The translations under genes and the position numbers were made by a program. Positions 1 to 64,000 of a stretch of 64,000 nt of DNA are shown here, piece after piece. The notes beneath the pieces were generated by a model. It was not told where the DNA came from. It made no database searches and worked only from the letters and a program-made list of their open reading frames with translations. Numbering within the stretch: position 1 is the stretch's first letter; every line of letters starts with the position of its first letter. The stretch lies in sequence record MK599315.1. One strand, written 5' to 3'.

Positions 1-41
1 TGGAAAAGGATATGCTATTTATTTCAATCTGGAGAATACAA

Positions 42-394
42 ATGCCTTATTATCAAGCTATTCTACCACTCGTAGAAGCTCACCAATGGTTTAAAAATGG
101 CGACCATCCCATGGACCGCACCGTTAATGGAATTAACGAAGGGGCTATCGTTGGACGGCATATTAGCATGGTAGTGTACAAGGTGGAATGATCTGTCCTG
201 ACTGTAACTGTAAGATGGCCCTTCATGGGATCCTTAAAGTTCGAACTGATGATAGTCCCGCTGTTGTTTGTCCAGGTGACTATATTGAGTTTATTCGGGA
301 TGACAAGAAACGTATTCTGAGTTACAGGCTTCATCATAAAAAAGAATTTGAAGCGATCTTTGAAAAAGTTGTTACCAATGGAGTTAAGAAATGA
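42..394 (+). CDS. Conserved small phage protein (HQWFKNGDHP...CPDC...HG...VCPGDY, PGDYG-like family), split by an apparent 1-nt deletion near 163-166
   Basis: ATG at 42 after GGAG gives MPYYQAILPLVEAHQWFKNGDHP...GRHIS. The -1 frame is open from 167 (HGSVQGGMICPDC...CPGDYIEF...EFEAIFEKV). The two halves match one widespread phage family. Confidence 0.65.
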
Positions 395-972
395 CCGCTG
401 TTAATTACCCGTTTGTAGATACCATGGATAAATTTGATAAGATCACAAAAGGTCTTATTTTTGAACATCAAGCCGAGGGTGAGAGCGAAACGATGATTTC
501 GCATGAACTCTCTATTCTTGATAATGACGGTGTTGTTCATTCACTTCATTTCAGTCAAATCACTAGCCTCATTGATACCATCACTGGTAAGCATCCTTCA
601 CTCGAACTCCCGCCACAACTATTCCTTATCACGCAATATCTGCTAGAGGATCTTAAGGAAGTTGGAGAGAAAGGATTTGTAATTACCGAATATTTTATCG
701 ATGTCCTTCCCACTGGTAATAAAGCTATTTTCCGTGGTACGCTGGCACATAAATCGACAGTTGATGGACATCCTGACTTTGATCCGTCTTCCACGATTAG
801 TAAAAAAGAGTTTGAGTTCTCTCTTAATCAATTCAGTATTCTACAACAGATTGCTTTGAGTCATTGCATCGCTAATCTACACGAGGAGTGTGCTGGGTTC
901 CGTGGCACTTTCGATGTGGAATATACTTTCCATTGGACGCCCTTTGCCTTTAACGTTAAATTCTCCGAGTAA
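391..972 (+). CDS. chmB: ChmB-like phage nuclear shell-associated protein (gp2 family)
   Basis: 193 aa, second gene, directly before DHFR as for gp2 of phiKZ-like phages. Resembles my recollection of the PA1C gp2/ChmB sequence; not verified by search. Confidence 0.65.
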   Translation: MTAVNYPFVDTMDKFDKITKGLIFEHQAEGESETMISHELSILDNDGVVHSLHFSQITSLIDTITGKHPSLELPPQLFLITQYLLEDLKEVGEKGFVITEYFIDVLPTGNKAIFRGTLAHKSTVDGHPDFDPSSTISKKEFEFSLNQFSILQQIALSHCIANLHEECAGFRGTFDVEYTFHWTPFAFNVKFSE

Positions 973-983
973 GTGAGTTAATC

Positions 984-1508
984 ATGCCCACCCTAGCAAT
1001 GATCTTTGCTGTATCCACGAATGGCATTATTGGAATCAATGGGAGTATTCCATGGCATATTCCTGAAGACTTTAAATGGTTTAAAGAAAAGACTTTAGGG
1101 CATGCTGTTGTAATGGGGCGGAAGACTTGGGAATCGTTAGGAAATAAACCTCTTCCAGGTCGGACTAACTATGTCCTTTCTTCAGATAGTGATAACTTGA
1201 AGGGAGAGGGATATATCCATGTTAAGTCTTTAGACGAAGTACTAGAATTATCCCAAAATGAAAAGAAGGTTTTTATCATTGGTGGTGAAAGACTATTTAA
1301 AGATGGTATCACTCGTTGTAGTGAGTTCTATCGCACGATTGTTGATATGGACATTGATTGTTCTTCCGATGACGTAACTGACGTTGCTAAGTTCGAGGAA
1401 TATATTGATCCAATTAAATGGCGATTCATTTCCTGTCAGAAAGGTGTAACTAACGCTCCCCGTAATCCAGGTCTTGGATATAGTTTGCAATACTGGGCAA
1501 GACGTTAA
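984..1508 (+). CDS. folA: Dihydrofolate reductase
   Basis: IGINGSIPWHIPEDFKWFKEKT, VVMGRKTWESLG.KPLPGRTNYVLS and FIIGG motifs. Confidence 0.97.
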   Translation: MPTLAMIFAVSTNGIIGINGSIPWHIPEDFKWFKEKTLGHAVVMGRKTWESLGNKPLPGRTNYVLSSDSDNLKGEGYIHVKSLDEVLELSQNEKKVFIIGGERLFKDGITRCSEFYRTIVDMDIDCSSDDVTDVAKFEEYIDPIKWRFISCQKGVTNAPRNPGLGYSLQYWARR

Positions 1509-1539
1509 CCCAATCCTCTGTGGTTAACGGAGATTGTAA

Positions 1540-2034
1540 ATGAGTAGCTATACTAAGTTTAATGCCAAGATGTCTATCCAGTATGACGATGATGCATCTG
1601 TTATTCTGGGTGATGACTACTGGCGGATTATGGAGACCTTTCAATACGACATTGGAAGTGAAGGCTCTGGTAAATACGCAGTTGTTAATAAATGTTTCCT
1701 AACAGATGGTGCATCTATTCCACGGCCAGTACGTTGGTTGATCCCTCGATTAGGTAAGCATGGTCAGGCAGCAGCGTTGCATGATAAGCTTTGTGAGACA
1801 TACACTATCTTCCAGATGGTAGATGGGAAAGAGACAGAAGTTAAGGTAACTCGAAAAGAGATAGACCATATTTTCTATGAGGCGCTAAAAGTATCTAAGG
1901 TTAATCCAATTATCAGCGGTTTGATTCGTGCAGGTGTGGATAGTTACCGAATTGTTACACGTCCCTCTAAACCGAATGTTAAGAAAGAGAAACGTCGACT
2001 TGAACAACAATGTTCTTTAGGTCAAAGAGCTTAA
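1540..2034 (+). CDS. DUF1353-family protein
   Basis: FLTDGASIPR...AAALHDKLC signature. Confidence 0.8.
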   Translation: MSSYTKFNAKMSIQYDDDASVILGDDYWRIMETFQYDIGSEGSGKYAVVNKCFLTDGASIPRPVRWLIPRLGKHGQAAALHDKLCETYTIFQMVDGKETEVKVTRKEIDHIFYEALKVSKVNPIISGLIRAGVDSYRIVTRPSKPNVKKEKRRLEQQCSLGQRA

Positions 2035-2037
2035 CGG

Positions 2038-2070
2038 CATAAAGCCTTCCCGTTGGGGAAGGCTTTTATG
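2038..2070. terminator. Bidirectional intrinsic terminator between convergent genes
   Basis: CATAAAGCCTTCCC-GTT-GGGGAAGGCTTTTATG. Confidence 0.85.
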
Positions 2071-2073
2071 TTG

Positions 2074-4263
2074 TCACTTACCGTCCATAGAATCCAAGTG
2101 AATTGAACTACGTTCTTGTTGGAAACGAGAAGTACGGACACGTCTAACACGATCATCACGTACTTGTTTCAACATGGCATCGATACCAACACCGGTTGTT
2201 TCTTCCATGTTAATACTCTTCGAAAGATTACGAAGACGCATCTCAAGCTTGGTAATTACGAATGGATTTGTCTCACCTTTTAGCTGAGCAATCAAGTCCT
2301 CGAACTCACCTTTGTTTTGCTTCTCTTTATCTTCACGATATTTTTCCAGAGCAGTTAACTCTACGTCACGAGTAACAGCACGGGAGAAAATTGTTGCTGG
2401 ATTAATACCGTAATAAGAAAGGTTCTGTCCACGAATACATACCCAGTGCGCCAACAGCATGGAAATTACCATGTCGTCGTGATTATCACGAGTGTGGTCA
2501 ATTCGCCCATTCTTAATTGTCAAAGCAAGTAGTTCTGTAATCAGCGTCTTATCCGCCATTCTCCGGCTACCGTAATCCATTGAACTCGGTAATGCTTCAA
2601 GGAACAGGCTGTTACGAGAATACCGACCGGAACCTGAGGTGTTGAAACCAAAGTAACGTTTGAATCGATCATAGAACGAAGCAGGTCGTTGAGACAACGG
2701 AGTCTGAATATCACGGAACTCAGATTCTAGTACCGTGTGTTCATCTACGATTCTATTAAAGATTCGGCGGAACGGATCTATCCCAGCTTTATGCAGTTGC
2801 ATTACAACGAAGTCAATGAGAGCAGTGCCCATCGATTTACGTTCAGGTACCCATGTAATCGTCGGATAACGAATTAATAGATTACCGACGAATGCAGCAA
2901 TAACAGGAACAGAGGTTTCATTATAACAACCAGCTGCTACTACTTCGTGTGTCTCCACATCGAATATAACCATACCAGTGGCGTCATTACCTGATCCTAG
3001 AAGTTCACTTGGGTCCATGCCCATCATAAAGCGACCTTCAGCCATTCTCTGGTCAACTTCATGTTTAGGGATATACCAGCGAATGGTGTAACCGTCTGGC
3101 GTGATCTCGGTCCAAATTGGTTCACGTTCAGATGATTTTAGCTGCTTCTTATGTTCGGGTGATAATGGAGAACCTTCACCACCAACAGTCCAGATATTGA
3201 AGAAGTCTCGGTCAGCGATCTCGCCAAAAGAACTAGACTCTTTAAGTTCCTGGAACAACCATTCATCTGTACGACCTAACTGCCTATGGTTAAAAGCTCC
3301 GTAGATGATAGGTTTCTGATCAGCCTTGGATCCTTTCTCCATTACCAACACTGCCATACGTTGGTTCACTAGATCGAACATTGTTTCAGACCAGGTATGT
3401 CCACCTGTCATGAACTTGTAAGCAAATGCTCCATCGCGAGTGGTAATGTTGCCAGCAGTTGTTGTAAAGATGTTTCCGTATGGTTGACCTTGACGCTTGG
3501 CTTCGGCACGGGCGGCTGAACCAGAGGCCAGGGCTACAGGAAGAGAGATCTCAATCAAGTTAATATACGCAAATTCGTCGAACTGCATGATAGGTACTGT
3601 AAGACCACGACCAAGTTTGTCGGCAGCAATCTTATCGTTACGACCAACTGCGGTCTTATAACGGTTACCTAAACGAATACACGTCATCAGCTCGTTATTG
3701 TCTACGTCATTTGGATTAGCCCAGTGAATGTAATCAGGTAATAGATCTCGCATTACCTTTAGACGTTCAATGTTCGCTGTTCGAAGTTTATTATCTTTAG
3801 TGATCAGGTTGATCGTGGTGTTCTCACCCCAGATATACATCATACCCGTCATCAAGATGTCAGTTGAAACCGATTTACCAGTCTGTCGTGGTTGTAACAG
3901 ACCAAAATCTAAGTGGTTAAAGAAGCACCAGAAAAGTGCAATGTTACCACGGTTAGCGCGGAAAGGGTTTGGGACGTTACCAGATGTCGCTGGGACACGG
4001 GCAACTTCACGGAAGTAATACCAAGGATTGTATTTACACTCCAAGGCAATCTTCATTTTTGTAGCATCGTCTAGATCTGGATCATAGGGATCTACTCCCT
4101 GAAGATCAGGCTGGAGTAATGCTAAAATGAATTTCCAGTTTGCTATTTTAAGCTCATCTCTATAAAGAGCTGCTAATTTTAAGAATGTTTTATTTGACGT
4201 TTTTGTATCCGCTATTGCTGTTGGGAACTTCTCCCAATCATCGCGGAATAAAATAAGTTCCAT
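2074..4263 (-). CDS. terL: Terminase large subunit (phiKZ gp25-like)
   Basis: Walker A PRQTGKS, Walker B IMQFDEFAY, nuclease motifs MGMDPS and HDDMVIS. Confidence 0.95.
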   Translation of the reverse strand: MELILFRDDWEKFPTAIADTKTSNKTFLKLAALYRDELKIANWKFILALLQPDLQGVDPYDPDLDDATKMKIALECKYNPWYYFREVARVPATSGNVPNPFRANRGNIALFWCFFNHLDFGLLQPRQTGKSVSTDILMTGMMYIWGENTTINLITKDNKLRTANIERLKVMRDLLPDYIHWANPNDVDNNELMTCIRLGNRYKTAVGRNDKIAADKLGRGLTVPIMQFDEFAYINLIEISLPVALASGSAARAEAKRQGQPYGNIFTTTAGNITTRDGAFAYKFMTGGHTWSETMFDLVNQRMAVLVMEKGSKADQKPIIYGAFNHRQLGRTDEWLFQELKESSSFGEIADRDFFNIWTVGGEGSPLSPEHKKQLKSSEREPIWTEITPDGYTIRWYIPKHEVDQRMAEGRFMMGMDPSELLGSGNDATGMVIFDVETHEVVAAGCYNETSVPVIAAFVGNLLIRYPTITWVPERKSMGTALIDFVVMQLHKAGIDPFRRIFNRIVDEHTVLESEFRDIQTPLSQRPASFYDRFKRYFGFNTSGSGRYSRNSLFLEALPSSMDYGSRRMADKTLITELLALTIKNGRIDHTRDNHDDMVISMLLAHWVCIRGQNLSYYGINPATIFSRAVTRDVELTALEKYREDKEKQNKGEFEDLIAQLKGETNPFVITKLEMRLRNLSKSINMEETTGVGIDAMLKQVRDDRVRRVRTSRFQQERSSIHLDSMDGK

Positions 4264-4315
4264 GACCGTTTCCTTAAAGAAACAAAAGGTTCATACCTTT
4301 AGGGTTAATTTACGA

Positions 4316-4343
4316 CATAAAGCTTCCCCCGAAGGGAAAGCTT
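4316..4343 (-). terminator. Intrinsic terminator
   Basis: CATAAAGCTTCCCC-CGAA-GGGAAAGCTT; reads stem then UUUAUG on the minus strand. Confidence 0.75.
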
Positions 4344-4349
4344 CTGTAT

Positions 4350-5000
4350 CTAGATTAACTCTAGTACTGGGCGCCAACCATAACCTACGTTAGGTTGAGA
4401 TGGTGCATTCTGCCCCCACCCTGTTACGCCATTAGGTCCACCACGTAAGACTTTGAACCTAGGAGACCCAGTGTTACCATTAGTGGGTGTCCATGTCCAA
4501 ATACCGAGGTTACTTGGATGTACAAATCCAAGATCCTCATTACTTAAATTTTCCCAGAATGTTCCAGTTGGATCATTCGCGGATACACGGTACATCAGCT
4601 GACCCCACTCCGAGTTGGCTGGGGAACCACTTGCACCGCCTGACAGATAAGATATCTTACAATCAATATCTTTTACTTTAGATGAATTAGTATTGAAGTT
4701 ATTAATGGCCAAAACTAATTGATCAAAGGACATTGAATGACGGATAGTCTTTGTAGAGACTAAGAGTCGTCTGCCATTTAAAGAGAACATTAACCAATCT
4801 ACATCTGTTTGATCTGGCATTCGCGTTCCATACGGATTACCAGAAAAACCGTGTACATCGTTCATTTGTTCAGCGCCAATGAAATCGGCAGCTGTAACTG
4901 TACCAAAATAACCTAGTGTCGAATCACCGGCTATCAGTTCAGTAGGTAAAACACTTGGTTTAGCTCTTTTAGAGTTGACCGATAGTAAAATTTCAATCAT
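4350..5000 (-). CDS. Virion/tail-associated protein of the expanded phiKZ-like family (LIAGDSTLGYFG...WLMF...LLVSTKTIRHS)
   Basis: Motif pattern typical of a paralogous tail-associated family in phiKZ-like phages; lies in a late operon. Confidence 0.6.
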   Translation of the reverse strand: MIEILLSVNSKRAKPSVLPTELIAGDSTLGYFGTVTAADFIGAEQMNDVHGFSGNPYGTRMPDQTDVDWLMFSLNGRRLLVSTKTIRHSMSFDQLVLAINNFNTNSSKVKDIDCKISYLSGGASGSPANSEWGQLMYRVSANDPTGTFWENLSNEDLGFVHPSNLGIWTWTPTNGNTGSPRFKVLRGGPNGVTGWGQNAPSQPNVGYGWRPVLELI

Positions 5001-5033
5001 GGTCCAGCTCCTATTTGTTACATACTAAAACGA

Positions 5034-5065
5034 CATAAAGCCGTCTCTAATGAGACGGCACTATG
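5034..5065 (-). terminator. Intrinsic terminator
   Basis: CATAAAGCCGTCTC-TAAT-GAGACGGCACTATG. Confidence 0.75.
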
Positions 5066-5067
5066 CC

Positions 5068-6732
5068 TTAAGCGCGTTTCAGTACTGGAATACCGGTCAT
5101 CGCCAATTGAAGATCAGTGTCGTATTCACGACGAATCCATTGGATGTAGAGAAGCTCTCCATCGGCAAGATCGTTATTAACACGCAACTTATCTTTCCAT
5201 TGTTCAACACTGAACTCGTATTTGTTATGCAAGAAATGCAATACAAAGTGAGTTGGTGTAGGTGCCACAATTTCAGAGTCCGGATTTACAAGAGGCTCGG
5301 CTGCTTCATACATCTTCCGCAACCATGCTTCTTTGGTATTAGCTCCGTTCTGGAGACGTAGATCCCAAGCGTTGGTTTGGATGTATTCCAGATCGGCTTT
5401 CAGACCACGTCCATAAGCTGCGTCTACATCAGGACGAGTGTAGATTTCCCAGTTAGCATCACGGTTTTCACCAGATGTCAGGAGTGCAACTTGGAATGTA
5501 GTAACGAATCGATGTGGTGCGAAACGACCATCGACCTTGTTCAGGTTAACAGCGTAGGTAAGCGTTTGTAGATTACCATAACCCTTCGGATTGAATGGTG
5601 CTGAGTTAACACCAAGTTCAACCAAAGAAGTAACGTTGTAGAAACGTTGGCGATCCAAGTTGTAAAGCCAGAATTCCAGACGGTAGCCAGCAGTAACGTT
5701 TTGCCATACTGGATAAACGAATAGACGGCATTCGTAAGCTCCATCGGCAGCAGTTGTACGGGCAATGTAGTTTTCTGTAATCCGACGATTTGCTGTTGGT
5801 GTCAACGCATAGGAAATTTCATCTTCTGCTAACTGGTAAGCAAGAGTAAGCGGGAACTCCTGTCCAATCTCAGTAGCGATATAGTTTTCCATGCCAAACA
5901 AGAACATTGTCGAGTTATCGATACCGCGACGTACTTTAGAACCACCACGATAGTTAATCATACCAACCATCGGAAGAGATTCAACGTTTACGTTCAGCGG
6001 GAATTCAATAACCTTAGGATCGGCAGCAGACAGGAACGGACTCTCGATCTCTATACCGGCAATGTACTTCTTCGAATTATCAGACTGTCGAATTGCTTTC
6101 GTGTTTTGTACGAGCAACTGTGCTATCGACACAACCCCGCCAAGGTCATCGTAGGCCACCAAGGTGCAACGCTCGCCGTCATCCATCTCCTCGGCTGTAA
6201 AACCAACCATAGGGGCCTTAATGACGTTCTGAGAGCCATTACCGACGGTTACTGTCTCAACTGGAATAAGTGGACCCGTGTAATCACCAGAGGGAGTGAA
6301 GAAAGCAGAGATGATCTTACCAAATTCTTCAGAGATATCACTACCCTTAAAGACTTTGTAACTAGCAACCATCGAGCCATAAAAATGCAGACGTTTATCG
6401 GGTGCGAGAGTATGGGGAATAACGCTGGTATCAAGGAACAGACGGTAGCTTTCGGAGCTATAGCCTGGACCTACGCCCACCAGTACGTTTTCTTCGCCAT
6501 CGGGGTCAACTTTGGTTGGAGGATACCATTCTTTAAGAGTAGCTACGTGAGTACCCTCTTCGACATCCTCAACTGTGAACCAGCCATTCTCGCGGTCCCA
6601 AACGAGGTCCCCAATATTGGGGACCCACTTATTTACTTGTCCAGCTTGCTGGACGATATCTTTGCGGTTCCAAACCCACCAACCCCTATTAGGGTCCATG
6701 TAGTCGGAATTCCCGTATGGTACAGGAAGCAT
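5068..6732 (-). CDS. Virion structural protein (phiKZ gp26-like, baseplate-related)
   Basis: 554 aa; synteny upstream of terL. Confidence 0.75.
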
Positions 6733-6733
6733 G

Positions 6734-9430
6734 TTAAGTCCTCGTTAGGTATACGAATGGCGCGATGTCCATAGGGCGCTGTAAATACAACTTCAGTACA
6801 CGAATGTAGAAGTCATACTGATCAGTATCTAACCCAATAGGATCACTATGCCAATGTGGATAAACTACCACATGGTTGGTGTTGTAATCTGTGTTTAGGA
6901 TATCAAACGGAACCAACCACTCGTAGGATGCCATAACCCGAGCAATATCCATCTCGTTGTAACGACCATTAACCAGCGGTGGCTTCAGCGTACCCTTAAC
7001 AATGTCATGGAGAACTTTGTTAGAGAATGCCGAATATACCACATAACGACGTGTAACCGAGTCAACTTGATCGCGTGTTCTCTTAGGGAAATACGCTGTC
7101 ATGTAATCGGAAACTTGTTTATCACGTTCGTCATCTGCGATACGTGCTTGCTGATCAGTATCGTAAACATCACGGAAAGTGGATTGCGGTGTTTGGATTT
7201 GGAAGGGTGCTCCATTTCGTTCATCGGTAATCAGAAGAGAATTATTATCCTCCTCAAACACCAAATCTTCACGGGCGCGGTAATGTCCATCTACAATGAT
7301 CCTTTGCATTTTGTGCGTATGGATATCGTAAATACCATTATTGGAAAGAACATTATACTCTACCCAACCAACTTCACCAGGTTTATAACGCTGAAGATCA
7401 GGAGTACAGTAACCGGTACCTCGTACAAGAACGGTATTAATACCATCAACCAAATACTCATGGTTATTCAGTACAGTCATAATACCTTTATCAAAGTAAT
7501 CGAGACCATTTATGATCGGTCGATTATTTAAGAAGATATCTAGTTGTCCGAATGGGATCTCCATGAGCTTGTTGATTAGTTCACCGTTATGCTCTTCCCA
7601 GTTATCGATTCCAAATCGAATAATACCCTGGTCTTTAGTAAACCGCATTTCCTTCAGGTAGAAGTAGTTATCCATACGGACATAACCGTACCATTCATTT
7701 GGTAAAGCAGTCCATGTCCATTTAGGATGTTCAATATCAGTTGTATCATGGAAACCCCAATCATTTCGATTAGGTAGGTCAGTGATATCAATCCATTCGT
7801 TGGTTGGTACACCAGCCCAGACTTTACAGACGTAAAGACGGAAGTTATAGCCTTCCGAAAGATCGACTGTTCCATTACCAAATACACCATGAAGATTGGT
7901 GTCACCTTTACCAGTAATACATTCTACCATCTTACAATCGGTTTGATTTACCACGCGGTATCGGCGCCCTGCGACATGATGGTAATAACCCAACAAAATC
8001 CCTTTCGAATCATATTCGAAAACAGTAGCATTCTCCCAATAGTTGTATGGAAGACTTGCATATACTGTACCTTGGTCAACATGGACCTTGGTTGGATTAT
8101 GTGCCTGAATATCTGCGGCTTTATGGTAACCGAATACATCACCGGCAAAATTCTGGGCATCGATCTTACCCTGAGATATCTCATCAGGATCTTGGAAAGC
8201 GATAGGGTAGATTACATCTGGATCAGCGGACATGAATTGAACGTAAGCCGATTGTTCAAGATTCTCTGCTCTCCATAATGGGCAAGTAGCGTCTGCTCCA
8301 GTCATGGCCCTAAGGATATTATCCGAGGATAAACGATAGAGTTCTTGAATGCGGCCAACATCGGCTACCAGAGGTCGTTCGTATCCAGAATGACGAATGT
8401 AAAGGCGAAGGAACTTATCTTCAATACCTGTCCATTTGTCAGAAGGCCAACGCGATGGATCATTTGCATGGCGTGGGTCTTCAGGGTGACTTGTGATGAA
8501 AGACTGAATTCGATCAACAGGAGCCGAATAGTCTTTATGCGTCAACATTCGAAGCCAATTACCTTCATTGTGGTGATACATCACACCACTGAACCGACCA
8601 GGCAATGAACCCCTTTTGCAAAGATAAACATCTAGATCGTCGAAGTACTCAATCGTGTTGACATTCTTATCGTCGTAGTGAAGGATATATTTCCTTTCTT
8701 TATCGAGCGTAGAATTGAATGTTTTAAGATCACGTAGATCTAAATCGACTACACGTTTAATACTTGGATCAAGGATGAATTCACAGTAATCACCCGGACC
8801 AGCTGTTACTAACGATATCTCTTGTACGAACCTACCGTTAACGAAGTACTGGGGGTAACCGCCTTTAGTTTCAATCAAGTCCATAATTTGAATTTGGAAT
8901 TGACGAAGCTCTTCGTTAGAGTTAGGTGTCAAAGTCATCACATCGATATAACGGGCCGCTGCTATATCGCTACGATCAGAGTTGAAATACGCGTTGTGAT
9001 AAACATGGAGATATGGATTATTCTCGGCTTCGTCCAAATCAGGGAAGCGATCATTTCGTCGAATAGCTACAAGCAAGTTTTGCGTTTGGGTTACCAGGAT
9101 ATATGTTTCAGAACGTGGGAACTGAATTCCATTACTGACATAAACTTCCGCGAGAGTATGTACCTCTTTACCCAGTTGCTCAAGGCTGATCCAGTTATTC
9201 AACAGCTTTGGAATACCAAGATGGCGAGGAATAACCTGACCGATTTGGTAGATATGCCAGAAGTCACGAGTAGAGATTTGTGGAAGTTTATAACGTTCGT
9301 GCTCCACCACGTAACTACCCCGTACACCGTAGCGGGGAGTTAATTGACGGAGCTTATATACGAACTGTCGATCCTGAGTAGGGTTACACCAAACGTTCTC
9401 AATTGCGTAGCGCAATAGATAGTCGTTCAT
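6734..9430 (-). CDS. Virion structural protein (phiKZ gp27-like)
   Basis: 898 aa, N-terminus [19 protein letters not shown]; synteny. Confidence 0.75.
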
Positions 9431-9440
9431 TAATCACCCA

Positions 9441-10376
9441 TTACTGATGCAGACGTGTGAATTGCTCGGAAACCGCTTTGAAAACGAGGTCAGTAAAGAC
9501 TTTAAGCTCGTTTCCACGAGCTAACGATTCTACTCGTTGAGTAATTACTGTTTTACGGTATGAGCGTTCTGCAATTGCCATGTAAAGCAATGCAATGAAA
9601 GTCGGTAAATGTTCGAGGGCTACACCCACGTTTTCACGGGAGTTTACACCGAACCAAGAAGTCGAGATCAATGCAAAAAGATCCCCAAACTTCAATTCAC
9701 CGGTACGCTGTTGACGGGAGTTAACTGACATCTCATGAATGAGGTCAGAGGCATTCTCCAGCTTACCCATAGTTGCGGCAACATCGAGTACAAATTCTGG
9801 CGGCACCGAAGTGCAGCGAGAAATAATCGGTGCAAATTTTTCACGCTCTTCACCCGGTTGACGAAGTTCAGGGGTGGACATGGCGTAATAGTAATAAGCC
9901 GTAATGACAAAGAGTGCCATCTGCGATTCGATCGGTAGATTGTAGCGTGTAACCAATACACCGCTAACCCAACGATGGAATACTTTTGCAGGTAGGTCCG
10001 ATAAGCGATTAAAGAAAGCTTCGTCGCCAGAAAGCAGGCGATTGTTCAAAGCTAGACGAACGCATTGGAACTGCCAGTCGTTTTGAGCGATCAAAGAATA
10101 CTTCTGAGATCGAGCGTCAAACTTCATGTATTGGCGGCTATCAATAAGAAGCCGTGGTTTATTGGGTTCGCCCACATTGATAATCTGAGTGAAGTTCGGA
10201 ATTGCTTCGTGTTCTTCACGAGGTGTTACGAACGCAGAGTTCATTAACTGATTTCCACCGGGTGTTTCTACCAGGGGGAATGGCAAATCAATTTCTGCCC
10301 GACGGGCTGCTGCGATCACCTGTTGATATTTAGGATAGATCCCACAGACTGTTGTTTGATACGGTAGCGAAAACAT
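9441..10376 (-). CDS. Conserved virion protein (phiKZ gp28-like)
   Basis: 311 aa, MFSLPYQTT start, divergent from the sheath gene. Confidence 0.7.
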   Translation of the reverse strand: MFSLPYQTTVCGIYPKYQQVIAAARRAEIDLPFPLVETPGGNQLMNSAFVTPREEHEAIPNFTQIINVGEPNKPRLLIDSRQYMKFDARSQKYSLIAQNDWQFQCVRLALNNRLLSGDEAFFNRLSDLPAKVFHRWVSGVLVTRYNLPIESQMALFVITAYYYYAMSTPELRQPGEEREKFAPIISRCTSVPPEFVLDVAATMGKLENASDLIHEMSVNSRQQRTGELKFGDLFALISTSWFGVNSRENVGVALEHLPTFIALLYMAIAERSYRKTVITQRVESLARGNELKVFTDLVFKAVSEQFTRLHQ

Positions 10377-10507
10377 TACCGTTTTACTCCTTTCATGGGT
10401 AGGGAAAAATAACTATCACAGCCAACTATGAACAATATTTATGATTGACTGTTAGTTAACACTCATAACATCGAGTTTAAAGCTCCACATCTGGGAGAAA
10501 CATAAAG
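10377..10507. promoter_or_regulatory. Divergent late-promoter region containing TATG motifs
   Basis: TATG at about 10427 and 10440 on + and CATA copies. TATG is the known phiKZ late (nvRNAP) promoter core, but it is short and low in information. Confidence 0.45.
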
Positions 10508-12601
10508 ATGTCCACGTACTACAACGCTGTTCCTAAGGTTGTGTTTAACGGGATTCGAGATCGTAGCCGTCGGGCGTTCATTCGTCCCGAGATTACTTTC
10601 GCCCAACACACTCCTCTGCTTCGTCTCTTCACTGAGACTGGCCCAACTGAAACCACTTATGTAGGTGATTCCGAAGATGGCTTCGCGTCTATCTTTGGTC
10701 AAAGCTCTCTTGATCCACGCAGCAAGTATTTTAACCAGCAATCGCTGCTGGCGCTGAACCTGCTTGGTCAAGGTAACGGTTTCTATGTTAAACGCCTGAA
10801 ACCCGAAGACGCTGGTAACCCTGCTCGAATCACTGTGGCCCTGGAAATGGTCCAAGACATGATTCCTGCTTCTGTGACCCGTCTCAGTGGCTTTAACTAT
10901 CCTGATGCTGTAACTGACACTGGTAACGGTCCGATTGCTTCTGGTACCGATACTGTTGAAGGTTATCGTGCACGCATCGTTCTGATTGCTGATAACCAAT
11001 CCGAAGTGGGTACTCAACGGCGCCTGCCGGGTACCATGGTCTCCGGTATGGACGGTAGTCAGTCCACTGTATATCCGCTGTTCGAACTACCCGCTTCGTT
11101 CTTCGGTCAGCCCGGTAATAACCTGGGCATGCGTATCTGGGCACCGACTCAGCTCGATCCGGATGGCTACGATGAATTCACTGGCCAGCGCTTCAAGACT
11201 CGTCTGTATCGTGTTCAATTCGTTGAACTCATGGACGGGACAAGCACTCCGATCATCATCAAGACCAAGACCGATGAAGACTACGTCAACGTATCGTTCG
11301 ACGAAGGCGTCTGGTCGGAGCAGTATGACCGCGATCTAACCATCGATGAAGTTCTTATCGATCAGTATAACGACGACGGTATTGAGTCGGGTATGTCCCC
11401 GCTTTATAGCCCGTTCTCGCAGTGCTATGTGTATCGTGATAACGTAGAACTCGTTCGTGAGATTATCTACGACGCAGAGACCCGTGTAAACCCGGCAATC
11501 AATGCACATATCGATGCACCTGGTCAGATTGACTTCCTCACTATGCTTGGTGAAGATGGTGACCCGTATCAATCCATCAAACTGGAAGGTCCGATTGAAG
11601 GTGGTGTGCTTCTAGGTAAGAACGCTACTGTCTACGCCCAAGGCGGTAAAGACGGTACCACTACCCTGGATGAATACGTCAAGCTTGTTGACATCGAGAA
11701 TACCAATTTTGGTAAGCTTGGTGATCAGTACGAAAACGTTGCGCTCTATCAATTCGGTATCCTGTACGACACCGGTCTGCCGATGGCCTCGAAATATAAG
11801 GCAATGCAAGTATTGTCTGCTCGTCGTGACGTACAGTACTTCTTCACTACCTTTGTTGAAGGTGAGACCCGTCTTCCGACGGCATCTGAAGAAGTATCCC
11901 GTGTACAGGCTCTGATGACTCGTCTGAAGGCTTTCCCGGAAGCTACCCTGTATGGTACCCCTGTGTGCCGTGCGATGATTGTAATGCAATCTGGTAAGCT
12001 TGTTGGCGGCGGTTACAATAAGTTTGTACCGCAGTTGCTAGACGTTGCCATGATGTGGTCGCGTTATGCTGGTGCTGGCACCGGTATCCTACGTGCAGGC
12101 GCTGAAATGGACGTTGATCCGAATAACCGTGTAACCATGGTTAAGAAGCTTAACGTACCGTTCTTCAATGCTCGTACATCGGCTAACCTCTGGGCCAATG
12201 GTGCAACTTACTCTACTTCGTACGACCATCGTTCGAATTACTACCCGTGTCTACGTTCGGTATATCTGGACGACACATCGGTACTGCTTAGCCCGATCAC
12301 TGTGAATATCTGCTGCGTAATCATGCGGTTGATCCACAAGATCCATGCTAAGTTCTCGGGTAACGCTTTCCTGACTAAAGAACAGCTTGTTGAACGTTGC
12401 GACCAAGAGATCCTTGATCGTACTCGTGATCTGTTTGGTGGTCGTGTAGACGTGATCCCGCGTACCGAGATTACCGGTATTGATGAGAACAATGGCACCA
12501 GCTGGACTTGCACTGTGACTGTTGCGGCTAATAACCCGCGCACCACTCTGAACTTCCAACTGGAAACCGTTCGCCGCGAGAACGTTACCGAGCAGCAATA
12601 A
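10508..12601 (+). CDS. Tail sheath protein (phiKZ gp29-like)
   Basis: 697 aa; [16 protein letters not shown]-terminus, sheath-like C-terminus, followed by the tube gene. Confidence 0.9.
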
Positions 12602-12633
12602 GCTCGGTAACTACTCATTTTTGAGGAATCGAA

Positions 12634-13509
12634 ATGAAACGTTATAATGACCCGATGGCTCCTCAGTCCGGCTACGGTGCAGGTGGTTCCAAGAACACCA
12701 TCAACCTGGCTCAGGCTGGTACGGATGTCTTTCGTCCTGATCTGGCTAACCTTGCGAGTAACACTCCTTACGTTAGCCGGAACCTCGTCCCGTTCCTTCT
12801 GGAAGCTCCACGCTTCTTCCAATACGCTAGCAATAGCCGGCAACTAGTTCGTTCGCTTAAAGCCCTGGTAGAGAACCATGTTCGTACTATCGATGGTCTA
12901 CAGCAGACTGTAACTGTTGATACCGCAGAAGCTCCTTGGGGTGGTTCTGGTGAAGCCATCCAGGCTGCCACCAACGTTACCCGTGCTCGTTCGACTCCGT
13001 CGTTGGGTTGCTGGGAACTGCAAGGTCGTGCTATCCAGCGTTACCTGAAGTGGTGGATCACCTACGGTATCGGTGACGAGAATACCAAGATCCCGCGTAT
13101 CGTTGCAGAAGGTAACGTTCCGCCGGAGAAATACGATGCTACCTTCTACGGTGCCACGATTCTATTCGTTGAACCAGATCCGACTTTCCAAGACGTTGTT
13201 AGCGCATATCTCTGCACCAACATGTTCCCGCTGTCGACTGGTCAATGGGAGAGCCGTAAAGACGCCGCTCAGATCGGCCAGAACCTTGACCTCAGTATTG
13301 AGTTCTCGGCGATGACTGACGTATCTGAAGGTGTTACCATGTATGCTCGTCAACTGTTCCGTACACTGAACATTAAAGGGATGAACCCGAACGAACAACG
13401 TGGTTGGATTGAATCCATCTCTGCTGACGTACGTGCTGCCAACATTGGTCTGCGTGATCAGCTGGAGAAATCCGCTACTAACCGTGTAACCTACGATGGT
13501 GCTGACTAA
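12634..13509 (+). CDS. Tail tube / major tail protein (phiKZ gp30-like)
   Basis: 291 aa directly downstream of the sheath; strong codon bias. Confidence 0.8.
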
Positions 13510-13721
13510 TGGCTAATCCCCTTAAGCTAGATGATGCTTCGACGCAAACTCCCGCTCAAGGGGGTTCCGTTGAAAGGTACAACGATTTGATCTCTGCTGA
13601 TGTCGCTGCTGAGGATAATGGTCTTTGGCATCGTATTAATCGAGTAGCTGCTTCTGTAGCTACCGATGCAGATAACATCGCTCGTGGTTTACCCGTAGAA
13701 GCAAACGCACAGTACGCTTGA
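13509..13721 (+). CDS. Hypothetical late protein
   Basis: Translationally coupled (TAATG) to the tube gene and followed by a terminator. Confidence 0.7.
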   Translation: MANPLKLDDASTQTPAQGGSVERYNDLISADVAAEDNGLWHRINRVAASVATDADNIARGLPVEANAQYA

Positions 13722-13727
13722 TATATG

Positions 13728-13752
13728 GCCCAGCTTCGGCTGGGCTTTATGT
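13728..13752 (+). terminator. Intrinsic terminator
   Basis: GCCCAGC-TTCG-GCTGGGC-TTTATGT. Confidence 0.9.
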
Positions 13753-13760
13753 CGGCTTGT

Positions 13761-13788
13761 ATTTAAATATATTAAAAACCTATATTAC
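13761..13788 (+). promoter_or_regulatory. Early (virion RNAP) promoter
   Basis: AT-rich tract followed by TATATTAC at 13781-13788, the known phiKZ early consensus. Confidence 0.85.
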
Positions 13789-13823
13789 AAATGTGAATTC
13801 AATACTACAATAGGGATCTACAA

Positions 13824-14183
13824 ATGCACCTCAATAAAGAACTTCTCAAAGAACTGTTCACTGTTATCGAAGACAATATGCGCACCAAAGGTGAGTACTT
13901 CGATAAACAAGTCCGTATCAGTACCTTCGGTGAACTGGAGATTCGTACCTTCGCCGGATCGTTCATCTTCTACAAAGCTGGTACCTCTGAACAGTATGCC
14001 ATGTTCAGCGTGGAGTTCGATGCTACTGGCAAGATCATTCGTTTCATTGCACCAGCGCTGCTGCGTGCCACTATCTACTGGGATATGGTAGAAGACGAGA
14101 ACTCAGAACCAGAATACCGTAAGGTCGATATCGAAGAGATGTTGATCAACGCTGTAACCAACCATTTCAAAACCGCTAAGTAA
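13824..14183 (+). CDS. Hypothetical early protein
   Basis: First ORF after the early promoter, with RBS. Confidence 0.8.
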   Translation: MHLNKELLKELFTVIEDNMRTKGEYFDKQVRISTFGELEIRTFAGSFIFYKAGTSEQYAMFSVEFDATGKIIRFIAPALLRATIYWDMVEDENSEPEYRKVDIEEMLINAVTNHFKTAK

Positions 14184-14194
14184 GGAACATCGAA

Positions 14195-14560
14195 ATGCGT
14201 AAACTGTTCATCGCTGTGGTATCCACTATTGCATTACAAGTCGCTGTCGCTGATCCGTTCAATCCGGTGGAATACGATGCCCAACTCTACGCTGAAATGG
14301 TAGATAGTTCTGATCTGATCTACTGTAACAAAGGTATCTGTAATTATGTCGATAATGGTGACTTGTTCACCGAGTTTGACATGCCGCCACCTGATGGTTA
14401 CACAATCGCTTTTCCTAAAGGCAAATACAGTGAACATGAAATCGACAAATATCGACCACTGTTAACTGAGTTTTATCAAACCCTGGTAGCACTGAAGACT
14501 GGTGACTGCACTGGTCCTCTGAGTGTGCAAACTAAACGTACCCTTAAATGCATACGGTGA
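14195..14560 (+). CDS. Hypothetical exported protein (signal peptide, 4 Cys)
   Basis: MRK followed by a hydrophobic core and AVA-D cleavage motif. Confidence 0.7.
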   Translation: MRKLFIAVVSTIALQVAVADPFNPVEYDAQLYAEMVDSSDLIYCNKGICNYVDNGDLFTEFDMPPPDGYTIAFPKGKYSEHEIDKYRPLLTEFYQTLVALKTGDCTGPLSVQTKRTLKCIR

Positions 14561-14563
14561 GTT

Positions 14564-14767
14564 ATGGCCATAACAATTCCCTACACCCGACTGGCTTCCT
14601 TTAAGAACCTCGATAAGAATCTACGTTGGGGTCAAGCTTTCCATAGTCACATGGAACTTCACAAAATCACCAATCCGGAAGATAAGGAGTGGTGTGATAA
14701 ACTATGGAATGCTGATGATCGGACTGCCGCTGATCTTCTCGCATCTGTAGTTGATTACAATAACTAA
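14564..14767 (+). CDS. Hypothetical protein (LRWGQAF motif)
   Basis: Operon context, RBS. Confidence 0.75.
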   Translation: MAITIPYTRLASFKNLDKNLRWGQAFHSHMELHKITNPEDKEWCDKLWNADDRTAADLLASVVDYNN

Positions 14768-14982
14768 TGATCGCTTTCGGTTTAGCTAGTCTGTTCTTTA
14801 TTGCAATGATTTTAAATATCGGATATCTCTATTCGACAAAGCAATATGAACATGAAAAGCTAGCTGGGTGTGACTCAGTTACATTGAAACGATCTAAGTG
14901 GTGGATACGCGTATTCAAAGGCGGGAGAAATACATTACTCGCTTTGTTCGTTGTAATCCTGGCAGACCACTTATTCAAGTAA
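14767..14982 (+). CDS. Small membrane protein (2 TM)
   Basis: Hydrophobic N- and C-terminal segments. Confidence 0.7.
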   Translation: MIAFGLASLFFIAMILNIGYLYSTKQYEHEKLAGCDSVTLKRSKWWIRVFKGGRNTLLALFVVILADHLFK

Positions 14983-14987
14983 CACGA

Positions 14988-15030
14988 CATAAGCCCTCTC
15001 CTTCAGGAGAGGGCATTTATGTTTTTTTTT
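14988..15030. terminator. Bidirectional terminator
   Basis: CATAAGCCCTCTCC-TTCA-GGAGAGGGCATTTATG followed by a T-run. Confidence 0.9.
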
Positions 15031-15032
15031 CT

Positions 15033-16277
15033 TTACCTGGAATAATAATTCCTGGTCATAGCTCGAAGAATAATGTAAAGCATGATCCCAGTACGGGTAG
15101 CTGCAATAACAGCCGGGTTCTTAATCTTCGTTGCTTCTTTCACCATTGCTTCACCGGTGTCCCGCATAAAGAGTACACGTGGATCTTCTGAACGCGAAGC
15201 CATCAGCTTAGCACGGATCTTCACGATAATACCGTTTAGGTCGGTATTACGCTGTACAGAGGTTTTAATCGACTGCATGTAGTCAAACGCGTAGAGCAGA
15301 CATTCATCAACTAGTTTCTCTAGATGACCCATTCTCGGTTGACCATAATTTCGCGACATGTACTGTAGCGATTCCACTAGAAGCTTTGGAGGCATAGCTG
15401 CCATTGAGTTCTCAATCACACCCAACAGCTCAGGTCTAATAAAGTTCTGTTCGTTGTTAACAACACCATGCATGTAGCGAAGATAACCCGAATAACCGTT
15501 AACTTTATCTCTTAGTATTTGATCTCCATCAGTATTGACACCAATGTCAGAGGTCATAACCAATCTAGAACCAGATTGTAAAGTACGGATATAAACTTCG
15601 TAGTATTTATTGATCAATTCACGAATACGTGACTGCGTGTCAGTTACAACGCGTTTCGACATATAGCCGTCTTTATCCTCGATCTTATCATGAAGATACG
15701 AGTAATAAATATTCGAAGTGTCGTTCGAAGAAATCCCCTCGGAACGTTCACGAATTAATTTTCCCCAACTACCAATAGCTTTAATATCAAACTTGTAGTT
15801 AAGGGCAGCAAATGTCGCTTCGGCCACTTCACGCCTAGCCGGATATTTAAATCGTCTAACCAATAGAGATGTTAGATATTTAAAATGTAGCACCATGAAA
15901 GCGCATGTAATTGCTTCTTGTTTGATATTCAACGGAATGTCATTACGTTTATTCAGTTGGATCGTAAGATAACCTGGAATATGGTTGAATGGATCAGATG
16001 CCACAATGTGTGTAGGATCGATACCTTCAGCTTTAACGAAATCGTGACGGAGTAGATCGTCATCTACACGTAGCACGTCATCAAACCAAATCTCACGGTC
16101 AGTATCATAGAAGCGAACTTCTTGAACACCTAGAAGAACTCCACCAAAAAATGCAGAGTGATCTTCATTACGGTTCATGTAACGGACGGTGTAGTCGATG
16201 ATTCGTTTGCAAAGGTCTCGGTCAAACTTGACATCTTCGAAATGCTTGTCAAGAACTTGACGAATAGTGAGAGCCAT
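15033..16277 (-). CDS. Conserved virion-associated protein (phiKZ gp32-like)
   Basis: 414 aa; size and synteny. Confidence 0.7.
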   Translation of the reverse strand: MALTIRQVLDKHFEDVKFDRDLCKRIIDYTVRYMNRNEDHSAFFGGVLLGVQEVRFYDTDREIWFDDVLRVDDDLLRHDFVKAEGIDPTHIVASDPFNHIPGYLTIQLNKRNDIPLNIKQEAITCAFMVLHFKYLTSLLVRRFKYPARREVAEATFAALNYKFDIKAIGSWGKLIRERSEGISSNDTSNIYYSYLHDKIEDKDGYMSKRVVTDTQSRIRELINKYYEVYIRTLQSGSRLVMTSDIGVNTDGDQILRDKVNGYSGYLRYMHGVVNNEQNFIRPELLGVIENSMAAMPPKLLVESLQYMSRNYGQPRMGHLEKLVDECLLYAFDYMQSIKTSVQRNTDLNGIIVKIRAKLMASRSEDPRVLFMRDTGEAMVKEATKIKNPAVIAATRTGIMLYIILRAMTRNYYSR

Positions 16278-16311
16278 GGTTATACCTCTTTGATTAATCA
16301 GATCATTGCGC

Positions 16312-16337
16312 TAAAAAATATCTTAGATCTATATTAC
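16312..16337 (+). promoter_or_regulatory. Early promoter
   Basis: AAAAAATATCTTAGATC-TATATTAC (16330-16337). Confidence 0.85.
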
Positions 16338-16376
16338 ATGCAAGCTAAACATTCCGTTAAAAAGAGGTTTTGCAAT

Positions 16377-17381
16377 ATGTCCAATGTTGTTGTAAAAGAA
16401 GAAGCTGTAAAACACGAAGAACCCAAATTCACCTGGGAAAACTGGTCAGCTAAATATGTTGGTCTTGATCTGATCGAACCTGGTGTTCATGGTAATCTAC
16501 TAGTCAGCGATTGGTATAACGCTGGTTATGAACAATCCCAAGTTTCTGTAAATCAATGCCCGAAGCTGAGCCAGTACATCTTCGATCTCAATACCCGTAA
16601 GATGATTGGCACTATTGGAATCGTACGTAAATACGATGGTGGTTTCTATGGCTTTGGTGAAGAGGGTGGTTACCACGACCCTTACCGTAATTACAGTGAC
16701 AGCATTGTTCTACGTGATGTCGATTTCACGAAAGTATCTGTGAGTAAAGAGCTGTCAATGCTTTATGGCGAGTATGCCGAAAAGAGTCCAGCTGGTAGTG
16801 AACTACTGACACTGCTGGCTAAAGTATCGGGTGAACTAACTGGTAAAGGCTACGCTCTGAATTACCTACACTCCGAGCAACAAGCAGACCGCTGTATTGA
16901 TACGAAGCCTTACGCCCGTGTGCGGATAGATTATACCGGTGACGATGTAATGGTACAACTCGATTCCACCATTGGTGAAGCCGCAAATGGTTTCGTTGAT
17001 AAGTTGGCTCCCCTGTATCCTGACAATCTGTATGTTCTTGAAAACTACAGTTATTCGCATCGGCGTGTGGATGTCGTTAGTCAGGTTGGTGGCATTCTTA
17101 AACGTAAGTACACAATTTGTCATTTTGGTCATTACCCTGCAATCGACCAGCAAACGGCATTCGTTGAACCTCTTACTCAGGAGCGTATTGAACAACTGAT
17201 AGTTAGTTACGGAAATCAGTCTCCTAGTGTTAATGCCAAAGAAATCATGGATACTCTCCATGCTCTCGGTGCCACTAAACTGGTATCTGTTTCTAAGTCC
17301 ATTCGTCATTACGAGACTGTCATTAGTCTCCGTGCCTTTGACGATAACAAAGACGAAATAACCATCACCATTGATTTCTAA
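16377..17381 (+). CDS. Hypothetical early protein
   Basis: Start moved to ATG 16377, downstream of the promoter and GAGG RBS. Confidence 0.8.
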   Translation: MSNVVVKEEAVKHEEPKFTWENWSAKYVGLDLIEPGVHGNLLVSDWYNAGYEQSQVSVNQCPKLSQYIFDLNTRKMIGTIGIVRKYDGGFYGFGEEGGYHDPYRNYSDSIVLRDVDFTKVSVSKELSMLYGEYAEKSPAGSELLTLLAKVSGELTGKGYALNYLHSEQQADRCIDTKPYARVRIDYTGDDVMVQLDSTIGEAANGFVDKLAPLYPDNLYVLENYSYSHRRVDVVSQVGGILKRKYTICHFGHYPAIDQQTAFVEPLTQERIEQLIVSYGNQSPSVNAKEIMDTLHALGATKLVSVSKSIRHYETVISLRAFDDNKDEITITIDF

Positions 17382-17390
17382 GGAGTTATC

Positions 17391-18017
17391 ATGTCTCAAC
17401 CAACCCTGCGTAATGAAGATGTAACTTTCAAATCCCCAAGTAAGTCTGACGTTGTCGCACTGTATCTGGATGGAATGATGCGCAATGTTGGTTCCCGCTG
17501 GAAGTATGAGCAAGATGGGAACGTATTCCGTTTCTTGATTAATGGTGAGTATGCCAGTGACTGCATTGAAGTTTACGATAGTTCGACTATCGAAATTCCC
17601 ATGTCCGCGGTTGATCTAACTCCCACGGAAATTCATCGCCTTTGGTTAGGCTCTGGTAGCATGTCTACCTTTGCATTGTCTAAAGCGATGGCTGTCATCA
17701 CGGATATCGAGATCACCGCAAATAGTCTTCACCAGAAGACTGCTGTTCGAGCTCGATTCAGTTATGATGAACTCTCTGAAACTCATTACATCCAATGCCA
17801 GAACGTTCTGTTCGTTGTAAAGGCATATGTGGATGAGACATACATGATTCCGAACGAGGCTGTGTTTGCTTACATGTCAAATGTAGCTGAACGTGAGATG
17901 GACGAGACTGATATCATCCGTCTGAAGCTGGATAAAGGTCTTCTTGTCATTGAACTTAATGGGGTTGATTTCAAAACAATGCTCTGGCCAGAAGCATTCG
18001 TTAAAGTGTTTGGATAG
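17391..18017 (+). CDS. Hypothetical early protein
   Basis: AAGGAG RBS; operon context. Confidence 0.8.
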   Translation: MSQPTLRNEDVTFKSPSKSDVVALYLDGMMRNVGSRWKYEQDGNVFRFLINGEYASDCIEVYDSSTIEIPMSAVDLTPTEIHRLWLGSGSMSTFALSKAMAVITDIEITANSLHQKTAVRARFSYDELSETHYIQCQNVLFVVKAYVDETYMIPNEAVFAYMSNVAEREMDETDIIRLKLDKGLLVIELNGVDFKTMLWPEAFVKVFG

Positions 18018-18020
18018 TTC

Positions 18021-18140
18021 ATGTTAGAGATTGGTGAAATTCGACATGAAGTAATTGGTGAGTTCATAAAGGTCGAGAGGACACATGTTGTCCTCCCTGA
18101 CTATCTTGAATCTCTTCTCGACCAGGCATTGTTAGATTAA
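18021..18140 (+). CDS. Small hypothetical protein (39 aa, not in the ORF track)
   Basis: MLEIGEIRHEVIGEFIKVERTHVVLPDYLESLLDQALLD fills the gap exactly. Confidence 0.5.
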   Translation: MLEIGEIRHEVIGEFIKVERTHVVLPDYLESLLDQALLD

Positions 18141-18181
18141 TCGCACCGCACTCCCTTCGGGGAAGACTTTAGAGAACACAG

Positions 18182-18565
18182 ATGAATATTCAAATTAAAC
18201 CTGTGACGTATTCTGACATCGAAGCGTATTTGAATAAGTACGCTGAAAAGGAACTTCCCTTTTATTTAGAGCCAGTCGTAGATCTAGATAGTATTAAAAC
18301 TTTGTTAACAAAGCCATCCTTCCGCATTGGTCGGAAAGCCTACGGAGCATTTTTGGATGGTGAAATTCTGGGCTACGCCATTGTACTGGAACCGAGCCAT
18401 ACACTTGACCTTATTCACGTGGCAAGCAAAGCTCGCGGTAAAGGTCTTGGTAAAGCACTGCTGAAACACACCAAAGTCACCAACACCGTTGTTAACAAGA
18501 ACAACAAAGAAGCGATTGCTCTTTATCGTAAACTCAATATCCGTATAGAGTTCGATGATGAATAA
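18182..18565 (+). CDS. GNAT-family acetyltransferase
   Basis: HVASKARGKGLGKALL (acetyl-CoA motif A) and N.EAIALYRKL (motif B). Confidence 0.85.
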   Translation: MNIQIKPVTYSDIEAYLNKYAEKELPFYLEPVVDLDSIKTLLTKPSFRIGRKAYGAFLDGEILGYAIVLEPSHTLDLIHVASKARGKGLGKALLKHTKVTNTVVNKNNKEAIALYRKLNIRIEFDDE

Positions 18566-18673
18566 ATACTGAGATCCAGTATTTAATACAGGTTAGATTT
18601 CCCTGTTGTCTATTTTGCATGAACGTTGCAAACGTTTTTTTGCATTCCGCAAAGACAACATAAAGGTGAAATC

Positions 18674-19021
18674 ATGTACTTCGGTAATTTTGAAAATGAG
18701 CAAGATGTAATTTCTGAGTTCGGTCTGACTAATGGTGAACTTGATAATGCTACCATTCTTTTTGCGTGGTATGAATACGAGGATTACTCGGGTAGTGCTT
18801 TCGTGCTCTTTGAGCGCGATGGTAAATACTACGAGGTCCACGGTTCACATTGCAGCTGCTATGGGCTCAGTCCGGGCAGTGGTGGCGATAATCAATGGGA
18901 TCCTGAAGAATGTTCCGTAGAGTCCCTGAAAAAGACTACTCAGAATAGCTACTACCTCCATGGGGTTCGCCCCGCTTGGGAGAAGTTTCTTGCTTCCCTG
19001 GATGAACAGGTGAAATCTTAA
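18674..19021 (+). CDS. Conserved phage hypothetical protein (YSGSAFVLF...GSHCSCYG)
   Basis: AAGGTG RBS before ATG 18674; widespread phage motif. Confidence 0.75.
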   Translation: MYFGNFENEQDVISEFGLTNGELDNATILFAWYEYEDYSGSAFVLFERDGKYYEVHGSHCSCYGLSPGSGGDNQWDPEECSVESLKKTTQNSYYLHGVRPAWEKFLASLDEQVKS

Positions 19022-19025
19022 CCTG

Positions 19026-19070
19026 GCATTAGCCTCTCCCGAAGGAGAGGCTATATGTCGCCTTTTTCTT
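19026..19070 (+). terminator. Intrinsic terminator
   Basis: AGCCTCTCC-CGAA-GGAGAGGCT followed by ATATGTCG and T-runs. Confidence 0.85.
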
Positions 19071-19108
19071 TTATCATGTGAACGCCAAATATAATTGAAG
19101 AGGTGCGT

Positions 19109-19870
19109 ATGAGTTGTTGTGCTCAGAGAGAAATCCCGGATACATCGATTGACCTGGATGGATTAGGTAGCGATTGTGATGTTTGGGCCCATCTCAAAGA
19201 CATGTTTGATTATCTCAAAGAAGAACGAGCTGGTGCCATTCCATGTGATATGACCCGGTATAGCGTTCAACATTCTTTGGTTGATGCCATGACGTACTTA
19301 TTCGTTATCACCGATCATCTGACTGGTGAAACGATTGAATACACCGTTGTAAAAGAATTTACAAAAGAAGGCCCGCAGGAAGCGTTTGAACGCGATTATC
19401 GTGAAAGAGAGCTACGGTATAACCGTGGTATCGTTCGCGCACTAGAGGATCATTTAGAGGCCCTACAAGAAGCATATCCGGATGATGGATATAAGCTTCG
19501 GAGGACCAAAGATGGTTATCGTATTTTCCGACCAATCCAAAAAGATTTGGGTGTTGTTGTATTCAAGGTAGATTATGAAGTTGAAGATGGTCCTGTGATC
19601 ATGCCTAGAATTGCATCAGCAACAGAATTTCCGGATGTCCCCGGTGAGCTTGGTAGATCTATTGAACTACTGATTAAACGTTTTAGTAAACTCGGGGTCG
19701 TGTTCGAGGAAGAAGTGAAAGACGAACACGTAAATGATTACCGTGAAGTATCGTTAACTGGACGCGCATTCCGATCTCCATGGAACCACATGAAGATTAC
19801 GATCAGTTATCAAGAGATCGCGTTGGATGATGACAAACTTCGCCGTTATCACGAATATTACACAATCTAA
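19109..19870 (+). CDS. Hypothetical protein
   Basis: GAGG RBS; long ORF. Confidence 0.75.
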   Translation: MSCCAQREIPDTSIDLDGLGSDCDVWAHLKDMFDYLKEERAGAIPCDMTRYSVQHSLVDAMTYLFVITDHLTGETIEYTVVKEFTKEGPQEAFERDYRERELRYNRGIVRALEDHLEALQEAYPDDGYKLRRTKDGYRIFRPIQKDLGVVVFKVDYEVEDGPVIMPRIASATEFPDVPGELGRSIELLIKRFSKLGVVFEEEVKDEHVNDYREVSLTGRAFRSPWNHMKITISYQEIALDDDKLRRYHEYYTI

Positions 19871-19879
19871 GGATTTAAC

Positions 19880-20152
19880 ATGACAACACAATTTGAAGTT
19901 ACCTTGGAAGAAATAAAAGCCGAACTAGGTACCCCTCTAGAAATCGTTCCAATGGTCCTACATAAGCTTTTTCAACTTCCCTATGACTTACCCTATCCAA
20001 GTAAGATTCTCTTCGAAGAACAACGTCTGGAGAGCAATAAACCACGTCTACTGATCCGTAATAAAGATAGTATCGTAATTGGTATTGCTTTAGAACCTAC
20101 AGTTGACAAAGCCTCTATCTTAACTTACATTAAGAAGCTGCTCCCACAGTAA
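19880..20152 (+). CDS. Hypothetical protein
   Basis: AAGGA RBS. Confidence 0.75.
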   Translation: MTTQFEVTLEEIKAELGTPLEIVPMVLHKLFQLPYDLPYPSKILFEEQRLESNKPRLLIRNKDSIVIGIALEPTVDKASILTYIKKLLPQ

Positions 20153-20191
20153 TGGATCTTCGCCCATGGGTTGAACGCGAGTAATATAAAC

Positions 20192-20216
20192 GCCTCCCTT
20201 CGGGGAGGCTTTATGT
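20192..20216 (+). terminator. Intrinsic terminator
   Basis: GCCTCCC-TTCG-GGGAGGC-TTTATGT. Confidence 0.9.
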
Positions 20217-20220
20217 TGTA

Positions 20221-20242
20221 TTTGTTTTTAAATCTATATTAC
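20221..20242 (+). promoter_or_regulatory. Early promoter
   Basis: TTTTTAAATC-TATATTAC (20235-20242). Confidence 0.85.
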
Positions 20243-20276
20243 TAAAATGATATTCAATCACTAAATAGGAGTTACG

Positions 20277-21062
20277 ATGAGCAATATTGATTTTAGTTTT
20301 AACGCAAAAGAATTAGGGCTCACCAAAAACCATCTAGACACCATCTGGTTCGATATTACAGGTAATGGCGCCTTGGATGCGTACAACATCCGTGTACAGG
20401 TGGAAAGCCACAGTGGTTGGAGTAAACCAACTGTCACGTTCGAAGGACGAGATCGTTCTTACTTGAACGTACGTGGATTGAATTCTTCTTTCAATGAGGA
20501 ATCGTACGTTGCCCATGTTAAGTCTTTGTTGCGTGACGTTTACATTGAAAAATGTGGGTGGATCGAACAACGTATTCAACGTGCGTATCGTGATGTAGTA
20601 GATGAGTTCTCTGACCGTGGCTTCTTGTCTAATACTACTGGTGTGTACCAGGTGATTACAGACGCCTCTGATAAACCGGTTAATTTCCAGATCATGGGTT
20701 TGGTATCGTCCTATGTATTTGGTGATCTCGATGAAGAGACTGATTCTATTCGTAAACTGGAAAACAATAATGTCTTACATTATCCGCAATGGGTTCGTCC
20801 AGAGGTTCTGCGTTTTGCGGAGGTAGCTAAACGACGGCTTGAATGGTTGACTGGTAGCAAGAGTGTCAAATCGTTCGTACACGTAATGAAAAACGATGCG
20901 AATGAATACACCCGTTCTGTTGTTATCGCAGTTGATGATGTCGAAAGTATCTATCATGGAGTTGCAGTTGGATTCATGATGCATCCTATCCGTTACTTTG
21001 ATATGGATAGGCTGGCTTGGGATCCTAAGTTTGTCTCCATGATCAAGCTTAGTAATCGTTAA
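20277..21062 (+). CDS. Hypothetical early protein
   Basis: AGGAG RBS; single-gene unit between promoter and terminator. Confidence 0.8.
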   Translation: MSNIDFSFNAKELGLTKNHLDTIWFDITGNGALDAYNIRVQVESHSGWSKPTVTFEGRDRSYLNVRGLNSSFNEESYVAHVKSLLRDVYIEKCGWIEQRIQRAYRDVVDEFSDRGFLSNTTGVYQVITDASDKPVNFQIMGLVSSYVFGDLDEETDSIRKLENNNVLHYPQWVRPEVLRFAEVAKRRLEWLTGSKSVKSFVHVMKNDANEYTRSVVIAVDDVESIYHGVAVGFMMHPIRYFDMDRLAWDPKFVSMIKLSNR

Positions 21063-21064
21063 GG

Positions 21065-21112
21065 CATAAAGCCCTCTCCTTCGGGAGAGGGTTATTCCAC
21101 TTTATTTTTTTC
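21065..21112 (+). terminator. Intrinsic terminator
   Basis: CATAAAGCCCTCTCC-TTCG-GGAGAGGGTTAT followed by a T-run. Confidence 0.9.
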
Positions 21113-21360
21113 GCGGGGCCGGCCGCGCATAAGTAACTTGTTGTTAAAGAATAGATATCTTTAATAAAGAGTATTTTCCTTATTAAATGCTTTTTCTTTA
21201 AAAGAAATTTTATATAAATAGTAATTATATGTGGGGGGGACCCTTTGGGGGGGTCCCATATATAATTTCCTTATTCTTTAGTACGGGGGTAGGGAAACAA
21301 AAACGACTATGTCGCAAAACTTGGAAGAGGGTGTCGTGGGGCTACAAAGCCCCATCCACC
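21112..21360. other. Non-coding AT-rich and palindromic region, candidate replication origin
   Basis: 84% AT over 21131-21230, GC-only palindromic element at 21112-21128, hairpin with two G7 runs, 10-bp direct repeat. Confidence 0.4.
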
Positions 21361-21365
21361 CAGTA

Positions 21366-21392
21366 GTAAAAATTATTTCAAATCTATATTAC
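21366..21392 (+). promoter_or_regulatory. Early promoter
   Basis: AAAAATTATTTCAAATC-TATATTAC (21385-21392). Confidence 0.85.
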
Positions 21393-21432
21393 CTAGTTGA
21401 ATATTAACTCGTAAAACTGGAAAAAACCGAAA

Positions 21433-21654
21433 ATGAAAACATTGATCCCTGATTCTTTGTTCTTGGTTAACAACGACGAAGATGTCCATGAGTTGATCAA
21501 ACAGATGTACATTAAGTTCAAAGTCGACATGGTCTCCCCTAAGACGATTCTCTGTTCTTATCCGTCAGTGATAATGGCAACGGTTAGTAAAGAGTATCAA
21601 TCTCCAACGACCCTGATTATTCGTGTGGTACCCATTTCTGAAATTCTAACCTGA
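21433..21654 (+). CDS. Hypothetical early protein
   Basis: First ORF after the promoter. Confidence 0.7.
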   Translation: MKTLIPDSLFLVNNDEDVHELIKQMYIKFKVDMVSPKTILCSYPSVIMATVSKEYQSPTTLIIRVVPISEILT

Positions 21655-21664
21655 GGAAGTACAA

Positions 21665-21793
21665 ATGAGCGCTATCAATTACAACCGCCTGATGCAACAT
21701 GCTATCGACAACGGTGGCAAATTGGAACTGGTTATCCATGCAAGTGGTAACGGGTTTACTTTCTTGGTCCTTCCTAAAGAGGAATCGAAATGA
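21665..21793 (+). CDS. Small hypothetical protein (42 aa, not in the ORF track)
   Basis: GAGGA RBS; MSAINYNRLMQHAIDNGGKLELVIHASGNGFTFLVLPKEESK; ATGA overlap with the next gene. Confidence 0.65.
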   Translation: MSAINYNRLMQHAIDNGGKLELVIHASGNGFTFLVLPKEESK

Positions 21794-22554
21794 AATCTAT
21801 TGGCGAAGCACTTCCAGCCATCAAAGATATCTTCAAGAACTTCCTGGTTATTGAAAACGTAGATGAAATCACCTTTGGTGCAGTTCATCCAGTTACCAAC
21901 GATATCTTTCTGAAAGTATCGGAATGGAACGTAACACAGGAAGACTTCGAACTGACCTACAAACCTAGTGAGACAAATATTGAAATCACCAAACAGAACC
22001 TAGGTTCGTTCTTCAGTGCAATTGGTCAACGTAATACAGTTCATCGATTGGGAGAACATTATCAGAAGCTTATTGAACTGATGATTGCCGAAGGATATAA
22101 ATTCTTTGACGTCCAAAGTTCTTGGAGCTTCGATACCGCCGTTCATTCGGTTAGTTATTATAAACCCAGTGAGTGGATCAAACAGGAAATCGGTCGTATT
22201 ACTTTCTACAGTAATGATCGAGTATATCAGCCTCTAGTTCCTGAGAATACGTCATCTGCGATTAAACATGTCGAAGTTGATGAATACTGTCGTCCAAAGA
22301 CAATCACGTTCTTGGATCTGAATACACTGAAGGTTAGTGAAAGACACGAGTTTGACTTCGAGTCAATTCCGAAGATTTATCGGATAACGCCGACAATCAG
22401 GAATTTTGCTAATCTGGACAATGTATCCATTGTTAACACCATGGTTCACGATAACTGTACGGTAACCTTGATGGTAGGTTACTATCTTGGAGTCGATGTT
22501 CAGGTTAAAGTCTATCTCAATTCGTTCAAAGACCAAGAGCTAGTTCTTAGCTAA
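21790..22554 (+). CDS. Hypothetical early protein
   Basis: GAGG RBS; long ORF. Confidence 0.8.
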   Translation: MKSIGEALPAIKDIFKNFLVIENVDEITFGAVHPVTNDIFLKVSEWNVTQEDFELTYKPSETNIEITKQNLGSFFSAIGQRNTVHRLGEHYQKLIELMIAEGYKFFDVQSSWSFDTAVHSVSYYKPSEWIKQEIGRITFYSNDRVYQPLVPENTSSAIKHVEVDEYCRPKTITFLDLNTLKVSERHEFDFESIPKIYRITPTIRNFANLDNVSIVNTMVHDNCTVTLMVGYYLGVDVQVKVYLNSFKDQELVLS

Positions 22555-22577
22555 CAAATACCGGAGTTACGGTTAAT

Positions 22578-22682
22578 ATGTGTGACAATGGAGCGTTTGG
22601 TAGTATTCATTTTGGGATGAACAGCAAGACTGTGCTCAATGAACAAGAACGCGACACGCTAGTTACAATTCAAGAAGGTTAA
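22578..22682 (+). CDS. Small hypothetical protein (34 aa)
   Basis: GGAG upstream; fills the gap before phuZ. Confidence 0.4.
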   Translation: MCDNGAFGSIHFGMNSKTVLNEQERDTLVTIQEG

Positions 22683-22700
22683 TCAAGAGGAAACGTGGAA

Positions 22701-23648
22701 ATGACTAAAGTAAAAACTCGTGTATACTGCTGTGGTGGTGCTGGTCTGAATATTGGTGTAAACCTTCAATGGCATCCGGATCTGGTATACATTGACACCT
22801 GCGATAAGAACGTAAGTTCTAGTCATGATATCGATCGTGTCTTTTTGACCGAGGGTACTCGTGGGGCAGGTAAGAACCGTGCATTCATCATGCCTAAGGT
22901 TCGCCATCAGATTGCACCTTTCCTTGAACGATATCCAGCTGGCGATTTCAATATCGTCCTGTTTTCTATGGGCGGTGGGTCTGGTTCTGTTCTTGGTCCG
23001 CTGATTGTATCGGCTCTGGCTAAAGCTGGTGAAACTGTAATTCCAGTCGTTGTCAGTGGTATTGAATCCACTGAGGTTCTGCAAAACGATATCGATACCA
23101 TGAAGACTCTGGAAGGTATCGCTGCTGCAACCAACACCCCGATCAACATCTGTCCGATCGAAAACGTGAACGGCGTTCCGTATTCCGAAATCGACAAAGA
23201 TGCGGTATTTGCTGTCCATGCTCTGATTTACCTGTCTAATCAGAAACATGAACGTCTCGATGTACTGGATCTGGATCACTGGGCACGCTTCACTAGTAAG
23301 CATAGTTACATTCAACCGCAACTGTGTGAACTGCATATCCATACTTCTCGTCAAGAAGCAGCTTCTGTCCCTGAGATGATTTCTGTCGCATCCCTGTACA
23401 CAGATGCTTCCAAAGAAGTAGCTTATGGTAATCCGTTTGTTCGGACTGTAGGTATCGCATCCCCTGACGACGAAGACGCTCTGTCTGAGCAACTGCACTT
23501 CGTTATCAACTCGGTTGGTATCCAAGAGCGGATTAAGTCTCTCCTGGATCAAAAACAGGAACATCATCGTCAGCAAGTTCGTTACACCCAACGGGCTGCG
23601 ATCGTTGATATCGATGACAACCGTTCTGATGATGGTTTCGTCCTCTAA
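22701..23648 (+). CDS. phuZ: PhuZ phage tubulin
   Basis: CCGGAGLNIG, GTRGAGKNR, tubulin signature GGGSGS, acidic C-tail IVDIDD..SDDGFVL. Confidence 0.97.
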   Translation: MTKVKTRVYCCGGAGLNIGVNLQWHPDLVYIDTCDKNVSSSHDIDRVFLTEGTRGAGKNRAFIMPKVRHQIAPFLERYPAGDFNIVLFSMGGGSGSVLGPLIVSALAKAGETVIPVVVSGIESTEVLQNDIDTMKTLEGIAAATNTPINICPIENVNGVPYSEIDKDAVFAVHALIYLSNQKHERLDVLDLDHWARFTSKHSYIQPQLCELHIHTSRQEAASVPEMISVASLYTDASKEVAYGNPFVRTVGIASPDDEDALSEQLHFVINSVGIQERIKSLLDQKQEHHRQQVRYTQRAAIVDIDDNRSDDGFVL

Positions 23649-23654
23649 ATAACT

Positions 23655-23678
23655 GGGGAGCTTCGGCTCCCCTTTTAT
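23655..23678 (+). terminator. Intrinsic terminator
   Basis: GGGGAGC-TTCG-GCTCCCC-TTTTATT. Confidence 0.92.
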
Positions 23679-23694
23679 TCCGTCTGGAGGTTTC

Positions 23695-23937
23695 ATGAGT
23701 TGGATCTTAGCTACCATTGTCTCTACAGGAGCTATTGGCGAATTACCTGTAGTTAAAGAAGAAGAAGTTTCTGTGTCTTCCATTGAGGTGTGTAGAGCCA
23801 TCATCGACCAACACAGTTCTTTGTATACCCGGAATAATTGGAATATCAGTTACCACCGTGGCGATAACAGTGAACTCCATGTCATCAATACAAATCGAAC
23901 AACGAAGATTATCTTTGTTTGTAAGGAGAAGAAATGA
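23695..23937 (+). CDS. Hypothetical protein
   Basis: GGAGG RBS. Confidence 0.75.
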   Translation: MSWILATIVSTGAIGELPVVKEEEVSVSSIEVCRAIIDQHSSLYTRNNWNISYHRGDNSELHVINTNRTTKIIFVCKEKK

Positions 23938-24356
23938 TAAAGCTTACACCTGAACGTCTTATCAAACTGGCCGTTGATTGCACTGAAGTATTGATGCGAA
24001 CTGTGGCACAGAATGACCGTATTACCATTGGTGAACTCGCTATTAACTGCGACGTCTGTAATAACACAATGCGCAGTGCATTGAAAGCTTTGCTCTCTGA
24101 CTCCGAGACAAGGGCTGCACTCCAAGTACTGTTTTATTATATCCAAGCAGAGGATACTTTCTACAAACAGGAAGATCTACCGGACGATGAGTTTATTCAA
24201 GCTCTGAGTGGAACTGACCTTTATCAAAGGGATATAATGGACAGTGCCCGCATTTGGGCTACGTATGCCAGGCGCGATGCTGTTGAAATGCATGAACATC
24301 GTAAAGCCGTAGGTGAACGAGCTATAGAACGTTATCAAGGTTATATGAAGCCTTAA
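23934..24356 (+). CDS. Hypothetical protein
   Basis: AAGGAG RBS; ATGA coupling. Confidence 0.8.
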   Translation: MIKLTPERLIKLAVDCTEVLMRTVAQNDRITIGELAINCDVCNNTMRSALKALLSDSETRAALQVLFYYIQAEDTFYKQEDLPDDEFIQALSGTDLYQRDIMDSARIWATYARRDAVEMHEHRKAVGERAIERYQGYMKP

Positions 24357-24432
24357 TAACCGTCCAATCTTTTGTATCAATTAACAACAGTAAGGAATCA
24401 ATAATGAAACCTGATTAAACCTCTAAGGAGGA

Positions 24433-24930
24433 ATGATGGCTAAGACAGCAGCGAAAAAGCTCGATGAGCTAATGGCAGCTGAGCTTAACCTCGAACTCTC
24501 CAATTACACAGCGATGTTACACCATGCTGTCACCTTAGTCGGCGTTCTTGAAGGCTTTGTGTTTGTATATGACAAGAATGGAGTCACATGTTACGACAAA
24601 GTTGATGCGTGGTCTGAAGTCAATGGAATGCGTTTGAGGATAGCTCGGTTCCAGTCTAATCCAATGGTCGAGGATAGGCTTGCTAAAAGGATTTACAAAC
24701 GTTGGTATGTTCATGGGGGTGGAATGTTAATTCCATTGAACATTACTAAAGTAGATGACCTAAAAGAAAATTTCTATTTCAAGATTGATGACAACCCCGG
24801 TCATTGTACATTCACCGTTTTTACAGAGGATGCTCCGTTTATACGTAGTAAGCCATTGTTATTTAACAGAAAGAGTCATCCCGGATGGGGTGTAACATTA
24901 ACCGAAACATGTAAAGAAAAAGTGGCATAA
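24433..24930 (+). CDS. Hypothetical protein
   Basis: AAGGAGG RBS. Confidence 0.8.
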   Translation: MMAKTAAKKLDELMAAELNLELSNYTAMLHHAVTLVGVLEGFVFVYDKNGVTCYDKVDAWSEVNGMRLRIARFQSNPMVEDRLAKRIYKRWYVHGGGMLIPLNITKVDDLKENFYFKIDDNPGHCTFTVFTEDAPFIRSKPLLFNRKSHPGWGVTLTETCKEKVA

Positions 24931-24961
24931 ATGCTCTCCCTTAGATGGGAGAGCTTATGTC
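24925..24961 (+). terminator. Terminator-type cassette
   Basis: GGCATAA-ATGCTCTCCC-TTAGAT-GGGAGAGC-TTATGTC. Confidence 0.7.
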
Positions 24962-24975
24962 CATGGGAGATAGAA

Positions 24976-25542
24976 ATGTTTAACGATATAGCTACCCTGA
25001 TCCAGATCTGGAGACTTCTCGGCCGTCAGCGTTCTGCATGTATCGACCCTAATACCAAACGCCATGTTCAATTGTGGTATGCGCCAAATAAAAATTCTAT
25101 CCTGATGCAAGGGACGGATCCAAATAAGCGGTTGTGTCCCGATGCTGTATTTGAACTTGATCCTCTCTCGAAACGGCTTGATCGTATCAACTGTCTTTGG
25201 GCTGAAGATCAGGATAGTGCCCATGAGTTAATTTATAACACTCTCCAATTTATCGTTCATCGATCGTTTGAAAAGACAGTCGTAGATCGGGTGTCTAAAC
25301 TTCCACGTCAAGCGTGGAATGATAGCGTGCATAATAACCTAGAGTTCTACAGTTCTCCTATCGACAAAGATATACTGTGGATCCGTCACACTGCCGCCAG
25401 ATGGCGTCAATGGCCCGTAGAGGTCAATCTTTCAGAAAAGACCGTGACGTTTGATTACTCTACTGAAGAACCTATCCCTACCCGTGCTGGTATCATGCTA
25501 GCAATTGAAGCGATGGAGAAAGTTAATGCAAAGTCCAAATGA
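24976..25542 (+). CDS. Hypothetical protein
   Basis: Start moved past the hairpin to ATG 24976 (GGGAG RBS). Confidence 0.75.
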   Translation: MFNDIATLIQIWRLLGRQRSACIDPNTKRHVQLWYAPNKNSILMQGTDPNKRLCPDAVFELDPLSKRLDRINCLWAEDQDSAHELIYNTLQFIVHRSFEKTVVDRVSKLPRQAWNDSVHNNLEFYSSPIDKDILWIRHTAARWRQWPVEVNLSEKTVTFDYSTEEPIPTRAGIMLAIEAMEKVNAKSK

Positions 25543-25804
25543 GCAACTCAAAGAAATGATCCGAGAATGGATCGAACTTGAACTCGATGAAACCTGCGTA
25601 GCTGGTGATAGTTATACTCGTCTTGCTGTCAAAAAGAAGGGTAATGTAATTACCTTTTCTAGTCGTAGTCGCGGACATACAAAGGAATATCTCACTGCCA
25701 CTTTGACGGGTGATGAAATTGAACTCTCGTCCACGCAAGGTGAAGTCCGCCAGTGGATCAGTACGGCACAGTTTTGTATTGGAAAGACACTCCAAAACTA
25801 CTGA
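25526..25804 (+). CDS. Hypothetical protein
   Basis: GGAG RBS before ATG 25526. Confidence 0.7.
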   Translation: MQSPNEQLKEMIREWIELELDETCVAGDSYTRLAVKKKGNVITFSSRSRGHTKEYLTATLTGDEIELSSTQGEVRQWISTAQFCIGKTLQNY

Positions 25805-25830
25805 TATGTAATCACTATAGAGTACTTAGC

Positions 25831-26259
25831 ATGTCGCAACGTGAACACATCATCGAGATCATGAAAACTTGGGCTACTACCAATAAGTGCCCACCTGAAG
25901 AAATGGCCCTAGGTCATCTCAGTGCAATGGTTATTTACAATCTGCGTAAAGAAGTGAATACCATTGATATCTTTCTGACACCTGCTCAATACAATCGCTG
26001 GATTGAAGCTGGTAACGAAGAGACAGAAGACGATCAAGGTAAGTTCATTGTCTTCTATGATTTCACCCGTTTGCGCAAAATGACAAAGGAGCAACAAGGA
26101 CAACTTGTTAATAGTTACGAGGTCCAAGTTCTCCATCCCCTTCACCTGAAAGAAACGTTTGAAGCCCTTGAGAAGATAGAATCGAGAGACCCTAAAGTAC
26201 GGGCTAAGGATCATCGTGCTGTACAAGATCTCGATGTATTCCTTAGACGTTATTGGTGA
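25831..26259 (+). CDS. Hypothetical protein
   Basis: Start uncertain. Confidence 0.7.
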   Translation: MSQREHIIEIMKTWATTNKCPPEEMALGHLSAMVIYNLRKEVNTIDIFLTPAQYNRWIEAGNEETEDDQGKFIVFYDFTRLRKMTKEQQGQLVNSYEVQVLHPLHLKETFEALEKIESRDPKVRAKDHRAVQDLDVFLRRYW

Positions 26260-26265
26260 GATAAA

Positions 26266-26673
26266 ATGATAAGTCTGTTTGCGATATTTTTGTCTTTCTT
26301 CATCGGTCTTGGTATTTCCTTTACTATCATTGCGATAGATAAAAAGAAATATAGAGACGATAACAATAACCGTCATCCTGAACTGGAACTACGTGTTAAT
26401 CAGTTAGCTAATTGGTTGATAACCACGGTTGTTGTATTCATGGCAAGCGTGACGGTTGGCTTCCTTAATAAGAATGTTGATAGCATGTGGATTGGTGCGG
26501 GTATTGTTACGCTTGTAGCGATAATTGCTATTATAGGTAAACTATATTCGATACATGTATTCAACTTAATGGAAGATGTAAAACAGAAATATAAGCCTGC
26601 TGCTGTTGAAGCATACTTATTTTCTTTCTGGGTTATCTTGCTGTTGGATAAAGCTCTTTTAGTAAACATTTAG
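26266..26673 (+). CDS. Membrane protein (about 4 TM)
   Basis: Multiple hydrophobic segments. Confidence 0.75.
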   Translation: MISLFAIFLSFFIGLGISFTIIAIDKKKYRDDNNNRHPELELRVNQLANWLITTVVVFMASVTVGFLNKNVDSMWIGAGIVTLVAIIAIIGKLYSIHVFNLMEDVKQKYKPAAVEAYLFSFWVILLLDKALLVNI

Positions 26674-26679
26674 ATACAG

Positions 26680-26710
26680 GCCCACCCTTCGGGGTGGGTT
26701 TATTTTGTTT
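26680..26710 (+). terminator. Intrinsic terminator
   Basis: GCCCACCC-TTCG-GGGTGGGT-TTATTTT. Confidence 0.9.
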
Positions 26711-26724
26711 TTCTTTTTTACATT

Positions 26725-26749
26725 CAAACCAATTTAAAGGCTATATTAC
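26725..26749 (+). promoter_or_regulatory. Early promoter
   Basis: AATTTAAAGGC-TATATTAC (26742-26749). Confidence 0.8.
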
Positions 26750-26782
26750 AAACGTGATAATAAACCTTAGAGGTATCACGAC

Positions 26783-27007
26783 ATGAATAGCCATGCGTAC
26801 AAAACCGTAAAGGTTCTCGGTCGTGATTACCGAGTAACCAGCAATAGTAAATTTGTAACCATTCTTGATGCACGTGGTAACATGTGCTTTAACTTGAATG
26901 TAGTTGAACGTAAAGCTACACAGCCATGCGAATCTTTCCGTCGTTATTGTGCCGGTGTTGGCGTTACTCCGAAAGCAATGATCCTGTCTATTCTTAATAA
27001 CGTGTAA
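26783..27007 (+). CDS. Hypothetical early protein
   Basis: GAGG RBS after the promoter. Confidence 0.75.
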   Translation: MNSHAYKTVKVLGRDYRVTSNSKFVTILDARGNMCFNLNVVERKATQPCESFRRYCAGVGVTPKAMILSILNNV

Positions 27008-27018
27008 GGAGATTGATT

Positions 27019-27249
27019 ATGCAAGCTTTCTTTGATAAGATCCAAGCTGAAGCCAAACGTGTTGTCGAAACTAATCCTCAGGGCCGTTGGACTTATGGGG
27101 ATTGGGATGTCTTCGTTCAGGAAGATAAAGTCATCATTAATGATAGTAATCTAGAGCTTGTTGCTGAAGCATCGGCATCGAAACCTGATTTGGTTTGCAT
27201 GAAATGTGATCCTGATGACGTTCTGGAATGCTTGGAGCGTTTGTCATAA
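27019..27249 (+). CDS. Hypothetical early protein
   Basis: AAGGAG RBS before ATG 27019. Confidence 0.75.
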   Translation: MQAFFDKIQAEAKRVVETNPQGRWTYGDWDVFVQEDKVIINDSNLELVAEASASKPDLVCMKCDPDDVLECLERLS

Positions 27250-27252
27250 TGG

Positions 27253-27298
27253 CATAAAGCCCCTACCCGAAGGTAGGGGCTATGCTTATTTTTTTTTA
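27253..27298. terminator. Bidirectional terminator
   Basis: CATAAAGCCCCTACC-CGAA-GGTAGGGGCTATG followed by a T-run. Confidence 0.92.
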
Positions 27299-28213
27299 TT
27301 TTAGATAATACATGGCATTACTAGCAGCGTTGACTGAACTGTTACCAGAACCACCGAAACAATACAACCGTTTTCCATCGGATACAATACTCGAATTGAA
27401 TACGATATTAGCTATATTCTTGAACAATACCCATTTATTTTCATCGGGTAAATATTCGTAGATATTTTTATTCGCGTTGTTATTGATTAAGGGTGCACCA
27501 GGCATCAGGAATATCCGACCATCCATGGTGAAGCCACTACCAACCCAAGTAGTAATTGGGAAATTACTTAGCTGTATCCACGTATTTGTGGATAAAGTAT
27601 ATTCCCAGAAATCATTACGATTGCTAACGCCACCGATTAAATAGAATTTACCATTTAGATAAACACTAGCAGACGATGTTCTAGCTGGCGGGCGAAGTGT
27701 TGGTTGGGTTACAGTTTCCCAAGTGTCGGTAGCGATATTATATTTCATTAACACGTCGTTTGACGGCGTGCCACCGTAAGTATAAATAAAGCCCGACTCA
27801 TAGAACATGTGGAAATCGTAACGAGCCACAGGTGGGGATTTCAAAACCAGTTTTTCTTTTGTTAATGGATCAATCCTAACAAAAGTGCTATTAACAGCAT
27901 TACCTGGAAATGTAGCGCCGCCGAGGTGGTACAGATATGTTCCATCGTTAACGATACCAGAGAAATATACAGACGACGGAACAGTACTGAAGTTTTGATC
28001 ATACACACCAGTGGCAAGATCATACGTCATTAACGTCGAAGTGGATACACCATTTGTTCCACCTTGCGTGCCGCCACCAGCAATATATACTTTACCATTG
28101 AGTAGGGTTGCAGGTGCACCTACCCTAGTAACAGGCATGTTAGGACCCTGTACAGGGATTCCTTGCCATCCAAGATTAGTTCTGACTAATGTAGCGAGTA
28201 AAGACTCGAACAT
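27296..28213 (-). CDS. Kelch-repeat beta-propeller protein
   Basis: Six repeats of the type ..NGKVYIAGG....W; start at MFESLL (28213). Confidence 0.88.
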   Translation of the reverse strand: MFESLLATLVRTNLGWQGIPVQGPNMPVTRVGAPATLLNGKVYIAGGGTQGGTNGVSTSTLMTYDLATGVYDQNFSTVPSSVYFSGIVNDGTYLYHLGGATFPGNAVNSTFVRIDPLTKEKLVLKSPPVARYDFHMFYESGFIYTYGGTPSNDVLMKYNIATDTWETVTQPTLRPPARTSSASVYLNGKFYLIGGVSNRNDFWEYTLSTNTWIQLSNFPITTWVGSGFTMDGRIFLMPGAPLINNNANKNIYEYLPDENKWVLFKNIANIVFNSSIVSDGKRLYCFGGSGNSSVNAASNAMYYLK

Positions 28214-28229
28214 ATAAACACCTACGCCC

Positions 28230-29042
28230 TTACGGCGCCGCCATGATAGTACGGATATGGTGTCGGTTACCTTCAGGGTCATTGAAGTTCCGGGATACCT
28301 TCCGCCACTTCTTCAGTTGCTCATCATAGAGATCGTTCGCTTCAGACCATTCGTAAACTTTGTCACGGAATACACCAAGCTCTTGACCGCCAGATAACTG
28401 AGCTTCACCCATATTGATGTAAAGTTCATTATAGCAGTAGGCTTTAACAGCATATTCAACTAGTTTAGAGAATACAGGGATAGCCTGAGGACGAATATTA
28501 AGTAACTCGTCATCATTACCCAAGCGACACGATAAATACGCGGCATGTGAAGGCAAGTAAATAAATCTAACCATTACAGTGTTATGGTTAATCAAGTTAA
28601 TGTATGCAGTCTGTGCAACAGGTAGTCTTCGCGCAGAGTCTAATACTTTACGTGATTCAGCACCAATAGTCGATTCATTATAGTGCATTGCATATCCAGA
28701 GTTCTGATAACCTAGGATACCGAAGTGAATACTAAATACCTGGACGATGGGACGCTGTTGGGTGTATTCATCCGGGATATAGTAAATAACAGTGTACGGA
28801 TCGACATATTCAGACTTAACAGGAAAGTCCAGTGGAATATAAGTTTTAGTTCCACCGATCAAGTTCATGTCTGCAAAGACACGTGGTTCTAATACCGCCT
28901 CTCGAATTCTAGTTTCAAGAGAAATGACTTCACCGCAAATAGCTGCATTAGATGCAGCTTCTTGTCCAATGAAAACAGACTCTAGAATCTGACGGGGAAT
29001 TCGGAAAGGTAAATCTCGAAGTGCATATTGAATAGCATTCAT
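28230..29042 (-). CDS. Conserved Chimalliviridae protein (phiKZ gp42-like)
   Basis: 270 aa, MNAIQYAL...IPRQIL start; synteny. Confidence 0.7.
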
Positions 29043-29135
29043 GTTTAAACGCCCCTAGGAAGCTCGCCAGCGAACGAACACCCATGGAGATAATACCCAG
29101 GTGGGGTATCATATACAACGGGGGTTCTGTGACGA

Positions 29136-29162
29136 TTTTAAAAGATTTCAAATCTATATCAT
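29136..29162 (+). promoter_or_regulatory. Early-type promoter variant
   Basis: TTTTAAAAGATTTCAAATC-TATATCAT (29155-29162). Confidence 0.65.
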
Positions 29163-29191
29163 AGCTCTGAGTGATTTCCGGAATACTAACT

Positions 29192-29584
29192 ATGATTCCT
29201 CAAAGACAAGTTCAACTTCATGCCTTCGAGTTGGCTGGAGTCATAAAGGCCATTACTCAACCACCCTTCATGGCTTTAGTTAAATCTAAAGCAATTGAAT
29301 CGGTTGACATGGATACTACTGACTTCTCAGGACTCCTGGTAAAAGCTAAGGAACAGTTAATAGATGATTTCATCCAGAACGCAATAAATTCGTTTCAATG
29401 TTGTTTTGTAATGGGTTACGCACCATATCGTAACACGCAGGCCGAACTGGAATGGATGGCATTTCATAATGAGGCGCGTTCATTACTTTACGACACTCTC
29501 AATCTTCCAGTGGAAGCTTCCGGGATGCATGTTGGTTACAGACGTATTGGTTCTGTTATCTACTTAGCAATACCTATCAATTAA
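29192..29584 (+). CDS. Hypothetical protein
   Basis: First ORF after the promoter. Confidence 0.7.
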   Translation: MIPQRQVQLHAFELAGVIKAITQPPFMALVKSKAIESVDMDTTDFSGLLVKAKEQLIDDFIQNAINSFQCCFVMGYAPYRNTQAELEWMAFHNEARSLLYDTLNLPVEASGMHVGYRRIGSVIYLAIPIN

Positions 29585-29600
29585 TAAATGGAGCAATGCA

Positions 29601-30619
29601 ATGTCGTCCAAACGGTTTGTAGTGCTTGAGATTAACCCACAGGTAGATGTCCTGTATACATATCTCGAACACTTTACCAAAAGCAATCCGCATCTGGGTC
29701 TACCGCGCCCGACTCGTAACACCGCGATTCAACTGGTGTTCCTTACAGTCAAAGAAATCTTGACTAGTCGAAGTGCATTCGAAACAGAGATTGACTATGA
29801 GGTACATAAAGCAGGTGCCCTATTTAATTCTCCTCCAGGCACATTAGATGAAAAACAACTGGAGGTTTATAAGATCTTTGCTAGTGATGTTATCTGGGAA
29901 GGCGTTACGATTGAAATCGATAATCAATTGGAACACCACATTGATCGACGCACCTATACCGAATGGAAACCAGTCTGCATTGGTAACCTTATTGGGCTTG
30001 CTGAAGGTGAAGATCATAGAATCCAAGAATACTATCGCCTGACCGATCAGCATAATGATGACAGCCATGCCGAGATTGCATTGAACTGCACTTCTCTAGT
30101 GTCGTATCTACATGGTGAATTCATGCGTACATTTGGAGCCGTAATGCGAGATCCAAATACGTTGACCCGTGCAATTGCAATGATGGGTAAACATCGTACA
30201 CCTGAACGAGTTCAGAAAGTAATTGATTTCCTGAATAATCCCAACAGGGCCATGGCAGCAGTGTTCTTGGATACACTGACAACTATGTATCCAATGATAA
30301 CCCTTGATCCCATTTGTCCTCAAGTGAACGATGATTTGTTCGCACTTGTTGGTATTGCTAACATGGAGGAATTCAAACAAAATTACGTGCGTAAAGTTAT
30401 CACGCTTTCGGCCTGAGTTACTTCTCGTCGTATGTTAAACGGGATAAGAAATACACGCTTGAATACAGTTCTAGTCACATTCTCGCCATATACGAAATGA
30501 AAGGGATCAGTCGTACGGAGAAAGAAATGATGGAGCTTGTTGCATCGTTCCTTCGTAACGATTATCTTCCCCCAGAACAACGGGCTATTGCAGAACGTTG
30601 GTATTTGGAAAATAACTAA
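29601..30619 (+). CDS. Hypothetical protein, apparently broken by a 1-nt deletion near 30392-30416
   Basis: The ORF ends at 30416, but the -1 frame is open 30395-30619 with protein-like sequence and no ATG until 30497, ending just before a terminator. Confidence 0.6.
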
Positions 30620-30647
30620 CATAGGGCCTCCGAAAGGAGGCTTTATG
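30620..30647 (+). terminator. Intrinsic terminator
   Basis: CATAGGGCCTCC-GAAA-GGAGGCTTTATG. Confidence 0.85.
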
Positions 30648-30661
30648 CCGGAGAGATAAAT

Positions 30662-31054
30662 GTGAAAGAACAGTTATTGATAACATTCAAGGCGTCGGAT
30701 TTCATCGGCATGGTCGATGATAAATATTACGATGTAATGCGTAATATCGGACGAGAAGGTCTTGTCGATCTAATTGCCACATCTATTTGCTGGCAGCTTG
30801 ACTTTGATAATGAAGAACATATTGAGCTCTTTGAGAAATCAGTTCTTTTAATCTGCGGATACAAGAAAGAGTCAAATAAATCTAAACCCAAAGACACTCA
30901 TGACAAGATACTCATTGAGTTCGTCATGAATAGGGTTAAGGCACTGGGATATCTTATCCCAGATTGTATCCATCTTGACTACGCAAATAGAAAAGTTTAC
31001 TTAGACGAGAAATCAGATACAGTCTACTTAATCGTGGGGTATTACGTTGCGTGA
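30662..31054 (+). CDS. Hypothetical protein
   Basis: GGAG RBS; GTG start (or ATG 30660 if a base is missing). Confidence 0.7.
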   Translation: MKEQLLITFKASDFIGMVDDKYYDVMRNIGREGLVDLIATSICWQLDFDNEEHIELFEKSVLLICGYKKESNKSKPKDTHDKILIEFVMNRVKALGYLIPDCIHLDYANRKVYLDEKSDTVYLIVGYYVA

Positions 31055-31421
31055 GACGATATTCGTGAGGCTATCCATGGATGTTCTTTATGGACCTCGT
31101 AGTCGACAAATAGAAGCATGGGCAGATTTGGTTGGCTTCACGGTATCCGATATCAACTCATTAGCTATATTGATGGCTGAGGCTGATATAGGTCACGGAA
31201 CTGATCTCGATGACGATGCAATTATCACTGAAGTTTTTATGGATTCAGATATTGGTAAATGTATCGTTAGGACAATCCGACGACAAATAAAAGAGATAAT
31301 ATCATACCTTCCAACCGACACCATTGAACTTCGTTACTTAAGAACTTATGGAGATGCAGTGTATGTTATCGCCACCCGCGTCCCTAGTCTTCTCAATGGA
31401 CCTGGGAATATTCTTCCCTAA
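31047..31421 (+). CDS. Hypothetical protein
   Basis: Overlapping-gene operon. Confidence 0.7.
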   Translation: MRETIFVRLSMDVLYGPRSRQIEAWADLVGFTVSDINSLAILMAEADIGHGTDLDDDAIITEVFMDSDIGKCIVRTIRRQIKEIISYLPTDTIELRYLRTYGDAVYVIATRVPSLLNGPGNILP

Positions 31422-31833
31422 TTACAACGAGCTTGAAAGATTACATCGAGTGATCTACAAGAAGAAAGAGTTCAAGGGCTACGGTCCAGGAGGAGTATGG
31501 GATGACGTTATAACTTGGGTACTTAGCGTATCTAAGGCATTAAATGAAAATCCAGAGGTAATACCAAAGGATGTTACCATACCAAATTTTAGTTATAATG
31601 GTAAACTAGCGGAACGATATCAGGAGTTGTTTCTAGAGCACGCGATCATATTTCTGAAAGCATTACCACTAGGAATTGTTAGTATATTCCCGATAATGTT
31701 TAAAGGAACAGCTGCTAGATTTCTGCTAGAGTACTATGGGAGTAAGTGGCAACAGCATGCGATCGTTACTGGTTTTCGAATCGAAGACTTTAACCGACCA
31801 GTTGGTAAAGGAAGAAAACGCGCTTCTAGTTAA
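31396..31833 (+). CDS. Hypothetical protein
   Basis: Probable start MDLGIFFP. Confidence 0.7.
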   Translation: MDLGIFFPNYNELERLHRVIYKKKEFKGYGPGGVWDDVITWVLSVSKALNENPEVIPKDVTIPNFSYNGKLAERYQELFLEHAIIFLKALPLGIVSIFPIMFKGTAARFLLEYYGSKWQQHAIVTGFRIEDFNRPVGKGRKRASS

Positions 31834-32188
31834 GCGTGTGCTGGCTTACTTTGCCGACTGTGTTCGGCAGTACGTCGGGCACTTAAACCTACCGAGCTGG
31901 GATGGCTATTATGAGCTCTATCTGGAGGATTCTTATTTATCTCTTATTAGTGAAGATTTTGATGGTCAGGACATCATAAAGACAATTAACGACGATGGTG
32001 AAGCTGTCGATTGGCGCCTCCGTTTTCGAGAATTGATGGATGTCTGTGTAAATGCCTATAAGGACGATATGGTATCTACCCTACGTTCGTTCCAGTCAAA
32101 ATCAGAGATAATTTCTACTGTGAACATAGTAGGTTATGACAAATACAAACTCTCAATAATGGTGATCTCCATGGAGGCCCCTAAATGA
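31757..32188 (+). CDS. Hypothetical protein
   Basis: Probable start MRSLLVFE. Confidence 0.7.
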   Translation: MRSLLVFESKTLTDQLVKEENALLVKRVLAYFADCVRQYVGHLNLPSWDGYYELYLEDSYLSLISEDFDGQDIIKTINDDGEAVDWRLRFRELMDVCVNAYKDDMVSTLRSFQSKSEIISTVNIVGYDKYKLSIMVISMEAPK

Positions 32189-32979
32189 ATGTCCAAGAAA
32201 TGCAACATGTGATACACGGTGTCTTTAATTCGGATGGCACCGTTGATCTAATTGGTGTTGCTAATAGAACCCATTACATCGCCCCAACCCAGATTCAAGA
32301 ATCTGCTGGTCCCCGTACTTGCGGGATAATGATCAACTCTAAAGTGATTGATCGTCAGATTGTTCAGATGACAGATGTTGTCCGGAACAAGATGTTACAG
32401 ACACATGTACCAAAAAACGAAGACGATCATGTAGCAGAAGAAGATTCTGTTATTGCACTCATGCAAGACTGTGTTAACAAACACGTCGAATATATCCTAA
32501 CTGCCCCAGCTAAGGAAAACGTAGGTTTTGTACACTACGTAGAAGAATATTTCCCGAGCATTAAGAATGATCTTATTAATGACTCTACAACTATGCTTTA
32601 TCTTGAAGCTAAGTTTGCAGAGACAACGGGAATGCTCGGAGAATGTCTTCAACCAGCGATCGCTGATTTGGAAAATAATGGTTGTTTAATCGATAAGATA
32701 GAGAACTTTGCTGTTGGTCAGTACGACAGCTATTATGTTCTGGTCGGTGACAATCCTGACGCTCCTTACACAGATGATCCGGCCGATGGTCCACATGTAC
32801 GTGAACCTTACAATCCTAATGACAATCCGTATCGCGAACAAGCTCGTCTTGAACGTGAACAGGAGCTACAGCTTGCAATGCTGCCGCCAGAGGATCGTGA
32901 GTCATATTTGCGTACAATTAATTCGCCCCTTAGCGTAACTAAAGAACAAATCGGGTTGGGATTGAACGATGATACATGA
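32185..32979 (+). CDS. Hypothetical protein
   Basis: GGAGG RBS; ATGA coupling. Confidence 0.8.
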   Translation: MNVQEMQHVIHGVFNSDGTVDLIGVANRTHYIAPTQIQESAGPRTCGIMINSKVIDRQIVQMTDVVRNKMLQTHVPKNEDDHVAEEDSVIALMQDCVNKHVEYILTAPAKENVGFVHYVEEYFPSIKNDLINDSTTMLYLEAKFAETTGMLGECLQPAIADLENNGCLIDKIENFAVGQYDSYYVLVGDNPDAPYTDDPADGPHVREPYNPNDNPYREQARLEREQELQLAMLPPEDRESYLRTINSPLSVTKEQIGLGLNDDT

Positions 32980-33394
32980 TCTTGTCATAGCTGGTACAAT
33001 TGCAGGAGCTCAGTATGCAGAGAGATTCGGATTGCGGTTCTATCAGGATCGTTGGATGGACGAGCGGGATAAAAAGGAAGTAGATGATTCCCTGGAAGAC
33101 GAATTAGCTGCAACTGTAGGTAAAGATATTAAGTTGCCGGTTGATCAAATCCGTAAGCGCGTTCTGTTCTATTTTCAACGAGAAGTAATGAACAATTTCG
33201 GGATACATATTCTCGAATCAGCCGGCGCTACGGACGATCTGTTAGACGACGATGATATCAACGTGGTTGAGATGTATAAAGTCTTTAAAGAGTTTACACT
33301 GAATAACCCGTTATTAGACGTTCTGTCAATGTGGCCGATTGATATGAATGGATCGTTTGCATTCGTGGTTTCGCGCAAACCTATGAGTGCTTAA
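32969..33394 (+). CDS. Hypothetical protein
   Basis: Operon context. Confidence 0.75.
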   Translation: MIHDLVIAGTIAGAQYAERFGLRFYQDRWMDERDKKEVDDSLEDELAATVGKDIKLPVDQIRKRVLFYFQREVMNNFGIHILESAGATDDLLDDDDINVVEMYKVFKEFTLNNPLLDVLSMWPIDMNGSFAFVVSRKPMSA

Positions 33395-33417
33395 CAATCA
33401 GTTCAACGGAGTCAATC

Positions 33418-33825
33418 ATGCCATCCATTCGTGACGTAGCAATTGGCCAGAAAATCAGTTTTGAAGTTTATCCGTCTGCACAATACGGAAACAACTTTAA
33501 GAATGTAACACTGGCCGCATTCCTAGACGCAAATCTTGTACGTATCCTGGGTTTCGATTTAATCGCCGCTCACCAAAACGTGTATCCGACTCTCCCAGCG
33601 GGTACACCAAACGATCCATCGCAGTACAGTTATGTACGCGTTGAATTTGAAGGCGGGCAGCACCAGTATATTGGTATTCCATGGATTCGTGAAGGAAGCG
33701 TGGTCGTCAACAACGGTCAGAAAGCTACCTTAGTATTCCAGAATATCGATCAACGACGTTTGGAACGAATCATCGAAGCTTGCAAGATGAATAACGAAGT
33801 TCCAGATTCAGTTGTCTTGGAATAA
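33418..33825 (+). CDS. Conserved Chimalliviridae protein (phiKZ gp49-like)
   Basis: ISFEVYPS...AAHQNVYPTLPAGTPNDP; lies just before the DNA polymerase gene. Confidence 0.7.
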   Translation: MPSIRDVAIGQKISFEVYPSAQYGNNFKNVTLAAFLDANLVRILGFDLIAAHQNVYPTLPAGTPNDPSQYSYVRVEFEGGQHQYIGIPWIREGSVVVNNGQKATLVFQNIDQRRLERIIEACKMNNEVPDSVVLE

Positions 33826-33826
33826 A

Positions 33827-33857
33827 CATAGTGCCCTCCACTCGGAGGGCATATATG
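33827..33857 (+). terminator. Terminator cassette
   Basis: CATAGTGCCCTCC-ACTC-GGAGGGCATATATG. Confidence 0.8.
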
Positions 33858-33865
33858 TCGTCGCG

Positions 33866-33874
33866 AACTTTTAC
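33866..33874 (+). promoter_or_regulatory. Possible middle-promoter motif
   Basis: AACTTTTAC fits the weak phiKZ middle consensus AAanntTAC. Confidence 0.35.
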
Positions 33875-34006
33875 CTTGTGGCACATCAATATGTGAAAGT
33901 AATTTGATGTGCTACCGCTCAATCTTTGGACATCCATTGGGTGTCCTAATTTTTTTCCGTTTTAGCGTAGCCATCTCTTGAAAGATCAAATTTTAAGAGA
34001 GGAAAT

Positions 34007-36157
34007 ATGAACCAGTGCAGTATGCCTAACCCGTTCATTCTCCCGGTCGATGAATATGCCCGTGACTTGAACATCATTGAAGGATACCTCAATGATCAGG
34101 CTCTTTATATCTCGGCAATGACGGGAGATGATTTTGAAACCTGTCTGGAGTTTGTAAAAGAACAATCTCGTCCTCAAGGTCAATTTGCCTTGAATAATCC
34201 AAAAACCTTGGTGGTTGATAAAAACCCCCATGGTGACCGTAGTCTTAAAGAAACCACTTTTATGGGTTTTCTTGGACGCGTAGAAAAACAGAATCTTTTG
34301 CTGTCGCCGAGTATGACTGTGTATCTCCCAGAATCACAGCGACAGTCTACACACTCGCAGTATATTGCTGAAGGTGTTGCTAACCGTAAACGTGTAAAGA
34401 AAGAACAAATGCGACTGGAGGGTGAAGGTACTCCTGAAGCAGCAGAACTTGCCCAGGTTCGTAAAGGCGAACAAGAGAACTTCAAAATTAACAATAACTC
34501 CTATAGTGGAGCAACCGTATCAGCTGCAACAATTCTGTATTACAAGTCGACTCACTCCAGTTTGACATCGACCTGCCGTACAGCAACCTCGTATGCTAAC
34601 GCTAACAACGAGAAGTTCATCACCGGTAACCGTCACTATTATAGTCCGGAAATCACCAAGGCTAATCTTCTGTCGATTGCTAACAACACCGACATGAAGA
34701 AGCTGAAAGATTGCATCGAACATTTCAACATGCACTATCCGACTCCGGAAGAAGTGGTTGAGATGGTTCTGTATTCGACGGCGCACTATTGGCAGAACCG
34801 TGACTACACCGAACAGATTCGGATGTTGGTTACTGGCTTCACACCACTACAACGTGCTGCTGTTATGTACGTAGGTGATCTGTATCATACTTACAAACAT
34901 AACAAAACTTTGATTCGCGGTTTCCTGACTGAGCTTGCTAAAGTAGGTACCGATGAACAAAAGGTTACCAAAGAAGTTTACAACACTTACGATGGTGACC
35001 TCCAACTGTTGGCTAACTTCATCTGCTTTGACTTGGTTAAAGGTCGTAACTACGACAAGCTGAGTAAAGAGTCTCCTGAAGTATTCGACAAGATCTATGC
35101 AACAGGTAAGAACATCTCTGATACGCTGTGGAAATACAAGCGTCTTATTGATGCACTATTGCTGACCAAGAACGTTCCTTCCAGCATTCATGCTTTCCCA
35201 ACTGCTTATCGTCGTGCAGCTGTTATTTCCGATACAGACTCGACCATGTTCACGATGCAGTATTGGGTAGAAGAGTTCTTTGGTAAGATCACTTTCACTG
35301 ACGAAGCCAAGCGTCTAGTGTTTGCGTTGGTATTCTTGGTGTCGTGTGTTGTAGCACACATTCTAGCGATTCAATCGGCTAACATGGGCGTATCGAAAGA
35401 GAAGCTCCGCCTGCTCGCTATGAAGAACGAATATTACTTCGCGGTACTTTCCCTGACCACACGTTCAAAACACTATTACGCGTCTCAAGATGCACAAGAG
35501 GGTGTTATGTTTGCTAAAGCACGTATGGAAGTTAAAGGTGTCGGCCTTCGAGATTCTAAAGTTCCACCGAAGATTAACAAGACCGCTAAGCGAATGATGG
35601 ATGATATTATTAAATCCATTAAAGCTGAAACACCTTTAGATCTACCAGCAATGTTGAAAGAAGTAGCAGATCTGGAAAGAGACATTATCGCATCTGTACG
35701 TTCTGGTAAAGCTGAATATCTTACCACTGGTAAGTGTAAGAAAATAGATGCATACAAATCTGAAGATAATGCCACTTATGCCAAACATACTTTCTGGAAA
35801 GAAGTATGCAGTCCATCCTTTGGTGAGATTGAAGAACCACCTTATAGTTTCGTAAAGATTTCTGTAACGGTGGACAACAGAACCCGTTTTAACGAATGGG
35901 TTGAATCCATCGAAGATAAAGGCTTGGCCATGCGTCTAAAACGCTGGGCTATGGAAAATAAGAAGACTGGTATTACCAACTTCCATGTTCCAATGTCTGT
36001 TGTAGAAAACCGTGGTATCCCAGATGAGATCACACGTGTAGCGGATGTTCGTACGATCATCTCCAACACGATGGGTGTCTTCTATCTGATCTTTGAATCT
36101 TTGGGTATCTTCCTGATCGATAAAGGTAACACTCGTTTGATTTCCGATTTCTATTAA
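34007..36157 (+). CDS. Family B DNA polymerase, polymerase subunit (phiKZ gp50-like)
   Basis: KINNNSYSG (motif B) and ISDTDSTMF (motif C); no exonuclease domain, consistent with the split polymerase of phiKZ-like phages. Confidence 0.9.
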   Translation: MNQCSMPNPFILPVDEYARDLNIIEGYLNDQALYISAMTGDDFETCLEFVKEQSRPQGQFALNNPKTLVVDKNPHGDRSLKETTFMGFLGRVEKQNLLLSPSMTVYLPESQRQSTHSQYIAEGVANRKRVKKEQMRLEGEGTPEAAELAQVRKGEQENFKINNNSYSGATVSAATILYYKSTHSSLTSTCRTATSYANANNEKFITGNRHYYSPEITKANLLSIANNTDMKKLKDCIEHFNMHYPTPEEVVEMVLYSTAHYWQNRDYTEQIRMLVTGFTPLQRAAVMYVGDLYHTYKHNKTLIRGFLTELAKVGTDEQKVTKEVYNTYDGDLQLLANFICFDLVKGRNYDKLSKESPEVFDKIYATGKNISDTLWKYKRLIDALLLTKNVPSSIHAFPTAYRRAAVISDTDSTMFTMQYWVEEFFGKITFTDEAKRLVFALVFLVSCVVAHILAIQSANMGVSKEKLRLLAMKNEYYFAVLSLTTRSKHYYASQDAQEGVMFAKARMEVKGVGLRDSKVPPKINKTAKRMMDDIIKSIKAETPLDLPAMLKEVADLERDIIASVRSGKAEYLTTGKCKKIDAYKSEDNATYAKHTFWKEVCSPSFGEIEEPPYSFVKISVTVDNRTRFNEWVESIEDKGLAMRLKRWAMENKKTGITNFHVPMSVVENRGIPDEITRVADVRTIISNTMGVFYLIFESLGIFLIDKGNTRLISDFY

Positions 36158-36167
36158 GAGGTGAATA

Positions 36168-36332
36168 ATGAGCGATCCTGAATTGAAAATGATCTATGAA
36201 CGTATGCGTAAATTCACGTTTAATAAAGATGTGGTTATCGTTACAGCCAAGCAACCATGTAACGACCGCATAGTCCGTAGTGGTATTGAGTTCAAGGGAC
36301 CGATCATTATTGATTACATCGGAAAACTTTAA
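36168..36332 (+). CDS. Small hypothetical protein (54 aa, not in the ORF track)
   Basis: GAGGTG RBS; followed by a terminator. Confidence 0.65.
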   Translation: MSDPELKMIYERMRKFTFNKDVVIVTAKQPCNDRIVRSGIEFKGPIIIDYIGKL

Positions 36333-36337
36333 ACCAG

Positions 36338-36363
36338 AGGAGTCCTTCGGGACTCCTTTATGT
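36338..36363 (+). terminator. Intrinsic terminator
   Basis: AGGAGTCC-TTCG-GGACTCCT-TTATGT. Confidence 0.9.
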
Positions 36364-36386
36364 CGTAAATCCACAGATGAGAAAAT

Positions 36387-37556
36387 ATGATGTATAATTC
36401 CAATCCAACGCAAAATAAAGAAGTTGTATCTTTTCCTTTCGGTACTTACAATGTACTGGATGGTAATCTATGTGGTGAGATTGCTCAACCTGGAGCTAGC
36501 CGTTTCGCAAAGATCTGTACACTTGGCTTAGACTACCCCTATATGGAACAAGCATTACTGTTGGATTACAACATGTACTGCCATTTTGATGTTGCTCTAC
36601 GTCAGGCATTCGCTCCGGAAGGCAAACTGATTACAGATTCTTACTCGGGTTATACACTTGCAGGATATCTACCGGATGAACTCCAAGAATTAGATGATCT
36701 TATCGCTAACTTCATGAAAGAACATGAAGAACTCTCTAAGGATCAACTAGAAACTCTTTGGGCTGGTATGACCCTGGTTCGTCGTAGCTGGGTATTGCAT
36801 GGTACAAGATCGACAACTTCGCAAAGCCAAAGACTATGGACCCAGTACAATAACCTGATCAGCAAAAACGGTGAACTACCTGGTACACGACATGAGGCAC
36901 TTATGAAAAAGATACCCACCTACGATACCGAATGTAATGAAATGCCAAAGTTCGATGGTATCGTTACTCCTCCTGAATGGTTGAGTATAAACGACGTTTT
37001 CACCAAGGGTTTCAAACCGGGCGAACTCCAAATCATTTCCTCTCCTGTATTGGACGACATTCCCAAAACGAATAGCCGTCTCTACATGTACAATAAACTT
37101 CGTGAACTAGGACATAACAACATCATGTTGGAATCTACTGATACTGAATCTGAAATGTCTACTGACCTTCTGGAACAACACCTGAGCAAAATGGAAACTG
37201 TTGAAGCTGAGCCGACCGAAATCGATTCGATCGAATCCCGCATGCGCACCCGCCGTAAGAAAAAGAAAGGTGCCAAGCGTTCCAAGCATATCACCAACTG
37301 TAAGTCCGGTATGGTGAAAGCTTTGATGGGTGGATCTATTTTGGCTAAGCTGAGTCAGATTCAAACTCAGACCCAAGATGGTATTAAACGTGAGATCCTC
37401 AAGAACCATACCTTGAGTTCTTTCGTTGAAACTGTTTCCGGCGAGGCTATCCCTGAGTATCAGAAACGTCTCCTGGATAAGTTCCAAGAGCGTGCTGATA
37501 GTAAACCCCTGAAACCTGTTGAGGAAGTCTCTGTACAGGACGGTGAACAGGTTTAA
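36387..37556 (+). CDS. Hypothetical protein with a basic RRKKKKG patch
   Basis: 389 aa ORF. Confidence 0.8.
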   Translation: MMYNSNPTQNKEVVSFPFGTYNVLDGNLCGEIAQPGASRFAKICTLGLDYPYMEQALLLDYNMYCHFDVALRQAFAPEGKLITDSYSGYTLAGYLPDELQELDDLIANFMKEHEELSKDQLETLWAGMTLVRRSWVLHGTRSTTSQSQRLWTQYNNLISKNGELPGTRHEALMKKIPTYDTECNEMPKFDGIVTPPEWLSINDVFTKGFKPGELQIISSPVLDDIPKTNSRLYMYNKLRELGHNNIMLESTDTESEMSTDLLEQHLSKMETVEAEPTEIDSIESRMRTRRKKKKGAKRSKHITNCKSGMVKALMGGSILAKLSQIQTQTQDGIKREILKNHTLSSFVETVSGEAIPEYQKRLLDKFQERADSKPLKPVEEVSVQDGEQV

Positions 37557-37563
37557 CTTAAAC

Positions 37564-37588
37564 GCCCAGCTTAAGCTGGGCTTTATGT
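37564..37588 (+). terminator. Intrinsic terminator
   Basis: GCCCAGC-TTAA-GCTGGGC-TTTATGT. Confidence 0.9.
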
Positions 37589-37598
37589 CGAGGTTAAT

Positions 37599-38021
37599 AT
37601 GATCCATAACCCAAAGGTTCATGGTCCACTACTCAGGGTTAAGAGTCATTACAATTTATCTTCTAATGACTTCGTTGTGACTGGTATGGCTGCACTAGCT
37701 GTATCAGTTAGACGGCAGATCGACCCACAACACATCTCTATTTCGATAAAGAAAGATGTATGGGATAAGCTGATCGCTAAGTACCCTAACCTAAAAGCCG
37801 AAACTGTAAAGAACAGTATTCGTAATCAGCGTTACATTCGTTTGTTGTCGGATGTATATGCTGAGTGTGAAGACGTTCCATCTAAAGATATCAATTGGTA
37901 TTCTGGTTATCAGTTCCTCAAGGCTAATGTACTGAAGAAAGAACTGATCGGTCTTCGCGCTGAGGCAACTAAGAAGAAGAATCAAGAGTTCTACGATAAA
38001 CTCTTGGAACAATTCAAATAA
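37599..38021 (+). CDS. Hypothetical basic protein
   Basis: GAGGT RBS. Confidence 0.75.
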   Translation: MIHNPKVHGPLLRVKSHYNLSSNDFVVTGMAALAVSVRRQIDPQHISISIKKDVWDKLIAKYPNLKAETVKNSIRNQRYIRLLSDVYAECEDVPSKDINWYSGYQFLKANVLKKELIGLRAEATKKKNQEFYDKLLEQFK

Positions 38022-38024
38022 CGA

Positions 38025-38069
38025 CATAAAGCCCCTACCCGAGGTAGGGGCTGTTTATTATGTTTTTTT
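38025..38069. terminator. Bidirectional terminator
   Basis: CATAAAGCCCCTACC-CGA-GGTAGGGGCT...TTATG followed by a T-run. Confidence 0.9.
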
Positions 38070-39143
38070 CATTTCTTCAATTAGGATAGCTACATCACGA
38101 CGTAGCGCTTTAACCATTTCGGTATTACCAGCGGTTTTGAAGACTTGGTCGTTGGTAGCGTCAATCAGATCGATTAATACTTCGTTCATCTGGGAACGGT
38201 CGTAACCTGGGTTCTTCTTAAGCATGGTTACTAGATACTTAATGTACGGTAGACGTGCTAAAGTGTAAGCCCATTCGTTTTGATACGTGATAGGTTCCCG
38301 AGGAATCTCCATAACTTCGAAAAGATTAGTCTTAACAATAGCAGGAGTAATCCAAGCTAGACCTTCCAGCTCTATGCCTTTAATAGAGTTCTCAAAGTTT
38401 ACATTCTCTACGAGCTTATCAACCCGTGGAGTCATGTCAGTTAGATAGAAAGGATGAGATACAGGGAAATTCAAACATTTGATACCCTGTGCTTGTCGAG
38501 ATAACCTATTGAAGTAAGCAACATCTAAATAGCTCTCTACCATGTTGGGGAGGACGATACTCCCAACGAAGCGATAGGCATTCTCTAGTTGTTCTACACC
38601 ACGTTGTTGTTGCCAACGTAACCAATAGCGATATTGAACTAACAGCATTGGAATGTTAACTGTGATAACACCGTAACCTTTACCAGCTGTAGTATTATTC
38701 ATCATTGGAAGATTCACGTCTGTCCGGGTATGATAAAGATATTTAACTGGAGTCAGATCTCTCCAGCGCTTTCCGAGACCCTCCTTCTCGAACTTCTCAT
38801 AACTGGCAATAGCGACTTCTTCACAGTTGGGACCTAGTGTAATCCCCTTCTCATGAATCTTCCCTCTATTAATAGCTGAGGTAAGACCAAATACGCGTGA
38901 TAAACCTTTAGCCTGATCTTCAACCTTCTTTGCCCAAGCGGCATCATCAATCTTCCAGTCGATGATAAAATGTTGAATCATGTTGGCGAAAATATTAGCC
39001 GAGCCAACCGCTTTGGGGGCTCGACGGTAATACGTTTTTACATCATTGATCAGTTCCCGATACGTCCTACGGAGATAGACGATCTTTGGGTCAACTGCTT
39101 GCCCTAAGCGCCGCGCTGGGGCGTCCCGGAATAGCATGTACAT
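38058..39143 (-). CDS. Conserved Chimalliviridae protein (phiKZ gp52-like)
   Basis: 361 aa on the minus strand two genes before chmA; MYMLFR start. Confidence 0.7.
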   Translation of the reverse strand: MYMLFRDAPARRLGQAVDPKIVYLRRTYRELINDVKTYYRRAPKAVGSANIFANMIQHFIIDWKIDDAAWAKKVEDQAKGLSRVFGLTSAINRGKIHEKGITLGPNCEEVAIASYEKFEKEGLGKRWRDLTPVKYLYHTRTDVNLPMMNNTTAGKGYGVITVNIPMLLVQYRYWLRWQQQRGVEQLENAYRFVGSIVLPNMVESYLDVAYFNRLSRQAQGIKCLNFPVSHPFYLTDMTPRVDKLVENVNFENSIKGIELEGLAWITPAIVKTNLFEVMEIPREPITYQNEWAYTLARLPYIKYLVTMLKKNPGYDRSQMNEVLIDLIDATNDQVFKTAGNTEMVKALRRDVAILIEEMKKT

Positions 39144-39155
39144 GGTTTTCGTCCA

Positions 39156-39182
39156 TTAGAAATTATTTCAAATCTATATCAT
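39156..39182 (+). promoter_or_regulatory. Early-type promoter variant
   Basis: AAATTATTTCAAATC-TATATCAT (39175-39182). Confidence 0.7.
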
Positions 39183-39224
39183 AGTTTTGATATATTCACC
39201 CTAATCAAAGAAAAGGAAATTGTA

Positions 39225-40850
39225 ATGATAAATAAAGCATTGAACAGCACGTCTTCTTATAAACTTGCTGTTGTCAATAATTCGCTCAGACGTTTCTTCG
39301 AGGAAACGATGGGTCGAATTAACACGGATCTTTTCGTGATACATAACCCGAAATTTGTTAAAGCCATGTTCGATGAGATTTTGAAAACCCTTCCGGATTT
39401 TCATGCACCCACGGACGTTATTAATAATCACATCCGTATTCAGTTCCTTAATACTGTTTCTGATCGCGTTAAAGCGATGTCTGAAAATTTCAGTATATTT
39501 AAAGAAACATATCAGAAAAGTAATACTGGTATTCTTTTTGAAGACTGGTATTACGAGAGACAACGCGAAGGTATCATGTTGGCTCAGTCCGGTAAATACG
39601 ACGAACTTATTGACAAAGTGGAGAATAGTGAGATGCAATCCAAAGACAAGAATATTGACATTAATCTTGCCGAAGCCATTACTGACTTCATCGCCAGCGT
39701 TATACCTATAGAACATCGCATGGATTTCATTGGGTACAACGGCAAGTTCGTTAAAGAACTGGCAGTTAAAGTAGCTATTGATCTGGATATTCGAAACCTG
39801 CCTTCGAACAAGATCCCAACTGTTGGGGAAGTACTGAACTTCCTTAATTCCAATTATAGCAAAGCTCTCGATGAACGAGCTATCGTTTATGGGAAATATA
39901 TTAACTTCTATAAACGTTGCTGTGAAGCCGGCCAGATGAATGGGATGCTGTTTGAAGATTGGTTGATCTCTACTGGTCGAATGGAGAAAAAGGAAATCAA
40001 ACACGATAACCCGTACATCGTTGGTCAGTATACTTCGAAAGGTCCGATTAGTTACGCGCCCTCCCAGAAAACGAACCAACTCGGTGATGATTTCATTGCT
40101 GAAACTCGCCTTCGTTCCGTGCCTTCTATTTTCCGTGGTGGTAATCGGATCAATACTGGGTTCGAACATGAAACAGTGAAAAGTTCGTCATACCTGCAAA
40201 ACCCAGGTCTCACTGATCTCTACTATGCAGAGAGTGATAATAACAATAATGACAAACATGTAGAAGAGAATACGCATACACTTGATCGGATCTCTACTGC
40301 TTTCACGAGTGGTAAACTTTCCCCAGAGGAAGAAGCGCGCGCTGCTATCCATCGTGAATTCTCTGGTCCTTCTATTGCACAACTTCTTGTTGAAGAGGCT
40401 CAGCGTATTAGTGAAACCGCAAATAAAATTAATAAGGAAGGAGGCAATGTAAAATCGATGAAGATTGCGGCACTTTCGGCAGATAGTATTCGCCGGGGTG
40501 AGTATTTCCGTTCTCCGCTGACTATTGTTTTCTCTTCTATCAAAGATAAGAAGGAACGAGACTGGGTATTCTCTATCGTCAAGGCGCATGTTCGGGATTG
40601 TGTTAAAAACAACACCATCGATCCAGTGACGGCCATTCAAGGTCTTCGCAATTTGCATTCTTCCTTTATTGAAGATGACAATCGTTTTGATGACACGATG
40701 CTCACTCACATGAAGGAGTATTCTTCGGCGATTGCGCAATACGCTGATCAACTCAGTAAAGTTGTGAACATTAAGAGTGCGAAGGAAATCTACAGTAAGT
40801 TGAAAGACCACTTGGATGATCTTGAAGACCTCCTGTCTGACGAGAAATAA
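39225..40850 (+). CDS. Hypothetical protein (position of phiKZ gp53)
   Basis: 541 aa; AAGGA RBS. Confidence 0.8.
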   Translation: MINKALNSTSSYKLAVVNNSLRRFFEETMGRINTDLFVIHNPKFVKAMFDEILKTLPDFHAPTDVINNHIRIQFLNTVSDRVKAMSENFSIFKETYQKSNTGILFEDWYYERQREGIMLAQSGKYDELIDKVENSEMQSKDKNIDINLAEAITDFIASVIPIEHRMDFIGYNGKFVKELAVKVAIDLDIRNLPSNKIPTVGEVLNFLNSNYSKALDERAIVYGKYINFYKRCCEAGQMNGMLFEDWLISTGRMEKKEIKHDNPYIVGQYTSKGPISYAPSQKTNQLGDDFIAETRLRSVPSIFRGGNRINTGFEHETVKSSSYLQNPGLTDLYYAESDNNNNDKHVEENTHTLDRISTAFTSGKLSPEEEARAAIHREFSGPSIAQLLVEEAQRISETANKINKEGGNVKSMKIAALSADSIRRGEYFRSPLTIVFSSIKDKKERDWVFSIVKAHVRDCVKNNTIDPVTAIQGLRNLHSSFIEDDNRFDDTMLTHMKEYSSAIAQYADQLSKVVNIKSAKEIYSKLKDHLDDLEDLLSDEK

Positions 40851-41045
40851 GAAAAGAAATACTGGGGCTAGTTATTTAATACAGGAAATGACCGTGAGGT
40901 CCTGACCTGCTATTTGAGCTATGCCCCAGATCACTGCATACTGAAGTTTGAATCTTAAGGAAACAAATATGTAATACAGTATGTGAAGACTGAATGTCCT
41001 CAAATGACCTTGCTTTTATAGCGGGTCCTCCGGTCTATATTGCAT

Positions 41046-41071
41046 TAAAAAAAATCTGAGATCTATATAAC
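41046..41071 (+). promoter_or_regulatory. Early-type promoter of chmA
   Basis: A-tract followed by ATCTGAGATC-TATATAAC (41064-41071). Confidence 0.7.
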
Positions 41072-41140
41072 AGTTTTGAATCCAATACACTGTTGGATCT
41101 CATTCTTGATCAAGAAACGTTACAAACATAGGAACAAATC

Positions 41141-43006
41141 ATGATTCGTGATACCGAAACTCAAAACACTCAAGCTCAAGCCAACAACGCTCCGGCTCAA
41201 GCTGCTCCGCGCGCACAACAGGAAGCTCCTCGTATGCAACAAGCTGCACCTCAAGCTCTGCAAGGCGGTATTTCCGGCCTGCCGAACATGTTCAAACGTT
41301 CCGGTCGTACTGATGGCGGCGACGCCCGTGCGAGCGAAGCGCTGCAAGTAATGACCCGCGTTGGCAAAGATGCCATCGACCATCAAGACCTGGAAAACGA
41401 TTTCCAGATTCTGCGTTTCGACCGTGATGCCAACCGTGTTGGCTACTCCGCGCTGCTGATCGTCAAGCACGCTGCTGGTGGCAACGGTATCATCGTAGTT
41501 CGTCCGCTGATCATGCCGAACCCGGCAATCACCCTGCCTCCGCGTCAGGTTACCATTCAGAACGGCATGAGCCACGATCGCTTCGATGTAGACGTCGAAG
41601 TACAAGACGTATTCACCGTTCAGTACTGGAACCGCATCTGCGAATTCGTTCGTCAGACCACCGGTCGTCCGAAGGCTGAAGTACACCCGGCTGGCCCGCT
41701 GCCGATCCCGGCTGAATTCGATCTGAAAGACGAAGTCCTGCTGAAAGACATTCTGATCCGTTCCGTCAACCTGTGTGACGACGTTCTGGCTAAGAAAGCT
41801 GGCGAGACTCCGTTCCAGATCGCAATGCTGCGCGGCCAAGATGAAACCCTGGCTGCCAAGATGGACTTCTCCGGTCGTCCGGTAATGGACAGCGTCGGTA
41901 ACCCGATCAAGTCCGATATCGTGATCAGCCTGAACCGTACCAAGAAACAAGGTCAGCAAGAGAACGAGTTCTACGAAGCAGACACCATGCTGAACCAGGT
42001 GTCGGTACAAGTAACCCTGGAGTACACCCCCACTCCGCAAGCCCAGATGTTCGGTCAACAGACCCAACCGCTGCCGCCGTTCTCCCCGGCGATCCTGGTA
42101 ACCGACATTCGTCAGGCCAACTGGATCAAGGCAAACACTCTGGAACTGTACCTCTTCGCTCTGTCGAACGCCTTCCGCGTAACCGCTGGCCAGGCTTGGG
42201 CTCGTAAGTTCCTGCCTCAAGTTGGTAAAGTTAAAGACCTGGGTGACATCGGTGCTCTGGGTTGGCTGTCCAACCTGGGTAAGAAGATCGATACCAAGTC
42301 CGATACCTTCACCGATCAGAACTTCGCTGATCTGATGCTGAGCATGGTTCGTCCGAACCCGTCCTTCCTGATCGATCTGGATCGCATGGGCGACAACGCA
42401 GCACTGGACGTAATCTTCCTGGATGCCATGGGTGGCCCGAACCAACAGAAAGCTACTGCCGCGATCATTCGCGCTGTACAGAACCTGGTTGGTGGTGGCT
42501 TCGAGCGCTTCTTCGACTTCAACACTCAGCCGATCATTGCATCGACTGGCACTGAAGTGAACAAGGGCTACTACTGGGATGGCGACGAGAAACGTGACCG
42601 TCGTGACCTGGATGCACTGGGTGCACTGAACGCTGCTGAGGGCAACCAACAAGAGTGGATGTCCTGGTACGGTACTCAATGCAACCCGAACATCCATCCG
42701 GAACTGCGTAACAAGCAATCCAAGAACTACGACCGTGCGTTCCTGGGTGCTGTAACCTACACCACTCGTGCACATCGTGGTATCTTCAACCCGAAGTTCA
42801 TCGAGGGTCTGGATAAGGCGATTGCTGCTGCTGGTCTGACTGTAGCAATGGACAACGTTGCACAGGTCTTCGGTGCTCAGCGCTTCGTTGGCAACACCAT
42901 GATCCAAGACTTCGCTGTCGGTTCTACCGCACAGGTTGTCAACGGCATGGGCGTTGGTGGCGGCTACCAGATGAACATGGTAGGTTCGGTTGGTACTCTG
43001 TACTAA
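41141..43006 (+). CDS. chmA: Chimallin, major phage nuclear shell protein
   Basis: 621 aa; MIRDT..., GGDARASEAL, LRFDRD, QQENEFYE, GGGFERFFD and DGDEKRDRRDLD match 201phi2-1 gp105 / phiKZ gp54; lies upstream of nvRNAP beta'. Confidence 0.96.
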   Translation: MIRDTETQNTQAQANNAPAQAAPRAQQEAPRMQQAAPQALQGGISGLPNMFKRSGRTDGGDARASEALQVMTRVGKDAIDHQDLENDFQILRFDRDANRVGYSALLIVKHAAGGNGIIVVRPLIMPNPAITLPPRQVTIQNGMSHDRFDVDVEVQDVFTVQYWNRICEFVRQTTGRPKAEVHPAGPLPIPAEFDLKDEVLLKDILIRSVNLCDDVLAKKAGETPFQIAMLRGQDETLAAKMDFSGRPVMDSVGNPIKSDIVISLNRTKKQGQQENEFYEADTMLNQVSVQVTLEYTPTPQAQMFGQQTQPLPPFSPAILVTDIRQANWIKANTLELYLFALSNAFRVTAGQAWARKFLPQVGKVKDLGDIGALGWLSNLGKKIDTKSDTFTDQNFADLMLSMVRPNPSFLIDLDRMGDNAALDVIFLDAMGGPNQQKATAAIIRAVQNLVGGGFERFFDFNTQPIIASTGTEVNKGYYWDGDEKRDRRDLDALGALNAAEGNQQEWMSWYGTQCNPNIHPELRNKQSKNYDRAFLGAVTYTTRAHRGIFNPKFIEGLDKAIAAAGLTVAMDNVAQVFGAQRFVGNTMIQDFAVGSTAQVVNGMGVGGGYQMNMVGSVGTLY

Positions 43007-43010
43007 GAAA

Positions 43011-43325
43011 CAACTCCCCCGGTTGATAGGGGTGTCAGAAGGCTGGCATCCCGATTCAAATACTGCGACCCTGGTTCACTTCGGTGATAACGGTTAGGAG
43101 TAGGTTCCGCGAAGTAATCGACTAGTGGGCGTAAAGTCTAGGTCGACCTCTCGCTACACGGGTCGTGAGTGATCACTTAACCGAAAGGAGTTACTCTTGG
43201 GTAACGTGTGATCAAACAACGATGGATGGTAAAAGGTCCTAGTGCCAGAGTGCTACAGAGAAGAGCGGAGGTTAAGCTTTGTAGACGACGCTAGGATCGT
43301 GCCAGGCTCCGTTGGTGGTCCATCG
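43011..43325 (+). ncRNA. Candidate large structured ncRNA of unknown class, downstream of chmA
   Basis: At least 8 helices of 6-11 bp, C(UUCG)G and GAAA loops, two 7-bp loop pairings; no RBS-bearing ORF; ends at a strong terminator. Confidence 0.7.
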
Positions 43326-43330
43326 ATAGT

Positions 43331-43374
43331 AGATAAGGCGGCTCCTTCGGGAGCCGCTTCTATCTCCTTTTTTT
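43331..43374 (+). terminator. Strong intrinsic terminator ending the chmA-ncRNA unit
   Basis: AGATA-AGGCGGCTCC-TTCG-GGAGCCGCTT-CTATCT-CC-T7. Confidence 0.95.
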
Positions 43375-43398
43375 GTCGAGACATAATAGGAAGTAGGT

Positions 43399-44864
43399 AT
43401 GGGTCTATATGCTCAGGTTGTCAATCATGAGAGATGCTCGCTAACCAAAGAGGTAAAGTAGTATTCGCTAACGACTTTAATACCAGCAATGCTGAACAAA
43501 AGGAGGAATTCCAACGTTATCTGTTCTCCCATTATCAGGATGCAGATGCGATCGAGAACTCAGCTTCGTGTGACTGTGAGCATATCACAGAAGCATACAA
43601 GCTTGGGGTAATCTGCGATAACTGCGGTACACCAGTAGTAAGCACGAGCAACCGACCCATCGTCCCATCGATGTGGATTCGGGCACCGGAAGGGGTGGAT
43701 CGTCTGGTGAGTCCCGAGTTGTGGATTATGCTTTCAGGTTATATGTCGATGAAAGAATTCGACTTCCTGGAGTATCTGACCAACACCCAGTATCAGTACG
43801 ATTACGATACGATCAGTTCGAAGGAAACAAAACGGAAACTTGACAAGTTGCTGGCTCGCCAGTTCCCGCGTGGACTGAACAACTTCGTTCAGAACTTCGA
43901 TACGATCTTCCAGTTCTTGCTCGATAGCAGTATCATCAATACCAACAAAGGTGAGATGGCTGCATTCGTTAACCAGAATAAAGAACATCTGTTCCCGAAG
44001 AACATTCCGATCCCAACTAAACTCTGCTTCGTTGTAGAGTCTACGACCTCGGGTGTTTACATCGATAAGCCGATCGGCGCAGCAATCGATGCGGTACTGA
44101 CTATTAGTAGTATCGGTAGTTCGGCAATTCCGCTGAAACCAATCACTGTACAAAACCGTGTAGCTCGTGCACTGAAGCTTCTAGCTATCTTCCACGAGAA
44201 CTACGACAAACAACGAATTGCACAGAAACCCGGTTTGGTTCGTCGACATGTACTAGGTGGTCGTCTTAACCTGACTGCACGTGCAGTAATTACTTCTATC
44301 AGTGATCCGCATGATTACGATGAACTTCACATTCCGTGGGGTGTCGGTTGTCAGCTGTTGAAGTATCATCTGATCAACAAGCTCAAACGCAAATTCCGTA
44401 TGACGACTCGCCAAGCGAACTCGTTCATTTACGAGAACGTTCTGAAGTACAACGAAGTCATCGATCAACTGTTCAAAGAGATCATCGCGGAATCGAAGTA
44501 TAAGGGTCTTCCTTGTGTATTCCACCGCAACCCGACTCTGCAACGTGGTTCGACTCAACAGTTCTTCATCACCGTTATCAAGAATGACATTCGCGATAAC
44601 TCGATCAGCATGTCGGTCCTCTGTCTTAAAGCTCCTAATGCGGATTTCGACGGCGATCAGTTGAATTTGACGTTGATGCCCGATAACTATCTGGCTGATG
44701 CAACTGAACGAATCGCTCCGCATACTTGGGTACTGAGTCCTGATGATCCGCACGAGATCTCGGGTAACTTGGAACTACAAGGTCCGGTAGTAGAGACCAT
44801 CATCAACTATGCTCACGAGGACTATCTTCCGTCCTTGGAAGAATGGTTGGCGAAAGCAGCTTAA
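43399..44864 (+). CDS. Non-virion RNA polymerase beta' N-terminal subunit (phiKZ gp55-56.1-like), with an apparent 1-nt deletion near 43430
   Basis: Catalytic NADFDGD, Zn-finger CDC...CDNC, RNPTL. The conserved start MGLYAQVVNHE at 43399 is one base out of frame with the 43434 ORF. Confidence 0.93.
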
Positions 44865-44884
44865 CGATCCAAGAGGAGTAATCC

Positions 44885-45499
44885 ATGTTACAACAGGCAT
44901 ACGGCGTCGATCTGATGGACATCGTCGCTGGTGGCCATCTGGATCAAAATACCACGAACTGGTTGGGTGAACGTTCTCAGACACTTCGTAGTAACCTGAG
45001 TTCGATGGCAACTTCGTTCTTCGATCAAGCACAAAATCTTTACCAGATGATCAGTACCAGCACAGCGGTACAGGCGATGCGGAACATTGTTGCTAAAACG
45101 GATAACAGTTGGATGTCTAACAACATTCACGGACTGTACACGTTAGAGCAATTGCAAACCGCAAATCCGATCATGCAACGATACATCATGGCACAAGAAC
45201 GCCTGCGTGGTATGTATCTGAACAACATGGTTGAAGGTTATGCTGATTCGTATGTAAACCATCATGGTGATCGTGTTGGCGAACGCCATTACGATTATCG
45301 TCGTGTGATGGACGAAGTACTGGTTGTCAATGATGACCACACCGTAGTCAAGCAGTTCTACGAAGAAATCCCAGAAGGTGATAAAGAGCTTTCTCTCTAC
45401 GAGAAGGTTGATATTCTCCGTTCATGGAATCTTGTGAATGTTGCTCTAGATGAAAACGAAATGGATCCAACCAGTCCTGTAGGGAACTTGTTGGGTTAA
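44885..45499 (+). CDS. Conserved Chimalliviridae protein (phiKZ gp59-like, possible Imp3 import factor)
   Basis: 204 aa directly after nvRNAP beta'; QRYIMA and YDYRRVMD motifs; Imp3 link is by synteny only. Confidence 0.6.
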   Translation: MLQQAYGVDLMDIVAGGHLDQNTTNWLGERSQTLRSNLSSMATSFFDQAQNLYQMISTSTAVQAMRNIVAKTDNSWMSNNIHGLYTLEQLQTANPIMQRYIMAQERLRGMYLNNMVEGYADSYVNHHGDRVGERHYDYRRVMDEVLVVNDDHTVVKQFYEEIPEGDKELSLYEKVDILRSWNLVNVALDENEMDPTSPVGNLLG

Positions 45500-45502
45500 C
45501 AA

Positions 45503-45534
45503 CATAAACGGAGTCCCTTAGGGGACTCCTTTAT
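45503..45534 (+). terminator. Intrinsic terminator
   Basis: CATAAAC-GGAGTCCC-TTAG-GGGACTCC-TTTAT. Confidence 0.85.
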
Positions 45535-45557
45535 AACGAGGATATAAGGAATTTAGT

Positions 45558-45980
45558 ATGATCGAACCGGTGTCGTTTAAGGCCGATCCTAATAAAGCAC
45601 GTCGCCCTATTCTCGATAGTTACGCTCAAAAAATACAAGCTCAAAAAGGGCGTATGAATGTAGTAACTTACTGTGCCAATAACCCCGATAAGATGGTTAA
45701 GATACATCGCGACGGTAATAAATGGTATTGTTGTATTGAACGTGATGGCGTCGAAGTAATTGACAAAAATGAAATAATTGTCATGGGTCCCCCTGGATTC
45801 CCAGATACGATTCAATTACAGATTTCCAATGACCCTAATGATAAAGTACATTTCGTGGAAATTCATGATGGTCGTATTTGGGAAGCAATCAACGCTATCG
45901 GTGGCGGCTATACCCGAAAAAGGATTGAGTTGCCATTCGGACATCCTTTCTTAGACTTCCTTTTCGTGGAGTCCGATTGA
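45558..45980 (+). CDS. Hypothetical protein
   Basis: AAGGA RBS. Confidence 0.75.
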   Translation: MIEPVSFKADPNKARRPILDSYAQKIQAQKGRMNVVTYCANNPDKMVKIHRDGNKWYCCIERDGVEVIDKNEIIVMGPPGFPDTIQLQISNDPNDKVHFVEIHDGRIWEAINAIGGGYTRKRIELPFGHPFLDFLFVESD

Positions 45981-45997
45981 GTCCAATGATGTAGTTA

Positions 45998-46040
45998 GCG
46001 GAGTCTTAGGACTCCGCATACTTTCCTATTATTTTTTTTT
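45998..46040 (+). terminator. Intrinsic terminator
   Basis: GCGGAGTC-TTAG-GACTCCGC followed by a T-rich tail. Confidence 0.8.
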
Positions 46041-46049
46041 GGAGTTGCC

Positions 46050-46454
46050 ATGACAGTCTCTCTCCCAACACTAGGTACTGATGGTTGGATTACCTCAATG
46101 GAATCCAAAGCAGACTACATCATCTCTACTTTCCTTACAACAAATAGGTCCATGTCAACGTTACATAGGACACAAAATACTTCGCTTCAATATCTACTGA
46201 AGGAATATGCTAACGATATCCTTAATCTGGAAATTCAGCTTCGTGATGTACTAACAAATAAACTACGAACCGTGTTTGGTGAATCAGCTCAGGCTTTGGT
46301 TAGTATTGTTCCAGCGAGTCCAGATAATCCGGATGCATTCTCCATTCAGTTTACAGGTATAGTCACTGATGGTACTAAAGAGTATACAGTGGGTAAACTG
46401 GTTCAATTCCAAAATTCACACATTGTGAATATTGCTAATATCAACAACGGGTAA
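46050..46454 (+). CDS. Conserved Chimalliviridae protein (phiKZ gp62-like)
   Basis: LPTLGTDGWI N-terminus; synteny. Confidence 0.65.
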   Translation: MTVSLPTLGTDGWITSMESKADYIISTFLTTNRSMSTLHRTQNTSLQYLLKEYANDILNLEIQLRDVLTNKLRTVFGESAQALVSIVPASPDNPDAFSIQFTGIVTDGTKEYTVGKLVQFQNSHIVNIANINNG

Positions 46455-46458
46455 ATAT

Positions 46459-47049
46459 ATGACGAATCTTGATTCTCAAATGGAAGAAGCACAGGTACTG
46501 GTCGATGGGGAATCAGATGTTAAATCTGCTCCTGACCTTAATGAAACAGATGCACTCATTCAACGAGTGGAACATCTTAATCGCACGGTAGAACGGCTGA
46601 GCGAAAGGCTTCATGTTTCTGAAAAGGCTATTAAACAAATTTTGGAAGCATTGACCCAATCGGAAGATCTACATGAACTTCGTGTCATTAAGATTCTCTC
46701 TAGTTTCTTTGGTGGGTTGAATAATAGCCTTCGTGAAAGTCTTGAGCATATGACTCAAGAAGTATCCACACGTCGTTATGGTTTTACTATTGAAGTTGTT
46801 GATGGTGTTAACGTAACGGCACACGAGAATAGTGTAATTGCAACCAAACGAGAAGATGGTGGTATTGATTTCGCATCTATTAATACCCCCGATCAAATCC
46901 AAAACCATGGAACCGAACCATTCGTTCAATATCTGAAGCAACATGATGAACTGTTTGAAGGTCAGAATGCAATCGTCATTAATATCCTTGCTTCTAAAGA
47001 TGCACTTGAAAAAGTACAAGGAGAATTGAATGAGCCAGTATCAAACTGA
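46459..47049 (+). CDS. Hypothetical protein (coiled coil)
   Basis: Start moved to ATG 46459. Confidence 0.75.
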   Translation: MTNLDSQMEEAQVLVDGESDVKSAPDLNETDALIQRVEHLNRTVERLSERLHVSEKAIKQILEALTQSEDLHELRVIKILSSFFGGLNNSLRESLEHMTQEVSTRRYGFTIEVVDGVNVTAHENSVIATKREDGGIDFASINTPDQIQNHGTEPFVQYLKQHDELFEGQNAIVINILASKDALEKVQGELNEPVSN

Positions 47050-47641
47050 TACAGCTGAAGAAATCCGCGCACGTCATGTAACGCGTGGAATCGATGATTG
47101 TCTGAATACAATCATCGCAAACGACGAGATGCAGTTGCCCATTATCCTGGAAGACAGGTTTGTGAAAGAGGTCTTACCCCTACTAGTAAGACCATGGGAT
47201 ACTGATAACTTAACCCGTTATCGGAAATACGTACTAGAATTGACAAATCCTCTGCGTGTAGCTTCTAATGAAGCAGAGCCGAAGATTCTTTTTACGGTAC
47301 CAGCTTTGTATCCCAGGCCAGCTACCTCATGGGCAGCCGATGCTACAACTGCATCTATTTCACATGTAGTAGATTACATTGCTATTGAACGTGAACGGTC
47401 TCTGCAAGATCTTGAACCGTATATCACGGAATTCTTAAGTAGTGTATCTATTACTACAACCGTGGACAAAAGTGTTCTCATTCCTTTAGCTAACATCCTG
47501 GCGATGTACAACCGCACTTTCGAAGATGAAAGTGGGAATCCATTGTACACCCTCGCCGGGGGTGTTCCCGTTAAAGGGTCTAATGGTAGTGTACGTCAAC
47601 AGGCTGATACAAGCTCATTTGACGACGATTATGAAGACTGA
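47030..47641 (+). CDS. Conserved hypothetical protein
   Basis: AAGGAG RBS; acidic C-terminus. Confidence 0.8.
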   Translation: MSQYQTDTAEEIRARHVTRGIDDCLNTIIANDEMQLPIILEDRFVKEVLPLLVRPWDTDNLTRYRKYVLELTNPLRVASNEAEPKILFTVPALYPRPATSWAADATTASISHVVDYIAIERERSLQDLEPYITEFLSSVSITTTVDKSVLIPLANILAMYNRTFEDESGNPLYTLAGGVPVKGSNGSVRQQADTSSFDDDYED

Positions 47642-48776
47642 TAAAACAAAGTTCCCCGGTACATTTCGATATATAAGCCTAGGTGATATTCACCTAGGTC
47701 ATCGGACAACTCCTACCTCTCATATTCTGTTAAACTTAGATAAAGTTATTACAGATAAGATGTTAAAGGAACTCGATATGGTCATTATTACTGGTGACCT
47801 ATTCGACCGACAGCTTAACTACGGTGATGAATCTGTACATCAGATAAACCGTTGGGCAACAACGTTCATGATGCGCTGCGCTGCAAATAACGTGATGCTC
47901 AGAATAGTTGAAGGTACACCTAGCCATGATAGGGAACAAACCCAGTTCTTTGTAGAGCAAAAAGTAAACGTAAATATTCCAGTCGATCTCCATTACTCTA
48001 AGACACTGTCAATTGAGTATATTGAGAAGCTCGATGCACATTTTCTTTATGTCCCAGATAAATGGCATCCATCAACAGCTGTTACTTTATCGCAGGTAAA
48101 AGAACAGATGGCTTCACTGGGCATAGAGAAGGTTGACTTTGCTATTATGCATGGTGCATTTAGTTATCAGCTACCTTCCATTGTAGAAGAACCAACTCAC
48201 GATGAAGAAGAATACTTAGCTTTAGTAAAACATCAGATCTTGATTGGTCATGTCCACAACATGACTATTAATGATAGAATTTACGCAGCTGGTTCTTTCG
48301 ATCGAATCTGTCATGGCGATGAGATCGATAAAGGGTTGTTTCATTTTATCGTTCGTGAGGATGGTAATTTCACGGCGACATTTATAAAGAACAAGAATGC
48401 TAAGAAGTATGTTACTTTAGAAGTTCACGGTTATGATACTAAACAACTTCTTAATAAAGTAAAAGAAACCTTAGCAGAACTACCCAAGTATTCTGCTATA
48501 CGACTGCGTTGTGACCCAATGGACGTAGCTAACGGCGATATCGAAACATTTCGAGTTGAGTATCCTAACTACGAATGGTCTGTCTTGGTGGAAAAAGCTA
48601 CTAAGAAAAAGAATAGTGTAGCGACAAGTCTAAAAGAATTTGACATGTCTAAGTTTATCGCTATTACACCAGAGACAATTAGTGATCTTCTTAAAGAAGA
48701 GATTTCAAAAGTCACTGATGATCAGACCATACAAGTCCGTTGTCTTGAAAGGTTGGCACAGTTCGTTAGGAATTAA
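47631..48776 (+). CDS. sbcD: SbcD/Mre11-like metallophosphoesterase nuclease
   Basis: GDIHLG, GDLFD, GTPSHD, MHG and GHVH motifs. Confidence 0.9.
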   Translation: MKTDKTKFPGTFRYISLGDIHLGHRTTPTSHILLNLDKVITDKMLKELDMVIITGDLFDRQLNYGDESVHQINRWATTFMMRCAANNVMLRIVEGTPSHDREQTQFFVEQKVNVNIPVDLHYSKTLSIEYIEKLDAHFLYVPDKWHPSTAVTLSQVKEQMASLGIEKVDFAIMHGAFSYQLPSIVEEPTHDEEEYLALVKHQILIGHVHNMTINDRIYAAGSFDRICHGDEIDKGLFHFIVREDGNFTATFIKNKNAKKYVTLEVHGYDTKQLLNKVKETLAELPKYSAIRLRCDPMDVANGDIETFRVEYPNYEWSVLVEKATKKKNSVATSLKEFDMSKFIAITPETISDLLKEEISKVTDDQTIQVRCLERLAQFVRN

Positions 48777-48778
48777 AT

Positions 48779-49606
48779 ATGGAACTCATTGAAAGAGATG
48801 TCGGACAGCTTCCAGTTAGTATCGGTACTTCTCTTGCCTTTGAGGGATTCTTAGGAATTCACCCGAATCAACCTAAGCATCCGATTGACGTTAAATCGGT
48901 AAAAGAGATATGGGTCAATCTTCGAACATTGGCCCGTAATCTCAATTCAGCTGTAGCTACGGATAAAGTCCATGGCATTAATCCAGCTGATGCTGTTACA
49001 ATCCTAATGCAGGAAATACAGACAATTCCGGTTGCACTGGGGCAACATGGATCGAAAGTCAAGGTGCGTTGGTATATCGCATCTAAAGACGCGGTCAAGT
49101 GGGAATACCCCAAGGCTATTTATAAAGAAGCCAAAACGCCAAAACAAATGGCATATGAAGTATACGAACGTTACGCGGCAATTGAACTTCTGCATCAAAT
49201 GAAAGATGCAGGAATAGAAGTGATGGAGATCGATAAAGCTCCAGTAAGGACCCAAGGTACGATCGCTTTGGTTACCCATTTTCCACATGAGCTATTGTGG
49301 AAACAATATTTCGATCGTCTTCTTTTGTTGGAATCCCACACTGGGAAAATAAAACCGTACAACTTGTGGTACACCAAGCTTAACGGCATAAAAGAGGATA
49401 CGCCCATCCCATTCACTAAATTCACTCTACAAGTGTTTGGCGATAGCGTTGTTTTCGATGCACAACCAAAAGCTATTAAGGCCCAACTGAAACAGTTAGC
49501 TGCTTCGAGACGTTGGTCGCCTGTAACTACACAAGACAAAATCTATCATGACATTACAACTCATGGCAGTAAAGAACTTAAAGAATGTTACGCGCTATTA
49601 CGCTGA
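48779..49606 (+). CDS. Conserved Chimalliviridae protein (phiKZ gp66-like)
   Basis: VSIGTSLAFE...WVNLRTLARN; synteny. Confidence 0.65.
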   Translation: MELIERDVGQLPVSIGTSLAFEGFLGIHPNQPKHPIDVKSVKEIWVNLRTLARNLNSAVATDKVHGINPADAVTILMQEIQTIPVALGQHGSKVKVRWYIASKDAVKWEYPKAIYKEAKTPKQMAYEVYERYAAIELLHQMKDAGIEVMEIDKAPVRTQGTIALVTHFPHELLWKQYFDRLLLLESHTGKIKPYNLWYTKLNGIKEDTPIPFTKFTLQVFGDSVVFDAQPKAIKAQLKQLAASRRWSPVTTQDKIYHDITTHGSKELKECYALLR

Positions 49607-49691
49607 TTAGAAAGAATACTCTTCATCGATATAGTACGTAGAAACACTTTCGCGAAGTGTAAAAAATTAATCCAATTGGAGCTAACACATC

Positions 49692-50438
49692 ATGTCTCAA
49701 CAATCCCAAGGCCCTGCCCTCTCTCCGTTCTCTGTAATGTCCACTTGGCTACATGCTGATCCGGTAGAAGGTTCTCAGAAACGTCCTAACCTGCGTTTCG
49801 GTGTCTTTGGTAACGTACCTCGCCTGACCGTACGTACTAACGTTCAAGGTGATCTGAATAACGGTAAGATTGAATTCAAAACTGACCTGGCTACTTTTGC
49901 AGCTGCAATGAAGTATGCACGGGATCTTGTCGATGGTAAAGATGTTCCTCAAGAACGTAAGTTTGTTCACCAAGATGACTTTGTTGGCGGTAAAAAGATC
50001 GATAAGATCATTCCGATCACCACACTGGTAATCGGCCGCGAACAGAACTCTGGTCGTATTTACATTGCTCTTATCTCTTCTCAGCAACAGCGCCCGCGTA
50101 TTCGGTTCTTCTTCGGTCCGTCGAAATATCACACCATCCTGAATGGTGATGGTTCTCCCATCTCTCCGAAAGAGATGTCCGAAGCTTACGCTACCGGTTT
50201 CCTGGAACCGGCCACTGCAATCATTTACCAGATGATGGTAAGCAGTTTTGACCAGAACGCTAAGAACGTAGCCAACCCAGCTAACTTTGGTAACGGTGGC
50301 GGCGGTGGTCAACGTCAAGGTGGCTATAATGGCGGCAACCGTGGTGGTAATAGCGGTGGTGCTCCTCAAGGTTACAATCGTCCGTCCTCCGGTGGTTTCC
50401 AGGACAATGGCTTTGACGATTCCATTCCTGACTTCTAA
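49692..50438 (+). CDS. chmC: ChmC-like nucleus-associated RNA-binding protein (phiKZ gp67-like)
   Basis: Immediately upstream of the gp68-like gene; folded domain plus a long N/G-rich disordered tail. Confidence 0.75.
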   Translation: MSQQSQGPALSPFSVMSTWLHADPVEGSQKRPNLRFGVFGNVPRLTVRTNVQGDLNNGKIEFKTDLATFAAAMKYARDLVDGKDVPQERKFVHQDDFVGGKKIDKIIPITTLVIGREQNSGRIYIALISSQQQRPRIRFFFGPSKYHTILNGDGSPISPKEMSEAYATGFLEPATAIIYQMMVSSFDQNAKNVANPANFGNGGGGGQRQGGYNGGNRGGNSGGAPQGYNRPSSGGFQDNGFDDSIPDF

Positions 50439-50447
50439 ATAAATCTA

Positions 50448-50484
50448 CAGCATCTCTTTGGTAAACACCGAGAGATGCTGTATG
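50448..50484 (+). terminator. Terminator-like hairpin
   Basis: CAGCATCTCT...AGAGATGCTG-TATG. Confidence 0.65.
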
Positions 50485-50500
50485 CCCTCTATTTCCTGAC

Positions 50501-50528
50501 ATTAAAAAATATCTCAGATCTATATTAC
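50501..50528 (+). promoter_or_regulatory. Early promoter
   Basis: ATTAAAAAATATCTCAGATC-TATATTAC (50521-50528). Confidence 0.85.
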
Positions 50529-50560
50529 AACTGTGCATCACCAGAACTAAAGAGGTATAA

Positions 50561-52138
50561 ATGCGCATCGACGTTACTGGGGTACAAGGCAACGGCTTTG
50601 TGGAAGTAACCACTAGCCATAAAGGAAACGAAATCAAGTGGAGTACAAGGGCTTATAGCAAAGTAAAACTCAATGATCCAACTCGTGTTTTCAAGGAATT
50701 TAATGATTACCTAGAAAGCTGCGATGAGGCTGATCAAGATCGTATCTGGAACAGCTATGTCAAAATCAACGATCTGTTCAAGATGGACTTCGAACCGGCG
50801 CACATCTCCAGTACGCTGATCCATTACATCCATGAACTGTACTCAGCTCTGCCAATGAACAAACTCCGTCGTTGGCTGTTGACTATTGGTAATCTGCATA
50901 TTCCACCAGAGATCCAGAAAACGATCACTGATGAATCGCGCTACACCAAGCGTGAGCAGACTTATCTTCAACATGACTACATCAACCTCGCTACTGTGGC
51001 ACTTGGTCTTCGACCGATGGTTCCGATTTGGGGAGAATACATTGATTCTGGTACGGATCAAGAACTCCACAAAGAAAACGAAGTTGTTGGTTTGATTAGC
51101 CGTTGTGAAATTGCTAACTGGCCGCTACTTGAAAAAGATGAAGTGGGTGAAGATGTAGATGCGGCATTTGACAAACTGGAAGGGTACGTCAAATTCTGCG
51201 TTGAAGATGAACCGACTACTTTGGGTAGCCTTTGGCGTGGTATGAGTTCAGTTGAAATTCCAGTACATCTTCGTTCGAAGGTTCTGGTTCGCCGACTGAC
51301 AATCGTTCCTCTGAACGATCCAATGTCCCACTCTATCGTAGCTAACACGTTCCGTTACGTACGTAGCAATCTCAATCCTGCCGAGCGTAGTCCAACTGAT
51401 CGCGTTAATGAAAAGCGTCCAGAAGGCGGCGGTGGTGACGACGAAGATAAAACTTCGTTTATTGAGGCACACAAGACGAAAGGTCGAGTTAGCCCAGGTG
51501 ACATTGAGGCATACAACATCGATGCGATGGATTATGAGCTACTGGCACAAACGGTAGATCCTACTATCGACATGGAGAAACTGAGAAAATGTATTAGTTG
51601 CGTGAGTCAGGTCGCGAACTTTGAGATCCGTCCTCACCAAGTACTACTGGCACAATGGGTAATGGCAAAAGCTTTCCCGGCGCGTGCTTTCTATCATATC
51701 TCCAAACTGCCAGTCAATACACTGTTGGCAACTACCCAGGCTCTACTGTGGCATTGGGGTTACCTTGATGTAGCTGTGTTCCTACAAGTCGAACCTGTTT
51801 ATCACGGTGAACATGGATCGACTAATCAGCTTAGTAATACCCGAAGTGGTTCGAGAATTGCTCAGAAGTATAAGGCACAGCTCGATGAACTCTATCCGCA
51901 TATGAAACTCGCTAAGGTCCCCCAATCGGGAGAGATTCCTAAGCCAGATAACATGGCGGGTATTGCAGTGAATAACTGTAACCAGTCCATCCGCTCCTCT
52001 ACTTGGATCTATCATGGTCCACCTGAGCTGTTCAAGCTTTCTGGTCAGATTGCTCAGAACAACATTCTGATTCCACCTCCAAATATCAAGCACACGATCA
52101 CCGAAGTGGTTCTACACCTCGCTCAGATCAACCAGTAA
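50561..52138 (+). CDS. Non-virion RNA polymerase sigma-like subunit (phiKZ gp68-like)
   Basis: 525 aa; synteny; LRPMVPIWGEY and QWVMAKAFPAR. Confidence 0.8.
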   Translation: MRIDVTGVQGNGFVEVTTSHKGNEIKWSTRAYSKVKLNDPTRVFKEFNDYLESCDEADQDRIWNSYVKINDLFKMDFEPAHISSTLIHYIHELYSALPMNKLRRWLLTIGNLHIPPEIQKTITDESRYTKREQTYLQHDYINLATVALGLRPMVPIWGEYIDSGTDQELHKENEVVGLISRCEIANWPLLEKDEVGEDVDAAFDKLEGYVKFCVEDEPTTLGSLWRGMSSVEIPVHLRSKVLVRRLTIVPLNDPMSHSIVANTFRYVRSNLNPAERSPTDRVNEKRPEGGGGDDEDKTSFIEAHKTKGRVSPGDIEAYNIDAMDYELLAQTVDPTIDMEKLRKCISCVSQVANFEIRPHQVLLAQWVMAKAFPARAFYHISKLPVNTLLATTQALLWHWGYLDVAVFLQVEPVYHGEHGSTNQLSNTRSGSRIAQKYKAQLDELYPHMKLAKVPQSGEIPKPDNMAGIAVNNCNQSIRSSTWIYHGPPELFKLSGQIAQNNILIPPPNIKHTITEVVLHLAQINQ

Positions 52139-52157
52139 AATTCAAGAGGTAAATTAC

Positions 52158-53792
52158 ATGCACGGAATCAACATGGGCATTTCCGCTGGTGCAGCTGTCA
52201 ATTCGAAGCTGTCCGTACAGAACTTTGTTCTGGTGGAAACCGGCACCTATCAAGAACAGCACATTCGACCTTTCTCGATTAATGCTAACCAAGAAGTAGC
52301 TCGTCAACTGGAACAAGCTACAAATGGTGGCATGAACCTTCGGGTAAGTGCTGTACAAGAAGTAGCTTCTTCGGTTATCACTCCCCAAGCATCGGTAGAA
52401 GGTAGTGTCGGTATTGCACATGGCTGGCGTTCTCGCCGGTTCCGCTTCTTGATGAAAGTGAATGAGCAACATCCATTCATTGCGGGAACGCTGACTCAAC
52501 GTATCTTCTTTGGCTATAGTGACCACGCTGACGCATCTCAGAATTATCTGCCGGATGACATGCGTATCTACTTCAACTCCGAAACTATCATTGCTCAAGC
52601 TATTCAACAAACCATTCATGGTCCCCAACACGTTGCGTCGATCGTAGGTTCCAACCAGATCGTTTCTCCTGTTGACATGATGGGTGGAATGAATGGAATG
52701 TTCTCTCGTGCAACTGCTCACCTGATCCGTCCTGAAGATATCTTTAGTATTGGTCAAACAGCGCATGTGGCACAGAAACTGCAAAGCTCTGGTTTGTTTG
52801 ACGGAATGATCAATCGGTCCATCGACCATCGCACGATGGTTGGTGAAGGAGGAGCATACAAGTATAGCCAACGTCGAGATACCTCTCCAACTCGTTATCT
52901 GTCGAATACTCTTGGCGCATACCAACATGCTGTCAAAGAGAATGCAATGGAGAACCAAGGGGATGATCTGTTCGGGGCTCCTGATAAAGATGTAATGTTT
53001 GGTGAAGCTGCTGCACAGTGCAGGAACCAGCAGATCCATACTAACACCTTCTTGGCTGTTCTTAAAGATCATGCCGGGTATATGGAGAATGGCTATATCA
53101 CTTTCCGTGATCTCAAGCGGCTCTTCCCTGAATGCGGCACCCAACAGGTTACTCAGTTCTCCATGAACGATGGCCGTTCAATCCGTCGTATTTCTCAGGC
53201 AGAAGACTCCGAAGTTTGGAGCGGTGCAGACTATACCTCCATTGGTGCAAGTCTGTTGGCACAGACCATTCCGTCGATCATGATGGATACCTTCCTCCGC
53301 ACTTGCTCGTTTGCTGTAACTAATGGTACTGGTCCGAATAACTATTCGTTCGAGTTCCATCCGCAGAACTCTAAGGCTATCATTGATAACCTGGACATGC
53401 GTCAATACATTCTGGAATTCGAACGCCGCCTGGCTATCGATATCCTGAACAACATCACCCGTGGTAACCAGCTGCCGTTCCGTATCTCGATGCATTCGGA
53501 CTTGGCTGGTGACTCGATCATCGATATTGCCATCGGTGGTCAGTCGCTGACTCGTTTCATTGCACCGACCTTTACGGATAGTCTGTTCTCCCCGATGATT
53601 ACCCGTAACGAGCAACACCCGACTAACCTGTCTGGTGATATGCTGTGGCTGGTACAAGAAGTAATTCCCAATCCGACTCAACATCAGGCTCTTCAGTCTG
53701 TCGGTTACCAACATCCGGTAGCTGCACCCATCATGATGCCTAACGCTATTAACCAAGGAGCAAGCAATGTCGTTGATCTTGGACTCGTATAA
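52158..53792 (+). CDS. picA: PicA/Imp1 phage nucleus protein-import factor (phiKZ gp69-like)
   Basis: 544 aa directly after the gp68-like gene; ETGTYQEQHIRPF and GWRSRRFRF. Confidence 0.75.
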   Translation: MHGINMGISAGAAVNSKLSVQNFVLVETGTYQEQHIRPFSINANQEVARQLEQATNGGMNLRVSAVQEVASSVITPQASVEGSVGIAHGWRSRRFRFLMKVNEQHPFIAGTLTQRIFFGYSDHADASQNYLPDDMRIYFNSETIIAQAIQQTIHGPQHVASIVGSNQIVSPVDMMGGMNGMFSRATAHLIRPEDIFSIGQTAHVAQKLQSSGLFDGMINRSIDHRTMVGEGGAYKYSQRRDTSPTRYLSNTLGAYQHAVKENAMENQGDDLFGAPDKDVMFGEAAAQCRNQQIHTNTFLAVLKDHAGYMENGYITFRDLKRLFPECGTQQVTQFSMNDGRSIRRISQAEDSEVWSGADYTSIGASLLAQTIPSIMMDTFLRTCSFAVTNGTGPNNYSFEFHPQNSKAIIDNLDMRQYILEFERRLAIDILNNITRGNQLPFRISMHSDLAGDSIIDIAIGGQSLTRFIAPTFTDSLFSPMITRNEQHPTNLSGDMLWLVQEVIPNPTQHQALQSVGYQHPVAAPIMMPNAINQGASNVVDLGLV

Positions 53793-55083
53793 GTCTGTAC
53801 TCCCCTCGTTCGCCTGCGAGTTCGATGAAGAAGGTTATATCAGCCTCCGTAATCCGGTAGGTACTGCTTCTCCTTCGACCGTAGACGGTAAACGTCTTGT
53901 AATCCCAACCGATAAGTTCCTTCGCAAGGGATTCGGTGAAGACTTCCAGCCGTTCCACCCGCTGAGTGAAGCATTGAGTCGCCGGGGTACTTCCCCGGTG
54001 ATTCAGTATCTGCAACGCGCAGCAAAAGCACACATTAGTTTCGTCGTCCACAAAATGGCCGAACAACTTCTGACCATCGCAGCGGACAAGTCGTCCCACA
54101 AGGACCTGCCGCCGGATGCAACTGACTTCCTGAAGAAACTGGCAGATGCGGATAAAGCAACTGTCGGTCTGTTCGAGAAACTGATGCCTGCTGCTACTAA
54201 GAAGAACCGACTGGTTGCAGTTTACTTGAAGAATGGCGGTACTTTCGATGGTAAGAAAGTAAACCGTATGGCGATCATTCGCTTCCCGATCCTGGAAGAT
54301 CTTCAGGCTGAAACTGATGATGTTCTTGGTATCAAGATGGCGAAGAAACAACGTAAGGTTCTCACTGCGCTGTTCAAACTGATCGTTCCGTTTGGTGACA
54401 ATCCGGAAGAGTATGCCTTTGGTACTACCAGCCGTGTTGCACCTTATTACACCAGTCTTCTGACTGCGTATCACAAAGTAATCGTGATGCTCAATCAGCT
54501 GATTAACCGGTACGCGATTCCACTGCAAATCCCCGTCAATCTTATTCCTGTGTTTGATCTGGATCTGATCGACGAGTTCCCGAAGATCTATAACCTTATC
54601 CCTCCGCTGAATGGCAACCTCGGTGGTCGTGATGAGGATACTCCGGAAACTGCCGAAGCTGTACAAACCCAGCAACAAGCACCGAGCGTTACTGCTCCAC
54701 AAGCCAGTACTCCTCAGCTGACTCGTCCCGCCGCAGTTGTTAGCAAACCTGTAGAAAAAGATACTGTCTCCATGAGCGAATTCATGGCTGCACAGAATCC
54801 CCAACCGCAGATGATGCAGCAGCAAATGGGAATGATGATGCCGATGAATAACGGCATGATGATGCCAGGCAATGGCATGATGCAGATGAATGGCATGGGT
54901 GGGATGATGCAACCTATGCAAATGGGTAACATGCAGCCCCAGGGTATCCAAGCGAACGCGCCCATTCCCGCGTGGATGGGTGGCCAACAACAGGGCATGA
55001 TGATGGGTAACGGTCAACCGGCCAACCCGTACATGCAGGCTGTGGCTGGCATGCGTCAAACCAATGGTCTTGGATTGGTGTAA
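53767..55083 (+). CDS. Conserved Chimalliviridae protein (phiKZ gp70-like) with a Q/M/G/N/P-rich tail
   Basis: FHPLSEAL.RRG.SPV motif; low-complexity C-terminus. Confidence 0.75.
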   Translation: MSLILDSYKSVLPSFACEFDEEGYISLRNPVGTASPSTVDGKRLVIPTDKFLRKGFGEDFQPFHPLSEALSRRGTSPVIQYLQRAAKAHISFVVHKMAEQLLTIAADKSSHKDLPPDATDFLKKLADADKATVGLFEKLMPAATKKNRLVAVYLKNGGTFDGKKVNRMAIIRFPILEDLQAETDDVLGIKMAKKQRKVLTALFKLIVPFGDNPEEYAFGTTSRVAPYYTSLLTAYHKVIVMLNQLINRYAIPLQIPVNLIPVFDLDLIDEFPKIYNLIPPLNGNLGGRDEDTPETAEAVQTQQQAPSVTAPQASTPQLTRPAAVVSKPVEKDTVSMSEFMAAQNPQPQMMQQQMGMMMPMNNGMMMPGNGMMQMNGMGGMMQPMQMGNMQPQGIQANAPIPAWMGGQQQGMMMGNGQPANPYMQAVAGMRQTNGLGLV

Positions 55084-55088
55084 GACGG

Positions 55089-55122
55089 CATAAAGCAGGG
55101 GGCCTTAGGGTCCCCTGCTATT
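55089..55122. terminator. Bidirectional terminator
   Basis: CATAAAGCAGGGGGCC-TTA-GGGTCCCCTGCT. Confidence 0.85.
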
Positions 55123-55125
55123 GCT

Positions 55126-55488
55126 TTAAAATTTTCGACTAGTGTAGAACTGTTGTAATGCACCGATCTCGTTGTTAGATGGCTTGATCAAGATATTGTT
55201 GTACACTTTGTCTAAAGGGTTACGGACATCTGCTGCAAACTGGTTTGGATTTTCCATGCCATTAACACGCAAATAAATCCAATGGAGTTCAGGCTCAATA
55301 CCGATCTCTGTTAAATACCCATAAAAGTTTCCTTCGTATTGCCAGTACAACTCATTCGGAATCTCTACTCTAACCGAGTTGATATTACGGAGAATGTTGA
55401 TATGTGTTTCGACAATTAAACGGAAAGCTGGATCATAAAACATTGATGCTCCACCGTCACCGGTTTGTTCCATAATTGTAAATGCCAT
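55126..55488 (-). CDS. Conserved 120-aa protein, possibly LysM-like / baseplate gp53-like
   Basis: YEGNFYGYL...PELHWIYLRVNGMENP pattern. Confidence 0.55.
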   Translation of the reverse strand: MAFTIMEQTGDGGASMFYDPAFRLIVETHINILRNINSVRVEIPNELYWQYEGNFYGYLTEIGIEPELHWIYLRVNGMENPNQFAADVRNPLDKVYNNILIKPSNNEIGALQQFYTSRKF

Positions 55489-55500
55489 AGAGGAATCCTA

Positions 55501-55529
55501 CAAAAAAATAATTTTCACATCTATATAAT
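55501..55529 (+). promoter_or_regulatory. Early-type promoter variant for nvRNAP beta
   Basis: AAAAAAATAATTTTCACATC-TATATAAT. Confidence 0.6.
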
Positions 55530-55561
55530 CATTCTGCACCAACGATCAACAGGAGTTATAG

Positions 55562-57673
55562 ATGCAAAGTCTACCAAATGCCATCCGTGAAATTAACCTG
55601 CGTTTGCTCGGTCACGCGGCAATTGATCCATATTACGGAACAACCTCCGCGGCACGCGGTGCCATGTTGCTGTCACATATTGGACAATCGCCAGTAGTGG
55701 AAGGGAACGAGCCACGTCGGGTAATGGCGGGTATCGAAATGCGTTATGCTGAACATACCTTCGATATTCGTTTCCCAACGGATTGCGTTGTTCTGAATAT
55801 TATCCGTAAGTATCCCACTGGTGTGGGTCGTGGATCTATTCGACATAACCCCGTAACTACGATCGTGTATGAGGAGTATTACGACGAGTTTAAACGAATC
55901 GGTGTTATCCATGTACCAGAGTACCTAAGCTTTCACCAGGACTTTGGATTCAAACTTGAGAAGCAGAAAGATGTATGGAATAACCTTGCCGTTGGCGAGA
56001 TGTTTGCCAAAGATACGGTTATTGCACAATCCACAACTGTAAAAGAAAATGGTCTTCTGGGAATGGGCGTTAACGCCACCGTGATGTTCGGTTCTATGCC
56101 TGGTACTATTGAGGATGGTTTCGTATTCTGCGATGAGTTCCTTCGGGAGAAGATGGCTCCTCGTACTTATACAACCGCTACTGGCGGAGCTGGTAAGAAA
56201 GCATTCTTCCTCAATATGTACGGTGACGATAAAAACATCAAGCTCTTCCCTGATATCGGTGAACGTATTCGTGATGATGGTGTTATCTTCGCTGTTCGAG
56301 ACCTTGATGACGATCTCTCGCCAGCTGAAATGACTCCACGTGCATTGCGCACTCTCGATCGTACGTTTGACCGTGCCGTAATTGGTGATCCGGGCGCAAT
56401 CATTAAAGACATCAAAGTGTATTGGGATGATCGTCAAAATCCATCTTATACTCCGAGTGGTATGGATGGACAACTGCGGAAGTACTATGACGCACTGGCG
56501 TCGTATTACCGTGAGATCATCAAGGTATATAAAGGTCTGTCTGCCCGCCGTAAAGATCGCCTCCATATGACCGAGGAGTTTCGTCAACTTGTAGTAGAAG
56601 CGATGATCTATCTGCCTCAAGCCGAAGGTCAACGTAAGCTGACCCGTATGTATCGACTGGATCAACTTGATGAATGGCGTGTTGAAATCACCTATGAATC
56701 GATTAAAGAACCGGGCGGTGCATATAAAGCCACTGATTTCCATGGCGGCAAAGGTGTCGTTTGTAAGATCATGAAGCGAGCAGATATGCCTCGTGACGTG
56801 AATGGTAACGTTGCAGATGTTGTTATCTTTGGCGGCTCGACTATGCGTCGTTCTAACTATGGTCGTATCTATGAACATGGTTTCGGTGCAGCATCTCGCG
56901 ATCTGGCTCAACGTCTCAGAGTTGAATGTGGGCTAGAGCGTCATGGTTCCTATGAACTTGACGACGTTGTAAACCATATCAGAAACAATCCTGACTTTAT
57001 CAAGTATGCCTTTAATGAGCTGCTTGATTTCTATGCAATCGTTACTCCGACAATGCATGGAATGGTTAAGGATCACCCGAATCCGATTCAACATGTATCG
57101 CATGTATTGAGAGATGGTTTTGCGTACTTGTATTCCCCGGTTGATGACCCCGTACATTTGCCGACAGCAAGTAACCAAATCCTTAATTCTCGCTTCTGTC
57201 CAACATATGCACCGGTGACATATCGAGATCAAACAGGTAAAGAAGTAACGACAAAAGACCCAATGTTGCTTGGCCCGCTATACATGATGCTGCTCGAAAA
57301 GATCGGTGAAGACTGGTCGGCCGTAGCATCGGTGAAGACTCAACAGTTTGGTCTACCATCGAAACTGAATAACTCCGATCGGTCCAGTACACCTGGTCGA
57401 GAAAGCGCTATTCGTTCGTTTGGTGAATCTGAGACTCGATCTTACAACTGTACGGTCGGTGCACTACCCACGGTAGAACTGTTGGATCAAACCAATAACC
57501 CCGAAGCACACATTGCTGTGATCAACTCTATCCTCACTGCGGATAAACCGTCCAACATTGAGAAAGCAGTTGATCGTTCCAAAATCCCATTCGGTAACTC
57601 CCGACCAGTTGGACTTCTGTCGCACTTGTTGGAATGCCGTGGATTGCAGTTCAAGTACGCGCCCGGTGTTTAA
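55562..57673 (+). CDS. Non-virion RNA polymerase beta subunit (phiKZ gp71-73-like), uninterrupted
   Basis: SAARGAMLLSHIGQ, IEDGF, GGKGVV, RSNYGRIYE, FGESE. Confidence 0.92.
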   Translation: MQSLPNAIREINLRLLGHAAIDPYYGTTSAARGAMLLSHIGQSPVVEGNEPRRVMAGIEMRYAEHTFDIRFPTDCVVLNIIRKYPTGVGRGSIRHNPVTTIVYEEYYDEFKRIGVIHVPEYLSFHQDFGFKLEKQKDVWNNLAVGEMFAKDTVIAQSTTVKENGLLGMGVNATVMFGSMPGTIEDGFVFCDEFLREKMAPRTYTTATGGAGKKAFFLNMYGDDKNIKLFPDIGERIRDDGVIFAVRDLDDDLSPAEMTPRALRTLDRTFDRAVIGDPGAIIKDIKVYWDDRQNPSYTPSGMDGQLRKYYDALASYYREIIKVYKGLSARRKDRLHMTEEFRQLVVEAMIYLPQAEGQRKLTRMYRLDQLDEWRVEITYESIKEPGGAYKATDFHGGKGVVCKIMKRADMPRDVNGNVADVVIFGGSTMRRSNYGRIYEHGFGAASRDLAQRLRVECGLERHGSYELDDVVNHIRNNPDFIKYAFNELLDFYAIVTPTMHGMVKDHPNPIQHVSHVLRDGFAYLYSPVDDPVHLPTASNQILNSRFCPTYAPVTYRDQTGKEVTTKDPMLLGPLYMMLLEKIGEDWSAVASVKTQQFGLPSKLNNSDRSSTPGRESAIRSFGESETRSYNCTVGALPTVELLDQTNNPEAHIAVINSILTADKPSNIEKAVDRSKIPFGNSRPVGLLSHLLECRGLQFKYAPGV

Positions 57674-57699
57674 CCGGGCTGCACGCCAAGAGGTAAATA

Positions 57700-59673
57700 A
57701 TGAATCAGTATAAAGCACGTGATCTTCTCAATATGAGTTACGATGAACTCTGGGCGATTCCAAGTGAATGGCATGAGATCATCTTTGATGACGGGGAGAA
57801 ACTCTATGCAAAAGATCGGATCACCAAGCTGTCGGTTCTGCTCTGGTATCCACTGAAAGCTTTCCCTGATGCCCCGGTTCTGAAAGATTACCATCTGGCA
57901 TCTACTCGGGTTACCTCTAAATCTCTTGTGAAATACCTGAACAAAGTTATTTGGGGTATTCATGCATGGAGTGGTGAACAGATCGATCCAGAGGTTTTGG
58001 CTAAACTGGCTATTGAAGGAAAGAATTGGCTTTATAATGAAACCACTACTCGACTGAGTGCTTACATTGCAACCCTGTCGATCTTTGACATTATGGAAGT
58101 GTACAATCACCCGGCAGTTAGAAAGGCTAACCAAGATGTACAGCCTACTACGTACGGGATTGAAAACATTTCTTACGGGATGATCAAAGAAGCATTCAAC
58201 GACGAAACACAGTTCCGTGGTAACAGCATCATTGAGGGCCTGCGCTCGGGTACGCAGAAAATGGAGCAATTGCTTCAGGCATACGGACCACGTGGTTTCC
58301 CGACAGACATTAACTCTGATATTTTCAGTGAGCCGTGTACCACTGGTTACATTGATGGTATTTGGGGTTTGTATGAAAACATGATCGAATCCCGATCGGG
58401 TACCAAAGCTCTGTTGTATAACAAAGAGCTACTGCGTGTAACCGAGTATTTCAACCGGAAGTCTCAGTTGATTGCTCAGTATGTACAGAATCTACACACT
58501 GGTGATTGTAATGGTCACTTGATCGACTTCCCTGTAATGCAGGGTACGTTGAAAGCTCTTCGTGGCAAGTACTATCTGAACGAACAGACAGGTCAACTGG
58601 ACTGGCTGAAAGGGGATGAGAAACATCTTATCGGTAAAAAGATTAAGATGCGTTCTATTTTGGGATGTGTGCATCCGGATCCTCAGGGTGTATGTTCGCG
58701 GTGTTATGGGCGACTAAGTTTCTCTATTCCAAAAGGAACTGTCATTGGTCAGGTATCGGCTGTATCCATGGGTGACAAAATCACTTCTGCGGTATTGTCG
58801 ACAAAACACACTGATGCAACCTCGGCTGTAGAACAGTATCAGATTGGTGGCGTCGAAGCTAAGTACCTGCGAACTGGATCTGCGGCTGAAACTCTTTATC
58901 TGAAGAAAGAACTCTCGGGTAAAGGTTTCCGCTTGATGATCGGTCGTAACGAAGCCCAGAACCTGGCTGATATTCTGATGATCGATGACCTTAGTGCATA
59001 TCCAGCACCGAGTGCTTCTGAACTGACCCGTATTGGTTTGGTACGGACGGTTGATGGAGTAGACGAAGGCGATGTATTGACGGTGTCGCTGTATAACCGT
59101 CGAGCTAGTCTATCGACTGAAATGCTGCAACATATCAAACGTGTACGTTGGGAACTTGACGCTCGTGATAATATCGTGATCGATATGGCCGGGTTTGACT
59201 TTGCCCTGCCGTTCCTGACGTTGCCTAATAAGCACGTAAACATGTACGAAGTGATGAAGCGTATTCAGTCATTCCTGCACTCTGGTAGTGATACTGAAGG
59301 GTCTAAACTGAGCTCAGATAAGGTAGGTTTTACTAGCAAGACTTATCTTAAGAACTACAAAGACCCAGTTGATGCTTTGGCAGCCACTGTGTCGCTGTTG
59401 AATGAGAAGTTCTCTTTGAATGCCGTTCACTGTGAGGTTCTGGTTTATGCTATGATGGTGCGCTCTATCGCTGAACGCGATTATCGTCTGCCTAAGCCGG
59501 GTATTACGGGTCAGTTTGAAAAATACAACAAACTGATGATGTCCCGTTCTCTTGCTGGTGCGATGTCGTTTGAGAAGCAACATGAGCCGTTGAACAATCC
59601 TGGCAGTTTCCTCTACACACTGAGGAATGACCATCCCTACGATCTTGCGGTCATGGGAGGTAAGCTGCTCTAA
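57700..59673 (+). CDS. Non-virion RNA polymerase beta' C-terminal subunit (phiKZ gp74-like)
   Basis: MRSILGC...VCSRCYG zinc site; LSTKHT. Confidence 0.92.
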   Translation: MNQYKARDLLNMSYDELWAIPSEWHEIIFDDGEKLYAKDRITKLSVLLWYPLKAFPDAPVLKDYHLASTRVTSKSLVKYLNKVIWGIHAWSGEQIDPEVLAKLAIEGKNWLYNETTTRLSAYIATLSIFDIMEVYNHPAVRKANQDVQPTTYGIENISYGMIKEAFNDETQFRGNSIIEGLRSGTQKMEQLLQAYGPRGFPTDINSDIFSEPCTTGYIDGIWGLYENMIESRSGTKALLYNKELLRVTEYFNRKSQLIAQYVQNLHTGDCNGHLIDFPVMQGTLKALRGKYYLNEQTGQLDWLKGDEKHLIGKKIKMRSILGCVHPDPQGVCSRCYGRLSFSIPKGTVIGQVSAVSMGDKITSAVLSTKHTDATSAVEQYQIGGVEAKYLRTGSAAETLYLKKELSGKGFRLMIGRNEAQNLADILMIDDLSAYPAPSASELTRIGLVRTVDGVDEGDVLTVSLYNRRASLSTEMLQHIKRVRWELDARDNIVIDMAGFDFALPFLTLPNKHVNMYEVMKRIQSFLHSGSDTEGSKLSSDKVGFTSKTYLKNYKDPVDALAATVSLLNEKFSLNAVHCEVLVYAMMVRSIAERDYRLPKPGITGQFEKYNKLMMSRSLAGAMSFEKQHEPLNNPGSFLYTLRNDHPYDLAVMGGKLL

Positions 59674-59728
59674 GATGGAGGTCGAGGTAGGGAGGGCTTT
59701 GGCTCTCCCTTTCCCCTCGTTAATTTTT

Positions 59729-61263
59729 ATGCTACCGATACTCAAGGCTGAGCGCTATACGCATGGTGTCCGACTATCTGGGTATACTCGGGAAACGTTC
59801 GCTAAGATGCAGGGGTTTCTTGAAGGGCTTTCTTTGAAAGAACCTAAGAAGATCCCTGGTAATCGAATCATCATGGAACTCAAGAAAAAGTACTATGGTT
59901 GTTTCGAAGATCTATCAGAGACTTATATCCACCGAAATTCACTAGAAGACCTGATCGGTTATCTGGAGAACAAAGGTATCCCAAGAGAACGAGTCGAGAT
60001 TGAGGATATCCCTGTCCCTAAAGCAGCAACTGCTGTTTACGAAATGTACGAGAAATACGTACTCCGGGATTATCAGGAAATCATCCGTGAAGATATTTTG
60101 CGTGATTGGTTACATTCTGCACGGGTAGACTTGCAAACGGGAAAGGGAAAACCCTCACGAGCCTAGCGTCCTTGGCTTCGATGGGGGTAAGATGTGTTGT
60201 GATGGTTCCTCCCAAGTATTTTGGTATTTGGATTGAGGCTCTTCAGAACACTTACAAGGACATTGCCCAGAGATACATTACCATCTCGGGTTCCGCAGAA
60301 CTCCAAAAACTAATAGATCGCGGCGTCGAAAACGATCTTGAAGGGATTGACGTTATTGTAATCTCTTCTACTACCTACCGGGCATATCTAGATAACTTTG
60401 AGAAGTATGGTAACCGACTCCATGAGCTCGGATACAATGTACCTCCACCCCGGTTCCACGAAGCAATACAAGCAGGACTGCAAATTAACGACGAGATTCA
60501 AGAAGATCCAGGACTAACCTTCCGTATCGATATTTACTCTAACATTAATAAGCAGATCTATTTGTCGGCTACTCCCTACACAGGGAACGCCTACGTGACG
60601 AAGATGATTGACAAGATGTTGCCAGCAGAGACCATGTGTCGCCTGCCCAACTACGATGTCTACATCAACTGCATGGGGCTACTCTACACTGAACCAAAGA
60701 TCAAACCGAAGGATTATCTTACACCGTTTAAGAATACGTATAACCATGCGCGTTACGAAACGGTAATGATGAAAGATCCTAAACGGATGGATGACTATTT
60801 CAGGATGGTCGGTCGTATTGCTGAGGGCGTGTATGTGAAAGATCGGTTACCTGGTCAGAAACTACTCCTCCTTTGTGCAACGGTCGCCTTTATTGAAAAA
60901 CTGGTTAAATATCTGAAGACTAAGTTCCCTGACCTTGTGGTTAACGGACATGTCTCAGGTTGCAGTTATGAACAGTTACTTAAGAACGACATTACGGTGT
61001 CCACTATTAAGTCATCTGGTACAGGTGTAGACATCCCTAATCTTCGTGAGGTAGTATTGTTACAAGCTACCGATTCCAAGAAAGATAACATTCAAATTCT
61101 GGGTCGTCTCCGTAAACTGAAAGACTTCCAAGATGTGGTACCTAGGTTGACCTACCTAGTGTGTGAAAACATACCGCACCACGTGAGATATGCTCGGAAT
61201 AAAAGTGAGCATTTCGCCGGTAAAACTCTTTCAATGGTACTCAGACGGATAGCCATGCACTAA
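59729..61263 (+). CDS. SF2 helicase (phiKZ gp75-like), split by a -1 frame break inside Walker A
   Basis: LQTGKGK then T in the -1 frame, DEIQ, LSATP, QILGRLR; break at 60139-60151. Confidence 0.88.
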
Positions 61264-61267
61264 TAAC

Positions 61268-61291
61268 AGCCCACCTCGGGTGGGCTTTATA
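61268..61291 (+). terminator. Intrinsic terminator
   Basis: AGCCCACC-TCG-GGTGGGCT-TTAT. Confidence 0.85.
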
Positions 61292-61309
61292 CCGTTAAGA
61301 GGAATAGAA

Positions 61310-61582
61310 ATGTCACCTGTGATCCTACTTATTGTTTCACCGATATTAACCGTCGTGATGTATGTATTGGAACTGAAGCTCCGTGAGGAGTACAGAACGG
61401 CGCACTATAAACACTTGTTACGTTTAGCCGGACAGAACATCAAACCGAAGTTAATAAAGCAGTCTATAGAGTATTCTGAGATTGCATTGACCCGATTGAT
61501 CCATACGTTCGTAAAGAAATGTTACTTGGTATTAGCTTACTTTACGCTGACCATGTTCGTAATCGCTGCATCCCACATCTAA
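61310..61582 (+). CDS. Small membrane protein (2 TM)
   Basis: GAGGA RBS; hydrophobic termini. Confidence 0.75.
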   Translation: MSPVILLIVSPILTVVMYVLELKLREEYRTAHYKHLLRLAGQNIKPKLIKQSIEYSEIALTRLIHTFVKKCYLVLAYFTLTMFVIAASHI

Positions 61583-61592
61583 GGAATTACAA

Positions 61593-61895
61593 ATGAATAC
61601 ATCTCCCGCTGCTCTCCCTTTCCCCAACCTAATGTTCCTCCTTCTGGTAATTGTTATAGCAATTCCCGTTGTGGCATACATCTATCTACCTTATGCTGCA
61701 CTGGCTATTTCAACAGGTGTACTAGCTGCATGTACCTGTGTTTTAGGTATCGGTAATGCACTAGTTGATCCAAATGCCTACGATACACCTAAACACTGGA
61801 GAGAGTATCGTTATTATCTAATCGCTGGATTTGGGTTCTTCACTGTTGCTATGTTCGCAGCAGCTAATCTCAAATATGCATTTAAGTTCATTTAA
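61593..61895 (+). CDS. Small membrane protein (3 TM)
   Basis: AAGGA RBS; hydrophobic. Confidence 0.75.
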   Translation: MNTSPAALPFPNLMFLLLVIVIAIPVVAYIYLPYAALAISTGVLAACTCVLGIGNALVDPNAYDTPKHWREYRYYLIAGFGFFTVAMFAAANLKYAFKFI

Positions 61896-61907
61896 AGCCT
61901 ATATTAC
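61891..61907 (+). promoter_or_regulatory. Early promoter
   Basis: TTTAAAGCC-TATATTAC (61900-61907). Confidence 0.8.
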
Positions 61908-61942
61908 AACTGTGAATATACACCCACATAAAGGACAATGTA

Positions 61943-62152
61943 ATGGCTATTATCACCAATGTATTTGCTTTCGCTATCATCACTCTGTTCATCGTCTTTT
62001 TCCTGAAACAGGGACTTGCGGTCATGGGTGTCAAAACGAACCACCTGCCGATTAAACTGGCTAAAGCTTTCAATGCATCTGGTCCTTTGGCAGCAATCCT
62101 TCTTGCCGTATACTTGATCATGGCAACCTTTTATAACATCTTTCTGAGTTGA
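61943..62152 (+). CDS. Small membrane protein (2 TM)
   Basis: AAGGA RBS; hydrophobic. Confidence 0.7.
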   Translation: MAIITNVFAFAIITLFIVFFLKQGLAVMGVKTNHLPIKLAKAFNASGPLAAILLAVYLIMATFYNIFLS

Positions 62153-62156
62153 TGCC

Positions 62157-62345
62157 ATGGGATGGATTGTACTGATACTCACCTTCTTCGCTTCTCTTAC
62201 GGTTGGAGGTGTAATGACTTTCTATGGCTTGGTAGCTAGCAGTAAAACCTTTTCAGATAGAATCTCTATGGTTCTATTTGGTGTAGTTATTATTGCTATC
62301 ACCGGCTATAGTGGATATCATTTATTCGACATGCTTCCAAAATAG
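62157..62345 (+). CDS. Small membrane protein (2 TM)
   Basis: Hydrophobic. Confidence 0.7.
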   Translation: MGWIVLILTFFASLTVGGVMTFYGLVASSKTFSDRISMVLFGVVIIAITGYSGYHLFDMLPK

Positions 62346-62353
62346 GAGTTAAC

Positions 62354-62614
62354 ATGGATTTGATGTTTACTAACCCAATAGCGTTTATTTACGGGACACT
62401 TAGCTTTCCTGGACTACTGTTCATGACTGGCTATGCTGTATCGTGGTTGTTCGTAATGGGTGTATGCAAGTGGCTTCCTAATTGGAAGTACCTCTGCATG
62501 TTCCTCTGCGTCAGTTGGGCAATTAGCTTTGCGATTTATCTAGTAATGATCATTACGGCCCTGGTTAGCGTGTATACCCCTCTCCAGTTACCGCCGTGGA
62601 CGCTCATGAACTAA
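62354..62614 (+). CDS. Small membrane protein (2-3 TM)
   Basis: AGGAG RBS; hydrophobic. Confidence 0.75.
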   Translation: MDLMFTNPIAFIYGTLSFPGLLFMTGYAVSWLFVMGVCKWLPNWKYLCMFLCVSWAISFAIYLVMIITALVSVYTPLQLPPWTLMN

Positions 62615-62627
62615 CAAGGAGTTAATC

Positions 62628-62867
62628 ATGGAAACCATCATGCTGATCTGGTGGATCTCTATTTCGATTATCGCTGGGTCCCTGTTCGTAGCAAAACTGG
62701 TAAAAGATAACGATGATGTTCGTCGAACTCGTTTACCAAAGAAAGATATCATCATGCTCGACCGCATTAATATGATTTGCACTGCTCTCATATGGGGAGC
62801 TGCTATCGTAGCGCTGATCACTCTCTTCTTGGGTGGTCTTTTCATGATGATTGAAGCACAAGTGTAA
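62628..62867 (+). CDS. Small membrane protein (2 TM)
   Basis: AAGGAG RBS; hydrophobic. Confidence 0.75.
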   Translation: METIMLIWWISISIIAGSLFVAKLVKDNDDVRRTRLPKKDIIMLDRINMICTALIWGAAIVALITLFLGGLFMMIEAQV

Positions 62868-62870
62868 GAC

Positions 62871-62918
62871 GGCATAAAGCTCCTACCTCGGGTAGGAGCT
62901 ATGCTTTATTTTTTTTTA
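62871..62918. terminator. Bidirectional terminator
   Basis: GGCATAAAGCTCCTACC-TCG-GGTAGGAGCTATGC followed by a T-run. Confidence 0.92.
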
Positions 62919-63338
62919 TTTTAATCCAAGATCTTTCTCGATTTGTCTAGCTTGCGATGTACTTTGAATAGCCTTCGACTCTGCAAGTTCAATCATGAAC
63001 AAACAATCATTAAAGGGTAGTTCAAAGAACTCTAGTAAAGATAAACCATAAATGTCATTGATCTTGTAATTGACAAACTTCCGTATCCAAGTTCTTTCAG
63101 GTCCACCTTCTACGACGTTTTCCTTAGGATGCATTCTAACCAGATCTAAAGGATCAGCCTCTGGTGAATCATGATCGAAAATACCGTAGTCTTTATGGTA
63201 GGCCTTCCTGGTCAACATTTCGGCAATAGCTGGCCTTACGGCATCTAGCGTTCGCACGAGTTCATCGAATGCACTCTTACCATTAACAGTCTTGCGACCG
63301 AAAGAGTTCATTGTAACGTGCCCGTTGTCGTCCTCCAA
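62916..63338 (-). CDS. Conserved protein resembling the T/GT portion of tail-assembly chaperones (T4 gp51-like)
   Basis: YGLSLLEFFELPF motif; no convincing RBS; frame open upstream into the preceding gene. Confidence 0.55.
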   Translation of the reverse strand: MEDDNGHVTMNSFGRKTVNGKSAFDELVRTLDAVRPAIAEMLTRKAYHKDYGIFDHDSPEADPLDLVRMHPKENVVEGGPERTWIRKFVNYKINDIYGLSLLEFFELPFNDCLFMIELAESKAIQSTSQARQIEKDLGLK

Positions 63339-63376
63339 ATTAATTGTTAGACGACTATGCCGGGGGTCCTCGTTGA

Positions 63377-64000
63377 TTACTCCAGGTGCTTGGCTTTCTG
63401 GCCCGCCAACGTGAAAAATATTGCCATCATGTCTAGCGGTACAAGGTGCGGGAAACGTTCGTTGAATGCTTGGCCCTGAGGACCTTTACATTCTTTGCAG
63501 TTATGCGATGGAAGAGCTACCACAGCCAGTACACAAGAGTTAGTATACTCATGTACGGTATCAAAGAACTGTTCCGCGTACTGCGGATCACTCAGAGTGT
63601 TCGCCAGATAATCACTAATGATTTCCTGATCGTCGGAAAGCAGTTGATCTTCGAAGTCTTCTACATCGTCGTCCTTTTCATAGATACCATCTACCCAATG
63701 AGCATACTGCATGGCGATAGTAGCTTTACTCAGTTTATCAATGTACGCTGAACGTTGAACACCATGTGGCGGTTCGTTAAATGTACCTTGAGACATTTCG
63801 ATCAATGTCTGAGACCACTGAGAAGCAGCCATCTTACGTTGAGCGATAGTCGGGATAGCAAGACGAACACCAATATCACCAAACCAGAATACTTTCTTAC
63901 CGCCAATACCGAAACCTTCACGGTAAGCTTTGAAGTCTTCATCCGTAGCGGGTGCAAATTTCTTAGCGATAAATTTACGCTGATCATTACTGAATACAGT
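63377..64000 (-). CDS. Partial (5' end outside the window) conserved protein, possible tail/baseplate assembly chaperone G
   Basis: Frame open from the window edge (TVFSNDQRKF...) to ...CKEC...PLDMMAIFFTLAGQKAKHLE. Confidence 0.6.
   Translation of the reverse strand, partial: TVFSNDQRKFIAKKFAPATDEDFKAYREGFGIGGKKVFWFGDIGVRLAIPTIAQRKMAASQWSQTLIEMSQGTFNEPPHGVQRSAYIDKLSKATIAMQYAHWVDGIYEKDDDVEDFEDQLLSDDQEIISDYLANTLSDPQYAEQFFDTVHEYTNSCVLAVVALPSHNCKECKGPQGQAFNERFPHLVPLDMMAIFFTLAGQKAKHLE

Follow-up and report, generated by a model that had tools for sequence, protein, structure and literature searches.

Comparative evidence for a modular structured RNA downstream of the chimallin gene in nucleus-forming phages

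Directly behind chmA, the gene of chimallin, the nuclear shell protein, the Pseudomonas jumbo phage PA1C encodes a large structured RNA that ends at an intrinsic terminator. Judged from the comparison of related sequences, this RNA has a conserved fold, is non-coding and modular, and is patchily distributed among phages that encode chimallin. It is probably co-transcribed with chmA, and it may be stable and bound by a partner.

RESULTS

The RNA lies between chmA and a polymerase gene

The window, that is, the whole stretch of DNA that we analyzed, comprises 64,000 nucleotides of record MK599315.1. Over 601 bases around the RNA region it was 100% identical, at identical coordinates, to PA1C (MK599315). 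The Pfam identities of both flanking open reading frames (ORFs) place the RNA in the gap between chmA and the nvRNAP beta' gene, and the upstream neighbor is indeed chimallin, as had been predicted from the sequence. The locus is organized as follows.

41141-43006, + strand: coding sequence of chmA (chimallin, nuclear shell protein), from the ORF list and Pfam (PF25677 Chimallin_Phikzvirus, 1-627/627, 1101.8 bits)
43007-43374, + strand: entire untranslated 3' RNA, bounded by the chmA stop and the last U of the terminator, from the comparison with relatives and the minimum free energy (MFE) z score
43331-43374, + strand: intrinsic terminator, with a lower stem (43331-35/43361-65), an upper stem (43338-45/43350-57) closed by a UUCG loop, and U7 (43368-74)
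43375-44864, + strand: spacer with a ribosome-binding site, followed by the gene for the N-terminal part of nvRNAP beta' (Pfam RNA_pol_Rpb1_2)

The polymerase gene has a conserved start at 43399, as judged from the reading frames of relatives, and the long ORF in MK599315 spans 43434-44864. The U-tract and the conserved ATG are only 24 nt apart. The terminator has the GC-rich hairpin and the U run of a Rho-independent site, its upper stem counting 8 bp, 7 of them G-C, in PA1C, and its pairs were retained in all seven PA1C/phiKZ-type sequences. A simple terminator scan missed it because the U run begins 10 nt past the upper stem, the lower stem acting as a spacer; the hairpin and U7 were read from the sequence itself. 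The same scan found no terminator-like site on the + strand from the chmA stop to 43331. The original prediction of a strong terminator at the end of the region and none at the chmA stop thus proved correct. A scan for sigma-70-like promoters, which does not cover phage promoters, returned none in 43007-43330.

In phiKZ, Wicke et al. (PMC8244752) assigned PHIKZ054 to an operon of six genes and located early and middle start sites only upstream of PHIKZ054 itself; gp54-59 are reported to form one operon. The RNA is probably the untranslated tail of the chmA transcript, running for about 330 nt from the stop to the first terminator. Helix 1 begins 7 to 12 nt past the chmA stop, so that terminating ribosomes would disturb it.

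The region folds as an RNA and is non-coding by comparison

Compared to dinucleotide shuffles, the + strand reached an MFE z score of -4.4 and the - strand one of -2.0. In the seven PA1C/phiKZ-type sequences, 97.1% of the paired cells could pair, versus 33 to 41% when the partners were slid, and both sides had changed at 8 pairs. Furthermore, 9 G:U pairs would become C-A mismatches if read on the opposite strand. The comparison thus points to a real structure, formed at the RNA level and from the + strand, in agreement with the predicted folded non-coding RNA; the conservation and the covariation that relatives were expected to display were both present.

Four small ORFs lie inside the region. 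None is preceded by a Shine-Dalgarno sequence or ribosome-binding site, and all four are disrupted by stops or by 1- to 2-nt indels in close relatives (seven compared). We therefore rejected the coding reading, and the prediction that no ORF here would carry a ribosome-binding site was borne out. Some records annotate small "hypothetical proteins" at the locus, namely, in HPP-Temi and, on the opposite strand, in Psa21 (gp057). These annotations would favor a feature other than an RNA, be it a small protein gene or a DNA signal such as a promoter, an origin or a packaging site. Such a feature is scarcely credible, given the broken ORFs, the absence of a sigma-70-like promoter (phage promoters being outside the scan) and the base-pair compensatory changes, which include G:U pairs that are valid on one strand only.

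We then compared the RNA to known families. The whole window gave no match to Rfam 15 (4227 models) at the gathering threshold. Between 42500 and 44000, with E values up to 10, only terminator-hairpin look-alikes and chance matches far under the cut-offs appeared, and the stretches of relatives (L002-5, 7, 10 and L093) had no match. ARAGORN detected no tRNA or tmRNA gene in the 64-kb window, no known riboswitch class was matched in Rfam, and no paralogue of the RNA was found elsewhere in the window. The group I intron core (RF00028) was not matched, at E values up to 10, in stretches of PA1C, phiHQ and RP13. Group I introns of these phages are detectable in principle, since Intron_gpI is annotated in Goslar beside the equivalent polymerase gene. 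Unlike a group I intron, the RNA interrupts no gene: chmA is complete, its stop precedes the RNA, and relatives without the element have identical gene ends. These searches agree with the original statement that hallmark motifs of tRNA, tmRNA and group I introns are lacking. Studies that examined phiKZ and 201phi2-1 by dRNA-seq, Grad-seq or ONT-cappable-seq make no mention of the RNA, nor do a 2026 review and two transposon screens.

Three domains combine changing stems with fixed loops

The comparison resolves the RNA into three domains, each separately closed in the predicted structure.

43013-43170, + strand: M1, a four-way junction whose closing helix, arm 1 and arm 3 all show compensatory changes among PA1C/phiKZ types
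43171-43213, + strand: M2, a stem (43171-76/43208-13) around CC-GAAA-GG (43181-88) and a hairpin (43190-94/43201-05)
43220-43325, + strand: M3, a long irregular hairpin, from a covariance model, with changes on both sides in 17 of 27 nested pairs

On these comparisons, M3 is the best-supported module. It consists of helices P1 (43220-26/43319-25), P2 (43235-44/43289-98) and P3 (43253-60/43277-84), with an asymmetric internal loop (43245-52/43285-88). Across three independent lineages, in an alignment fitted to the model, 98.9% of the cells could pair, the 17 pairs with both sides changed included. The 16-nt apical loop AAGAGCGGAGGUUAAG (43261-76) and the 3' strand CCAGGCUCCGUUGGUGG (43302-18) were invariant. 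Between PA1C and the metagenomic phage L030, 51 of 56 unpaired positions were identical (91%) and only 22 of 54 paired ones (41%). Fixed loops combined with changing stems are the signature expected of an RNA that either is recognized by a specific partner or adopts a tertiary fold. We also compared the internal loop to a kink-turn. It reads GUG-CCA-GA.../...GA-CGC in PA1C, SL2, PA7 and the inserted unit of PhiPA3; the position of the first G is A in HPP-Temi and the L030 group, and the A position is U in phiKZ.

The covariation of M1 and M2 also rests on three lineages. In M1, the closing helix (43018-21/43159-62) shows a C:G to U:A exchange, and its extension (43013-16/43167-70) is limited to PA1C and PhiPA3. 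Arm 1 pairs 43023-26/43056-59 and 43029-38/43043-52. Arm 2 comprises 43061-64/43099-102, 43066-70/43092-97 and the UUCG hairpin at 43076-87. Arm 3 is formed by 43109-12/43151-54, again with a C:G to U:A exchange, and 43118-30/43136-46. The covariation at 43018-21/43159-62, 43061-70/43092-102 and 43109-12/43151-54 argues for a four-way junction. The junction strands GGUUCC (43103-08) and UACA (43155-58) did not vary among the three clades. When PhiPA3 was folded independently by MFE, the same M1 junction emerged; five of its helices carry compensatory changes, and the third arm is much larger. The pairs of M2 were retained in seven of seven sequences, with an A:U to G:C switch in the inner hairpin, and its stem reads GAUCAC/GUGAUC in PA1C and GAACCAC/GUGGUUC in PhiPA3.

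Most of the helices originally predicted were retained, several with compensatory changes: 43029-38/43043-52, the C(UUCG)G hairpin, 43118-46, 43170-76/43208-14 and 43190-95/43200-05, as well as 43220-27/43318-25, 43235-44/43289-98 and 43253-60/43277-84 in the M3 region. The exception was the helix 43065-71/43160-66, proposed to close the first domain, which we discarded. It forms in PA1C only, with 65% of the cells able to pair; it does not covary, and every phiKZ-type sequence disrupts it.

The apical loop has two candidate pseudoknot partners

The RNA had also been proposed to be doubly pseudoknotted through the M3 apical loop. The two candidates are the following.

43264-43313, + strand: candidate PK1, AGCGGAG (43264-70) with CUCCGUU (43307-13), 7 bp, -8.8 kcal/mol
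43176-43276, + strand: candidate PK2, CUUAACC (43176-82) with GGUUAAG (43270-76), 7 bp, -6.6 kcal/mol

The complementarity is as proposed. However, a 7-bp partner arose for a shuffled loop in 12% of the trials for PK1 (p about 0.12) and in 52% for PK2 (p about 0.52), and covariation cannot judge either pseudoknot because every position was invariant among the eight sequences compared. With invariant strands and complementarity at chance level, the double pseudoknot is thus unproven. The PK1 strands were identical in 8 of 8 sequences across three lineages, and we consider PK1 plausible. PK2 is unsupported by the comparison: it overlaps the M2 helices, L091 keeps GGUUAAG without having M2, and L026 reads GG-GAAG.

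The RNA modules behave as an accessory cassette

By blastn, the gap aligned at 82 to 87% identity in about 50 phiKZ-type genomes. The match starts 15 nt ahead of the chmA stop and extends as far as the polymerase start, the coding flanks being too diverged to align. Between PA1C and phiKZ, the RNA is 84 to 87% identical, while the chimallins share 48.5% of their residues. The chimallin of PhiPA3 is closer to that of PA1C (65.9%), yet its RNA copy is much more diverged and carries two large insertions. The covariance model of M3 matched only 3' of chmA, in PA1C-type and phiKZ-type phages and in the metagenomic phages L026, L030 and L091, whose chimallins are about 45% identical to that of PA1C. 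It recognized no M3 in PhiPA3.

Mosaics were evident as well. In phiHQ, a PA1C-type phage, M2 and M3 are 98.5% identical to those of PA1C, and M1 is replaced by a different 5' domain of about 310 nt, here called family B. This domain is homologous to the chmA tail of Psa21, and its core has a further homologue in the unrelated Ralstonia phage RP13, where it lies in a stretch without annotation whose end is 1 nt from the start of a tRNA-Leu gene. All three copies share a covarying pseudoknot. M3 stands alone in L026 and L091 and is joined to another module in L030. Other structured tails, of 83 to 240 nt, are present in 201phi2-1, Viktualia, Phabio and several metagenomic phages. Altogether, unrelated structured modules of 83 to 475 nt occupy the slot between chmA and the terminator, and most of them beat shuffles (z -1.6 to -5.9). 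The gap between chmA and the polymerase gene also holds accessory protein genes in 201phi2-1, Phabio and Viktualia. The mosaics and the incongruence between RNA and chimallin point to horizontal exchange on top of strong constraint.

The element is absent from D6, from Noxifer and relatives, and from the more distant RAY, Goslar and SA002, in all of which the gap measures only 78 to 105 nt. The terminator hairpin and tail are common to nearly all Pseudomonas chimallin phages, including those without a module. Because the terminator is so widely shared and the modules are varied or missing, the ancestral order was chmA, terminator and polymerase gene. On this comparison, recombination has brought RNA modules into the stretch from the chmA stop to the terminator and has swapped them there. 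Swapped as they are in phiHQ and missing from D6, Noxifer, RAY and Goslar, they form an accessory, horizontally exchanged cassette and not a core part of the nucleus system. The suggestion that the RNA is a component of that system did not survive, given its absence from many chimallin phages, the phiHQ mosaic and an RNA more similar than the chimallins.

Pattern searches gave a similarly narrow distribution. An 18-base gapped M3 pattern hit 52 IMG/VR stretches, of which the covariance model kept only three chimallin-phage contigs, and 185,579 bacterial and archaeal genomes contained no match to a 25-base M3 pattern. An exact 21-base pattern of family B recovered only Psa21 in IMG/VR and nothing in genomes. 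A metagenome scan by chimallin yielded six loci only, one of them with M3.

DISCUSSION

What the RNA may do

Enustun et al. reported that, in PhiPA3, the eCLIP coverage of ChmC, a nucleus-associated RNA-binding protein, peaks between chmA and gp54. This gap is the location of the PhiPA3 homologue of M1 and M2. Since PhiPA3 has no recognizable M3, the eCLIP result is silent on that module. ChmC, already listed as a ligand among the roles first proposed for the RNA, is the only candidate partner for which there is an experimental hint; however, Enustun et al. described it as little sequence-specific, and the high coverage could merely reflect an abundant stable fragment. The other region with ChmC eCLIP peaks in PhiPA3, gp203-gp204, is unrelated in sequence to the chmA-tail RNA. 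The original prediction also held that no RNA component of the nucleus system had been described. The RNA has indeed never been characterized, but the peaks in the matching gap of PhiPA3 had already been noticed.

The reading that we favor, while regarding it as more possible than probable, is that of an abundant, stable protein-binding RNA on the chmA 3' untranslated region, recognized via its invariant loops and junctions. Being part of the strongest early/middle transcript, the RNA would be abundant. Its compact fold, together with the terminator hairpin, would keep it stable, and a specific partner would recognize the invariant loops and junction strands. It could then act while still part of the chmA mRNA, on how this message is handled, exported, stabilized or translated, or as a separate RNA released by cleavage. 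We are doubtful of a more far-reaching proposal, in which M3, with or without M1 and M2, would be a new regulatory RNA class restricted to nucleus-forming phages. Transcription or export factors of the phage itself (nvRNAP, vRNAP or ChmC), or a small ligand, would recognize its invariant loops. The effect would be either to fix the balance between shell protein and RNA polymerase or to tag the chmA message for export and for localized translation at the nascent shell. If so, the benefit of tuning that balance would account for the horizontal spread of the cassette.

Other explanations place the function outside the phage message or in its mere persistence. The RNA might act in trans as a decoy or sponge, exported to the cytoplasm or processed so as to titrate a host factor (an RNA-targeting defense protein, a ribonuclease, a global RNA-binding protein or the 30S subunit); it would in effect be an RNA "moron" that aids infection in some hosts only. 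The patchy, accessory distribution would suit this role, as would the shuffled modules and the incongruence with chimallin, both between PA1C and phiKZ and in PhiPA3. The same holds for a gap that also gathers accessory protein genes, for expression from the earliest abundant transcript and for the Shine-Dalgarno-like AAGGAG and GGAGGU in the M2 and M3 loops. We nevertheless think a decoy unlikely, as the exact-pattern scan of bacterial genomes revealed no copy or mimic, the GGA motifs lie largely within helices and the evidence fits binding by a phage protein equally well. Mimicry of a type I-F CRISPR repeat, of which there was a 7-nt match only, mimicry of the 16S 3' end, and an RsmA/CsrA sponge, with GGA motifs mostly in stems, were also considered and set aside. 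It is improbable, too, that the tail is a simple stabilizer in cis, a compact structure by the terminator that would prolong the life of the chmA message by blocking 3'-to-5' exonucleases and endonuclease entry, with no specific partner. Very large amounts of ChmA are required, every module-bearing phage has its module directly upstream of the terminator, and the structured modules sharing this slot are unrelated. But a bulk role would not hold loops of 16 to 20 nt invariant amid stem turnover, many chimallin phages thrive with the terminator alone, and the family B module also occurs beside a tRNA gene and not behind chmA.

A different possibility concerns the downstream gene. M3, with or without M1 and M2, might act on the polymerase or sense a ligand or protein, and so set passage into nvRNAP beta' like a riboswitch or a put-like antiterminator/attenuator. 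M3 is aptamer-like: a stem closes it, its internal loops are conserved, and its apical loop may pair with a strand as a pseudoknot. The module ends 5 to 12 nt upstream of the terminator, and the GGCUCC of its 3' strand is also the terminator 5' arm. Moreover, the 24-nt spacing from U-tract to start and the single gp54-59 operon reported for phiKZ imply that the polymerase subunit is expressed largely by read-through. We give such control little credence all the same. The MFE structure folds M3 and the terminator together and offers no mutually exclusive antiterminator; a short candidate pairing of loop and terminator, GAGCGG/CCGCUU, is lost in the L030 group (judged by eye); no known riboswitch class is matched; and several unrelated modules occupy the slot, with module-less relatives retaining the terminator. 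A ribozyme or selfish mobile RNA, either a degenerate or novel self-cleaving one or a group-I-like one that spreads between co-infecting phages, would account for the horizontal exchange and mosaicism and for multi-domain complex folds with invariant cores. Group I introns are common in neighboring polymerase genes (the Goslar annotation; the gp65-66 intron of PhiPA3), and some family B strands show what we take to be a resemblance to group I P/Q elements. This explanation is nonetheless very unlikely: there was no Rfam ribozyme or intron match, even at E values up to 10 on short stretches, chmA is complete with no gene interrupted, and no homing endonuclease or other mobility gene is attached. 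Recognition of the RNA by a specific partner remains our preferred, tentative reading.

Work on the phage nucleus takes phiKZ and PhiPA3 as its reference models. Despite several maps of their transcriptomes, a 330-nt RNA of riboswitch-grade conservation had stayed uncharacterized behind the most studied gene. It offers a mutable RNA for asking how early mRNAs are handled, exported and stabilized when transcription and translation are separated, and it bears on recognition by ChmC and on expression of the polymerase subunit behind the terminator. The gap between chmA and the polymerase gene is also a recombination hot spot for RNA cargo, and hence a natural high-expression insertion site for phage engineering. 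If the RNA is a stabilizing tail only, the outcome is more modest, a new RNA family for the catalogues.

Comparison with known systems

The family is undescribed, while its general kind, a structured phage RNA borne on a 3' untranslated region, is already known. The closest counterparts are ncRNA1/2 of PAK_P3 and the PHIKZ298 3'-UTR fragment of phiKZ (Putzeys et al., Gerovac et al.), which similarly lie 3' of a coding sequence, have no start site of their own detected, end at the terminator of the gene, and are structured and conserved among close relatives. In contrast to these, the chmA-tail RNA is 3 to 4 times longer, has three domains and a four-way junction, covaries across phage genera and exchanges modules; it does not feature in the work of either group.

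Like GOLLD and ROOL, the chmA-tail RNA is carried by phages and has a large, intricate fold in which loops are conserved and stems covary. In addition, family B adjoins a tRNA gene in RP13, and GOLLD and ROOL are themselves often associated with tRNA genes. However, the chmA-tail RNA has no match in Rfam 15, is smaller, and is embedded in the 3' untranslated region of an mRNA. Riboswitches, HK022 put and EAR share with it a conserved, aptamer-like fold followed closely by an intrinsic terminator and then an essential gene, but the chmA-tail RNA matches no known class, showed no conserved alternative antiterminator pairing, shares its slot with several unrelated modules and is optional among relatives. 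With the group I introns in jumbo-phage RNA polymerase genes it has in common a multi-domain RNA of similar size, pseudoknotted (here as a candidate), in the same neighborhood and with horizontal movement; unlike them, it interrupts no gene, matches no Rfam intron and has no endonuclease gene. Finally, retroregulation of the lambda sib type and 3' stabilizer hairpins also involve a structured 3' tail that could determine how long the message lasts. Those elements are single hairpins defined by the geometry of their stems, whereas the chmA-tail RNA is most conserved in its loops.

A second conserved RNA and the cargo of the chmA-to-polymerase gap

A second conserved pseudoknotted RNA, which we call family B, was found at three comparison loci (L numbers).

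Family B RNA
L010:405-720, phage phiHQ, occupying the place of domain M1
L007:4277-4580, phage Psa21, forming the chmA tail
L093:~1430-1597, Ralstonia phage RP13

The Psa21 copy is annotated as a hypothetical protein on the minus strand. In RP13, an unrelated phage, family B stops 1 nt upstream of a tRNA-Leu gene. None of the three stretches (Psa21, phiHQ, and RP13) matched an Rfam family when searched, and exact-pattern scans with a 21-base pattern revealed no additional copies, recovering only Psa21 in IMG/VR and none in genomes. Furthermore, 201phi2-1 (L004:4300-4340), Viktualia (L005:4300-4345), and two metagenomic phages (L018 and L019) share a chmA-tail hairpin whose 18-nt loop, ACCUAAAUACUGGNUAAA, is conserved, and we consider this hairpin a candidate for a further RNA module.

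Small protein genes also lie within the gap in Phabio (L003:4265-4898), 201phi2-1 (L004:4265-5138), and Viktualia (L005:4268-4948); in the latter two, they are found 3' of the first terminator. This makes the chmA-to-polymerase gap a hot spot for accessory cargo in general, RNA and protein alike. Among the distant chimallin phages, the gap of Xanthomonas phage RTH11 measures 230 nt (L097:3142-3371), compared to 92 to 105 nt in RAY, Goslar, and SA002. In the record of Goslar, an RNA annotated as Intron_gpI lies immediately 3' of the first polymerase ORF downstream of chmA (L096:4409-4722), and group I introns thus share a gene neighborhood with the chmA-polymerase region in this phage family.

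Start of the nvRNAP beta' gene in PA1C

The conserved nvRNAP beta' start, ATGGGTCT, is present at position 43399 of the window, and its reading frame runs into a stop at 43459-43461 in the PA1C record. Comparing frames with relatives, we found that PA1C has one base fewer than HPP-Temi and phiHQ near 43429-43431, and the long beta' ORF of the record begins only with the ATG at 43434. This frame break is either a sequencing error or an N-terminal truncation by 12 residues.

A kink-turn-like loop in M3

In PA1C, the internal loop between helices P2 and P3 of domain M3 (43242-43252/43285-43291) contains GUG-CCA-GA opposite GA-CGC. In PhiPA3, this same internal loop is inserted, together with its flanking stems, as a unit in the enlarged arm 3 of M1 (L002:1651-1706). 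The key G and A of a kink-turn are kept in some relatives but not in all, and the PA1C loop itself reads like a kink-turn.
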